Positions 1 to 64,000 of a stretch of 64,000 bases of DNA are shown in pieces. The DNA is taken from contig OX597826.1 in the NCBI GenBank assembly GCA_951406725.2, positions 68,944,001 to 69,008,000 of the forward strand, read 5' to 3'. The position numbers and the translations under genes are program-made. Origin of the DNA: Octopus vulgaris. Its lineage: Eukaryota. The notes under the pieces are model-generated. The model was given only the letters and a program-made list of their open reading frames with translations. It did not search any database and was not told the DNA's origin. Positions within the stretch are counted from its first letter, which is position 1; each line of letters begins with the position of its first letter.

Positions 1-262
1 TTGATCGTTCGGCTGTCAGTGGCTACTGCCGTGATGACCGTTGGGTGGCAGAAAAAAAAAAAAAAAATATACATCATGTTTTATGTGTGTGTGTGTTCTC
101 ATCTAAACCTGCCTTGTCAAGGAAACCCCCCCGCTGTGAAAAAACCAAGCCCCGTTTGTCTTACAGGAGTAATTCCCCTTGCAGTGGTTAATCGTAGATA
201 TCTTAAAGGCTATTTCAGAATTTGTTACCAAGGGTTATGGGTGCCGGTATTATTTATAAACG

Positions 263-1294
263 CTATTTAAAAGCCAGATAAGTGTAACGCCGCCAATGGG
301 GGCATCGAAAAGCCGACTGTAAAAGCCCGTTTACCATCCGGCCTCTGGCAAACAAAATATGGAAGAGTTCGGAGACACAAAGGTTGCACTGCCTTCTGCC
401 CCTATCAAATGGGAGGGCCACCGACAAAATTGACCATTCCAGCCTGTAGCTTAAGTTCGTATCCTTCAGTCGCCATATTAGCTTACTGAGTCCCGTGGTC
501 TGGCGCTTGTTCATGTCCCGAAAAGTTGCGTAATGGTTGGAGACACGCAAAGACAATCTTGAGGATGAGGCCCCTACATAAGTGAAGACATCTGAGTCCG
601 TGTAAACCTTGCATTGGTAGACGGCGTTTTTGATCTTGGAGTTCGCCGACGTGAATCTAATTCTGCTAGGATTAGTTTCTGAAATTAGAACTGCGTTCCT
701 GTCACTATATTCGTTCCGAGACCTGCAGCCGCTTACTACTCTATTTTCCACTACGTCACTATTAACTATAGGAATAACCCCTGATTCTCCACTATCTATC
801 AAAGTGCTGTCATTGCTACTGCCCGTGGTGCTGCTATTGCGGGAAATGATGCTGGGGATGCTATTGGGGCTCTCTACCCTACTCCCATTGTTACCGTCAA
901 CCACAACACCCCTATTTATAACTATACCCCTAGTGGGTACTCCCTGGCTGGAGCTGAGATTATGTGTCACTGTACTGGCTCTCATATCATTATTACTACT
1001 ATAATTATTCCTACTGAGCATTAAACCGGGAGCGGAAGAGGCTGTGCCTCCGGAAAAAGATGATAGGGTCTTAGTAAGTAGCCTATTATTATGGGAGGCG
1101 ATTATCTGGGCGAGGTTTTTAGTGTTGGAGAAAGCTATCCTAACTTTATGCGAGTTAACCGTGGAGTAATATTTGGAATTTCTGGGGAAGTTATTGGCGA
1201 TGGCTTGTCTAAACATGAGGGGGAGGTTAGTTCTAATCTGCTTACCAAAGGGGATTACAAACCATATATGCTTATTCCTATTTTTTCTCGCCCC
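263..1294 (-). CDS. Penelope-like element GIY-YIG endonuclease ORF with PLE thumb/linker region, no RT domain
   Basis: Stop-free for 343 codons (first ATG at 1216). N-terminal RKNRNKHIWFVIPFGKQIRTNLPLMFRQAIANNFPRNSKYY...KVRIAFSNTKNLAQIIASHNNRLL matches the PLE post-RT linker pattern (R.IIWFNPP...FP......N...VK.SYS...N...II..HN..LL). C-terminal AVYQCKV...YVG....LSLRVSNH...F...TGLSKLIW...WSIL...CNLCVSE...N...RCPH is a PLE GIY-YIG domain. A long Ser/Asn-rich insert separates the two parts. Confidence 0.85.
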   Translation of the reverse strand, partial: GARKNRNKHIWFVIPFGKQIRTNLPLMFRQAIANNFPRNSKYYSTVNSHKVRIAFSNTKNLAQIIASHNNRLLTKTLSSFSGGTASSAPGLMLSRNNYSSNNDMRASTVTHNLSSSQGVPTRGIVINRGVVVDGNNGSRVESPNSIPSIISRNSSTTGSSNDSTLIDSGESGVIPIVNSDVVENRVVSGCRSRNEYSDRNAVLISETNPSRIRFTSANSKIKNAVYQCKVYTDSDVFTYVGASSSRLSLRVSNHYATFRDMNKRQTTGLSKLIWRLKDTNLSYRLEWSILSVALPFDRGRRQCNLCVSELFHILFARGRMVNGLLQSAFRCPHWRRYTYLAFK

Positions 1295-1822
1295 TTATAA
1301 AACATCCAATATTCCTTAAATAGTCAGAACTTTATTCTCGGTCACAAAGAACATCTACGCCCCCTCACCCACATGATTGACCGATGCCTGACCCGTTGAA
1401 TTCTTCAGCCACCGGTTCTCAACATACACTGATAAACAGTTTCGCCATGGGCTCTTAGGAGCATAGTTCGATTTGTTTTTGCTCCGCCTCTGTTCTGTTT
1501 TTGTTTTTCCAACGGATTTCCTATTTTCTTCCTGAAGAGAAAGACACAATATGGTCCCATTATTCCATCGGATTTTGGTAATTTGTGCCTTTCGAAACAC
1601 GTGTAGAATGAAATAAAACGATTTCTGTTCAATCTGCGTTCAGCTCCATTTCTTCAATTCACCAATAATGTTCTAATTTCAATTATCCGCACCAACGCAC
1701 GGTTGCAACACCATATGGTTGTACCTCCAACCGTGCTGTTTTACTGCTGTGATTTTTGCTACTAAGGTATCGGTTAAACTTTTGATTAATCTACTACAAG
1801 ATTATTCATCTTTCTATTTCAC

Positions 1823-1866
<44 letters not shown>

Positions 1867-2099
1867 CGAGGGCTTGAGCAAGTGAAACAATGCAGTATTG
1901 AACAAATTTAGTTAGAATTATATTTATTTAAAAGCAAATTATCTCAGCTGGACAATATCAATTTTTACCCCAAGGAAGAAGCCGGTCTCTTAGAAAGAAA
2001 CAATTCTCCATTCTGGAATTAGAATAGCAACACTGATAAATGCTACATTTTGAACTTTGAAAATGGCTTTCACATTGCTATGTTTTTGCTTTCATATTG

Positions 2100-2670
2100 T
2101 ATCGTAAAGTATGTTTTAGCTGGCTTCTTCGCTTGCTGGTTTAGATTGTCACTTAAGCATTTATGAAAACACCTGAGGGTAATAATATTTTTTTCTGCAA
2201 TTATTGACTTTATAATTAATATAGAGTGGCCACGTGTATTGATGCAGCTGTCCAATATTATTTTGCTCGCTGGTTTTCACACGTTTTGAATGGCCAATCG
2301 CTATGGGTATACGCGGTTGTCTTTTTTCTTTATCATATCAGGCTTGCTATGTTTGAACTTGGTAGATACATTGATGAAAATGTTCCATTAATATTCCTTG
2401 TGTGGATATATAACCTGTATTCGATAACAGATGTGGTACATATCTATCCCAGAGCAGTCGTCTTGTTGCATTGCATATTGGTAAAAAAGTAACATCGTAT
2501 CACAAAAGCAGGAAGGACATCGATAATAATTTTTGATAGATGCTGAATGCCTGCTTAATATCATCTACAGCAGAGTATCATAATTGAAAATTACGGTTGC
2601 ATCTAGGGAGTTTAACGGCTTTACCATAACTTTTGTTCGTTTGATATTTCATAGGAATCTCTTACTCTTG
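2100..2670 (-). pseudogene. Decayed PLE GIY-YIG fragment
   Basis: Minus-strand pieces read ...IDVLPAF...FYQYAMQQDDCSG..YV, resembling PLE KDVLP...VIYQF.C..C...YVG; many frameshifts and stops. Confidence 0.4.
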
Positions 2671-2683
2671 GACAGCAAAAGCT

Positions 2684-2990
2684 GAGGCGCAATGGCCCAA
2701 TGATTAGGGCAGCGGACTCGCGGTCGGAGGATCGCGGTTTCGATTCCCAGTTGTGTGTGTTTATTGAGCGAAAACACCTAAAAGGTCCACGAGGCTCCGG
2801 CAGGGATTGGTAACGACTCCTGTTGTACTCTTTCGCTCCAACTTTCTCTCACTCTTTCTTCATGTTTCTTGTCCCCGACTTCCTACACAACCGCTGAGCC
2901 TGGATGCGCATTCATCCATCCGTCGATGCTCTCGGTGTCGAAGGTTGACCTGCCATCTCTTCTGCGGGTCTTACGAATAGCAAAGGACCA
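2684..2990 (+). mobile_element. tRNA-derived SINE, family C (head GGCGCAATGGCCCAGTGGTTAGGGCAGCGGACTCGCGG), tail variant 1
   Basis: A-box/B-box-like tRNA head shared with copies at 13730, 17308 and 22006. Confidence 0.8.
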
Positions 2991-3516
2991 CGTTTCGGAC
3001 TTCTCCCACTACAGGTTGGGACGAAGACCGCTTCGCTCAACAGCAACAGCAAAAGCAATAGCTTTATCCTTGAGAAGTGACATGATATAATGATCACAAA
3101 TCCAAAAGAGGCCAGTTCACATTCCGCCACGGTCGATATCGTCTTTCATCCTTTCGGGGTCAATACAATATCTACCAGGGAAGCACTGGCGTCGATGTAA
3201 TCGACTTACTCCATGACCCAAAATTTCTGGCCTTGTGTCACAATTTGAAAGCATACATAATTATTTTGTGGCATGCATACATATTAGTTGAACCATCCTT
3301 GTTCTGCGTTCACGTGACATTGGAAGGGACGTACTTCGTGAGGAGTTCTTTGACGACCCGTAACATGTTATTCATTTCACTTGCTACCTCAGTTAATATA
3401 TTTACGTCTGCCACCGTCACTTAGCAAGTGTCGTATGAGGGATAGCATACACCCCTCAAAGGCTGTCTTATCTTCTCTTATATCCTTCCCTCCTTTTTCT
3501 TTTCTTTTACTGTGAA

Positions 3517-3911
3517 CTAGCAGTATCGCCCGGCGTTGCTCGGGTGTGTAATGGAAATAACTATATAAGCATTATTAGAGAGTTATAGCCCAAAAATAGC
3601 AAAAAAATGCATTAAAAATGGAAAAAAATTATGGTAAATTTTTTTTTAAATCGTTAACTCATCGTAGACATTTTTAGAGAGTTACTTCCCTTATATAATA
3701 GCGAAAAAATGCATTAAAATAGAAAAACATGATGGTATTTTTTTTTAAATCGTAGACTCATCGTAGACGCGCGCTAATACCCAGAAGGGCTCGATATGAA
3801 TCCCGACTATAAGATACCCGGTTTTGGTTAAACTGCACCGCAAAATGTGGCAGTAGTTAGGAATCTAAATCGTAGGAGACAGACACACAACCTTACTTTT
3901 ATATATAAAGA
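3517..3911 (-). mobile_element. Non-autonomous Helitron
   Basis: Minus strand begins TCTTTATATATAAAAG and ends with hairpin CCCGAGCAACGCCGGG then GATACTGCTAG; inserted between A and T; near-identical to 32947-33337. Confidence 0.85.
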
Positions 3912-4534
3912 TATCCTATTTTCTGTATTAGTTTATGGGTGATGTCAAGATCTTAGGTATTCTAATGTTGACTGAGCAGATTTGTTCTGAATATTTACTG
4001 CAACTACTGCACTTCCGGTTCTTCTTTTGTTGTATGAGGAAAGAAAAGCCTGTCATAACAATTTTAGTTTCGTATAATATTCATTGATTACTCTGTTTTG
4101 TCCAGAGAACTTTTCTAAGATAATTTTCAACAACAGCTTGACAGATGTAACAAATGTTGTGCAGAATAGGAGAGGAAGAAAAACTATAGATGTTACGTTC
4201 GGGGGTTTGAATGAGAATTTGCGTGTTTAATTGTCAAATTTGAGCATTGATTTCTGACCAAATTCTGTCCCTAAATCAGCAGATAAATTTGTTACCAATC
4301 CAGGCGTGTGTTGACATTGTAAATACCTCAAGCTGACTACATTAGTGTCTTTTATAGTTGTAGACATTGGATGGACATAATCTGTGGAGTTTTGTAAAAA
4401 GTTTTCACAATGGATTTAAGAACAGAATAAAGCAAAGCACAAACTTTTCCGTTGCAATATTCCTTTCGCGAAAAATATTTATCAGACGGAAAACAACTAT
4501 CTGTTCTCAGTTAATTATGTAAATATTGTAAAGT

Positions 4535-4930
4535 AGCGAGCTGGCAGAATCATTAGCACGCCGGGCGAAATGCTTAGAGGTATTTGGTCTGTCTTTACGT
4601 TCTGAGATCAGATTCCGCCGAGGTCGACTTTGTCTTTCATCCTTTCGGGGTCGATAAATTAAGTACCAGTTACGCACTGGGGTCGATGTAATCGACTTAA
4701 TACCTATGTCTGTCTTTGTTTGTCCCCACTGTGTTTAGCCACTTGTGGGTAATAAAGAAATAGGTATTTGGTCTGTCTTTACGTTCTGAGATCAAATTCC
4801 GCCGAGGTCGACTTTGCCTTTCATCCTTTCGGGGTCGGTAAATTAAGCACCAATTCCATACTGGGGTCGATCTATTCGACTGCCCCACTCCCTCCAAAAT
4901 TTCGGGCCTTGTGCCTAGTAGAAAAGAATT
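4535..4930 (+). mobile_element. tRNA-derived SINE, family B (GCGAGCTGGCAGAATCGTTAGCACGCCGGG head), dimeric body
   Basis: Body GTTCTGAG..AATTCCGCCGAGGTCGACTTTGCCTTTCATCCTTTCGGGGTCGATAAATTAAGTACC repeated with ~184-bp period; many related copies in the window. Confidence 0.85.
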
Positions 4931-5519
4931 ATGTAAATATTGCGGGCCAGGTTATTATGGCCTATAATATTTTAATGACAGCAAATAAGGCAACAAGTAC
5001 TGCTGCTAACTGAAGTGACATCCGAATCCAAGAGCTGGGAATAAAATTGAATGTTTTCTTCTAACCGATCCTCACATCCACCAGATTTTTATCGTGTCAG
5101 ATTATTCCATACAACACAGCTTACTTATTAAAAGTTGGTCGGCACACAGTTTCATTTAATATTTATATGTAGGTAAGTATACGTACATAAATTTGGACTT
5201 ACACGCACAGAACACACAAACACACACTCATTTTTTCTCATTCTCTCTCCCTCCCTCTCTCTCTCTCTCTCTCTCTGTCACATACACACGCTCATACATA
5301 TGCACACCCATTCACACATACATACACGCATACAGACACGCGCACGGGCATATTATTTAACGAGTTTTATACCTCACAACTGTACGGTTCAGATGATATA
5401 TTTCTATTCAAAGGTATTGAGTACTTAATAGAGTCATACACGGATCAATATCTTCAAGGTGCAGATCGCATCAACGTGAAACACGAATCGCAAGATAAAC
5501 ATTCATTTTAATTAAACTG

Positions 5520-6110
<591 letters not shown>

Positions 6111-6319
6111 CGTGCATGCGTACATGTGCGGCAAGGTGACTGGCCGATCCACACCGTATTATCGGTGTAAGTCTATTTATCTGTTTTTCCTCAAGTCAAA
6201 CCGTTTTCTAAACTGGAATTGTTTGGCAAAGATACAATTTCGGTAAGAACGTCATCATGTGTCTTAATGGAAAATTTTATAGTTATTCCTCACAGAAAGC
6301 GAGAAGGTGTCGGTCAGCG

Positions 6320-6554
6320 TCGGCGGCGGCGGCAGCGGCGACGGCGTCCTCAACGGCAACGGCAACGGTGGTGGTGATGGTGGTGCTCCTCGTGGGCTCT
6401 TTTGAACCTTATGAATATATGATTTTTCCCTGGGTTCCCTGGTGGTGGTGGTGGTGGTGGTGGTGGAAATATAAACTCCTAGATTGATGCGTGATTACAG
6501 GAATTTTTCTTTTGTAATTTTTGAAATTGTCGATGTTGTTATTGTTGCTGTTGC

Positions 6555-6598
<44 letters not shown>

Positions 6599-7091
6599 TT
6601 GTTGTTGTTGTTGTTGATAGTTTGTTCGTTCATTTCTTTGTCTGGAGGTGTTGGTGGTGGCGGTGCTGCTGTTATTGTTGTTGTTCTTGTTGCTATTGTT
6701 GTTGTTAGCGGTGGTGTTGGAGGTTGGGCAGGGGGGGGGGTCAATGTTTAATTAAGCCGTATCTTTTCGAAAACAGTCATGGCAAAGTTATTAAAAATGT
6801 AAACTGTTGAGAAATCATTATAGTTATTGATTTTTATTGTTGTTGTTTGTGTTTTTGTTGTTGTTGTTGTTGTTGTTTTTGTTGTTGATTCAAGAAATAT
6901 GAGAAAATATAAGGAAAATGGTTATTAATATTATTATTTTTTTTTGTTTTACTTATATGTTTACATTCGTTTCATACAATTATTATATTTATTTTCATTT
7001 TACCACCATATCTTCTTCTTCTTCTTCTTCTTCTTCTTCTTCTTCTTCTTCTTCTTCTTCTTCTTCTCCTACACTTTTCCTCCTCCTCCTC

Positions 7092-7153
<62 letters not shown>

Positions 7154-7247
7154 GCTACATCTAGTTTTGATTTTCTGCTCCTCCCCTTCCTCCTACTCCC
7201 GCTTTTTATTATTATCATTGTTATTTTCATTCTTTTTATTATTATTA

Positions 7248-7320
<73 letters not shown>

Positions 7321-7503
7321 CATTATTATTATTATTATTATTATTATCATTATTATTATATTTATTATCATTATTATTATTATTATTGTTGTTGTTGTTG
7401 TTGTATTTGTTGTTATTATTATTTTTAGAAAATCATTACTTTGAATATTAGAAATCATTACATTTTTTTTCTAATTATAAATATTCTAAATGGTATAACT
7501 GTT

Positions 7504-7580
<77 letters not shown>

Positions 7581-7590
7581 TCTCGTCGTC
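6320..7590. repeat. Compound trinucleotide microsatellite cluster (GGC, GGT, GTT, TTC, CTA, ATT, ATC)
   Basis: Successive blocks of different triplets directly visible. Confidence 0.95.
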
Positions 7591-8084
7591 GTCGACTTTA
7601 CCATTATCATTACCATTGTCATAATGTTTTTCAACAATTTTATGCGTGTTTCCACAGCACCACCAGGTGCACATCCGTGTCCCTGAGGTGCACATGGCAT
7701 TGCCTGTTTAGAAATTTAGAATCGTATTTGCATACTACATCAACTGTGTTGTGTTGTGGAGGTTTATTTCTCTTCTTTTTACCACCACCACCGCCACCAC
7801 TCTATTTTTTTTTTTAGTGCTTTTTGTCTTTGCTGTAGAATACGTGATAAGTGAATCGTGCATATTATGTTGTTTGTGTTTCGCTGATTCTCTGTGATTT
7901 CTGTTTTTTTCTGTTTTAGGGTCGGAAGAGGAGTCGGTGGAGTATGTGGGCTGTGACCTGTGTTATATTAATGGCTGGTAACAGAATACAAGGCGAATTG
8001 TATGAGTGAATTGGTTTTATTGTGATGGGTATTAACTATGTAAGGGTATCTAGTGGATAATTATATTGCTTTAAAATTTTGGCA

Positions 8085-8885
8085 GAAAATTAGTAATTTC
8101 GGAGTGGGTTCTAAGTCGAATTCAGCGACACCGGTGTTCAATGGGTACTTGTTTTATCGGCCGTGAAATGATAAAAAGCAAAATCAACCAAGGCAGAATT
8201 TTATTTTAGACTGTAAAGACAGATGAAATACCGATAAGCACATTGCCCGGAGTTCTAACGATTTACAATCTGTGTGTGATTATATTGTTTTCAAATTTTG
8301 GGACAAGGGCAACGATTTCGAGATGGCGTTAAGGTGATTATACCGACCTTTCTTATTTCTTTATTGCCCACAAGGGGCTAAACATAGAAGGAACAAACAA
8401 GGACAGGCAAAGGGATTAAGTCGATTAAATCGACCCCAGTGCGAAACTGGTACTTAATTTATCGAACCCGAAAGAATGAAAGCAAAGTCGACCTCAAGGG
8501 GTGTTTGAACGCAGAACGTAAAGACAGACGAAATATCTATTTCTTTACTACCCACAAGGGGCTAAACACAAAGAAGACAAACAAGGACAGACAAAGGGAT
8601 TACGTCGATTATATTGACCCCAGTGAGTAACTGCCCGAAAGGATGAAAGGCAAAGTCGACCTCGGTGGAGTTTGAACTCAGAACGTTAAGACGGGCCAAA
8701 TACCTATTTCCTTACTATCCACAAGAGGCTAAACATAGAGAAGACAAACTCCAGTGCGTAACTGGTACATATTTAATCGACCTCGAAAGGATGAAAGGCA
8801 AAGTCATCCTCGGCGGAATTTGAACTCAGAACGTAACGGCAGACGAAATACCGCCAAGCATTTCGCCCGGCGTGCTAACGATGAT
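8085..8885 (-). mobile_element. Family B SINE cluster (multimeric young copy 8350-8885 plus older decayed copy)
   Basis: Reverse complement of family B head at 8860-8880 and three body units GAAAGGATGAAAGGCAAAGTCGACCTCGG. Confidence 0.8.
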
Positions 8886-9158
8886 TAAATATAAAACTGA
8901 ATGCTCTTCCTTGTCTGTCGTTATGTCGATGCGCCGGCGCCCGTGATTGTGCCAGTGAATATCCCCAGACTTGCAAGGAATGGAGGAGCTGGAGAAATAA
9001 GTGGGCAGTTGTTTTATTGCGCTTGTTGCATAGAGAGAACATTAAGTTAGTAGCTTTTTCTGCTGTTGTATTTTTGTGGTTGTCTACGGCTAACTATAGA
9101 ATCGAGTTTTCAAAATTTAGTTTAGATTTTGAACGCAAGTTATGGCCTCCACTCTCAT

Positions 9159-9578
9159 AGGCGCATGAGTGGCTATGTGGTAAGTAGCTTGCTTACCAAC
9201 CACATGGTTCTATGTTCAGTCCCAGTGCGTGGCGCCTTGGGCAAGTGTCTTCTACTATAGCCTCGGGCCGACCAAAGCCTTCTGAGTGGATTTGGTAGAA
9301 GGAAACTGAAAGAAGCTCGTCGTATATATATATATATATATGTATATACATATGTATGTGTGTGCATATGTTTGTGTGTTTGTGTTTGTCCCCACAACAT
9401 CGCTTGACAACCGATGCTGGTGTGTTTACGTTCTCATAATCTAGCGGTTCGGCAAAAGAGACCGATAGAATAAGTACTAAGCTTACAAAGAATAAGTGCT
9501 GGGGTCGATGTGCTCGACAAAAGGCGGTGCTCCAGCATGGCCGCAGTCAAATGACTGAAACAAGTAAAAGAGTAAAAG
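9159..9578 (+). mobile_element. tRNA-derived SINE, family A (GGCGCAGGAGTGGCTGTGTGGTAAGTAGCTTGC head, internal microsatellite, GTAAAAGA tail)
   Basis: Full-length copy; >10 related copies in the window. Confidence 0.9.
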
Positions 9579-10054
9579 TGTATATGCTTTTTCCCTGATG
9601 ATGATTACCTGACGTTAGAATAACTTTTCCTTTTTTTTTCTTCTTTTATCCGGGTATTTTACAATTCCACTCTGATTTAGTCATTTGTTATTTTAACATT
9701 AGTGTTACTTTATCCTTATCTAAATCTTTTTCTGCAGTGTAGTTAGTTTACACTTTGTATGTTATTATTTCCTTATAAACAATAAACATAAAAATTTTGT
9801 TTTCTTCACGTTTCCTTAGATTTCAGTTCCCCTTGCTTCCAAGAAATTGTCTACTGCCATAGATATTGCATTGTAGTAGAGTTCTCTTTCTATGCGGCTC
9901 CACCCTTCCTGTTTGCGGACCGTTGAATTTATCTATATCAATTTAAAGTAGTGCTTTCGAAATACGCCTAGCACTTCCTTGCTTTTTTTTTATACCACCC
10001 CCAACCCTGAGCTCTTCAACTCACTCAACTTCCTCTTTTTCAATGTTGAAACTG

Positions 10055-10473
10055 TACTCTTTTTCTCTTTTACTTGTTTCAGTCATTTGAGTGTGGCCAT
10101 GCCGGAGCACCGCCTTTAGTCGATCGAGCAAATCGACCCAAGGAATTGTTCTTTGTAAGCCTATTACTTATTCTATAGGTCTCTTTCGCCGAACCGCTAA
10201 GTTACGGGGACGTAAACACACCAGCATCGGTTGCCAAGCGATGTTAAGGGGACAAACACAGACACACAAACATACACACACACACATATATGTATACATA
10301 CATATATACGACGGGCTTCTTTCAGTTTCCGTCTACTAAATCCACTTACAAATCTTCGGTCGGCCCGAGGCTATAGTAGAAGACATTTGCCCAAAGTGCC
10401 ACGCAGTGGAAATGAACCCGGAACCATGTGGTTGGTAAGCAAGCTGCTTACCACACAGCCACTTCTACATCTA
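10055..10473 (-). mobile_element. Family A SINE
   Basis: Full-length reverse-complement copy, inverted relative to 9159-9578. Confidence 0.9.
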
Positions 10474-10604
10474 TGAACTGAAGTCCATAGATAAGATAAC
10501 TATAGTATTTCTTAAACTATAATCTTATTTCCAACACTTTTATTTTAGGCTTTAATGCTAGACAAACGATAAGGCGGCGAGCTGGCACGATCGTTACTGC
10601 GCCG

Positions 10605-10700
10605 GGGGGAGGAGGAGAAAGGGGGAGGAGAAAAGGGGGAGGAGAAAAGGGGGAGGAGAAAAGGGGGAGGAGAAAAGGGGGAGGAGAAAAGGGGGAGGAG
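10605..10700. repeat. Purine minisatellite (GGAGGAGAAAAGGGG)n, ~6 units
   Basis: Directly visible; follows a truncated family B SINE head at 10572-10605. Confidence 0.85.
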
Positions 10701-11711
10701 GTGAGGAGGAGGAGGAGGACGACGACGACGACGACAACGACGAGGATGAAGAAATATAAAGTAGATATTTTAAAAAGAGAAAACAGTATTCGATGCCAAA
10801 ATGAAATCAAAGTTGATCCTTGGATGAGGAGATGTTTTTGTCAGAAATTTGTGTATTGATGGTGATTTCAGCCGTCCAAATTTTTTATTGCTGTCTCTTA
10901 AATGCGAGAAGGCAACCACATAAAAGATCACTGTCAACTTGGACTGCAGAATAGCCTATTATTTCCTCCTCCAAATATTTTATGGAATACATTTACAAAA
11001 CTAGCTTTAAAATGGAGAGGTTGAATATGACGAAGGAAGGCTCAGTCACACCGTCTACGCCATGTATTAAATTAACGCAGAAATCTACTAAATGCCTTAA
11101 TTGCGAGCCCTATTCTTGCCTAAGAAGAACTAAATACCGGTTTGCCAATTATAATTGCTAACACGGTTACTAGCATATTATCGTAGTCGTTCAGAATAAC
11201 AAATTTATAGCAGCCTTGGAGGTCACAATTACCCTGGAGCTTTCAATGCCGGCCACGAAAACACGGTGAACCATATCAACAACTACAAAGGCATTAAAGT
11301 GAATATCGACAACAACACTTGCGTAATGACAAGTACATTTCTTTCATTTGCCGGCATAACAAGTACACAGACACAGCATTAGCTTCGAGGCAGATGTAAT
11401 GTCAAAGAGAAGTGTACGGATGACGCTGTGAAGCTAGTTTCATTGTGCACTTGACATACGCACTGATATTCAGCATCGCCAAAAAAGGTTTCTTTTCTTA
11501 CACATACACGAAGAGATAAAAATTCGAGACGAAAATATCTCTACGCCAAACTAATTTCTGATGTGCTTGAAACATGTAAAACCTACAGTGGGAGTACTTG
11601 GAAAGAGGGAGATGAAATGTACGATGGTATCACTCTGTTACAATAGTAAGAAACACATACACTTGACAACAGCTTGCATCTCACAACTCTCTGTCTGTCT
11701 AACTGTCTGTC

Positions 11712-11750
<39 letters not shown>

Positions 11751-11755
<5 letters not shown>

Positions 11756-11960
11756 ATCCAAACATGAAAACACAAAGAGAAAACACAACAACGCGAGGAC
11801 GTGGAACAAATAAAGTATTATTGGACGCTCAGGAAGGGAAGAAGGAAGGTTTAACGTTTCGAGTGGAGCTCTTCGTCGGAAACATAGGAGAAGGAAAGAT
11901 CCAGAGAAAGGAAGAAAGAGGAAAAAAAGTCGCCAACGGTACACACGTGGTCACATTTTG
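11751..11960 (-). mobile_element. Short PLE pseudo-LTR-type unit with minimal hammerhead (core ~11848-11883)
   Basis: Minus strand GTTT-CCGACGA-A-GAGCTCCACTC-GAAACGTT-AAAC; flanked by (TA)n on both sides; second copy at 33990-34190. Confidence 0.7.
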
Positions 11961-12106
11961 AATATATATATATATGTACAAAATTTAGAGGATTGACCAC
12001 TTAAAGTGGACATCTTGTATACTAGAAATAGACGTCAAAATCGCAATGGTGGATTTCGTTCGAGCGACCTGTATCTAGTTCTAGAAATTGTGTTTCGTAA
12101 ACGACA

Positions 12107-12186
12107 GACTTTGCTGATGATCTTGCAGATGTTTATGTATTCATATACGTAAATTATTAACAAGTGAAACTAATTAGTACATAGGT
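12107..12186 (+). ncRNA. Type I hammerhead ribozyme (copy 1)
   Basis: CTTTG-CTGATGA(12114)-T-CTTG[long hairpin]CAAG-T-GAA-ACTAATTAGT-A-CATAG; palindromic stem III; GUA site; one mismatch in stem I. Confidence 0.75.
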
Positions 12187-12640
12187 AATCGTTTTTTATT
12201 TCGTATATTTTCATTTGTCTTGCTTATTTTTATGCTTTGGTATTTTGCTGAATTTTTTCTTGAGAACACATTCTCCGTGGTAAATAGCGATTTTGACGTC
12301 TATTTCTAGTATACAGGCTGTCCGCTTTTAGTGGGCAATCCTCTAAATTTTGTATGTAAAATAATTTTTAATCTTCGGATGTTTTTAAATATACTAGACC
12401 ACTGGTTTTAATTGATTAATATCAATTTCTACCCTTATTTAATTTTAAATAAAAGATGTTCTCTAACCGGTAATTTGACTACTGTAGTTTATTAATTGCA
12501 GAGTAATTTCCGATCCCAGTGCGCCAAAGTGAAGGCATTTGAAAGATACACATAAATATAATTTGTGAAACTCTATGCAATGTTGGATTTCGGTCGAGCG
12601 ACCTGTATCTAGTTCTAGAAATTGTATTTCATAAATGACA

Positions 12641-12720
12641 GACTATGCTGATGATCTTGCAGATGTTTATGCATTCGTATACGTAAATTATTAACAAGTG
12701 AAACTAATTAGTACATAGGT
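12641..12720 (+). ncRNA. Type I hammerhead ribozyme (copy 2)
   Basis: CTATG-CTGATGA(12648)-T-CTTG...CAAG-T-GAA-ACTAATTAGT-A-CATAG; stem I CTATG/CATAG fully paired. Confidence 0.8.
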
Positions 12721-13643
12721 AATTGTTTTTTATTTCGTATATTTTCGTATATGGGCTACCATTAAGCAGCAACTGCTAGATAACGTTTATATAACATTCA
12801 CATCATAATTCGAATAATAATAATTCACCAGACAAGAGTTGAGAAACAATTGCTGTGATTTGCGATTAAAGACTTAATTCCATCTTGTTTTACAAATTTT
12901 TATATGTATATATATATACAAAGAGAGAGACGGGGTAGAGAGAGGCGAAATATTATTCAAAATAGTATTCAGTGTTAAATAGTGAGAGTGGTTTATAGTT
13001 TGGACTACTGGTACCTTCCAAAGTTCGAGATCATTAGACCATTTGCGATGTCTCTTCCAGTTCAGTAAGTTCAGACTTCATACAATACCGAGTCCAAATT
13101 TGCTTTTCATCGCTCCAATGTTGGAGCATATAAATAAATAAAGCACCTGTAAATTACAGAGTGACGGTTTATTCAACAATTTTTTTTTCAAAATTTTGAC
13201 TTTGTGCCGAAGTTGTTCGCAATATATCCTGGGAGTTGAATGTCTGCGAGAATCAGCTTTGCTTTCTATACAAGCGAAGTATTAGAGTCGATGTTATCGC
13301 CTAACGCCCACATCAGTTAGTTGGTCATGTACTTCACTGTGAAAACATCATCACTGTCATCTTCGAAGGCGTCAAAGCTATCATCATCATCTTCATCTGC
13401 AAACACAAAAACAACAACAGTAGTAGTAATAGTAGTAGTTTTGAATGTGGCATTTTTTGAAAATCTATGAATTAAATAACCCTGAAATGAGGAATTTCTT
13501 GCATTGTATATTGTTATTCTCCGACTTGTTGGTCACACATAACTCATAAGCAAACTTGAGAAAATGCATTTATTTCATCACAATTTTTTTTATAAGAATT
13601 AAGGAGGGTATGAATATTTTTGAGGACGACTGTATATATATAT

Positions 13644-13681
<38 letters not shown>

Positions 13682-13729
13682 GTGTTTGTATACTACACGT
13701 TTCCACATATATATATATATATATATGTA

Positions 13730-13966
13730 GAGGCGCAATGGCCTAGTGGCTAGGGCAGCGGACTCGCGGTCGTAGGATCGCGGTTTCGATTCCCAGACAG
13801 GGCGTTGTGAGCGTTTATTGAGCGAAAACACCTGAAAGCTCCACAAGGCTCCGGCAGGGGGTGGTGATCCCTGCTGTACTCTTTCACCACTCTTTCTCCC
13901 ACTTTCTTCTGTTGGGCTGCTCGCTTAGCCAGCGGGGTGGCGTCATTCGAAGGCTAAAACAATGCG
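13730..13966 (+). mobile_element. Family C SINE, tail variant 2
   Basis: Same tRNA head as 2684/17308/22006; different 3' part. Confidence 0.8.
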
Positions 13967-14579
13967 TCCTTACATACATATACGAAGGGGAGGCAAACAC
14001 TCCCGGCCGCCGGAACTGCATCTAGGGACACCGTGTTTCAGGATCATTGTCCTTCATCGGCCTAGAGTAGCAGACACCGGTCAGCTGGTGATATTTGCCT
14101 CGACTTCGTAATTGTATATATCTATATTCAGTGAAGTTTATTCACTGATTATCAAAATAAGAAATATTGAATTTCTAAATCTCTCGTAGAGACATGTACG
14201 GTGGTGGGGCGATAGAATGGTTGTATACTGTCAATCTAACAAGAATGTGACAGTAGGGGGTATTTCTTATTTTGATAATCAGTGAATAAACTTCACTGAA
14301 TATATATATATATATATCGATCCCAGCTGACCGGTGAAACACGGTGTCCCTAGATGCAGTTCCGGCGGCCGGGGGTGTTTGTCTCCCCTTCGTATATGTA
14401 TATAAGGACACAGGGAAAAATGTGTCAAAGCTATCAGGAGGCGTTCGATGCTTCCTAGGGCTATACAGCGGTGGTGTACCCCCTACTGTCACATTCTTGT
14501 TAGATTGACAGTATACAACCATTCTATCGCCCCACCACCGTACATGTCTCTACGAGAGATTTAGAAATTCAATATTTCT

Positions 14580-14581
<2 letters not shown>
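13966..14581. mobile_element. Two head-to-head, circularly permuted copies of a ~350-nt hammerhead-bearing unit (retrozyme-like)
   Basis: Minus copy 13966-14262 and plus copy 14261-14581 share all segments but start at different points of the unit; the plus copy begins and ends with TATTTCTTA. Confidence 0.8.
14017..14073 (-). ncRNA. Type I hammerhead ribozyme with C at core position 4
   Basis: Minus strand CTGC-TAC-TCTAGG-CCGATGA-AGGA-CAATGA-TCCT-GAA-ACAC-G-GTGT-C-CCTAGA-T-GCAG: 6-bp stem I extended past an internal loop, 4-bp stem II, GUC site. Confidence 0.8.
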
Positions 14582-14620
<39 letters not shown>

Positions 14621-14635
14621 AAGTGTATGTATATT

Positions 14636-14682
<47 letters not shown>

Positions 14683-15257
14683 ACGTATTTATATATGTAT
14701 GTACATTAGTCAATAATGAATACCATTGTAATATTTTGAAAAAGAGCAAGAGGGAACTTTGGACATGTTTTCGCTATAATTTTGACCTAAGCAGTAGAGT
14801 GAACACTTACTTCGCCGTATTTGTCGAAGTAACGACGAATAAAAGAAGCAGTAAGTAAATATATAAACTTTAAATTGGTTGGTGTAGAAAACAGGATTGT
14901 TTAGTTTGGAAAAGAGATAATTCAAGACGCGTAACTTCTCATCTTCTTTTTCTCTTCTCTTTCTTTTTCTTATTTTTACTTTCCTTTCCTTTTTTATCAC
15001 TTTCTCTCTCTCTCTCTCTCACTTTTTCTTTATTTTGGTCTTCCATGTTTACATCGTTATCTTGAGCAACTAAAATAAACACCTTGAGTTTCTTGTTTTG
15101 TCGTCCAGTAGTTTTCAGTTATTCTTGAATGTCATATTGGCTCGCTTCTTTATCTAGTCTAGCAAACAGCTGAAATTGGAGACGTATTTTCTTTTTTCTA
15201 TACCAGTTTTCTTTTCTTTGGTAACTTTCAACTTTCAGTTTGATTTTTATCTCTAAT

Positions 15258-15331
<74 letters not shown>

Positions 15332-15695
15332 AAATTCGTTCTTTCAATTACTCCTTATCTACGACTTGCTTTACTTATTTTTTCTCCTCGTTGAAATTAA
15401 CTTCAACTATGGGTTTGAGTTTTTTTATATACCTCTACATATATGCATTGAAACATGCATACGTGACACCCACTCACGCACACACATACGCACACGCGCA
15501 TACAGATATACATACGCACATACACACACATACTCACATAAACACGCATATGAAATCATTCACTTTTGACAGTTGAGCTCAAAGTGGATAATACCTTCAA
15601 AGGTAGTGAGTAACAATTCGGTATATATACACACAAACGCGTATATATGTAAATAAATAAATATATATATATATATGTATGTACACATATATGTT

Positions 15696-15789
<94 letters not shown>

Positions 15790-15794
<5 letters not shown>

Positions 15795-16289
15795 AGGCCT
15801 ATAGGCCCTTATTGCTTGTTTTCCTGTCCTGTTTTCATTCCGTTTTATTCCTTCTGGTACTGTAATTTTTTGTAATTGTATTTTTATTTTGTATTTGTTT
15901 TAATTGTATTGTTTTTACGTCCTGTTTTTGTTACATTTTTTCCTTGTTTTTGCCCCTCTGCGAAGGAATTTTATTTAATTCCTTCGCAGGAAGGACTAGT
16001 TCTTCGAGACGTGTACTGTCCTACCTTCGAAACACGCTATAGTTGAACTAGGGACAGCTGATGAAGGGGATTTTTCCTGTGTAGTTGTCTTGTACTCTGT
16101 TTTTTCGTTGTTAAAAAATGGTCCGTTCCCTGCTTGTTTTTACTTTTTCGTTTTCGTTTTTCATTTAGTTCTACGTCTAATTGTGGTGTCCTGTACTCAC
16201 GTATATATATTTATATATGCATGTATATATACATGTAGATGTAGGTACGTACATATACGTGTGTATGTTTGCATATGTTTTATTTATTA

Positions 16290-16290
<1 letters not shown>
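15790..16290 (+). mobile_element. T-rich non-coding unit between (TA)n tracts, carrying a 13-bp hairpin and a permuted hammerhead (probable PLE pseudo-LTR)
   Basis: Hairpin CTGCGAAGGAATT/AATTCCTTCGCAG (15958-15989); ribozyme motif directly downstream. Confidence 0.6.
15996..16070 (+). ncRNA. Candidate non-circularly permuted (pseudoknotted) hammerhead ribozyme
   Basis: CGTGT-A-CTGTCC (16010-21), CCTTC-GAA-ACACG (16024-36), GGACAG-CTGATGA-AGGGG (16052-69); extra helix CTAGTTC/GAACTAG. Confidence 0.7.
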
Positions 16291-16331
<41 letters not shown>

Positions 16332-16334
<3 letters not shown>

Positions 16335-16735
16335 CGCAGGAGTGGCTGTGTGGTAAGTAGCTTGCTAACCAACCACATGGTTCCGGGTTCAGTCCCACTG
16401 CGTGGCATCTTGGGCAAGTGTCCTCTGCTATAGCCCCGGGCCGACCAATGCCTTGTGAGTAGATTTGGTAGACGGAAACTGAAAGAAGCCTGTCGTATAT
16501 ATATATATGTGTATGTGTGTGTGTTTGTGTGTCTGTGTTTGTTCCCCTAGCATTGCTTGACAACCGATGCTGGTGTGTTTACGGTCCTCGTCACCTAGCG
16601 GTTCGGCAAAAAGAGACCGATAGAATAAGTACTGGGCTTACAAAAAGAATAAGTCCCGGGGTCGATGTGCTCGACTAAAGGCGGTGCTCCAGCATGGCCG
16701 CAGTCAAATGACTGAAACAAGTAAAAGAAAAGAGA
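16332..16735 (+). mobile_element. Family A SINE
   Basis: Full-length copy. Confidence 0.9.
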
Positions 16736-17307
16736 GAATATATTAATATTTATGTATAAACTTTGAAGTGAAATTCTGCCTCGCGTTTCTAGATGGTGAA
16801 GAAACAGAAGCTTTTCGTTTTAATTGATATATTTTGTCAAGATAATTACAACCCAGCATTATTTATAATAATAACCCCGTCGATTTTGCAAGTTGTTGAT
16901 TTTTCGGGTACAAAATTCCTCAGATTTCGAAGCAACATAGCAGACGGTATCCTTTTTAATCACTTCGCTTTGAGCAATCTGTTTTCCTTTGAATAATGTT
17001 GCAATGATCTGAAAAGAATATAAGAAGCGATAAAATAAAAAAAAGTAAGGAGGATGAGGCAAAGGTTCCATATTTTATACGATGATTTTTTTTTACTTTA
17101 GTTACCGGGACAATATGTGTTCTTGCATTCTCGTTTAAGGGCAACACCACTTTACATGATACCGACAAGGTGCCCTGTTCAAATTTTTGTGCAACACTTC
17201 CATTTGACTGTATTATTTCCGAGAATAGTCGCGTTTGAGGATTGAAACCACACTTTGTGGTTAGATACTAACCATTCACGTTTTCGTTCTGTATGATTAG
17301 AGAGAGT

Positions 17308-17620
17308 GGAGGCGCAATGGCCCAGTGGTTAGGGCAGCGGACTCGCGGTCGGGGGATCGCGGTTTCCATTCTCAGACCGGGCGTTGTGTGTGTTTACTGA
17401 GCGAAAACACCTAAAGCTCCACTAGGGGTGGTGACAACCCCTGTTGTACTCTTTCGCCCCAAATTGCTCTCACACTTTCTTCCTGTTTCTTGAGTAACGC
17501 TGCGATGGACTGGCGTCCCATCCAGCTGGAGGGGAACACATACGCCATAGAAACCGAGAAACCGGGCCCATGAGCCTAGCTAGGTTTGAAAAGGGCGCAA
17601 AAAATGATTAGAGAGAACCT
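17308..17620 (+). mobile_element. Family C SINE, tail variant 3 (CGCTGCGATGGACTGGCGTCCCATCCAG...)
   Basis: Shared tRNA head, distinct tail. Confidence 0.8.
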
Positions 17621-18042
17621 ACATTTTTTTTTATTACTTGTGATGATTCAACCCTGGAAAGGTTTGGTATTTCAGTCTATTCTTTGATGACGAATAGAGG
17701 GTAACTCCTTAATTAAACCGACGAGTCGGATGATGAGTAACATTCTCAACATCGTTGTACACCTTCTTAATTAATAAAAGTGTTTTATGATCGAAGGTTA
17801 ACTTGGATTAATCTGTTGGCAAACTGTCACGAATTTTGTTTGGATTTTCCTCACAGAAGTGCAGCATCGACAGAACTTAGTTGTCGATACCAAGGGGATT
17901 CTATACCAGAAAAATTTCCCGCTCTAAACTGGCCAAGGCAACGTTTAGAATTTGTAGAATTCGAATAATGCTGCAAATATCACATAGAGTGAGTGTGTTA
18001 TGTTAAATGCTATGTTGTGTTATCAATGTTTTGCGTATCATA

Positions 18043-18260
18043 AGGCAACGAGCTAGCAGAATTGGTAACACTCTGGGCAAAATGCTTAGCGGCATTTCGT
18101 CCGACTTTACGTTCTAAGTTGAAAATCCGCCACAGTGTACTTTTACCTTTTGTTATGTTCGTGTCGATAAAATAATTACCAGTTGATTAGTGAGGCCGAT
18201 GTAATCGACGCACACCCTCCTCCGAAATTGCAGGTCTTGTACCAACATTTGAAACTAATA
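18043..18260 (+). mobile_element. Family B SINE, decayed monomer
   Basis: Head GGCAACGAGCTAGCAGAATTGGTAAC and degenerate body/tail. Confidence 0.7.
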
Positions 18261-19163
18261 TTCGTATATCAAATGTCTATAGGCTGTGGTTTATATTTCG
18301 AGAATGCAAGTGCATTGAACGAATTGGCTTCAAACACGCATTCAAGTATCCTATGTAATGATTGTGTTATATTAGATGTTCTATTGTGTTACCAATGTTC
18401 ATAAACTGAGTCTCAGTTTTGTAAGTTGTGCAGTATTGAGAAATAGCTATGTACAATACAATATGTGAAAGCAGCCATATTGTAATTGAGAAAACTTTTA
18501 TATTTCCCTTAACTTCAGAGTTAATCTTCAGTTATAAATAAATTCGTTCATATCTATGATACATACAGTAATATCTAACTGACGAGAGCTTTTTTAATTT
18601 TGTCAACTCCGGAAGAACAGAAGGCGAAGCAAACTTCAACGAGATCGGAAATCTGAACTGAACATAATGATTCTGCGCAAAAACGGACGCCATTTTGTCT
18701 GGCGTTTTCACGATTCTGCTGATCCGCTGGTTCTCGAGTGTTTTGATACATATCATTTTCGTATTTTCATTACTCAATTCGTCTAAAATTAATGTTAGTG
18801 TAAACCCTTATAAAACACACTTCATGAGGCTGTTGCATCTCACACGTTTCCCACTGTCTCAATATATTTATATGGCTTTTCTGATAGTAATTCTCTCTTT
18901 TCTTATTGACAGTCATCTGCCTTCGTATTCTTTGCATTCTGTTTAATTTGCCTCTTAGCGTCAATATAACGACGTCCAATAGGAATTGATTAGTACTTCA
19001 GATAGTGTAGAAGGAAAAATAAAACATAATTAAAAATAGGCTTCAAATATAGCAACAAACAACATTAGTATTATAGTCAACAGCATCATCATCATCATTA
19101 TCATCATTATCATCACAATTTAGAGATGATGATGATGATGAAGAGGAGGAGGAGGAGGATGAA

Positions 19164-19216
<53 letters not shown>

Positions 19217-19855
19217 CGACGACGATGATGATGATGGTGATGATATAATTTCGAGCAATAGAGAATAAAGACGAAGAAGATGATGGCGATAATGGGTGAT
19301 TACATCATTTATTTTTTACATTATTTTTTTTATTACAATTAAACCACTAGTATTGTAATTAGTTAGTCAACGAACAACAGTTTTGGTAGAACTGTGGACA
19401 AAATGCAATGGCATATTTTATTGCCACTTGTCAACCTCTGTTGGTTTGCTTTCGTCTTCGAAATTTAGCGGCTCGGCAGAAGGGGGTGATAGAATAAGAA
19501 CTAGATTTTAGAAAATAAGTAATTGAAGGGATTACATGTTCGTCATATATTCTTTAAACGTTGCTAGGATAAGCACCATTCAAGAATTTATTGAATGTAC
19601 TGCCGCGATAAACCTAAAGGATTTGTTTTTGCGCGAGAAATTACGCCGAGGTCGAATTTAGCCTTCATCGTTTCTGGACAGAAAGAAAGAGCAAAAACGT
19701 AATATAATTTCTGGTCCTGTCACTAGAAGGTGGTAGGGGTTTTGCCCCTTTCCTCGTAGGGGTTTGCTCCGAAAGGAGAAAATGTTTAAGAAATATATTA
19801 CTTGATATTCTTTAGACGTTTATTTATTTATTATTTTTTTTATTATCTATTTCGA

Positions 19856-20075
19856 TTTTACTTGTTTCACTCATTGGATTGCGGTCATGCTGTGGTACAG
19901 ATTGAAAGGGTTTAGTCGACAAAAGGAACTAATGCATTTGAGTACTTTATTTCTTAAGTCTGGTAGTTATACGATCGGTCGTTTTACCGAACCGCTAAGT
20001 TTCGAGGACGTATACAAACCAAAAGAAGTTGACAAGCGGGAATGGGGGCAAACACAAACACAAAGACAAACACGG
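19856..20075 (-). mobile_element. Family A SINE, decayed 3' half
   Basis: TTTTACTTGTTTCACTCATTGGATTGCGGTCATGCTG...CCGAACCGCTAAGTT. Confidence 0.7.
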
Positions 20076-20109
20076 ACATACAGACATACATCTCTCTCTT
20101 CTCTCTTAG

Positions 20110-20428
20110 ACTCCGCCGGTTACGACGACGAGGGTCCCAGCTGATACGATCAACGGAACAGCTTGCTCGTGAAATTAACGTGCAAATGGCTGAGAATTCC
20201 ACAGACACGTGTACCCTTAACGTAGTTCTCGGGGATAATCAGCGTGACACAGAGAGTGACAAGGCTGACCCTTTGAAATACAAGTACAACTCATTTTTGC
20301 CAGCTGAGTGGACTGGAGCAACGTGAAATAAAGTGTCTTGCTCAAGGACACAACGCGTCGCCGGGAATCGAACTCACAACCTTACGATCATGAGCCGAAT
20401 GCCCTAACCACTAAGCCACGCGCCCTCA
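20110..20428 (-). mobile_element. tRNA-derived SINE, family D (different head, same tail as 22200-22389)
   Basis: Minus head GGGCGCGTGGCTTAGTGGTTAGGGCATTCGGCTCATGATCGTAAGGTTGTGAGTTCGATTCCC; tail TATTTCAAAGGG...CGTCGTCGTAACCGGCGGAG. Confidence 0.8.
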
Positions 20429-22005
20429 CACAGACATACATAGAAATGTATGTATGCGCATGTGTGTATATGTGTGTGCGCGTGAATGTGTATACACACA
20501 CAGATTTTTATAATGAACACTATAGGTTGACGGCTTTCCACAGAGCTTCCACCAACCAAATTATTCCGTCACAAAGTTACTGGGCAGTCGGACCAAAGCC
20601 GACATAATCCCGTTTAAAAGAGATACTTAACCCCCCCAAAACCATGTCTACGCCTATTTATTTACTTATTTTGCTTCATTTTTATGAAAGTCAGACTGAA
20701 TCATCTGATTTGCTTGAAAGCAACAATTCTCAATGATGTAACATTCCCGGAATAAATGAAAAATTTTGTTATCTTTTTAAATCAGTTTTTGTTTTTTTTT
20801 GTAAATATGGTTAATTCATGTGATTATATTTACTTTAGGCATTAATAAACCAAACCAACGCCCATTTCTGCTGTTTGTTATCAATACTAATACCATTGTC
20901 TCGAGTATTGTTGCTTTATTACAAATATGTAAAATAATATTAAGAATTAGCGTCAGGAAATTAAGACAGATTCGTTTCTACTTTCTACGTCCATATTTAT
21001 TCCAGTATCTAAAGAAGACAATAATTAGAAGCTATAATTTCTTTTTGTTATTTTTAGATATACATACGCAACGATATTGCTCAAATCGAAACTGTTGTAA
21101 TGGAATCATTCACCACTAAACATCAATCCGTAACTCATAAATGTGCTTGGTTTGCTGCTATCATAACTACTTTTGCGCATCGGATTTAATTATTCATGCG
21201 CCTCTGATTCTCTGATTTTATCCAAATCCAGGCACTCGCCTCTTCTGATTTCTCTGATATTGTGTTCCGTCTAGGCGCCATACTAAAGCACTAACGGAAT
21301 TTTCTCAGTCGTTCTTCCTCGATCACTGCCTTTTAGAATTCTCTTCACCTCCATGGTCTTCCTACAGTTTCTGACTTCAAGTTGTTTAGTATGAGCATCA
21401 TTCACATTTGCTACACCAGCTTCAGGTATCCTGAGAGAAACCCATTTCCTGCTGCCTAAACCATTTAACCCAAATGGATCTTTCAAGTATAGTGGGCCTG
21501 TGTGCGTGGAATGACAAAAGGAACTGCTACAAAATGTAGGCTTCTTAATGCTTTGTCGTGGTTTGACCCGGATCGAGTAAACTTATGAAAAACTACGGTG
21601 CAAGCATTTATATCCTGCATTCTCCCCCAACATAATGTGTGCAGGTAGCTTCATGCATGATTACTCTTCGAAGTCGGTAAAATATGAAACGAAAGAGATT
21701 TGGTTGTCCATTGTAAAGGATCACAAGATCTCTCGATAACCAAATCACAAAATCTTTTGTTCACAAGATCTTTCTTTGCTATACTTCCTAATCTTTATCA
21801 TTTCATCGCCATGTGTCGAGGTTTTTGTTACAAAACTCTTGTGTTCAGATGTGATAATTGTTATGAAGTTTTACTTATATCCTATAGAGAACGCTGCGTG
21901 TATATCTTTATCAACAGGAAGAACAGCATGATCACCACCAGTTGGGAGACGACCGTTCATACCGGCCATGTTTTCCGATTACCTGATAAAATATAGCTCA
22001 GATGT

Positions 22006-22389
22006 GGAGGCGCAATGGCCCAGTGGTTAGGGCAGCGGACTCGCGGTCATAGGATTGCGGTTTCGATTCCCAGACCGGGCGTTGTGAGTGTTTATTGAGC
22101 GAAAACACTTAAAAGTTCCACGACGCTCCGGCAGGGAATGGTGGTGATCCCTGCTGTACTCTTTCACCACAACTTTCTCTCACTCTTACTTCCTGTTTCT
22201 GTTGTACCTGTATTTCAAAGGGCCGGCCTTGTCACTCTCTGTGTCACGCTGAATATCCTCGGGAACTACGTTAAGGGTACACGTGTCTGTAGAGTGCTCA
22301 GCCACTTACACGTTAATTTCACGAGCAGGCTGTTCCGTTGATTCGGATCAACCGGAACCCTCGTCGTCGTAACCGACGGAGTGCTTCCA
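22006..22389 (+). mobile_element. Family C SINE, tail variant 4
   Basis: Family C head plus the tail shared with family D. Confidence 0.85.
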
Positions 22390-22735
22390 TAGCTCAGATT
22401 GAAACCACTACCAAGACGGACCGAGAATTGTCTCTCGTTGATTCGCAGAAATAAAACCAAACTCACCTCCAAATTATTCTTACCGCCTTGAAAAACGAAG
22501 ACATATTTATTTTCCATCAAACGCCATTTAGAGAGATGTTGATGATGACGGTGATCATGGACAATTAATTCTTCACTGTGGTAGACAGCAGCTGCTTGGA
22601 AAATGTATAATTTTCATTTATAGCTGTGCAAAACAAACTCATCTGTTGTTAATGGATGCTCAGACATAATCTATCAAGAAAGTATTGGAAACAAATTCAT
22701 CATCCCCCCTCTAACGCACAATTTCTTTTAGTGAG

Positions 22736-22789
<54 letters not shown>

Positions 22790-22925
22790 AATTGACTTGA
22801 TATTTTGGGAGTGAATCAGCCGCATCCGAATCCCTTAAACTCAGAGGAAACCCTGTAAGGGTCTTGGGCGATGATGACAAACATATTGAGCAAGAGTTGG
22901 CAACCTCGCTTACCTTGAGAAATAC

Positions 22926-22985
<60 letters not shown>

Positions 22986-23700
22986 GGAAAGTGGACAGAG
23001 ACCACTCGGTTATATTTTTCGATTAATTTTTCGTTGTTTTTTCGCCTTTTATTTGTTTTAATTATTAGACAATTTATATATATATATATGTATATGTGTG
23101 TGTATGTATGTATATATATGCGTGTATGTATATATATGTATGTATGTGTATATATATATATGCAGGTATGTATATATATATATGTATAAATATATATATA
23201 TATGTATATGTATTTATATATAATATATATGTGTGTGTATGTGTGTGTTAGTAAAAGTGTTTGTTAGAAAAGGAAACCCTTAATGGAAAGCAAACTGAAG
23301 AGGAAAAGAGAAATGAGAAAAAGATTCAAGTAGGTGGATAATGTCTGGAACTGGATAAGCTAACAAAACCAACGCTTACATAAAGCGTGCAGGAATAAGA
23401 TTGATATGGCAACCCAAGATATTGATGCTGTTAAGAATCGATGATGAATGATGATGGTTAATCAACCCCATGATAAAATATGTTATAAACGATGGAGATT
23501 CCTATGTACTATTGAAATGGATGTTTGTTTTTTTATCACATTAGATGAAAGGAGATGTGTGACAATCATCAGTAGGTCAGGTTAGTTTTCCTTTTCTGTT
23601 TAGCATGTTTATTCCAGAACCATCTTGAATGACCTCGAAGTGGCTTCTCATCCACATTTGTCTCCAGATTCTACTTCCTTTCTGTCAAAATTTCTTTTAT

Positions 23701-24322
23701 AGGCGCCGGAGTGGCTGTGTGGTATGTAGCTTGCTTACCAACCACATGGTTCCGGAGTCAGTCCCACTGTGTGGCACCTTAGGCAAGTGTCTTCTACTAT
23801 AGCCTCGGGCCGACAAAAGCCTCGTGAGTGGATTTGGTAGACGGAAACTGAAAGAAGCCCGTCGTATATACTACTATAGCCTCGGGCCGACCAAAGCCTT
23901 GTGGGTGGATTTGGTAGACGGAAACTGAAAGAAACCCGTCGTATATACTACTATAGCCTCGTGCCAACCAAAACCTTGTGAGTGGATTTGGTAGACGGAA
24001 ACTGAAAGAAGCCCGTCGTATATACTACTATAGCCTCGGGCCGACCAAAGCCTTGTGAGTGAATTTGGTAGACGGAAACTGAAAGAAGCCCGTCGTATAT
24101 ACTACTATAGCCTCGGTCCGACCAAAGCCTTGTGAGTGGATTTGGTAGACGGAAACTGAAAAAAGCCCGTTGTATATACTACTATAGCCTCGGGCCGACC
24201 AAAGCCTTGTGAGTGGATTTGGTAGACGGAAACTGAAAGAAGCCCGTCGTATATACTACTATAGCTTCGGGCCAACCAAAGCCTTGTGAGTGGATTTAGT
24301 AGACGGAAACCGAAAGTCCGTC

Positions 24323-24357
<35 letters not shown>

Positions 24358-24595
24358 TATGTATGTGTGTGTATATGTTTGTGTGTCTGTGTTTGTCCCC
24401 CACTATCACTTGACAACCGATGCTGGTGTGTTTATGTCCCGGTAAATTAGCCGTTCGGCAAAAGAGACCGATAGAATAAGTATTAGGCTTACAAAGAATA
24501 AGTCCTAGGGTCGATTTGCTCAACTAGAGGCGGTGCTCCAGCATAGCCGCTGTCAAATGACTGAAATAAGTAAAAGAGCAAAAGAGTAAAAGAGT
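23701..24595 (+). mobile_element. Family A SINE with internal 77-bp segment amplified to 7 tandem units
   Basis: CTACTATAGC starts at 23794, 23871, 23948, 24025, 24102, 24179, 24256. Confidence 0.9.
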
Positions 24596-24957
24596 TATAA
24601 TGGAGAAAATTTCCTAAGACTATTGTATTGATGTAAGATGAATATTGTAAGATGATTTATTTTGTTTTGTTTCTTTCCATCAAAGTACAAGAGAGGATAT
24701 GTGTGACAACCAGTAGCAGACGAAATAAATTATTCTATACTTCTTGTTTTGCTTGCTTCTTCCTCGACCGTCTAAATTAATCTCATAAAGGTTTCTTGTA
24801 CTCTTTTTGCCACATGATTCGACGCCTCTGAAAAATTTTCCTCTATCACTTTGGTTCTTTCAGAAGCTTGAGCTCGTTAGCAAAGAACCCCAGCTTAGCA
24901 GCTGTAGCTTAATGTTTTTATTAGAAGGTAGCCGAGGTGCTCTTATTCTCACCATAT

Positions 24958-25193
24958 ACTTATTTCTTTATTACCCACAAGGGGTTAAACACAGAGGGAA
25001 CTAACAATGACAGACATAGGTATTAAGTCGATTACATCGACCCCAGTTCGTAACTGGTACTTAATTAATCGACCCCGAAAGGATGAAAGGCAAAGTCGAC
25101 CTCGGCGGAATTTGAACTCAGAACGTAACGACAGACGAAATACCGCTAAGCATTTCGCCCGGCGTGCTAACGTTTCTGCCAGCTCGCCGCCTT
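24958..25193 (-). mobile_element. Family B SINE
   Basis: Well-preserved reverse-complement copy. Confidence 0.85.
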
Positions 25194-25339
25194 ATATATT
25201 CCCACCATATACTCCTTTGCATAGCTTTTCATTACTGTTATTGTTGTTATCGTTCCTATTAACTCTAATTGCTGCAGCGGCAGTGGAAGTTGTTGGTAGG
25301 GAGGTGGTTGGTATTGGTGGCAACATTAGTACTTTCCCT

Positions 25340-25688
25340 GGGGCGGCGAGTTGGCAGAATAATTATTTGGCCGGGCAAAATGCTTAAGGATATTTTGACC
25401 TTCCTTGAGTTCAAATTCCGCCGAGGTCGCCTTTGCCTTTTACTCTTTTCGCGGGCGATAAAATAAGTACCAGTTGAACGTTGGGATCGATGTAAGCGAC
25501 TTATCTCCAACCCGAAATTGCTGGCCTTGTGCCAAAATTTGAAACTTTTACTGATGCTTTCACAAAAGCAGCGAGTGGCCGAATACTTAGCTCGCCGGGG
25601 AAAATGCTTGGTGACATTTCGTTCATATTTTCGTTCTGAGTTCTAATTACGCCGAGGTCTACTTTGCTTTTCATCGTTTCGGTCGTTC
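25340..25688 (+). mobile_element. Two decayed family B SINE copies
   Basis: Heads at ~25340 and ~25568 with GAGTTCAAATTCCGCCGAGGTC bodies. Confidence 0.7.
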
Positions 25689-25999
25689 CTCCTTTTACCG
25701 GCTGTTTGTAGAAGATGCCATCTCGTTACATTAACATGTTTTACGAAATGAAATTTTGAAAAGATGCTTTAAAAATTTTAGCCTTAAAGGAACCGGAAAT
25801 AAGAGCCGGAAAAAGAAAAGCTAAAAAAAGAAAACAAACAAACAGTAAACGTTTTGTAACAGTCACCCACCTTTTAAGAAATCTGTCCTCTTCATCTTCA
25901 ATTTCCTTTCTAACTTGAAGTTGAAAAAGTTGCTGAAAGCTTTACAGAAAAGAGCAAATATTATTCTATTGTCATAATACAATATTTTAAGGGATATAT

Positions 26000-26436
26000 G
26001 GCAGAATGCCCAAGGACATACTCTACAGAGAGCTTGTTAGGGGTACTAGGTCTGTGGAAAGACCGTTCTTAAGATACAAGGATGTTTGCAAAAGGGACAT
26101 GAAGGCCTGCGACATCAATATCAGCAACTGGGAAGCAGTTGCCAGCAACTGTGGAGATTGGCGACGTACCGTAAAAGAGGGAACACAAAGGAGTGACAGA
26201 GGGAGAGAGAAGAAATGGAAAGACAAGAAAAGACGTCAACAAGAAAGTATGACATTACAACCAGCCAGGCAAAGTCTTCGCTACATTTACGGTACCTGCC
26301 AGAGGGAGTGTTTTTCCAGGATAGGACTACACACCCACAGCAGGAGATGTATTAAGACATGAAATGTAAAAGCCAGACTAGAGTATTTTATGCGCAACTC
26401 CATTGTCCCCTGAGACAAAAAGGATGATGCCAACAA
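26000..26436 (+). mobile_element. 5'-truncated RTE-clade LINE 3' end
   Basis: PKDILYREL..GTRSV.RP.LRYKDVCKRDMK..I....WE..A.....WR..V..G and decayed C-terminal Zn motif (CQRECFSRIGLHTHSRRC) are typical of RTE ORF C-termini; short 3' UTR follows. Confidence 0.85.
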
Positions 26437-26899
26437 TATGTCGAATTAGGCTATGGATATAAATTTTAATAGCTGTCGGGTATATAAAATATTTATAGGC
26501 AACCTGAGCAGAATTCGAACCCAAAACACGATATGTAGAATGGGGAATCTGAAAACAAATTTCGAAAAATATTCAATATTTGAATGTTATGTTCCAGCAC
26601 ATTTATCATTCTCTGCCATTTCCTTTACATCTTACCATTCTAACTCATTTACTTTACAAGAGGGAATATTATTATGAAATGGATTTCATCTATGAAAATG
26701 GATTGATGTAATAATGTTGATTGCTTGCCAGCTGCTAGCTGTCAGATGTCAATCAAATGTTGCAGTGAATCGAACCTAAGACTTCAATTTCGATCTTGTC
26801 TAATGCATTGCTAACAGGATTCTAATATGTTAGAAATATAATAAGGATCAACGTTGCTATTAGCAGCCAGACATCTACATAGTGGTCGGCTGTCTTAGT

Positions 26900-27490
26900 T
26901 GCTGACGTTGTTGTTGTTGTTGTTGCTCGAGTTGACGGTGGCGATGGCGGCTACACTGGTATTGCTGTTGTTGTTGTTGTTGTTGTTGTTGTTGTAGGTA
27001 GTGGTGGTGGTTATTATAGCGATGATGTACTTGATGGTGGTGTGGAAGTGTTTCTTTTGATTATTTTTGTGTTTTGTTTTTTGCTCTATTCTTACTCTGG
27101 CTGTCGGCGTTGTTGGTGATGACCGTGATAAAAGTATTGACAATAATAAAGAATAGTGGTGAAGTACAGAGGAGGCAGCAGCGATGGTGGTGGTGGTTGT
27201 GATGGTGGTGGCGGTGGCGGCGGTGGCGGCGGCGGCGGTGGTGGTGCCAGGGCGGCGGTGGCGGTGGTGGTGGTGGTGGTGGTGGCGGCAGTGGTGGCGG
27301 TGGTGGTAGTGGTGGTGGTGGTGGTGGTATTGGTGGTGGTGGTGGCGATGGTGATTAATTGGTGAGGGTGGTGGTGTTGGTGGCGGCGGTGGTGGTGGTG
27401 GTGGAGGTGGTATTGGTGGTGGTGGTGGTGGTTTATTGGTGGTGTTGTTGCTGTTGTTGTTGTTGTTATTTGTGGTGGTGGTGGTGGTGA
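26900..27490. repeat. (GTT)n/(GGT)n/(GGC)n trinucleotide cluster
   Basis: Directly visible. Confidence 0.9.
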
Positions 27491-28471
27491 GAGCAGCCTA
27501 GACGATGGTGGTTACGACGTCTGTTGGCGTTGGCGTAGTCGTAAGTAATGTTGGAAGTAATGGAGGTTATGTCTGCGATAGTTCAAATGGGATTTATGGA
27601 ATGCTGAAGAAAGCTGTGCAGTGTAGTTGCAGTTGTTGTGGCGGCGTGTTGATAGTCATAGAGGAAGCGGTGGGGATGGCGACAGCAATGCTAGAACAGG
27701 TTAGGATTTTGATATTCGTCGTGTTTTAGCGATAGTTGTAGAAGTGACCTCTAGTGGTTAAGGTGGTTGGTAAAATTGATCTCAAGTTCGGGTGAATACT
27801 CATCCAGTGGAACCGCGTGGCTTAGTGGTTCAGATGTTGGACTCATGATCGTAAGATTGTGGTTTCGCTTCCGGACCGAATATCGCGTTGTATTTGTGAG
27901 CAAAGCACTTTATACGATATGAAAACAGGAAACCACTCCTTATGGGACAGTATGACTCGAGAAGGTAACTTTAATTAAAAGGTAACTTAGTACTCAACCG
28001 GTACTTATTTCATCGACCCATAAAGGATGAACGGCAAAGTTGACAACTTTGGAATTTGGACTCAGAACGTAAAGACTGACGAAGAGGTGATGGTACAATT
28101 GATGGTAATTTCCGGGCGGAATCGTTAGCACGCCAGGTAAAATGCTTATCGGCATTTTGTCCGTTTTTACATCCTGAGTTCAGATGCCTTCGGGGCTTAC
28201 TTTACCTTTCATTCTTTCGGAGACAATGCGACTATGACAGTGGAGAAGTCAGTGCTTCGGTGCTGCGTATATGAATTTATAGATAGAATTTTAATCAGTC
28301 AGACACATGATTAAAATTTTACTCAAATACTCCATGTAGCATATTCTTAGCTACAATAGTGACAAAATGGATTTTTTTCTATCTTCTTATTCTATTAGAA
28401 CATTTGAATAAAATTATATTAATGTGTCCGACTGGTTAAACTTCTGATTGATTGATTGATTGATTCTAGTT

Positions 28472-28561
28472 TGTGCAACTGAGGATAGCCCTGCATTTAA
28501 TCTGATGTAAAGATTGCATTGTTTATTTAAATGGAATAGCTTGAAACGGTCGTACTGCATA
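28472..28561 (+). ncRNA. Type I hammerhead ribozyme with long stem II
   Basis: TGTGCAA-CTGAGGA(28479)-T-AGC...CATTTAA...TTAAATG...GCT-T-GAA-ACG-GT-CGT-A-CTGCATA; GUA site; A.C mismatch at the base of stem I. Confidence 0.65.
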
Positions 28562-28794
28562 ATCGCTTGATATCCTGTTACTTATTTTGATTATATATAT
28601 ATAATCAAAATAAGCAACAGGGTATCAAGAAGAGATATATAAATATATATATATAAACATGTATGGTTGCATATATTACAGGATCACGTGATCTACCACA
28701 TTAATGGGTGTTGTTAGACTACGTCGCTGGTTACAATGCGTATTTGCACCTCTTTAGATTTTGAAAAGTGGCACCCCACTGGCTAAGGAATCAG

Positions 28795-28886
<92 letters not shown>

Positions 28887-29758
28887 TATATATGTACATA
28901 TATAAACACACATATATATTTATACATGCACATCAGTATATGTATACATATATACATATACACACGTACACATATATATATATACGCATACATATATATA
29001 TGCTTTGCATATATTTGTGACTCTCCCCCACCATTACTTCACAACTGATGTTTGTGCATTTACGTCGTCATGACTTAGCGTTTCTGTAAAAAAAAAGAGA
29101 TAGAAAAAGTATCAGACGTTTAAAATCCGAAAGTACTGGCGTGGATTCATCAGATCATAATTCTTCACGGCCTTTCCGCAGAATGGCTGTAGTCTAATGA
29201 CTGAGACAAGTAAGCGATGCACGATAAAACCTCGCATGTTATTGGCTCTTTTGGTTCCGAATTTACTCTGCTGCACCCTCCTAACCATTCGATGCTTTAA
29301 AAATCATATATTTGTATAATCAAGTATTATTAGAGGTATAAAAATCATTGTTAAAATATTTTATGAATGGTAGAAGAATATAACAAATTTTGTGCAGATA
29401 TGTTTTTAAGAGCAAAGTTTATATCAGCCCCCAAGGGCCATCTAAGTTCCAGTTGAGAATCACTAGTCTAGACTTTGAAGCTAAAACCTCGAGGGTCATT
29501 TCAATAGGTCAGCTTTTGTAGATGTATCAATGTGAGTATAGATTTTCATGTTTGTATTGCCATCACAAACTAACGAGATCAGTCCTACTGCCTGGCGTCT
29601 GAACCCATTCGTTTTATTTTAACCTTGGTTGAAAGAAAAACATGTGAGTATAATTAAGCAGATGCAGACACATGAACGGAAGGGGTGAAATTTTGAAAGC
29701 TTCCTTGGCACGTTGACTAAGAAGTCAAAAACTTCCCCCAATTGATCTTATCTGTTAA

Positions 29759-30148
29759 CTAACAGTATCGCCCGGCGTTGCTCAGGTTTGTTTCGACCCT
29801 TTAGAACTGGAATTTTTGAAAACTAAATATTTTGGATTATGTAGCTTGTTATGGTCTTTAAGTGAACATTGTTCTGGTTTAAATACACTGAAAAATGGCG
29901 AAACAGCAGTCAAAGAATCGTAAAAAATACGGATTTTCATAGAAAAAAAGCACCTTATTGATGTAAATAATTTTTGGTGTTCTGATTTGAATTTTTTCCT
30001 CTACGGAATGAAGAGAAAGCCTTCTTCTATCATACCTTCAATTTTGGTCAACTTGCGCCGCAGGGTCTTGGATGATATAGTGTTAGTTGAAAGCTACCAA
30101 ACCTGCCACACACACACACACGGACAACTTCATCTTTATATATAAAGA
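29759..30148 (-). mobile_element. Non-autonomous Helitron (different internal sequence)
   Basis: Same termini as 3517-3911 (TCTTTATATATAAA...; hairpin and CTAG mutated to TTAG). Confidence 0.75.
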
Positions 30149-30584
30149 TAAAGATTACACCATCAATGAAACTTTTCTTTGCCCCACCCTTCTGAGAACA
30201 TTTGCAGCTACGTAAACTATATGTTTGACAACTTTATCACTGATTGTACCTCACTATTACGTTAAGATTACATGTATTTATTGAGTATTCGGTATTTTAT
30301 GCGGTAAGACAATGAACAAGCACTTCAGTTCATCGAAAAACTGGAATGTTCATCAGCGAAAACGTCTGAATATAAGTCTACAAAAAGATCTATTAGGAAT
30401 AAGAGATGTTTCTAGTTCTGTCAAACTGGAAAGGAAAAAAAAGTGAGATTTTGATATAATAAAATAAACTGGTAAGTATCGTGTTACAGAAACATATACA
30501 GATGTATGTTTGTAAGTGTGTGTATATGTGTGTATGTGTGTGTGTATACATGTACTAATTTCCATCATCTATCATATATAATGC

Positions 30585-30711
30585 GTGCATACATACATTA
30601 CATTTCCTACATATATATTACTTGCATACATACGTACATGCATTCATACATATACATATAAGAACATACATACATATACATATAAGAACATACATACATA
30701 TACATATAAGA

Positions 30712-30744
<33 letters not shown>

Positions 30745-30912
30745 CATACATACATACATACATACATACATACATACATGCATACAAGCATACATACATA
30801 CATACATACATACATGCATACATGCATACATACATACATACATACATACATACATACATACATACATACATACATACATACATACATACATACATACATG
30901 CATACATACATA
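30585..30912. repeat. (CATA)n tetranucleotide microsatellite
   Basis: Directly visible. Confidence 0.95.
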
Positions 30913-30989
30913 TGGTGTAAATTTGCTGAAGGAAAGATAAATTCAAGTAAGCTATATGGATAGCAAAAAATCAAGAGTAGTGAAACAAA

Positions 30990-31260
30990 AAGCACAGTGA
31001 ACAAAAGAGAAACAAGAAAATATCAAATTAATGGCACAGTCTTAGGAAAAACCCCAAAGAATATGACAAAACAGAAAATCCCTAAGCCTAGATCTGATAA
31101 CAGGATATTGTTTCATGAATCTCACCTCTTATCGCCCAGGATTGATAATGCAGTATGGAAAGAGCATCAGAAATAACAATGGTGAGTTAGGCGTGGCAAA
31201 ATGCTTGCCAACTAAAAATTTTATATTCATATTCCGAAACACACATAAAGCGATCAGATT
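30990..31260 (+). pseudogene. Decayed R4/Dong-like RT N-terminal fragment
   Basis: NMTK..SLSLDLITGYCFMNLTSYRPGL resembles NWKSPGPD.I.G.W.K.LTS.H..L. Confidence 0.45.
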
Positions 31261-31568
31261 TAATATAACGCTCAAAAGTTAGCTACAGAAACACTGGTTG
31301 TAAATTTAAGGACAAGGCCAGCAGTTTCGTGGTAATTATTTCATCGACCTCGAAAGGATAAAAAGCAGAGGCGACCTTGGCGGCATTTGAACTCAGAACG
31401 GAGACATGTGTGAAATGTTTGTTAAGCATTTTGTCCGGCGCGGTAACGGTTCTGACAGCTCACCGACTCCTACACTACTACCAGAACATTATGAATATAA
31501 TGTCCGTTGGGGGTCGCACAAATGATTTTATAGAACCATTGGGAAACCAATAGTATTATAACATCTGT

Positions 31569-31968
31569 AAGGCGGAGAGCTGGCAGAAACGTTAGTACGC
31601 CGGGCGTAATGCGTAGCGTTATTTCGTCTGTCTGTACGTTCTGAGTTCAAATTCCGCCCAGGTTGACTTTGCCTTTCATCCTTTCGGAGTCGATAAATTA
31701 AGTACCAGTTACGCACTGGGGTCGATGTAATCAACTTAACCCATGTGTCTGTCCTTGTTTGTCCCCTCTGTGTTTAGCCCCTTGTGGGTAGTAAAGAAAT
31801 AGGTATTTCGTCAGTTTTTACGTTCTGAGTTCAAACTCTGCCGAGGTCGACTTTGCCTTTCATCCTTTCGGGATCGATAAATTAAGTACCAGTTACGCAC
31901 TTGGGTCAATCTAGTCGACTGTCCCCCTCCCTTCAAAAATTTCGGGCCTTGTGCCTAGAGTTGAAAAA
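31569..31968 (+). mobile_element. Family B SINE, dimeric
   Basis: Same two-body architecture as 4535-4930. Confidence 0.85.
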
Positions 31969-32389
31969 ATAACAACTGTGACATATGTATATGTGTGCAT
32001 ATATACGTATGCATATGTGTGTGTATGTGTGTGTGTGTGTGTGTGCGTGCGCTTACACAGGTATGTATATGTGTAATATATATTATATATATACAGTATA
32101 TATACATGTATCCACATACACACGCACTTAAATGTATATATGTACAGCTTTATGATGTTTATCATTTACTTGTTTCGGTCAATAAATTGTGGTCATGATG
32201 GAGCATCGAGTCCAAGAAGTTTTACTCGTCCCCAGTATTCATTTTGCTAAAGCCGGGTGTTCATTCTGTCAGTATATTTTGCTAAACGGCTAAGTTACAG
32301 GGACGTAAACCCACTAACACCGACTGTCGAGTAGCGAAGCTAGAGGACAACCACGAACGAGAAAGACCCGCACACAGATACATACATAC

Positions 32390-32440
<51 letters not shown>

Positions 32441-32946
32441 TATTATATATATATATACGAGCAGAACGCCCACTCGTCCAATAGGCGGCGCTGAATAAAA
32501 AGCAATCAGTGTTTTGTTATCATTAAAAAATAATTAAGCATGCCTATATTTTAATAAAATTTTTGGTTTTGTTAAACGAAGTTAAGGCAAAAAAAGATAA
32601 TAAAAGCTTCTTGAGAAACCAAATAGTCTTTCCTTCCTTCATGCCAAGTTTGAAGAAAATATGTCATTTGCAACTTACTTTTTTGATCTCTTAATATACT
32701 GAATTTTGTGGCAATATTTCAAGCCAGCCAGCTTTTTTTGTGCAAACTGCACGTGCATTTTTCGAGTCTATTGTTGTAGTAAAAAAGAATTGCTGTACAA
32801 AAACCATGCTTCATATGGTAACCGGGAGATTGCTGAATCTTTTCATACCTCATACCTCAAAATGGGCAACTCAGCTTTCGAATCCATAAGGAACATATGC
32901 ACCACACACAGACACAGACACGCACAAACTCTGTTTTATATATATA

Positions 32947-33337
32947 CTAGCAGTATCGCCCGGCGTTGCTCGGGTTTGTAAGGGAAATAACTATAAAACA
33001 TTTTTAGAGAGTTATAGCCAAAAAATAGCAAAAAAATGCATTAAAAATGGAAAAAATATGATGGTAAATTTTTTTTTAAATCGTTGACTCATCGTAGACA
33101 TTTTTAGAGAGTTACATCCCTTTAAAAAAAATGCATTAAAATGGAAAAAATGATGGTAAATTATTTTTAAAATCGTAGACTCATCGTAGACGCACGCTAA
33201 TACCTAGAAGGGCTCGATATGAATCACGACTATAAGATACCCGGTTTTGGTTAAACTGCACCGCAAAATGTGGGAGTAGTTAGGAATTTAAATCGTAGGA
33301 GACAGACAGCACACAACGTCTCTTTTATATATAAAGA
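32947..33337 (-). mobile_element. Non-autonomous Helitron
   Basis: TC 5' end, hairpin plus CTAG 3' end, A|T target; near-identical to 3517-3911. Confidence 0.85.
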
Positions 33338-33989
33338 TAGATACAGTGTTGGCAGATATTTCCAGTTATAAATTAATTCTTTTCCCATTAACACTGTACT
33401 AAAGATTGTATCTATAAGGAAAAGCCAAGACTCTGTACATACAAACAAGTAAACATACACAAACACACACACAAATATACACGTACCTACACACAGAAAG
33501 ACACAGAAACGCGCGCGTTTGATTGTGTCTGTATACGCGTATTCTCTTTATTGTTTTTGTAATTGAAAGTGTAACGCAACATTCAATGCGAACACTTTTA
33601 ACACACTTCTAATATATTTATCAGATTAATACCAAGCATGTGATATATGTATCTCTGGCAATCTGATTCTTATATGGCCTTGGTAATGGTGAATTTATAA
33701 GTCTTGGTTCACGTGAACGCTACGGAGAGTTGTAAGTCGCTCATGTAATCCTAAAATAACATGGAGACCGATATCGTTGTTACCTTCTTTTTCTGTTTAT
33801 GAAGACACGGAATATAAATATAGAACTCTTTCATTTGTCTGTTACTTACTATGAAGTTGAGCATACATACATACATACATACATACATACATACATACAT
33901 ACATACATACATACACACATACATACATACATACATATATATATTTATATATATATATATATATTGTGTGTGTGTGTGTGTGTGTGTGT

Positions 33990-34187
33990 GTGACCGCGTG
34001 TGTACCGCTGGCGATTTTTTTTTCCTCTGTCTTCGCTTCTCTGGATCTTTCCTTCTCCTATGTTTCCGACGAAGAGCTCCGCTCGAAACGTTAAACCCTC
34101 CTTCTTTCCTGGGCATCCAATAATACTATATTTGTTCCACGTCCTCGCGTTGTTGTGTTTCTCTTTGTGTTTTCATGTTTGGATTAG

Positions 34188-34190
<3 letters not shown>
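33990..34190 (+). mobile_element. Short PLE pseudo-LTR-type unit with minimal hammerhead (core ~34062-34096)
   Basis: GTTT-CCGACGA-A-GAGC-TCC-GCTC-GAAACGTT-AAAC; ends in (TA)n. Confidence 0.75.
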
Positions 34191-34254
<64 letters not shown>

Positions 34255-34256
<2 letters not shown>

Positions 34257-35197
34257 CAATAAATATCCGGACTGTTGGCATAGTAACGAAGCTAAAACAC
34301 GCAGAGTGGAGCTGCTTGGATTCACCTTGAACTTTGCTCTGCATGCGCATTAAGCTTTATCGTTCTAGCTCAAGATGTCTACAACAGTGCTTGCAAGTAA
34401 TGTGTGCAGCGTGTGTTCGAAGCAGTGACCATAACGGAGAAAGTTGAGCAGAGGGTCTGCATCAGATCTTGCCAAAAACTGGATCATACCTGCTCAGAGG
34501 CCGACGCGAAGTTTTCAGAAAGTTTTCATCGTTCTCGATACAGTCAAGATCTTGTGCAACTGAAACCCGATAGCCTATTTGGTCAGCTGAAAGCAGTTTT
34601 GGCACAAACTTGGCAGACACAAGTCTCATACCGAAATCCTCAGCGATAATGGACTGAACTGAACCGTAACTAGTCTACACATCATCTGATATCTCGAGGA
34701 TGGTGATTCAACGATTTCCCCTCAAAGCTGCACATTTCAAAATTGTAGCAGAACACTTGATGCAGGCTGGAGAGCATATCAGCTGAAAAGTTGTGGCAAC
34801 AACAAGCGAGATGATGGCACATACCCGTCCAATGTAAATAACGTGAATAATCTGCGATATTTTTATAAGTTGCGCTAGTTGCGTGTCTCCTAGAACGTTC
34901 GTCATTATCGACATTTTTCAGCCATCTTGGAAACGTCTAAACTACTCATACACTCCTTTATATACACTTTCTGTGACTTTGCGTAGGCCCCTGGGCAGGT
35001 ATCTCCGAGACAACTTTCTGTTTTACGGTCAATGCGACGGTCACACGCTACACACCTCTCTTCCAAGTACTGCTGTAAACAGCGGAAGTAAGCTAGAACG
35101 TTAAAACGTAGTGCACAATCACTGCAAAGTTCAAGGTCAGTTTGTACCAAGCAACTCTACTCTCCGTATATTAGCTTCGTTACTATGGCAACGGTCT
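34255..35197 (-). mobile_element. Rearranged mariner relic built from two inverted left ends
   Basis: Minus strand encodes decayed transposase N-terminus (FQDG..VDNDERS...SYGSVQSIIAEDFGMRLVSAKFVPKLLS...NDENFLK); plus strand 34255-34520 repeats the same 5' end (EKVEQRVCIR.CQKL). Confidence 0.75.
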
Positions 35198-35474
35198 TTA
35201 TAATTATTGATCAAACCTTGTACGTATATGCACATATACCTCTACTTATGTAAGTACAAGAGACCTTTTTTCTGTACAGAAGCAAATACACCCGTTTTTA
35301 TGTGTGTACATGCCTTTGTATGTGTGCGTGTGTGTGAGCGAGTGTGTGTTAGTGTGTGTACTCTAAAAATCCTACGTACAATATTTGGTATTATCTGCTT
35401 TCATGTTAAAAAAAAGAACAACATACGTAACAGACTGACAGTATACCAGCGGCTACTTATTGTGACGCATAGAC

Positions 35475-35511
<37 letters not shown>

Positions 35512-35552
35512 TTGGAGGGAGAATGATAAAGTGAGAGAGACAGGCAGAGATA

Positions 35553-35587
<35 letters not shown>

Positions 35588-35792
35588 TGGGAAAGATAAG
35601 ACAGATATATGAAAATAAGAAGTGCAAGAAAGTGTGTACGAGAAAAAAATGTAAAGTAAGATAATATGCAAAGAAATTGGTGAGAAGTTTCTTAAATCAA
35701 TAAGACATATTTTTCTTTTACATAAATACCAATAAAACATTATCACTATATTACTCACTTCTTCTTCATGTCTTTCTCACTCTTCTTATATA

Positions 35793-35848
<56 letters not shown>

Positions 35849-35922
35849 CGTATGTATATATATATATATATATAATTATATATGTATGCACAAATACATT
35901 GATACATACAAACATACGAGAG

Positions 35923-35963
<41 letters not shown>

Positions 35964-36055
35964 GTGTGTGTGTGCTCTCCTATGTTTGTATGTATCAATG
36001 TATGTGTGCATAAATATATAATTATATATATATATATACATACGTATGTATATGT

Positions 36056-36116
<61 letters not shown>

Positions 36117-36564
36117 TTAGTGGTCTGTGTATGTGTTTGCATAATAAGATTATCGCGATGTATTTACAACAAAAAGAAAAAGAACAAACGGAATCTGATA
36201 ATATTTTAGTTGTAAGTAAACGCCTATGTAACATTCCTTATATCTACAGAATTTCCAACATATTCTTCTCATATGAAATATGTCTCTATTTGTCGTTAAC
36301 TCTATCAAGTCTCGCTATTAAATCATCAGTAGACTATTGGTATCTATAAAAAATCTGTCTTTGACTGAAGTGTCTTAGATTGAATATACTACTTACTCGA
36401 AATTCTACGCTCCAAGTAGAATATTCATAAGTATGTTCGCTAACAGTATATAGTATATAGTGCGCGTTGTTCTGTGGACGAAGATGAGTTCAGTTCGAGC
36501 AGGAGTGTGATCAAGATGAGAGAAAGTTAGTAGAATTGGGATATTGACGGATAAAATTTCTTAC

Positions 36565-36970
36565 TTAAAACCCTCCCCTCCCTATGGAGCGTAGGCAATC
36601 GACAGCTTTTCTCCACTGTTCTCAATCCCAGGTTATTTTTTCTGCTTCTCCATCGTAGGGTTACTGCTTATTCTTTCAAACATACTTTCGGATTTTACTG
36701 CGCCGTCTCAAGTACTGGCCTTTACTTGAAGGCCATTCCCACCCGAGTCTTATTGGTTTTGAATTGACGTCGTTGATTCCTATAACTTCGAGGTTTTGGC
36801 CCTATGTAAACCCATTTTCTTTCTTCTTTAACGAGGTGATTCATATTAATTTTGCCTCTATACTTTCATATATTTAACATAACAAGATTTACTAGGAGTT
36901 TGCTCTCCGCTGGCATACCTCTCGGGATCACTGAGGTACAGAAACCCCCACACAGCAACAAGGATTATAC
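36565..36970 (-). mobile_element. Internally deleted RTE derivative (5' UTR-like end joined to 3' end)
   Basis: Minus CCTTGTTGCTGTGTGGGGGTTTCTGTACCTCAGTGATCCCGAGAGGTATGCCAGCGG resembles RTE 5' UTRs; downstream GEAEKITWD*EQWRKAVDCLRSIG resembles an RTE ORF end. Confidence 0.45.
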
Positions 36971-37080
36971 CATGATGTGGATTGGATAGAATGTGTCTTG
37001 CATTGTTTCGATTGTCTGCGTTCTGAGTTCATATCCAGTCAACCAGTTTAAGACTGTACATTGCTAGAACCATATATTCT

Positions 37081-37472
37081 TTTACTCTTTTACTTGTTTC
37101 AGTCATTTTAATGTGACCATGCTGGAGCACCGCCTTTAGTCGAGGAAATCGACCTCAGGACTTATTCTTTATAAGCCTAGTAGATATTCTATCGGTCTCT
37201 TTCGCAGAACCACTAAGTTACGAGGACATAAGCACACCAGCATCGGTTGTCAAGCGATGTTGTGGGGACAAACACAGATGTACAAACATACACACACATA
37301 CGTATATATATACATATATATTTCAGTTTCCGTCTACCAAATCCACTCACAAGGCTTTGGTCGGCCCGAGGCTATAGTAGAAGACACTTGTCCAAGGTGC
37401 CACGCACTGGGAATGAACCCAGAACCATGTGGTTGGTAAGCAATCTATTTACCACACAGCCATTCCTCATCT
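37081..37472 (-). mobile_element. Family A SINE
   Basis: Full-length reverse-complement copy. Confidence 0.85.
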
Positions 37473-37499
37473 AGAAACATCTGTGAGGAGATCTGTTTC

Positions 37500-37980
37500 C
37501 CGTTTCCACCTTTATAATCTAAAAGCGGTAGCACTTTACTGAACATTGCTAGTGAGAATATCAAGAGCTGACAAGTGACCTACTGCAATGGCTGCTAAAA
37601 TATGGCCGTACTCGAACAGGTCGACTGAATACAACGTATATAGATTAACTGACCTGAGACACTTCATGCTTCCCTGAAGACCTCCTTCTAATGCAGGACC
37701 GAAATGGATGGCGTGTGAGTGTCAAAAATGTTCGAGCAAGCTCCACCAGATGGAGATGATCATTATGAGAGCTGTTAATAAGTTGGGTAAGCTATTTCCG
37801 CTCTTTCGTGTTCAGCAATAAAATTGATGTCAAAGTGAATCAGTCGAAGTTGGCAGCCATTTTTATGAAGCATCAGTGGCTTGAAAATGGGTTAATTGCT
37901 TGTATAAACAACTGCCATTATTCCTCAAGATATTTTACCCAAGCCTTTATATTGATGTGTAGTTGTGTTTCTTGAGGAAC
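37500..37980 (-). pseudogene. Decayed CR1/Jockey-group LINE RT C-terminal fragment
   Basis: LFEYGHILAAIAVGHLSALDIL resembles LEYCSHIW.......L..LD.IQ. Confidence 0.4.
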
Positions 37981-38139
37981 AGAGGACTTTGAAGACCAGA
38001 GGCTTTCTAGTCTTGACCATCCTTCCTTTTCTTTTTTTTTAAAGGTTTTGTGTATTGAGGATTAAACTATTCTCACCGTCGTTCCCAATGTTATAATGGC
38101 AACGTATAATTTAACAAGATGTCTGTTGGTAAGTTGTTC

Positions 38140-38187
<48 letters not shown>

Positions 38188-38333
38188 AAGTGTTGAATAA
38201 TGGGTTCCTATAATTTGAAGAGCAGCTGACAAAATATTCTGTCGTATTTAGTTATTACTCCTCCCGTTCTGGCATGATCAAATTTATCATAACTCTAGGG
38301 TCATTGTTCTTCCATCGAAATTGATAGCTTCTA

Positions 38334-39566
38334 TCAGGTCATTAAGATTGAAATGCCCGATTTTCTTATGCACCAAGTTTGATAGTCGTTAACTCTAATG
38401 GTTTATCCTGACAATTCTGACAATGTTTTACAACATTGAAGAGTTACATCCTCACTTTACGAAATGCAATTAATAGTGTCTGATTATATTGTGAGTTTTC
38501 CCTTGTAAATCAATTTTTGTCAACCCATAGAGAGATGAAAAATTCGTGTTGTCTATGATTAGGGCTTCCGTCGTGGAACCAATGCATCCAAGACACCTCG
38601 AAGCATCAATGAGGCGTCTGGTGAAGATGTGGCAAATGAGCGCGCTGTACTTCGATGATTTGAGAAGTTCCGGTCTAATGACTTATCCCTTGAGAATCCA
38701 CCCCGTGGTAGACCTGAGACCAAAGTGGATAATGATGAGCTGAAAACTGTAGCGGAAGCGGATACATTTCAAACTACGCGTGAGTTAGCAGCAAGGTTCG
38801 ATGTTTCGATTCTAACGTCGGCAACGTAAAGAAGCTGGACAAATAGGTACCACACAAACTGAAGGAGCATTAGATGAAACGTTGTCTTGAAACATGCTGT
38901 TCTTTGCTGTCACGGCAAAAAAGCGAACCTTTTTTGCATCGTATTGTTACTTGAGATGAAAAATGGATGCTTTTCAACAATAGCAAGTGGTGGTTGAATA
39001 GAGATGAAATGCTAAAACACAATATAAAAAAAGAATAATCACCGAAAATACTAATGGTGTCTGTTTGATAGTCCAGATCAGGTGTCATGAGACCAGTTTC
39101 ATGAGATCTGGTAAATCAATTACAGCGGATATATACATCAGCCAATTGGATGAAATAACGAGTGAACATGCAATTAAACAACTGAGCTTGGTCAATAGAG
39201 AGAGGCCAATTCTCTTGCGAGACAATGCTCGACAACATGTTGCACAAAGAACGCTACTCAAGTTAAAGGAACTGAACTTGGAAGCATTCTGTCATCCATC
39301 ATATTCACCAGACCTTGCACCAACTGACTATCACGTTTTCCAGGCATTAGACAACTTTTTTCAAGGAAAAGCTTCAAATCTAAAAAAGACGCAAAAACAC
39401 CCTTTCATGATTTCATCGCCTCCTGGTCTCCAGAATTCTTCGATAAAAAGGCAAAATTGCGTTGAGAATTTAGGTGCATACTTTGATTAACTGCATTACT
39501 TTTTGTTGAGATAATGTAAAATAAACTTTCAGTTCAAAATCGGACATTTCATTCTTAATGATCTGA
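38334..39566 (+). mobile_element. Full-length decayed Tc1/mariner (mariner) transposon
   Basis: ~31-bp TIRs TCAGGTCATTAAGATTGAAATGCCCGATTTT / AAAATCGGACATTTCATTCTTAATGATCTGA, TA on both flanks; broken transposase with *VPHKL, RIVT*DEKW, RDNARQH, HPSYSPDLAPTDYH motifs. Confidence 0.92.
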
Positions 39567-40139
39567 TATAAATATATTTTTTGCATATTCTTTTACTTCT
39601 TAGCAAAAGGCGTGCAGAATCTCGAAACTATTCTACATGCATTCGTCAAATGCCTGCGCATTATTCACGTATGGATTTATATCCAACAACTACTCTTAAA
39701 TACAAAACGGGTCCGTCATCATCTGAATTCCTCAAGCAGCTTTATTTTGGCAGAGAGTGACAGTGATATTTTATGTATCCAGTAGCTTTGGCGAAGGAAT
39801 CGTAGTTGTCGAGATCCAATGGATGGACGCCAGACATTTTATTATTTGGTCAAACCCTCGTCAACTTCTTCAAGATTCACTTAAAAAGAAAAAAAAATGA
39901 AGTGCAGGGGTAAGTGTTGCCTCCCAGAAAATACACTGAAAAGCTAATGAGAATTGTGAACATGGTCCAAGGGAGCGGATCGGCTCTGAGCAAACACCTG
40001 TAGATTAGGGGATCACAGATGAAAAAAGACACTTGCTATTATTGGGTAGAGTGAATGTGGCTTTATGTAGTGTTTCGACGAGCAGTTCTCGGAGATCTCC
40101 TCACCCTTGCAGAATTTTCTCGTAGATTATATATTCCTA

Positions 40140-40666
<527 letters not shown>

Positions 40667-41179
40667 ATAATTTATTTTATTTTGTTTCGTTATTTTTCTT
40701 GTTCTCCCCGTTATTTTTGCAGTGTTATTCCACACTGTATCGCTGTACAGTTCTCGATCATTTTGTCACTCCCTGACAGATAAAAGTCTGACTGCCGTTC
40801 TCGAAGATTCTTAATTCTCATGCACTCAACAACAACACGTATACACACACACACACACACACATACACACAAACCGATATGCATTTACGCATGTTTTTAT
40901 ACAAGTATACATACACATAAATACCAGTCTTTCTCCAAAACTCTTACCGTGGCCTGTGATTATCGGAGGCAGTAAATTGCAGGAACTTGTTTTAGTTTTT
41001 CTATTCGAGATATTGATGCAATCCCAGAATAGATATTTTACTATAATATTCTAGTTGCCAAATGCCCATAATCCATTGTATTAATGCTTAATATAATGCT
41101 TCTGTGAAGGATTGTGTTGGTGTATTTCAAAAACAGTCATTATTTCTCTTGTTTCCCACTCATCTTGTTACTTCATTTT

Positions 41180-42320
41180 GCTTCCAATTGAGAATATCAC
41201 AACCATAACATTGGCCTGGAACGGTTAGAATATTTATACGACTACATTAGCTTTTTGTATTGAGATCTGCTTTAAGTATTAACCGAATGCCGCCCTAATA
41301 TTTTTTTTCCTGAAACACTGGTTTTCCACGTGTTATTTGTGCCTAATTTATTATTGATGTCTAAGTATTTGTAGTTAAGCTTTTGATTTAAATCTCTCAT
41401 TTTCCTTATCTTCATCTCGAGTATTAGTGCTCCTAATTAATTTTCCTCTCTTCGAAGTTTCCTTCGCTCATTTTATTTTGAAAAATCTGAATCTCGTATA
41501 ATTACTTCAGTAAACCTGTTTACTGTCAGAAAAAGGTGGTTATAGTTTGTCATTTACACATAACCACATTCAGAAAGCTATGAAGAAAACTGTTTATTCT
41601 CTTCCCATAACATTCGCACACTTTTCCAGGATAGCTTAATTTGTTGGTTAAAGGTGTTAATGCAGCGCATAAAAGGATTGTATTCAAGGAGTCTCCTCGG
41701 TATATTCCTGTTCTGATTGGAATAATATCAGTTTTCATAATTCCCTCATTTGTTTGTTTCTTGAGAATTGCTTGCTACATATTCATCACAACTTGTTTAA
41801 TGCACCGGCTTATTATTGGCGCTACATTGCGCATAACTAATATTTCCAAAATCCGTGGGTGGTAAATACTTGTAAATCTCTTGCCAGTCGATCGATGCTT
41901 CCTTTCTTCTCCTACAGGTTTCCTTTATGGCTTTGTTGAGCGGTAATCGATCTTTACAGCCATATGAGCCTTTGCAGCTTCCATTCTGCTTTCCTGAAAA
42001 TTAGGTTTCTTTTTCGTCAGTAAGTATTTATCTTCTGCAATATTATTGCGTTTTTATTACAAGCTGTAGGCGAGCAGGTTATGGGTCAGTAGATTTTGCG
42101 GTTAACTGTTTGGCATGGTTTTGGGAATTAAGAACGTTTTCTTTCAGTGAAGCATTGAGCTGTTCTGTTCGTCTTTTGAAGTATCTTATTAACTCTATTT
42201 TACCTGGCCCGTTAGAGATTTCGATTTAGGATTTTATTATTTCTGCTTCCTTCGATTTGATCTTTGTTTTGTAACGTCTGGGCTTCATTTCGACTCGACA
42301 CAATGTACCATGATTGTTCA
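41180..42320 (-). pseudogene. Decayed R4/Dong-like non-LTR reverse transcriptase
   Basis: Ordered motifs FLIPK...PITCSPT, GSCKGSYGCKDRL, IRTGIYRGDSLNTILLCAALTPL, NYKYLDI. Confidence 0.75.
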
Positions 42321-42794
42321 AGTGCTGCGTCTGCTGTTTTGACCAATAAGATCCAAGGTCATTCCGAGGTACAAGACCCAGGAGTAGATGATGGTCGAAG
42401 TAGTAGCAGCTATTTATATATATGTGGGCTGGTTTCTCTCATTGTTTTCTTATTTGTGCTTTCAATATATCTATTTATAATATATCTATTTATAATTCTA
42501 TACACATACACACATTGCACACACGAGCGCGCACGAAGACACCCACACGCATTCATGTTTATTGTATATATATTCACTGTACCAATCATTTAATGTCTAT
42601 ATATTGTATAATCACTTTGATCCCGCCCCCGTATATGTATAACCTCTATTCGCGTTTCCCACCCCACCCCAACCCGCACACTTTATGGACCCCTTTTTGT
42701 AACTTACCCCATATATGTATTATTATGCCTACGTGGAAAATTAATGGAACAACAATAACAAGAAGAGGGAGAACAACAACAACGACGACTTCGG

Positions 42795-42970
42795 AAATGA
42801 TGATGATGGTGATGGTGGTGGTGCTGGTGATAGTGGTGATGGTGGTGATGATGATGGCGATGATGGTGATGATGGTGATAATGATGATGGTGATGATGGT
42901 GATGTGATGATGATGATGGTGATGGTGACGATGATGGTGATGGTGGTGGTGATGGTGATGATGATGATGG

Positions 42971-43035
<65 letters not shown>

Positions 43036-43065
43036 GCGACGACGACGACGACGATGATGATGAAG
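42795..43065. repeat. (GAT/GGT)n microsatellite
   Basis: Directly visible. Confidence 0.95.
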
Positions 43066-43074
43066 CAATATCAG

Positions 43075-43460
43075 GCTCTGGCTCTCGTGGCTTCCGATCT
43101 TTAGAGATTGTAAGTGTTGTTATGCACTTGTTTTTTCTTGGTGTAAAAGATGATGTACGGCAAATATTCGGCTCAAAAGCATAGATTTGCTTGTCGGTTG
43201 CTTTATTTCACCTTAATCAGTTGAGCAAGGCGCTTAGTGGCTGATGAGGTGCGCATCTGTTTTCCCAAGCAGACGTAGTGGGTTGGGGATCATAGCCATG
43301 TGTTGAGAGGAATTCTTTGGGGTTTGAATAAATCATCTCTGGAAACATGGGTGTTTCGTTAAACATCGTCCTTAAACATCCCTGATTCAGGGATATTTTG
43401 AACGGAATGCGCTACTCAACCTGAAGAAATTTGTAACTGGGCCCCACATGTAAGGGCTCT
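43075..43460 (+). mobile_element. Decayed copy of the interspersed repeat at 60121-60597
   Basis: AAAAGATG...CAAATATTC.GCTCAA...GATTTGCTTGTC...CATAGCCATGTGTTGAGAGG...CTACTCAACCTGAAGAAA...AACTGGGCCCCAC shared. Confidence 0.75.
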
Positions 43461-43469
43461 TCAAATCTC

Positions 43470-43569
43470 GAGAATGGTTTACAGGATACGGGCTACGAAC
43501 CCCAAAATTCCGAGTCCGATTCCAAGCAGTGACCTGAATAACGACAACAACAACAACAACAACAACAAC

Positions 43570-43640
<71 letters not shown>

Positions 43641-43685
43641 CAACAAAAAATATCTTAAGAATGAGAACCAAGGTTTGAACCTCGC
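43470..43685 (+). mobile_element. tRNA-like head + (AAT)n element, truncated sister of 48950-49865
   Basis: GGGCTACGAACCCCAAAATTCCGAGTCCGATTCCAAGCAGTGACCTGAATAA-(AAC/AAT)n-AAATATCTTAAGAATGAGAACCAAGGTTTGAA. Confidence 0.7.
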
Positions 43686-44013
43686 AATCTAGCGGTTCGA
43701 CAAAAGAGACTGATAGAGTGCGTACTAGGCTTACAAAGAATAAGTCCTGTGGTCGACTTGCTCGACTAAAGACGGTGCTCCAGCATGAACTGAAACAAGT
43801 AGAAGAAAAAATAATAAAATAATATATATATATATATATACATATTTCGTTCTCATCCATATATATATATAACAATCAAATCTTCGGCGTCTCATTCGGG
43901 AATGTAACCATTCCATCTCAAAAACTTTTCTCTTATGATAATATCGTACATGACTTGAGATGTTTGTCTTTCCTTAACGTTTATTGTCCTCTTTAACAAT
44001 TATATATATATAT

Positions 44014-44100
<87 letters not shown>

Positions 44101-44301
44101 TATATACATACGTACATGCATATATATATGTGTATATGTGTATATATACAGACACAGACATAAATAAATACACTTGTAAGTATATATACCTATATGAATA
44201 TATCTATGTGCGTATAGATACCTGAATCTATACACATAGATTTTCGCAGCGGACACACAAACAGAAACACACGCACATTTACATGCGCATATTTATATAT
44301 T

Positions 44302-44404
<103 letters not shown>

Positions 44405-44947
44405 ATATATATATGCATAAGTACTTATATCTACACACACATACGTGCCGTGAAAGAAACACCTGCTCATCTTGCATCTCTGAGAATATAATATTTATAG
44501 GAGTATAAAGCCGGATGAACATCTGTGTGAGACTGGGCGTATGTGTTGATTAAATAAAAGGACAGTAATAAGTTTCGTGTGAAAAACATTACACCAAATT
44601 ATCCCATTTACTTTCGCTCACTTTTACTCTAAATTTCTCCTTCCAGTTTTAATCATACAGCTACTCGTACAGAGAAACACACGCGTATGGAAACACATAC
44701 GTACAGACACTAACAGAAGCACATGTGCCTATTCTTATGCATAAACAGGCGACCATTTGTATGCGCATGTATATGCCAATCTCACGATGCTTCTTTGCAC
44801 CTCGAGAGCAAGTTGGATATACTTTAATGTCACCTACTATGCCTTTCTCCATTTTCTTCTTTCCTTCTCATACGTAATCATTGTCTTACTCCCGTCTTCC
44901 GTGTATATAAAAATATATGGATCTTTGTATGTACTTATACATGTACT

Positions 44948-45357
44948 AGGCGCAGGAGTGGCTGTGTGGTAAGTAGCTTGTTTACCAACCACATGGTTCC
45001 GAGTTCAGGTCCCACTGCGTAGTACCTTGGCCAATTGTCTTCTACTATAGCCTTGGGCCGACCTAAGCATTGTGAGTGGATTTGGCAGACGGAAATTGAA
45101 AGAAGCCCGCCGTATATATGTATATATATGCGTGTGTGTGCTTGTGTCTCTGTGTTTGTTCCCCTAGCATTGCTTGACAGCCAATGCTGGTGTGTTTATG
45201 TCCCCGTTACTTAGCGGTTCGGCAAAAGAGCCCGATAGAATAAGTACTGGGCTTACAAAAGTATAAGTCCCGGGGTCAAGTTGCTCGATTAAAGGTGGTG
45301 CTCCAGCATGGCCGCAGTCAAATCACTGAAACAAGTAAAAGAGTAAAAGAGAGTAAA
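44948..45357 (+). mobile_element. Family A SINE
   Basis: Full-length copy. Confidence 0.9.
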
Positions 45358-45527
45358 GTGTACTTATGTATGTATTTATGTGTATGTATATATGTATATA
45401 TGTATCTATATATATATGTTTGTATATATGTATGCATGCATGTACGTATCTATATCTATCTATTTATTTATCTCTATCTCTGTCTCTCAGTATATGTATA
45501 TTTGTCTATTTTCATAAAGCTTCCCGT

Positions 45528-45572
<45 letters not shown>

Positions 45573-45581
45573 TACTTTTTT

Positions 45582-45972
45582 GCTCATTTACTTGTTTTAG
45601 TCATTTGACTGCGGTCATACTGGAGTACCGTCTTTAGTCGAGCAAATCGACTCCAGGATCTTTTTTCTTTGTAAGATTAGTACTTATTAGATCGGTCTCT
45701 TTTGCAGAAGCGCTAATTTACGGGGACGTAAACATACCAGCATCGGTTGTCAAGCGATGTTGGAGAGACACACAAATATATACACACACATACATATAAC
45801 ATACACAGATACATACATATATACGACGGGCTTCATTCAGTTTCCCTCTACCAAATCCACTCACAAGGCTTTGGTCGGCCCGAGGCTATAGTAGAAGACA
45901 CAAGATGCCACGCAGTGGGACTGAACCCGGAACCATGTAGTTGGTAAGCAAGCTACTTGCCACACACCCACT
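45582..45972 (-). mobile_element. Family A SINE
   Basis: Reverse-complement copy, tail-to-tail with 44948-45357. Confidence 0.85.
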
Positions 45973-46934
45973 ATATATATATATATATATAAAACCAATA
46001 GTTGGCATTAAAACATTCACACAGATAGAAGATACACAGACGGACAAGAGAAACAACAATTGGAATGACAGGCAAAACAGACGGGTCATTCGTGGCTTTC
46101 TTTCCTCAGTCAAGTACCAGAAGTTACGACCATTTCGAGCAGTTACACTTATGTATGTGTATGTATATATATTCTATTGTCTCTTTTGATGTTCATTTAT
46201 ATTCAAAGCAACTTTATATAAATGCTTTTAATATAAAAGCATTTTATATTATATACTCTATACTTTCTTGTAATACAAATTTTACTTTCTAGGCTTAAAA
46301 ATATAAAACTAATTAAATTTTGTAGCTTTTTACATAGATTACCACTTTATGGTCAGGTCCGTAATAGGACGACGCAATTTAAATATTTTTACTGAACATG
46401 TGTTCAAATTCCACTGAGATCGCGTTTGCCTTCCATCGTTTCAGGGTAAAAATATTTTTCATGTTTCGCCTAGTTAGACCAATTCGGGCTGTCACGATAG
46501 ATCAGCTGGTCGAAACTTCGAAGTCACTATCAACAATTTTCTTGTTTAATACATATTCTGTAGTTGAGGAATAGATGTGAACATGACATTCTAGCGATCT
46601 GAAGCGCAAGCATTCTACAGCTGTATTAGCTAGTAAAATAGAATTATATAATTCATAATATGTACGCTAACGCAGACATATAAGATAATTTCTATATGGC
46701 TGCGAAACGATCACAATTCTATGGATATCAACGGGTGAAATAAATATATTCATCGCATTCCTCCAGAATTAAGTTATATACTATATACTCCTAATGAAAT
46801 AATTATTACTAATTATATTAACTGGACTATACTACACCTTTATTTATTGGTTTATTATGTGGTTTCTTGCTTCGTCCTATCAGGGGACTATCTTATGAGT
46901 ACAACAGGACTAGATAAATCCATACATTTTACAT

Positions 46935-46986
<52 letters not shown>

Positions 46987-47164
46987 TTAATATTAATATA
47001 TACGTATATTTATATATATATATATAGACATATATATATATTCATACATACACATGTATATACATGCACACACATACACACACACATATATATATATTTA
47101 TATATATATATATATACATATAGATAGATTTATATAGATATATATATAGATATATGTATATGTA

Positions 47165-47212
<48 letters not shown>

Positions 47213-47536
47213 ATACATATATGTGTAAACATATATATATACGTATACATACATATATATATTTATATATTTATATATATATATATATATATTATGTATG
47301 TGAGTAAATGTGTTTGTGCTGATGAATGAATATGCGTGTCTGCATCGATGTATGTCTGCGCAATAGTGGTTGTGCTCGATGTAACACCGCCGGCGAAGAC
47401 ATGTAACCGAACCACTCGCATCCACTCGACAGAATATGCATCCATAAAATAAGTATCAGTTTGCATTATGCATTTCATTCTATATCATCGATTGAAACCC
47501 CTTCAAAATGATATCCTAAAATAGTAGCGAACGTAT

Positions 47537-47644
<108 letters not shown>

Positions 47645-47783
47645 ATATATATATATGTATATATATACATATATATATGCACATGTATCTATCTATATAT
47701 ATATATATATAGATATGCATATATATATATATATAAATGTGTGTGTGTGTATAGATATGCATATATATATATATATGTGTATA

Positions 47784-47832
<49 letters not shown>

Positions 47833-48054
47833 TATGTGTAAATAAGTATGGATATATATATGTATGTGTCTGTATTTATATACATATATACACATGCACT
47901 CTCTTACACACACACACTCACACACACACACATATATATATGTAATGTAGGGATATGGAGGTGATGTTGTAATTATGCTTCCGATGGCGTGAACTAGATT
48001 TTCTATCGCGTGTATCTCAGGCTCATAGTCAATCTTTCTCTCTCTTTTTATCCC

Positions 48055-48094
<40 letters not shown>

Positions 48095-48323
48095 TCCCCT
48101 TTCTTTTTGCAACTACTCCAAAGGAGAATTAGAGCTTTATCTGAAGTAGAAGTGCAAGGTGTGTTTACTACTAGCACTTCTCATTAACTCCACATTCTAA
48201 AGCTGATTACCTATTTAGAGACACAGCAGTTCATCTAAACTCCTATGACATACATATGCGCGCGCGTGTTTGTGTGTGTTGTGTGTGTATGTGTTTATGC
48301 ATCCGTTTGTATGAATGTGTAAA

Positions 48324-48381
<58 letters not shown>

Positions 48382-48949
48382 TCTATGTGCATACGGAACG
48401 AAAAGACGAAACCAGATATGAATTAATAATGAAAAGAGAAAACTTAATGTGGAAAGAGATAAACCATTCCTCAGAAATGTCCATGGAGAGACCAGGAAAA
48501 CATTACTAACCATACGTAATATTCGCGAGATGGTAAAATAGATAAAATGGACGCAACTAAAATATATGATAAGATCCTTCATCTGGTTTTAAGTAAATAT
48601 TTATTTCAAATTTTCGCACAAGGTCAGCAAACATGAGGGGCTAGGAGTGGATTGCATCAACTCCAGAAATCAACTGGTCTTTATGTTATCTACCCTAAAA
48701 CGATGGAAGGCAAAGCCGATCTCTTGAATTTAAACTCACGTTAAGAAAATGGTTTCGCATTTTGGCACAAGGCCAGTAAATTTCAGGTAAGTGTAAGTTG
48801 ATTAGATCAACTCCAGTGCTCTAGTGATATTTAAGTTATCTACCCTGAAAGGTGGGCTCAGGTGAATCTGAGCTAATGTTAAGTACATATTTTTAAGTTG
48901 TTTCAAACTGCTACGGACGTAACCACAAAATAGTAATCTATGTAATAGG

Positions 48950-49865
<916 letters not shown>

Positions 49866-50202
49866 ACTATTAGTCTTTTATTTTATATTTTTTAGGCTAC
49901 CATCTAAACTTCCAGACTTAATATTCGTTAATCCTTGAATTAAAAATTAACCTCAATATTACTAAATAATTATTAAGCCGTTGAACTGGCAGAGTCGTTA
50001 GTACGCTGGGTAAAATGATCAGCGGTATTTCATCCCATCTTTACATTATGAGATCAAAATCCTTTGATGTTGACTTTGCCGATCATCCTTTCGAGATCGA
50101 CAAAATATGTACCAGTTGAACTCCGGGGTCGATGTAATCGATTTAATCCGTCCCTGCGAAATTGCTGGCCTTGCGCCAAAATTTGAAATCAATGCATTTA
50201 AT

Positions 50203-50559
50203 AACAAGAGCACTCAGAGAGCGTAAACCTCCACCCAGGCAACACCAACATCCTCTTAATGATTAGTCGGAGATGATTTTTGAAAGGAAAATATCTTAAA
50301 GAAACTCGACTGCTCTCACAAACGAAAATACTAAAAGGGAACCCGAGCGCTCTCAAACATTAAGTAAAAAAAAAAGAAAGAAAAATAATACTGGATCGAT
50401 CCCCAAATCGAACTAGTCCGTGCCAGTCACGAGGCCAAACATCCTGGAAAATTTCATCCGAATCCATCCAGCGGTTCTTGAGATATCTTGTCCACGGACA
50501 AACAAACGAGCAAACACGACTGAAAACAATACCACAATAGTGAGCGAAGGCGGAGGTAA
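50203..50559 (-). mobile_element. Helentron-associated (HINE/DINE-like) non-autonomous element
   Basis: Subterminal inverted repeats ACCTCCACC/GGCGGAGGT, terminal hairpin GCACTCAGAGAGCG, internal AAATTTCATCCGAATCC...ACAAACAAAC, AA/TT flanks. Confidence 0.7.
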
Positions 50560-51290
50560 TTGTGAGAGGATGAGATGGAAGAATCATTGGTACGTCGGAC
50601 AAAATATTTAGCATCATTCCGTGACTTTCTGTTCTAAGTTCAAATTCCACCGAGTTTGATTTTACCCGCGGTGGATATCATAAATCACCAGTTAGGCTTT
50701 GGGGTCGCTGTAATAGAACAACCTCGCTACTAGGAATTTAAGGCCTTTTGCCTATTTAATAATTACAGAAAACCTAGAGGAGAGCACAAATATGAACTGT
50801 GTATTGTCCTTCAACTGAAATTGGACAAAGAATGTATGTAAATAAACGAACCACTGAGACCGTACAAATTTGGAAGAAGTTATCGAGAAGGAAAAATATC
50901 GAGACATCTTTGCTTCTGAAGAAAGAAAAAAAAGAAAAACGAAGTAACTCAGGTGGATAAAATGACAAAATGGCGAACGCTAGCTTTATGAAAAAAGCAG
51001 GGAGTGTATTGAGAGAGCGGTCGAGATATTGAAATGCTTTTTAGGGAGAAAAAAAAGCAGCGGCAAACGTAACTAGCAGAAGTCGAATGGTGTGAGAGAA
51101 AGGAAGAGTGAGAAAATATTTTGGAGAAAAGCAGAATAATTACTGTGAAATAAAGAGGCTAGACAACGAATAAAGAGGTGTAAAATGTGAGCAGAGGGAA
51201 CGGAAAAACGACGCAGATATAAATTAGCACAATAGAAAAAGGCATAAATTAGGGTGCGTTGTTTAAACGAGAGAAATTTTTCGACAGGTT

Positions 51291-51337
<47 letters not shown>

Positions 51338-51895
51338 ACGGCTGTTTTTATGTTTACGAGTTATAACAAAAACAATTATGCATTAATCTAAGGAGTTCGT
51401 ATTTACAATGGTAAAGTACAAGTTTATTCTTAAACATGAATATCGTTGACAGTAACTTAGAAATTTCAGGTTAAGTCATCTTCGGACTGTCACGATGTGA
51501 TCGACTAGCTGCCTTCACCAAAATGTCATGCCTTGCGTCTCAAATAGAGACAATTATTACAAAACCATTTCGAACAGCTCGACCAGTTCCTCTCATTAGC
51601 TTTTAAAAATCTTCGTCGATCGTTTACTTCCGAACGTTCGCTCTGCTGTCGTTTGTTCGTTCGAAGCCCTAATTCTCTACAAATGTTATATTTCAACAAT
51701 TTCTGGATGTTACTGTCTCATGAAGTCTTCTTGTCTTGTCGTCAAAAGCACAAAACTGGTAGTAATAAATAGTCGACAACTGAGGAGGAGTTAAACTGAT
51801 ATTGGTATTTTGTCCCGTACTTGTCTCTCGTTGTGTATTTACGTATTTTTCGCTCGTTCCTGATGTCCTGTACTTAATGGGTATTTTATATTTTA

Positions 51896-52277
51896 CTAGC
51901 AGTATCGCCCGGCGTTGCTCAGGTTTGTAAGGGAAATAACTATAAAGCATTTTTAGAGAGTTATAGCCAAAAAATAGCAAAAAAATGGAAAAAAATGATG
52001 GTAAATTTTTTTGAGAGTAAAAAAAGGTGGAGTTGCGTCCCCTAGACAGTTTGCTGTTTGTGTTTCTGATTCTCGACCCCATGTCGAATTTATCGATTTT
52101 TTTCAGAACTGGGGGAACTTTTCAAAATTTTCGCTGCGTTAGTTTTGAATTATGACATTGGGCTATGTGTGTGTCAAGTTTCATCAGAATCGGTTGAAAG
52201 CCGTGGTCAGAGTGAGGGTACGAGAAAACAGACACACAGAAAACGCACAGACAAACTGCCGTTTATATATAGAGAGA
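51896..52277 (-). mobile_element. Non-autonomous Helitron (chimeric body)
   Basis: 3' ~115 bp shared with 3517/32947 copies, different remainder; TC and CTAG termini. Confidence 0.8.
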
Positions 52278-52299
52278 TATACATACATTTACATATGTT

Positions 52300-52695
52300 T
52301 GTGTGTATGTATGTATGTATGTATGTATGTATGTATGTATGTATGTATGTAGGTAGGTAGGTAGGTAGGTAGTAGGTAGGTAGGTAGGTAGGTAGGTAGG
52401 TAGTAGGTAAGCAGGTGGGCAGGTAGGCACGTAGGCCGTTATGCTGGCAGGTGAGTAGGTAGGTTGGTAGGTAGACAGGCAGATAGGTAGGTAAGTAGGT
52501 AGGTTGGTAGGTAGACAGGCAGATAGGTAGGTAGGTAGGTAGGTAGGTAGGTAGGTAGGTAAATAGGTAGGTAGGTAGGTAGGAAGGAAGGTAGGTAGGT
52601 AGGTAGGTAGGTAGGTAGGTAGATAGGTAGGTAGGTATGTAGGTAGGTAGGTAGGTAGGTAGGTAGGTAGGGCGGTAGGTAGGTAGGTAGTTAGT
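52300..52695. repeat. (TATG)n to (TAGG)n tetranucleotide array
   Basis: Directly visible. Confidence 0.95.
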
Positions 52696-52697
52696 TA

Positions 52698-52930
52698 AGG
52701 CTGCGAGCTGGCAGAATCGTTAGCACGCCGGGCGAAATGCCCAGCAGTATTTCGACTACCGTTACGTTCTGAGTTCAAATTCCGCCGAGGTCGACTTTGC
52801 CTTTCGTCCTTTCGGGGTCGATTAAATAAGTACCAGTTACGCACTGGAGTCGATGTAATCGACTTAATGCATTTGTCTGTCCTTGTTTGTCCCTTCTGTG
52901 TTTAGCCCCTTGTGGGTAGTAAAGAAATAG
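52698..52930 (+). mobile_element. Family B SINE monomer
   Basis: Well-preserved head, body and tail. Confidence 0.85.
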
Positions 52931-53690
52931 ATAGTTAGTTAGTTAATTAGGTAGGTAGGTAGGTTGGACTTTTTAGTTCAAATATATTGTATTTTAAATT
53001 GTACGAGGGTTAATGCCTTTGTATATGTGTTTTAAAGGACAATGTTATAGAGAAGCAGAGCGTCGGCGGTGGCTTTCTGTCTTCTCCCATCCTTATCATC
53101 TTGTATTATTATCATTCGCTTCATCAATGTCTTGTTCAGCCCACAAGCTACCCATCTTTGTACTGCCTCTATGGCAAATGAAATGAATAAATGTAGGTAA
53201 GTAGGAATGCAGGCATGCATGCTTGCAGGCATGCATGCTTGCATGCATGCTTGCATACATAACCATTATATGCAACAAAAACAGTATTTGGTTTAAAATA
53301 GTCAACTGTGTATTATAATAAATTTGCATGGATTGCTGAAAGGAAAACATGCATTTCATCTGGACGAGGCGTATTTTAAAGCAAAAGCCGGTTCGGTTGT
53401 AAAGGAAAATAGTGTAACAACAGCAGAATGGTATGGCTAATGCGCATTTTGTTATTATTTCTAGGGTTTGTCAGTGGTTTTTACACGCTGCCAAACGTTC
53501 GCTAAGAGGAAATCGGAAGCCACTGATATTGGGTAACAGTACTGAGCAATCAGAGGTGCTGCAATTAGAAGCCAGGCACATACACAGACTCAGATAAGCA
53601 CATACTAACGCTTTCAGTACACACATATATAGAAGAGGTACGCTGACAAATCGCTTCCCAAACCTTTAAATATATATAAAATGTCTATAA

Positions 53691-54370
53691 AAGAATAGAT
53701 ATGATTTTCATGAGTTGAATAAAATGTTTTTGATCATAGCTTCATAGGAACTTGGCTAAGTGAAAATAAATGACACTTATGGACGTGTCTATGAGTGTGG
53801 AATTGCTAGGACTGCTAGAAGAGATAGCTTCGGACCCTATGTCAGGTCGACCTTAAATGTGTTGCGGGCGGGCGAGCGAATAACCAGAACTGTAAGAATA
53901 TGACAAAAGCAATAAAAATTAATGCCATCAGTGAAGACACATAGAGAGATCGATAATCGGTACACGAACAACATCTGCTTAAACTATGGAATATCCACTG
54001 GGTCAGCCAGTTTATATTAAAATGAATCAATTACATTTTTACCTAAGATGATCCAAAGTCATAACTGCATGATATGATGGACATAGTAGTCGATTTTTCC
54101 TCAAATCACAGCCGGTACTTTTAAAAATGTATGACATTTCTACGAAGAATAGATATGATTTTCATGGGTTGAATAAAATGTCCTTGATCATTGGAGCGAA
54201 ACTAAATGACATCTATGTATCTACGAATGAGGGATTACTAGGTCTGCTAGAAGGGATATTCAAGGATATTGACAGATGAAAAGCATTGGATCCCATGTCA
54301 GTTCGACCTTAGATGAGCTGAGGACTGAAGAATAACCACAACGGCAACAATATGACAAGAACAATGACAA
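53691..54370. repeat. Diverged direct duplication (~225-bp unit, 454-bp spacing)
   Basis: AAGAATAGATATGATTTTCATG.GTTGAATAAAATGT at 53691 and 54145 with colinear downstream similarity. Confidence 0.7.
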
Positions 54371-54505
54371 GAACAATGACAACTTCTATAAAAGCTAATA
54401 TTAAAAGGGCATCATTATATATTGTCTTTGAACATATCCATTCCCAGAAGGGATTTACATCCAAATAACATATGATTAACATACCCACAAATACTGCTCT
54501 CTCTC

Positions 54506-54551
<46 letters not shown>

Positions 54552-55003
54552 TTCTCTGTCTCCCTTCTTTCTCTCATTCTTACTCACATTCTATCTTTCT
54601 CTCTGACCCTATCCTTGCACAGCCTACAACAGGCTAATGCCATATCTCTTTAACCTTGTTTTTACCATTTGTATTTGAACGCCGCGAAAGACACATTAAC
54701 CATTTCCATACTTAAAGAGGAATGTCATTAAGAAATTGATAAAAAGAAAAGTTTTCATTTATATAAACAAATAAATAACAAGAGAGAAGAAAAAGAAAGA
54801 AAACAGAAAACAACAAACATCCCCTCAAGCTTATAAAAACTGGGCAGCAACTTGCTTCCACTAGATGCTGTGAAATAAAGTCGGTGATCAGAAGCGCATA
54901 GATATATGATGGAACTTTTTTGCACTTTGTTGTATATAATGCTATTAAGATACATACTCACTTATAATAGCATACGCATATATACATACATATATACATA
55001 CAT

Positions 55004-55164
<161 letters not shown>

Positions 55165-55986
55165 TGAGAGATATATAATGGTATATATATGTCTTTTATA
55201 AGGTTGCCATGACTCTTCCACAATATAATGGAATAACATTTTTCTTTCACTGAACTATATATTGCAGCTTCACCCACCACCATTAACTATCTCTCCTTCT
55301 CTATCTTCCTCCTTTCTCTCTGTTTCTCTTTCTCTGGACGAGTAAGTGATGGCTAGGTTGCATATGTATATACATATATATATATATGTATATATAAGCT
55401 GTCGAAAGCTTAACTTTGTAGAGTTTTGTCTTGGCGCTACTTAATCATTAGTTCCTCAGAGCTCTTTTACAACATCTCATTTAGATTCCACCAGGTTTTC
55501 TTTCGATGTTAACCATTCACCTTTTCGCTAACACTATCGCCAAATTTAATCTCATCTCTCACAAGCGAACATTGCATCTAGCATTTTAATACAATAGTTC
55601 CACCTTTTCTCATTCAATCATTCTTTCCAATTTTTCTTTCATACAATCCTTCTGTATTCACATTATTTCATTGCCATATATTGTTGTAATAGAATTTCTT
55701 TTTTTCAGCCCTGGTCGTTAAAAGCGTTCCAGCAGTGACCGCACTGTCTATTTGTATATCGGGTATTACATTATCTCGTGTGTTTCCATTTACTAAGAAT
55801 TATGTACGTAGTTTTTCTCTCTCTTTTAAAACTCTTTACAGACTTTTGTTTTATTTCAAAGACTCTTTTATCTATTTTATTATCATAGGTCTGACAAATA
55901 TTATAGGTTTAATAATCATTATTGTAAGTATGGCAATTATTGTTATAGGTCTAATCATTATTATCATACATCTTACATTATTATTA

Positions 55987-56149
<163 letters not shown>

Positions 56150-56728
56150 TAGTTTTATTTTTATAGCGTGCATTCACTTCACTAACGAGCGCAGCTCTCT
56201 GTGCCTTGGGTATGTGCAGTGATTTGTTGTGATGCTATGATCGTTACTGTATTGAAAGTGTTCTGCGTAGGATGTGTGCAGTGCCTAGTAGTGCAATTTT
56301 CTGTGTTGTATGTGTTTGTAAGTCCTGGTGGTTTTGTTATATATTTGTTTGAATATTTGTTTATCATACCTAATGCACCTACAATGATAAGAATTGTTTC
56401 TGTTTTTAGATTCCACATTAGAGTTACTTCTATTTCCCGGTCGTTGTCATCTGCTGGTATTGATACATCAATTAGAAAGCATTCTTTTTCCTTCATTCTC
56501 TCTGATAACTATAACTGACCTGTTGGCTTTAATTTCTCTATCTGTGTGTATTGGCATATCCCAGAGTATGGTTGCTTTCTCGTTTTCGGTGACCGTTTCT
56601 GGCGTGTGCCTATACCATCTTTTTTCTGTTGTTATTCCATAATGTTGGCATAGCTTCCAGTGTATGTAGGTCCCAACTCTGTCGTGTCTGTGAATATATT
56701 CCTTCTTAGCCTTCACAGACACGACAGA

Positions 56729-56730
<2 letters not shown>
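56150..56730 (-). mobile_element. 5'-truncated R4/Dong-like LINE: restriction-like endonuclease region
   Basis: KEYIHRHDRVG.YIHWKLC...ILWDMPIHTDREIKANR...CFLIDVSIP...IIVGALGMI; frameshifted; (TAA)n on both sides. Confidence 0.9.
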
Positions 56731-56785
<55 letters not shown>

Positions 56786-56786
56786 G

Positions 56787-56832
<46 letters not shown>

Positions 56833-57206
56833 TTTTATTTTTATTTTTATCATTATTATTAGTAGTAGTAGTTGTTGTTATTGTAGTAGTAGTATTAGTT
56901 GTAGTTGTAGTAGCAGTGGTGGTGGTAGTAGTAGTACTACTAGTAGCAGCAGTAGAGGTAGTGATGATGGTAGTAGTAGTGGTGTTGGTGGTGATGGTGG
57001 TGTTAGTAGTAGCAGTAGAGGTGGTGGTGGTGGTGGTAGTAGTAGTAGAGGTGGTGTTGGTGGTGATAGTAGTTGTAGTAGTAGTAGAGGTGGTGTTGGT
57101 GGTGTTGGTGGTAGTAGTGGTGGTGGTGGTGGTGGTGGTGGTGGTGGTGGTGGTGGTGGTGGTGGTGGTGGTGGTGGTGGTGATGGTGGCAGTAGTTGTA
57201 GTAGTG

Positions 57207-57251
<45 letters not shown>

Positions 57252-57309
57252 ATTACAGGTTTGAAATATATTGTAGACGGGACAGATGAGCTAATCATTA
57301 TCAAAGGTC

Positions 57310-57665
57310 CCACAATTATAATTATTTTCATTCAAGTTCATCATATTTCCCTTTCTCTTCTCCCGAGTTACCTTTGTCACGTCTCAGCTAGCTTCCCGCG
57401 ACATCGAGACGTAAAACACTTTTCTCAAGGCATCTGCTCTTCCAAGTATGGCTCCCAACTGTGTTACTTCCTATACAGTCAGGTATTTTCAGCTTTATAT
57501 GCCAGAATATTGCTTTCCTTGCGAGGGTCACCAAAGGCACCGTGGTTCAATGGATGTGTTTCACTTCCAATGACATGTCTTGCTGCTTGTCAAATTTCTC
57601 GTTCTCTGTTTCCACGATATCCTGGTCCACAGGTATAGCTACGGAGATGAGCCATTCTTTGGATT
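57310..57665 (-). mobile_element. Second, more decayed R4/Dong-like endonuclease fragment
   Basis: WLISVAIPVDQDIVETENEKFDKQQDMSLEVKHIH resembles ID.AIP.D..I...E.EK..KYQDL..E; adjacent to (TAA)n. Confidence 0.65.
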
Positions 57666-57751
57666 ATTATCATTATTATTATTATTATCATTATTATTAT
57701 TATTATTATTATTATATCATCATCATCATCATCATCATTATTATTATAATC

Positions 57752-57810
<59 letters not shown>

Positions 57811-58223
57811 AGGACTGAGTTCAAATATCACACTTGCCAACTTTGTCCTTCATCGTTTCTGGGTCGATAGAATAGAGAACCACCAAGGTGCTGGCGGTTG
57901 ATGTAAATGACTAACCTCATGGCCCTACAATTGTTGGCCTATTACCAAAATTTCAATCAATCATATATCTAAAAATTTATTCTTAAAGGATTGACAAATA
58001 TTATCACAAGAGAGACAATTATGATCGGTATATATCTCGAAATTATTATTATTGTCTCATAAACATTAATGAAAGACTGACAGTTATTACTATTATTATA
58101 GGTGGGACAATAATTTTTATAAGTCTGACAATCATTACTATGAGTGGGCTGCTTATTATTATAAATTTAACAATTATAGTTTGGCAATTGCAATCATAAG
58201 TTTGACAATATTATTGGTCTATT

Positions 58224-58661
58224 AGGACGGCGGGCTAGCAGAAACGTTAGCGCTCCGGGCGAAATGCTTAGATGTATTTCGGCTGCGCTACGTTCTGAGT
58301 TCAAATTCCGCCGCGGTCGATTTTGGCTTTCATCCTTTCGGGGTCGATTAAATAAGTACCAGTTACGCACTGGGGTCGATATAATCGACGTAATACGTTT
58401 GTCTGTCCTTGTTTGTTTCATCTGTGTTTATCCCCTTGTGAGTAGTAAAGAAATAGGTATTTAGTCTGTCTTTACGTTCTGAGTTCAAATCTCACCGAAG
58501 TCGACTTTGCCTTTCATTCTTTCTGGTTCGATAAATTAAGTACCAGTTGTGGCCTGGAGTTACCCTAATTGACTGGTCTCCTCCCCTAAAATTTAGGGCC
58601 TTGTGCCTAGAGTAGAAAGGATTATTATAGATCTGTTGCTCATTGTTGTAGATCTAACAAC

Positions 58662-58733
<72 letters not shown>

Positions 58734-58947
58734 AGTCAGTGAGCTAGCAGAATCGTTAGCACGGCGGACAAGCGACTTGCCGGCATTTTGTCCGTCGTTA
58801 TATTCTGGGTTCAAATTCCGCTGAGGTCTACATTACCTTTCATCCAGTCGGGATCGATAAAATACGTACCAGTTAAATGCTTGTCTCAATATAATCGCCG
58901 TACCCTCTCCTCTAAAATTGTTTGCTCTGTGCCAAAATTTGAAACCA
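58224..58947 (+). mobile_element. Family B SINEs (dimeric copy 58224-58625, monomer 58735-58947)
   Basis: Heads and bodies as in other family B copies. Confidence 0.8.
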
Positions 58948-59284
58948 ATTTTATGATATACTAATATAATTAGAAGTCACAATACTCTTAATAATGATCA
59001 TTCTTCCGTGCTGCTATCCCAGCGACCGGCGTTCGATCCTCCGCTTTCGAGGTACATTTATTTTTCTCAAGGCGGTGCACAGGCATGAATGCAGAATAAT
59101 GATAGAAACAAGAATAAGATAAAAGAATAAGCTTGACAATAAATTCAGTGAGCTCGAAGAATATTTGTTTCCCCTGCGCATAATTCACTTTGACACTTCA
59201 CCGATGTCCTCGTCTATCTTACATCGACCAACAGTGATTTGTATTCCGAAGTCTTTGCAGTCATTGCACAAAAATATATCTTTC

Positions 59285-59330
<46 letters not shown>

Positions 59331-59490
59331 ATTTCGAACTTCATCGTCGTCATCATCATCATTATCTTCAGCAATATCATCATCATCACCATTATCATCA
59401 TCGGCAGCAGCAGAAGCAGCAACAGCAACATCGTCATCATAATCAATATCATCATTTTCATCATTATTATCAACATAATCATCATAAGCG

Positions 59491-59551
<61 letters not shown>

Positions 59552-59765
59552 TATCATCATCATCACCATCACCATCATCATCATTATCATCATCATTTTC
59601 CTCATCCTCATCCTCCTTCTCCTCCTCCTCCTCCTCATCATCATCAATTTCGCCTTAGTCGTCATCATGACCTTCAGCAACAGCAGAAGCAACATCATCA
59701 TCATCAATTTCGTCTTCGTCGTCGTCATCATTATCATCATCGATGACAAGAACATAAACAACAAT

Positions 59766-59815
<50 letters not shown>
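59285..59815. repeat. (CAT)n-dominated trinucleotide cluster
   Basis: Directly visible. Confidence 0.95.
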
Positions 59816-59816
<1 letters not shown>

Positions 59817-60065
59817 TTTAAATATATATGCCAGCATCACATTAGCATTACTTTATGCTCTATTGTACTCCTCCCACTTCTAATACTCTTCTTCCTCCTC
59901 TTCCTTATCGCCCCCTGTATCATCACATTATATCTATCACTCGATCGGATAGCGAAAAATTTTGCCTAGTTAAGAAAGCATTATCACTTTTGCTGTTGTT
60001 GACATCATATTACAACAACAACAATAATAAGAATAATAATAATAAAATAATAATAATAATAATAA

Positions 60066-60120
<55 letters not shown>

Positions 60121-60595
60121 GTCTTGGTATAAAAGATGGGCTACAGCAAATATTCTGCTCAATACCACAGATTTGCTTGTCAGTTGTTTGACCTTAACCA
60201 GTTGAGCATGTCCCTTAGTGGCTGACGATATGTGGATCTCTGATCACGAGCAGAAGTAGTGGGGGAACATCATAGCCATGTGTTGAGAGGGATTCTTTGG
60301 GGTTTGAATAGTTCACCTCTGGAAACATGGGTGGTTCTTTCAACATCCTTTAACAACCCTTATTCAGGGACCGTTTGAGCGGGATGGGCTACTCAACCTG
60401 AAGAAAATTCTAACTGGGCCCCACCTGCAAGGTCATGTGCTGTTTATCTTGATATGAGATCACCATGTCGCGCACATGTGGTTGTGATGCATGTGCCTGG
60501 TGTACCTTTATCAGACGGGTAGTCATGATGGGTATATTGGGCTTCGTATACTTTACCCCAGTGTCACTTTGATGGCATGAACTGCTCTCTCACTC

Positions 60596-60597
<2 letters not shown>
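60121..60597 (+). mobile_element. Non-coding interspersed repeat in (TAA)n, probably the 3' UTR of a (TAA)n-targeting LINE
   Basis: Flanked on both sides by (TAA)n; second copy at 43075-43460; no ORF. Confidence 0.65.
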
Positions 60598-60637
<40 letters not shown>

Positions 60638-60757
60638 TATAATAATTATAATAATAATAATAATAATAATGCAGCGGATTAACAGAATCACTAATATGAA
60701 TTAACATCATCATCATCAGCATCATTATCCTCCTCCTCCTCCTCCTCCTCCTCCTCC

Positions 60758-60813
<56 letters not shown>

Positions 60814-60994
60814 TTCATGGTTGTCAACGTTGCTTTCCACATTCAGTGCTGTAATAAACACACGACCAGGCAAGTATTCTGTATCGACCGAGGTCAATCT
60901 AATCTACAATTCTCCTTTGACCAACTCAGTAGACATATGTCTAAATCAGCAACAATTCGTTTTACAGTCACCATCCTCCTTTTCTTCCTCCATT

Positions 60995-61058
60995 TTGTTA
61001 TTATTATTATTATTATTATAATTATTATAATTATTATTATTACTATTATTATTATTAC

Positions 61059-61112
<54 letters not shown>

Positions 61113-61223
61113 TATTATTATTATTATTATATTATTATTATTACTATTATTATTATTATTACTATCATTATTACTATTATTATTATTACTACTATTATTA
61201 TTATTACTATTATTATTACTAAC

Positions 61224-61280
<57 letters not shown>

Positions 61281-61455
61281 TATTATTATTATTACTATTA
61301 TTATTATTACTATTATTATTATTACTACTATTATTATTATTACTATTATTATTACTAACATTATTATTATTACTATTATTATTACTAACATTATTGTTAT
61401 TATTATTATTGCTATTATTATTACTATTATTATTATTGTTATTGTTATTGTTGTT
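60995..61455. repeat. (TTA/CTA)n microsatellite
   Basis: Directly visible. Confidence 0.95.
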
Positions 61456-61819
61456 TTTTTAATAATCAATTATATACCTACTACATGACTTTATACTTGT
61501 CCGAAGCGTATCTTCCAACGTAGAAGAGATCTTTTTTTGTTTCCTTGTAATTTCCAAGTTTAAATGATTGCATCAGGTGTGTTACAGTAACAGTATGTAA
61601 TAAAATAGTATTGGATGCGCGCTGGTATGCGTCATTGACGTCCAGTTTTACTGACCAATTTAGTGACATTCTGCTGAATTGCTATTGCTGTCACTTACTT
61701 TAGCTAATGCCTGCAAGTTAGTCTAGTGTCAAAGTCGCTTGGAATATGTACTATAAATAGCAGGTGTTGTTCTTGGATCACCGTTCGTTTACCTGGGTGG
61801 CATGTTTCTTGATGGCTCT

Positions 61820-61992
61820 AGAGGCACAGGGGTGGCTGTGTGGTAGGAAGCTTGATTCCTTACTATGTAGTACCGGTTTCAGTCTCACTGCGTGGCACCT
61901 TGGGCAAGTGTCTCCTGCGATAGCATCGAGCCGACCAAAGCTTTGTGAGTGGATTTGGTAAACGGAAAGTGAAAGAAGCATTTCGTGCGTAC
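61820..61992 (+). mobile_element. Family A SINE 5' half
   Basis: GTGGCTGTGTGGTAGGAAGCTTG...CCTTGGGCAAGTGTC...GGATTTGGTAAACGGAAA. Confidence 0.8.
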
Positions 61993-62019
61993 ATATATGT
62001 ATAAATAGTAATATAAATA

Positions 62020-62097
<78 letters not shown>

Positions 62098-62147
62098 ATA
62101 TATACATATTTATATCTACATACTTACATATATACTTAGATACATAC

Positions 62148-62224
<77 letters not shown>

Positions 62225-62320
62225 GCTGCATTTAAATTGATGTAATGATTGCGTTGTTCAATTATATGAAGCCTCTTGAAACAGTCGTACTGCTTCACTA
62301 CTCTACAACCTGTGTGTGTG

Positions 62321-62380
<60 letters not shown>

Positions 62381-62699
62381 TGTATGTGTGTATTCATATA
62401 GGTGCGTGTATGTCTCTGTATGTAAATGTATGCATGTGTCTGTATTCCTGTATGTATCTATGTATGTATGAATGAATGTACGTATATATATATATATATA
62501 TATATGTATTCGGATATATTATGTGTTCTCTATCCGTGGATGTGTCTTGCTGTTATACCTTACAATATGTATATGCATACCCATAGATACACACACTCAT
62601 ATACACATATATAATTATATATTTTAAAAGCCAAAAGCAATGCAATTTATAAAAATGAACCAGGCTGATAGCTTTATCTATTATTTCGATATTTCCTGT

Positions 62700-63250
62700 T
62701 GAAGACCACGTACTCAAGAAATCTCTGAAGAAAAGTTGGTACTCATTAACTTCTCTCCTTTGTGGGAGTATTTCATATGCATCCTCATAACAAACAGTTG
62801 GCTGTCTGCGACTATTTTTTGTTATCAATGTATGCTGTCTATTTCTTTAATTAGAAGCGCTTCTTTAATTCACAGGTTTCCTATATTCCTTTCTATGGCT
62901 TCAATGGAAACATTGTCTGTGTTGGATGCTGCATTTCTATAGATGTTTATTTATTTATTTATTTATTTATTTATTTTGGCGGAAGATACCCTTAGCACAG
63001 AAGCGTAATGTAATGCTTATGTCTAATTTGCTGGTAGTATTTCCGAGGTAGTATTCGTTGTATTAGCTGCACGTGATTCTATACCTAACGAAATAATTCA
63101 GACAACTATTTTCGCTTTTTGTATGGATTAAGAACTCATTTGTGTTAATGCTTCTTCCATCAGTAAACATCTTCCGAAATTCCACAAACAAGGCATCCAG
63201 ACTTTCATTGAACTAATAGAAAGAAACACAGGAAAATTGAGTATAAAAGT
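62700..63250 (-). pseudogene. Decayed PLE GIY-YIG fragment
   Basis: VRYRITCS*YNEYYLGNTTSKL and DNVSIEAIERNIGNL*IKEALLIK resemble VVY.I.C..C...YIG.T...L and ..IL..E......IKEAL.IK. Confidence 0.6.
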
Positions 63251-64000
63251 TCTTTTTATTGAGAAATATACACGACGCATTAAGAACACGGCAGAGTTTC
63301 ATGCAGAAAATTGGTTACTATAGCGACAGATATGAAATACACAGACGCTAAAGGATAAAGAAGTTAGCGAATACTATTTTTTTCTCCAAAGATTTCCTGA
63401 CGAGGCGTTCCTTACCATGAAATATTAATATATCAAGTAAAGCTATCAACTTGTTATATTTTTATAAATTGCGTTGTTTTAGAGTTTAAAATATATAATT
63501 ATAAGTATTTATATATAATGAGACTATGCTTCGTGAAAACTATGCTGTTCTTATTTATACAAGCATGTATGAGTGTTTATGTTTGTGTATGTGTGTGTGT
63601 GTGTCTGGTGCGTGTGTGTATGTATATATATAAACTCATACTGACACATATATATATATATTTATCAAAGTCTGTATGCGTCATTATGCGAAATATTATA
63701 TAAGACACTATACATATACATTTACGCATATATATACGTATATATTTACGTGTGTATGCAATATATACTATATACTGCTCATAAGTTTTCGCAATTTATC
63801 TTGTGAAATATTTAGATAACATATTTATATTAATAATGATCTAACATTAAGTATATTATGAAGTCTGTAACATCTGACCGTCTGTTTGTAGACATAAAAC
63901 TGCGTCGAGTCCTTCGTCTTGTTAAACATCAGGTGTTTATTAAAACGAATAATAATGTATAACCAAAATGACCTCTGTTGTGTATGTGTGTAAATACATA

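Follow-up and report, generated by a model that had tools for sequence, protein, structure and literature searches.

What kind of insertion leaves two divergent, circularly permuted copies of a small non-coding hammerhead (HHR) repeat in a genome, and do these copies record a circular RNA template? The question is raised by a locus at 13,963-14,582 of a 64,000-nt stretch of Octopus vulgaris contig OX597826.1 (the whole stretch is referred to as the window), for which a preliminary description had proposed a circular or concatemeric RNA. The locus is an ordinary damaged copy of a 365-nt family. Its features are the following, with the base that follows the predicted GUC cleavage site taken as unit position 1:

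13727..13965, plus strand: SINE-like dispersed repeat joined to the minus arm; its final ~55-60 nt and its TA tail are missing
13963..14262, minus strand: minus arm, unit positions 130 to 365 to 64 (0.82 unit), with the expected end at 180 missing
14021..14066, minus strand: type I hammerhead motif of the minus arm, predicted to cleave after GUC, between 14027 and 14026
14261..14262, no strand: head-to-head junction, a 2-nt TA overlap
14261..14582, plus strand: plus arm, unit positions 226 to 365 to 235 (1.03 units), stopping at the distal fixed 3' site (235)
14323..14348, plus strand: site of a 36-nt deletion in the plus arm, which removes the HHR core and stem II, with TG microhomology
14528..14582, plus strand: 55-nt 'tail', from the proximal (180) to the distal (235) fixed 3' end of the family
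14581..14620, no strand: (TA)n and then (TG)n microsatellite, the right-hand insertion target

The two arms lie where they were first placed. The plus arm comes back to its own start, TATTTCTTAT being both its first and its last sequence, and the minus arm begins at TACCCCCTACTGTC, crosses the end-to-start junction of the unit and enters the hammerhead. The arms diverge from the TA overlap as described, and 106 nt (14157-14262 versus 14477-14582) are 100% identical between them (BLAST E 5e-51 in the window). There is also, as stated before, no credible ORF: the sole frame that covers the element runs from stop to stop over 124 aa, across the inversion junction. Other details change. The unit, given earlier as ~350 nt, is 365 nt long, the period of a natural tandem in L003 (30 natural monomers span 360-369 nt), and the HHR region assigned to the plus copy has lost its core and stem II through the 36-nt deletion. 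The junction of this deletion occurs once in the whole genome, at this locus alone, and the idea of a mobile HHR-less subfamily is therefore rejected. The minus arm halts early, at unit position 64, against the 3'-truncated SINE-like repeat, copies of which in L050 and L014 extend ~55-60 nt further and then into (TA)n. This repeat is labelled SINE-like from its tRNA-like look, and ARAGORN found no tRNA in it. Since the plus-arm core and the minus-arm end are lost, the locus has no monomer release of its own.

The HHR of the minus copy had been called intact; it is complete but not canonical. Its core is CCGAUGA (14060-14054), that is, U4C; its stem II (AGGA/UCCU) is short, with 3-4 bp, and closes A-U or has an extra A and U, whereas the canonical motif is CUGANGA...GAAA with G10.1-C11.1; and no Rfam match at gathering score was found in the window. 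Stem I is UCUAGG/CCUAGA, and GAAAC comes with a near-palindromic stem III, ACACGGUGU. A type I motif is present in each unit of the family and U4C is the family norm, found in 97 of the first 100 listed among 393 exact matches. Across loci, core position 4 is C in 127 and T in 7, and the T4 copies may reflect CpG decay. U4C cuts in vitro activity considerably, yet it permits viroid infectivity (PMC3088659). The stem III palindrome is perfect in one subfamily, which is the dimer-type design of PMC4209133, and, as expected for a dimer-type motif, the 81-nt HHR region by itself folds no better than shuffles (z -1.46), with stem III unformed. Folded as a circle, the whole unit has a predicted energy of -130 kcal/mol compared with -89+/-5 for 60 shuffles, and 98.8% of the cells of 26 natural monomers pair in the predicted fold. 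Covariation (3 of 109 pairs altered on both sides) is weak and confounded by kinship. The pairing of stem I and of a long flanking stem is kept across subfamilies, and this long stem would form in linear RNA too.

Hammerhead-like motifs are also found in other contexts. Another repeat family carries minimal motifs at 11879 (minus strand) and 34066 (plus strand) of the window with the core CCGACGA, in which position 4 is C as well, suggesting that U4C recurs in the Octopus genome. A solo 56-nt hammerhead of the 365-nt family, with the rest of the unit absent, lies at L061:1432-1486 (G000:C30), and its flank is also present in a contig from a presumed RNA run.

A genome-wide search for the exact core gave at least 393 matches for the family, and the reversed control gave 0. 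An exact-motif search, which undercounts mutated copies, detected 32 HHR dimers, including 3 consecutive pairs (trimers), and no array longer than 3 HHRs anywhere in the genome; no long master array was seen. We mapped 132 distinct loci, about a third of the family: a first set of 99, after dropping 16 overlapping fetches, and a second of 33, after dropping L168, the flank of which duplicates that of L159. These loci were chosen by best match or motif and not randomly, which favours long arms; the longest arm spans 3.37 units (first 99 loci). Ten tail-junction matches that had no listed HHR nearby were considered separately, and all proved to be ordinary unit copies. At L159 and L168 (G000:C11, ~8 kb apart, opposite strands) one insertion is present in duplicate together with its flank, a pair that probably arose by local inverted duplication. 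Related units in contigs of runs X1 and X5 (compared with L003:1431-1769) have another hairpin, of 27-30 nt, a sign that more divergent sister families exist.

With its 360-369-nt, non-coding unit in head-to-tail repeats, the family fits the 150-450-nt range of retrozymes, and like them it is dispersed, non-autonomous and devoid of LTR, with target duplications of more than 4 bp. The unit has no ORF encoding RT plus GIY-YIG, by which an autonomous PLE would be recognized. These features support the earlier view that the hammerhead repeat is non-autonomous and that its copies are multimeric and circularly permuted; judging from sequence, the element is a non-LTR retrozyme by its testable features, with a variant core. 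Nor are the copies always the pLTR of a long PLE, as arms continue into an ORF in 0 of the 132 loci.

The ends of the arms bear on the origin of the inversion. Among 215 outer 3' ends in the 132 loci, 98 fall at position 180+/-6, 88 at 235+/-6 and 29 elsewhere, so that 186 of the 215 lie on two fixed sites 55 nt apart. A head-to-head junction is present in 84 of the 132 loci. When both ends are available (83 loci), 59 loci pair 180 with 235, none pairs two ends at the same site, and 24, including the locus studied here, have an off-site end; each site is thus used by one arm in 59 of the 59 loci with two on-site ends (binomial p 3e-18). On-site ends adjoin (TA)n in 104 of 146 cases (first 99 loci), and target duplications of 6-12 bp are found in 6 of the 9 two-ended loci that are not (TA)n-flanked on both sides. 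The 5' ends, in contrast, are scattered, with 155 distinct positions in 232 arms. They do not pile up at the cleavage site (6 within 5 nt, 7.0 expected), which is crossed 207 times by arms. Some positions recur, namely 328 (7 arms) and 43, 84 and 110 (5 each), possibly as structure-linked stops or microhomology sites. The expectation that start points would be scattered round the unit is therefore borne out for the 5' ends but not for the 3' ends, and the permutation amounts to internal priming followed by read-through, as only the 5' ends are scattered while the 3' ends fall at two sites.

Further details come from 42 simple two-armed loci. The arms overlap by 1-4 nt at the junction in 26 of them, and 32 have a junction microhomology of 0-5 nt. 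In 21 of the 42 the 180 arm exceeds the other in length, which rules out fold-back on the 235 arm as a general mechanism. All 12 damaged loci of the first set keep the 235 end, but this one-sided damage was not repeated in the second set (7 keep 180 and 4 keep 235). Arm lengths are negatively correlated (rho -0.41), probably due to locus selection. A stop at position 181, which L1-type twin priming on one linear RNA would lead one to expect, is missing in most 235 arms.

A comparable arrangement is found in an autonomous PLE-like family, which has an 899-aa frame in its full copies, a tandem period of 3623 nt, TA targets and two fixed ends ~160 nt apart. One end per arm is seen in all 10 loci with both ends visible, among 33 loci retrieved (counted by eye). 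The protein is recognized by neither Pfam nor PDB, so the PLE label rests on atlas matches to HTH_animal/GIY-YIG clusters and on motifs by which we take the 899-aa frame to be a PLE. In a search for a partner of the 365-nt family, the best 150 scored matches were all this family, and more than 100 of these are identical over 125 aa. There is no alignable similarity between the 365-nt unit and this family, the one autonomous family compared, which therefore serves as a mechanistic control rather than as an established partner.

This family and similar sequences are also represented in the window. A piece of the family lies at 263-1294, and the region 263-1830 is an insertion of this very young family with two fixed 3' ends. 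By eye, fragments resembling PLE ends and containing CTGATGA were seen at 49765 (plus strand) and at ~15790-16200, the latter between TA runs. The HHR-like motif of the 899-aa family has a long stem II, and its stem III palindrome matches that of one 365-nt subfamily (by eye). A MITE-like region at 11977-12746 contains inverted arms of 71 nt, separated by 236 nt, as well as a direct repeat of 170 nt with a spacing of 534 nt.

The inversion is a family-wide rule with one arm per start site. The chance template switch proposed earlier does not account for it, since in 59 of 59 loci each arm keeps to a fixed site of its own and the autonomous PLE shares this behaviour. For the same reason, the arms are not in themselves the footprint of a circle, as they had been read, and correspond instead to the scar that PLE insertions normally leave. 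Self-priming on an antisense or cDNA strand, or a single template switch, would create the inverted arm with no second target priming, and self-priming has been proposed as its origin (PMC3846280). We consider this route unlikely: it would be in keeping with the 1-4-nt junction microhomologies in 26 of the 42 simple loci and with the fact that both arms always come from one subfamily, but it leaves the fixed site of each arm unexplained, the junctions join different unit positions and form no palindromes, and either arm can be the longer one (21/42). Two-sided priming appears to explain the inversion better than a one-off switch, and the strict pairing of sites agrees with two coupled primings whose products are joined through short microhomology. 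That the arms result from a local inverted duplication or an assembly artefact is extremely improbable; the 106 identical nucleotides, and the fact that the junctions of this locus are known from the assembly, could suggest it, yet the layout recurs with fixed ends in 84 of 132 loci on many contigs, with their own junctions and in some cases target duplications.

Could the copies instead derive from an autonomous PLE that escaped detection, as stubs of its pLTR truncated at the 5' end, with the tandems being partial tandems of that element? The tail, the inverted arm, the TA target and the dimer-type HHR are all features of PLE pLTRs, and the mapped loci cover about a third of the family. We nevertheless regard such stubs as very unlikely, given that the arms cross the HHR 207 times and re-enter the same unit and that no sequence is common, up to the junction, to the 38 free 5' flanks found in the first set. 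The 899-aa protein gave 2 tblastn matches among the loci, in L133 and L171, which are separate PLE-like fragments located beyond a TA run or ~800 nt away.

We compared the repeats at 24 non-CpG sites that are diagnostic of subfamilies. Mismatches amount to 22/999 between tandem repeats and 36/1338 between opposite arms, near the background at these sites (1.8-2.0%), compared with 33.5% between loci, and the repeats of one insertion therefore share a subfamily. Since the subfamilies rebuild uniform multimers without a long master array, the template would most likely be a monomer that is read repeatedly, either as a circle or through precise jumps. Rare alleles are mostly confined to a single repeat (290, versus 16 shared by repeats of one locus), so the repeats need not share one source molecule. 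There is no A>G excess among the shared rare alleles (2/16) and no sign of RNA editing in the family.

We give a circular template slightly better than an even chance; otherwise the template would be an uncleaved or jumped linear RNA. Tandems are no proof of a small circle because the autonomous family also makes head-to-tail tandems, of 3623 nt. A linear template, in the form of uncleaved multimers or of RT jumps between copies of one source locus, with the U4C HHR as a nearly inactive passenger, is a serious contender at somewhat less than even chances. For the PAc protein (Poseidon of Anolis), unprocessed RNA serves as the main substrate in vitro and no reads begin or end at the HHR site (PMC11167929). 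U4C is moreover fixed in the family (C in 127 loci, T in 7), and uncleaved RNA would equally give no 5' pile-up at the cleavage site. On the other hand, several subfamilies each have multimers with their own diagnostic changes in all repeats and no array exceeds 3 HHRs, whereas a linear-only lineage would shrink and show repeat-specific variants unless a re-multimerising step intervened. The pairing of stem I and the long flanking stem across subfamilies also argues against a mere passenger. Part of the unit is present in contigs of 14 runs presumed to be RNA, 4 of which were aligned. One loose end of the unit-bearing contigs maps to a single genomic flank, so that they can be explained by read-through of genomic copies. 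The second loose end has no exact genomic match, and none of its 16 one-mismatch matches adjoins the unit. The contigs, in which no ends, strand or circles are visible, were set aside as evidence of expression.

It is very probable that the locus represents one insertion of a non-coding family of the retrozyme type into (TA)n, likely by a PLE RT/GIY-YIG protein, with both cut strands priming at two fixed RNA sites. The enzyme would nick both strands of an AT-rich target; cDNA synthesis would begin from one 3'-OH at unit position 235 and from the other at position 180, in either case at UAU within a predicted loop. Each cDNA would then be extended back round the unit, across the HHR site, over as many as 3.4 units, and the two cDNAs would join by 0-5 nt of microhomology into head-to-head arms. 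For an HHR of the dimer type with U4C, slow cleavage is predicted, mainly in multimeric transcripts. The present copy would have lost the plus-arm core and the minus-arm end, together with the 3' end of the SINE, at insertion or later. A more elaborate version, which we put forward only tentatively and consider rather doubtful, is that a PLE dimer places two RT sites at different fixed points of one 365-nt circle and rolls on both strands, with U4C as a selected brake until a protein or the multimer triggers cleavage.

Both the element class and the insertion scar have already been described, and retrozymes have been proposed to be mobilised by PLEs (PMC7229834; 10.64898/2026.07.22.740005). 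What is added here is a counted genomic link: a retrozyme family and an autonomous PLE of one genome follow a common rule of two sites, one per arm, which supports the proposed mobilisation of animal retrozymes. A partial literature search found no published description of this family or of a one-site-per-arm count; the supplements of PMC7229834 and PMC4209133 list HHR families, which may include this one. The family data provide a clean test bed for PLE priming and predictions for the existing in vitro PLE assay, namely starts at 180 and 235 with one per strand, as well as comparisons of circle versus linear template and of C4 versus U4.

Metazoan non-LTR retrozymes, such as those of mussel with units of 350-390 bp, resemble the octopus family in their non-coding unit with a type I HHR, dispersed dimers and trimers, target duplications of more than 4 bp and co-occurring PLEs (PMC7229834; 10.64898/2026.07.22.740005). 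The octopus family differs in its fixed U4C core and in its arrays, which are never long. In the excerpted parts of the same two sources, fixed paired 3' ends and inverted arms are not described for retrozymes. The locus has a single complete HHR and therefore falls outside the 'active' class of Li et al.; in Xenopus, 8 of 9 retrozyme dimers did not cleave in vitro (10.64898/2026.07.22.740005).

Insertions of EN+ PLEs comprise an inverted, 5'-truncated copy and a one-sided tail (PMC8557442, PMC3846280). The same product is seen here, with 84 of 132 loci inverted and one arm per site in 59 of 59. The octopus family shares with these elements the head-to-head arms, the tail at one end only and the (TA)n bias (PMC8557442; PMC3846280), as well as 6-12-bp target duplications and the palindromic stem III of a dimer-type HHR (PMC4209133). 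Unlike them, it has no ORF, its tail is 55 nt long compared with 30-40, and the whole element is the repeat unit.

A biochemical counterpart is PAc, which in vitro cuts and extends both strands of AT-rich DNA and inserts independently of HHR cleavage, with a tail delimited by the two internal sites of the RNA at which its RT starts (PMC11167929). Two internal starts, extension of both strands, an AT-rich target and read-through of the HHR are common to PAc and the insertion route proposed for the 365-nt family. In the excerpted account of PAc (PMC11167929), however, the start site does not depend on the strand and starts occur without target homology, whereas in the 365-nt family no site is ever used by both arms of a locus and each of the two ends places TAT against TA.
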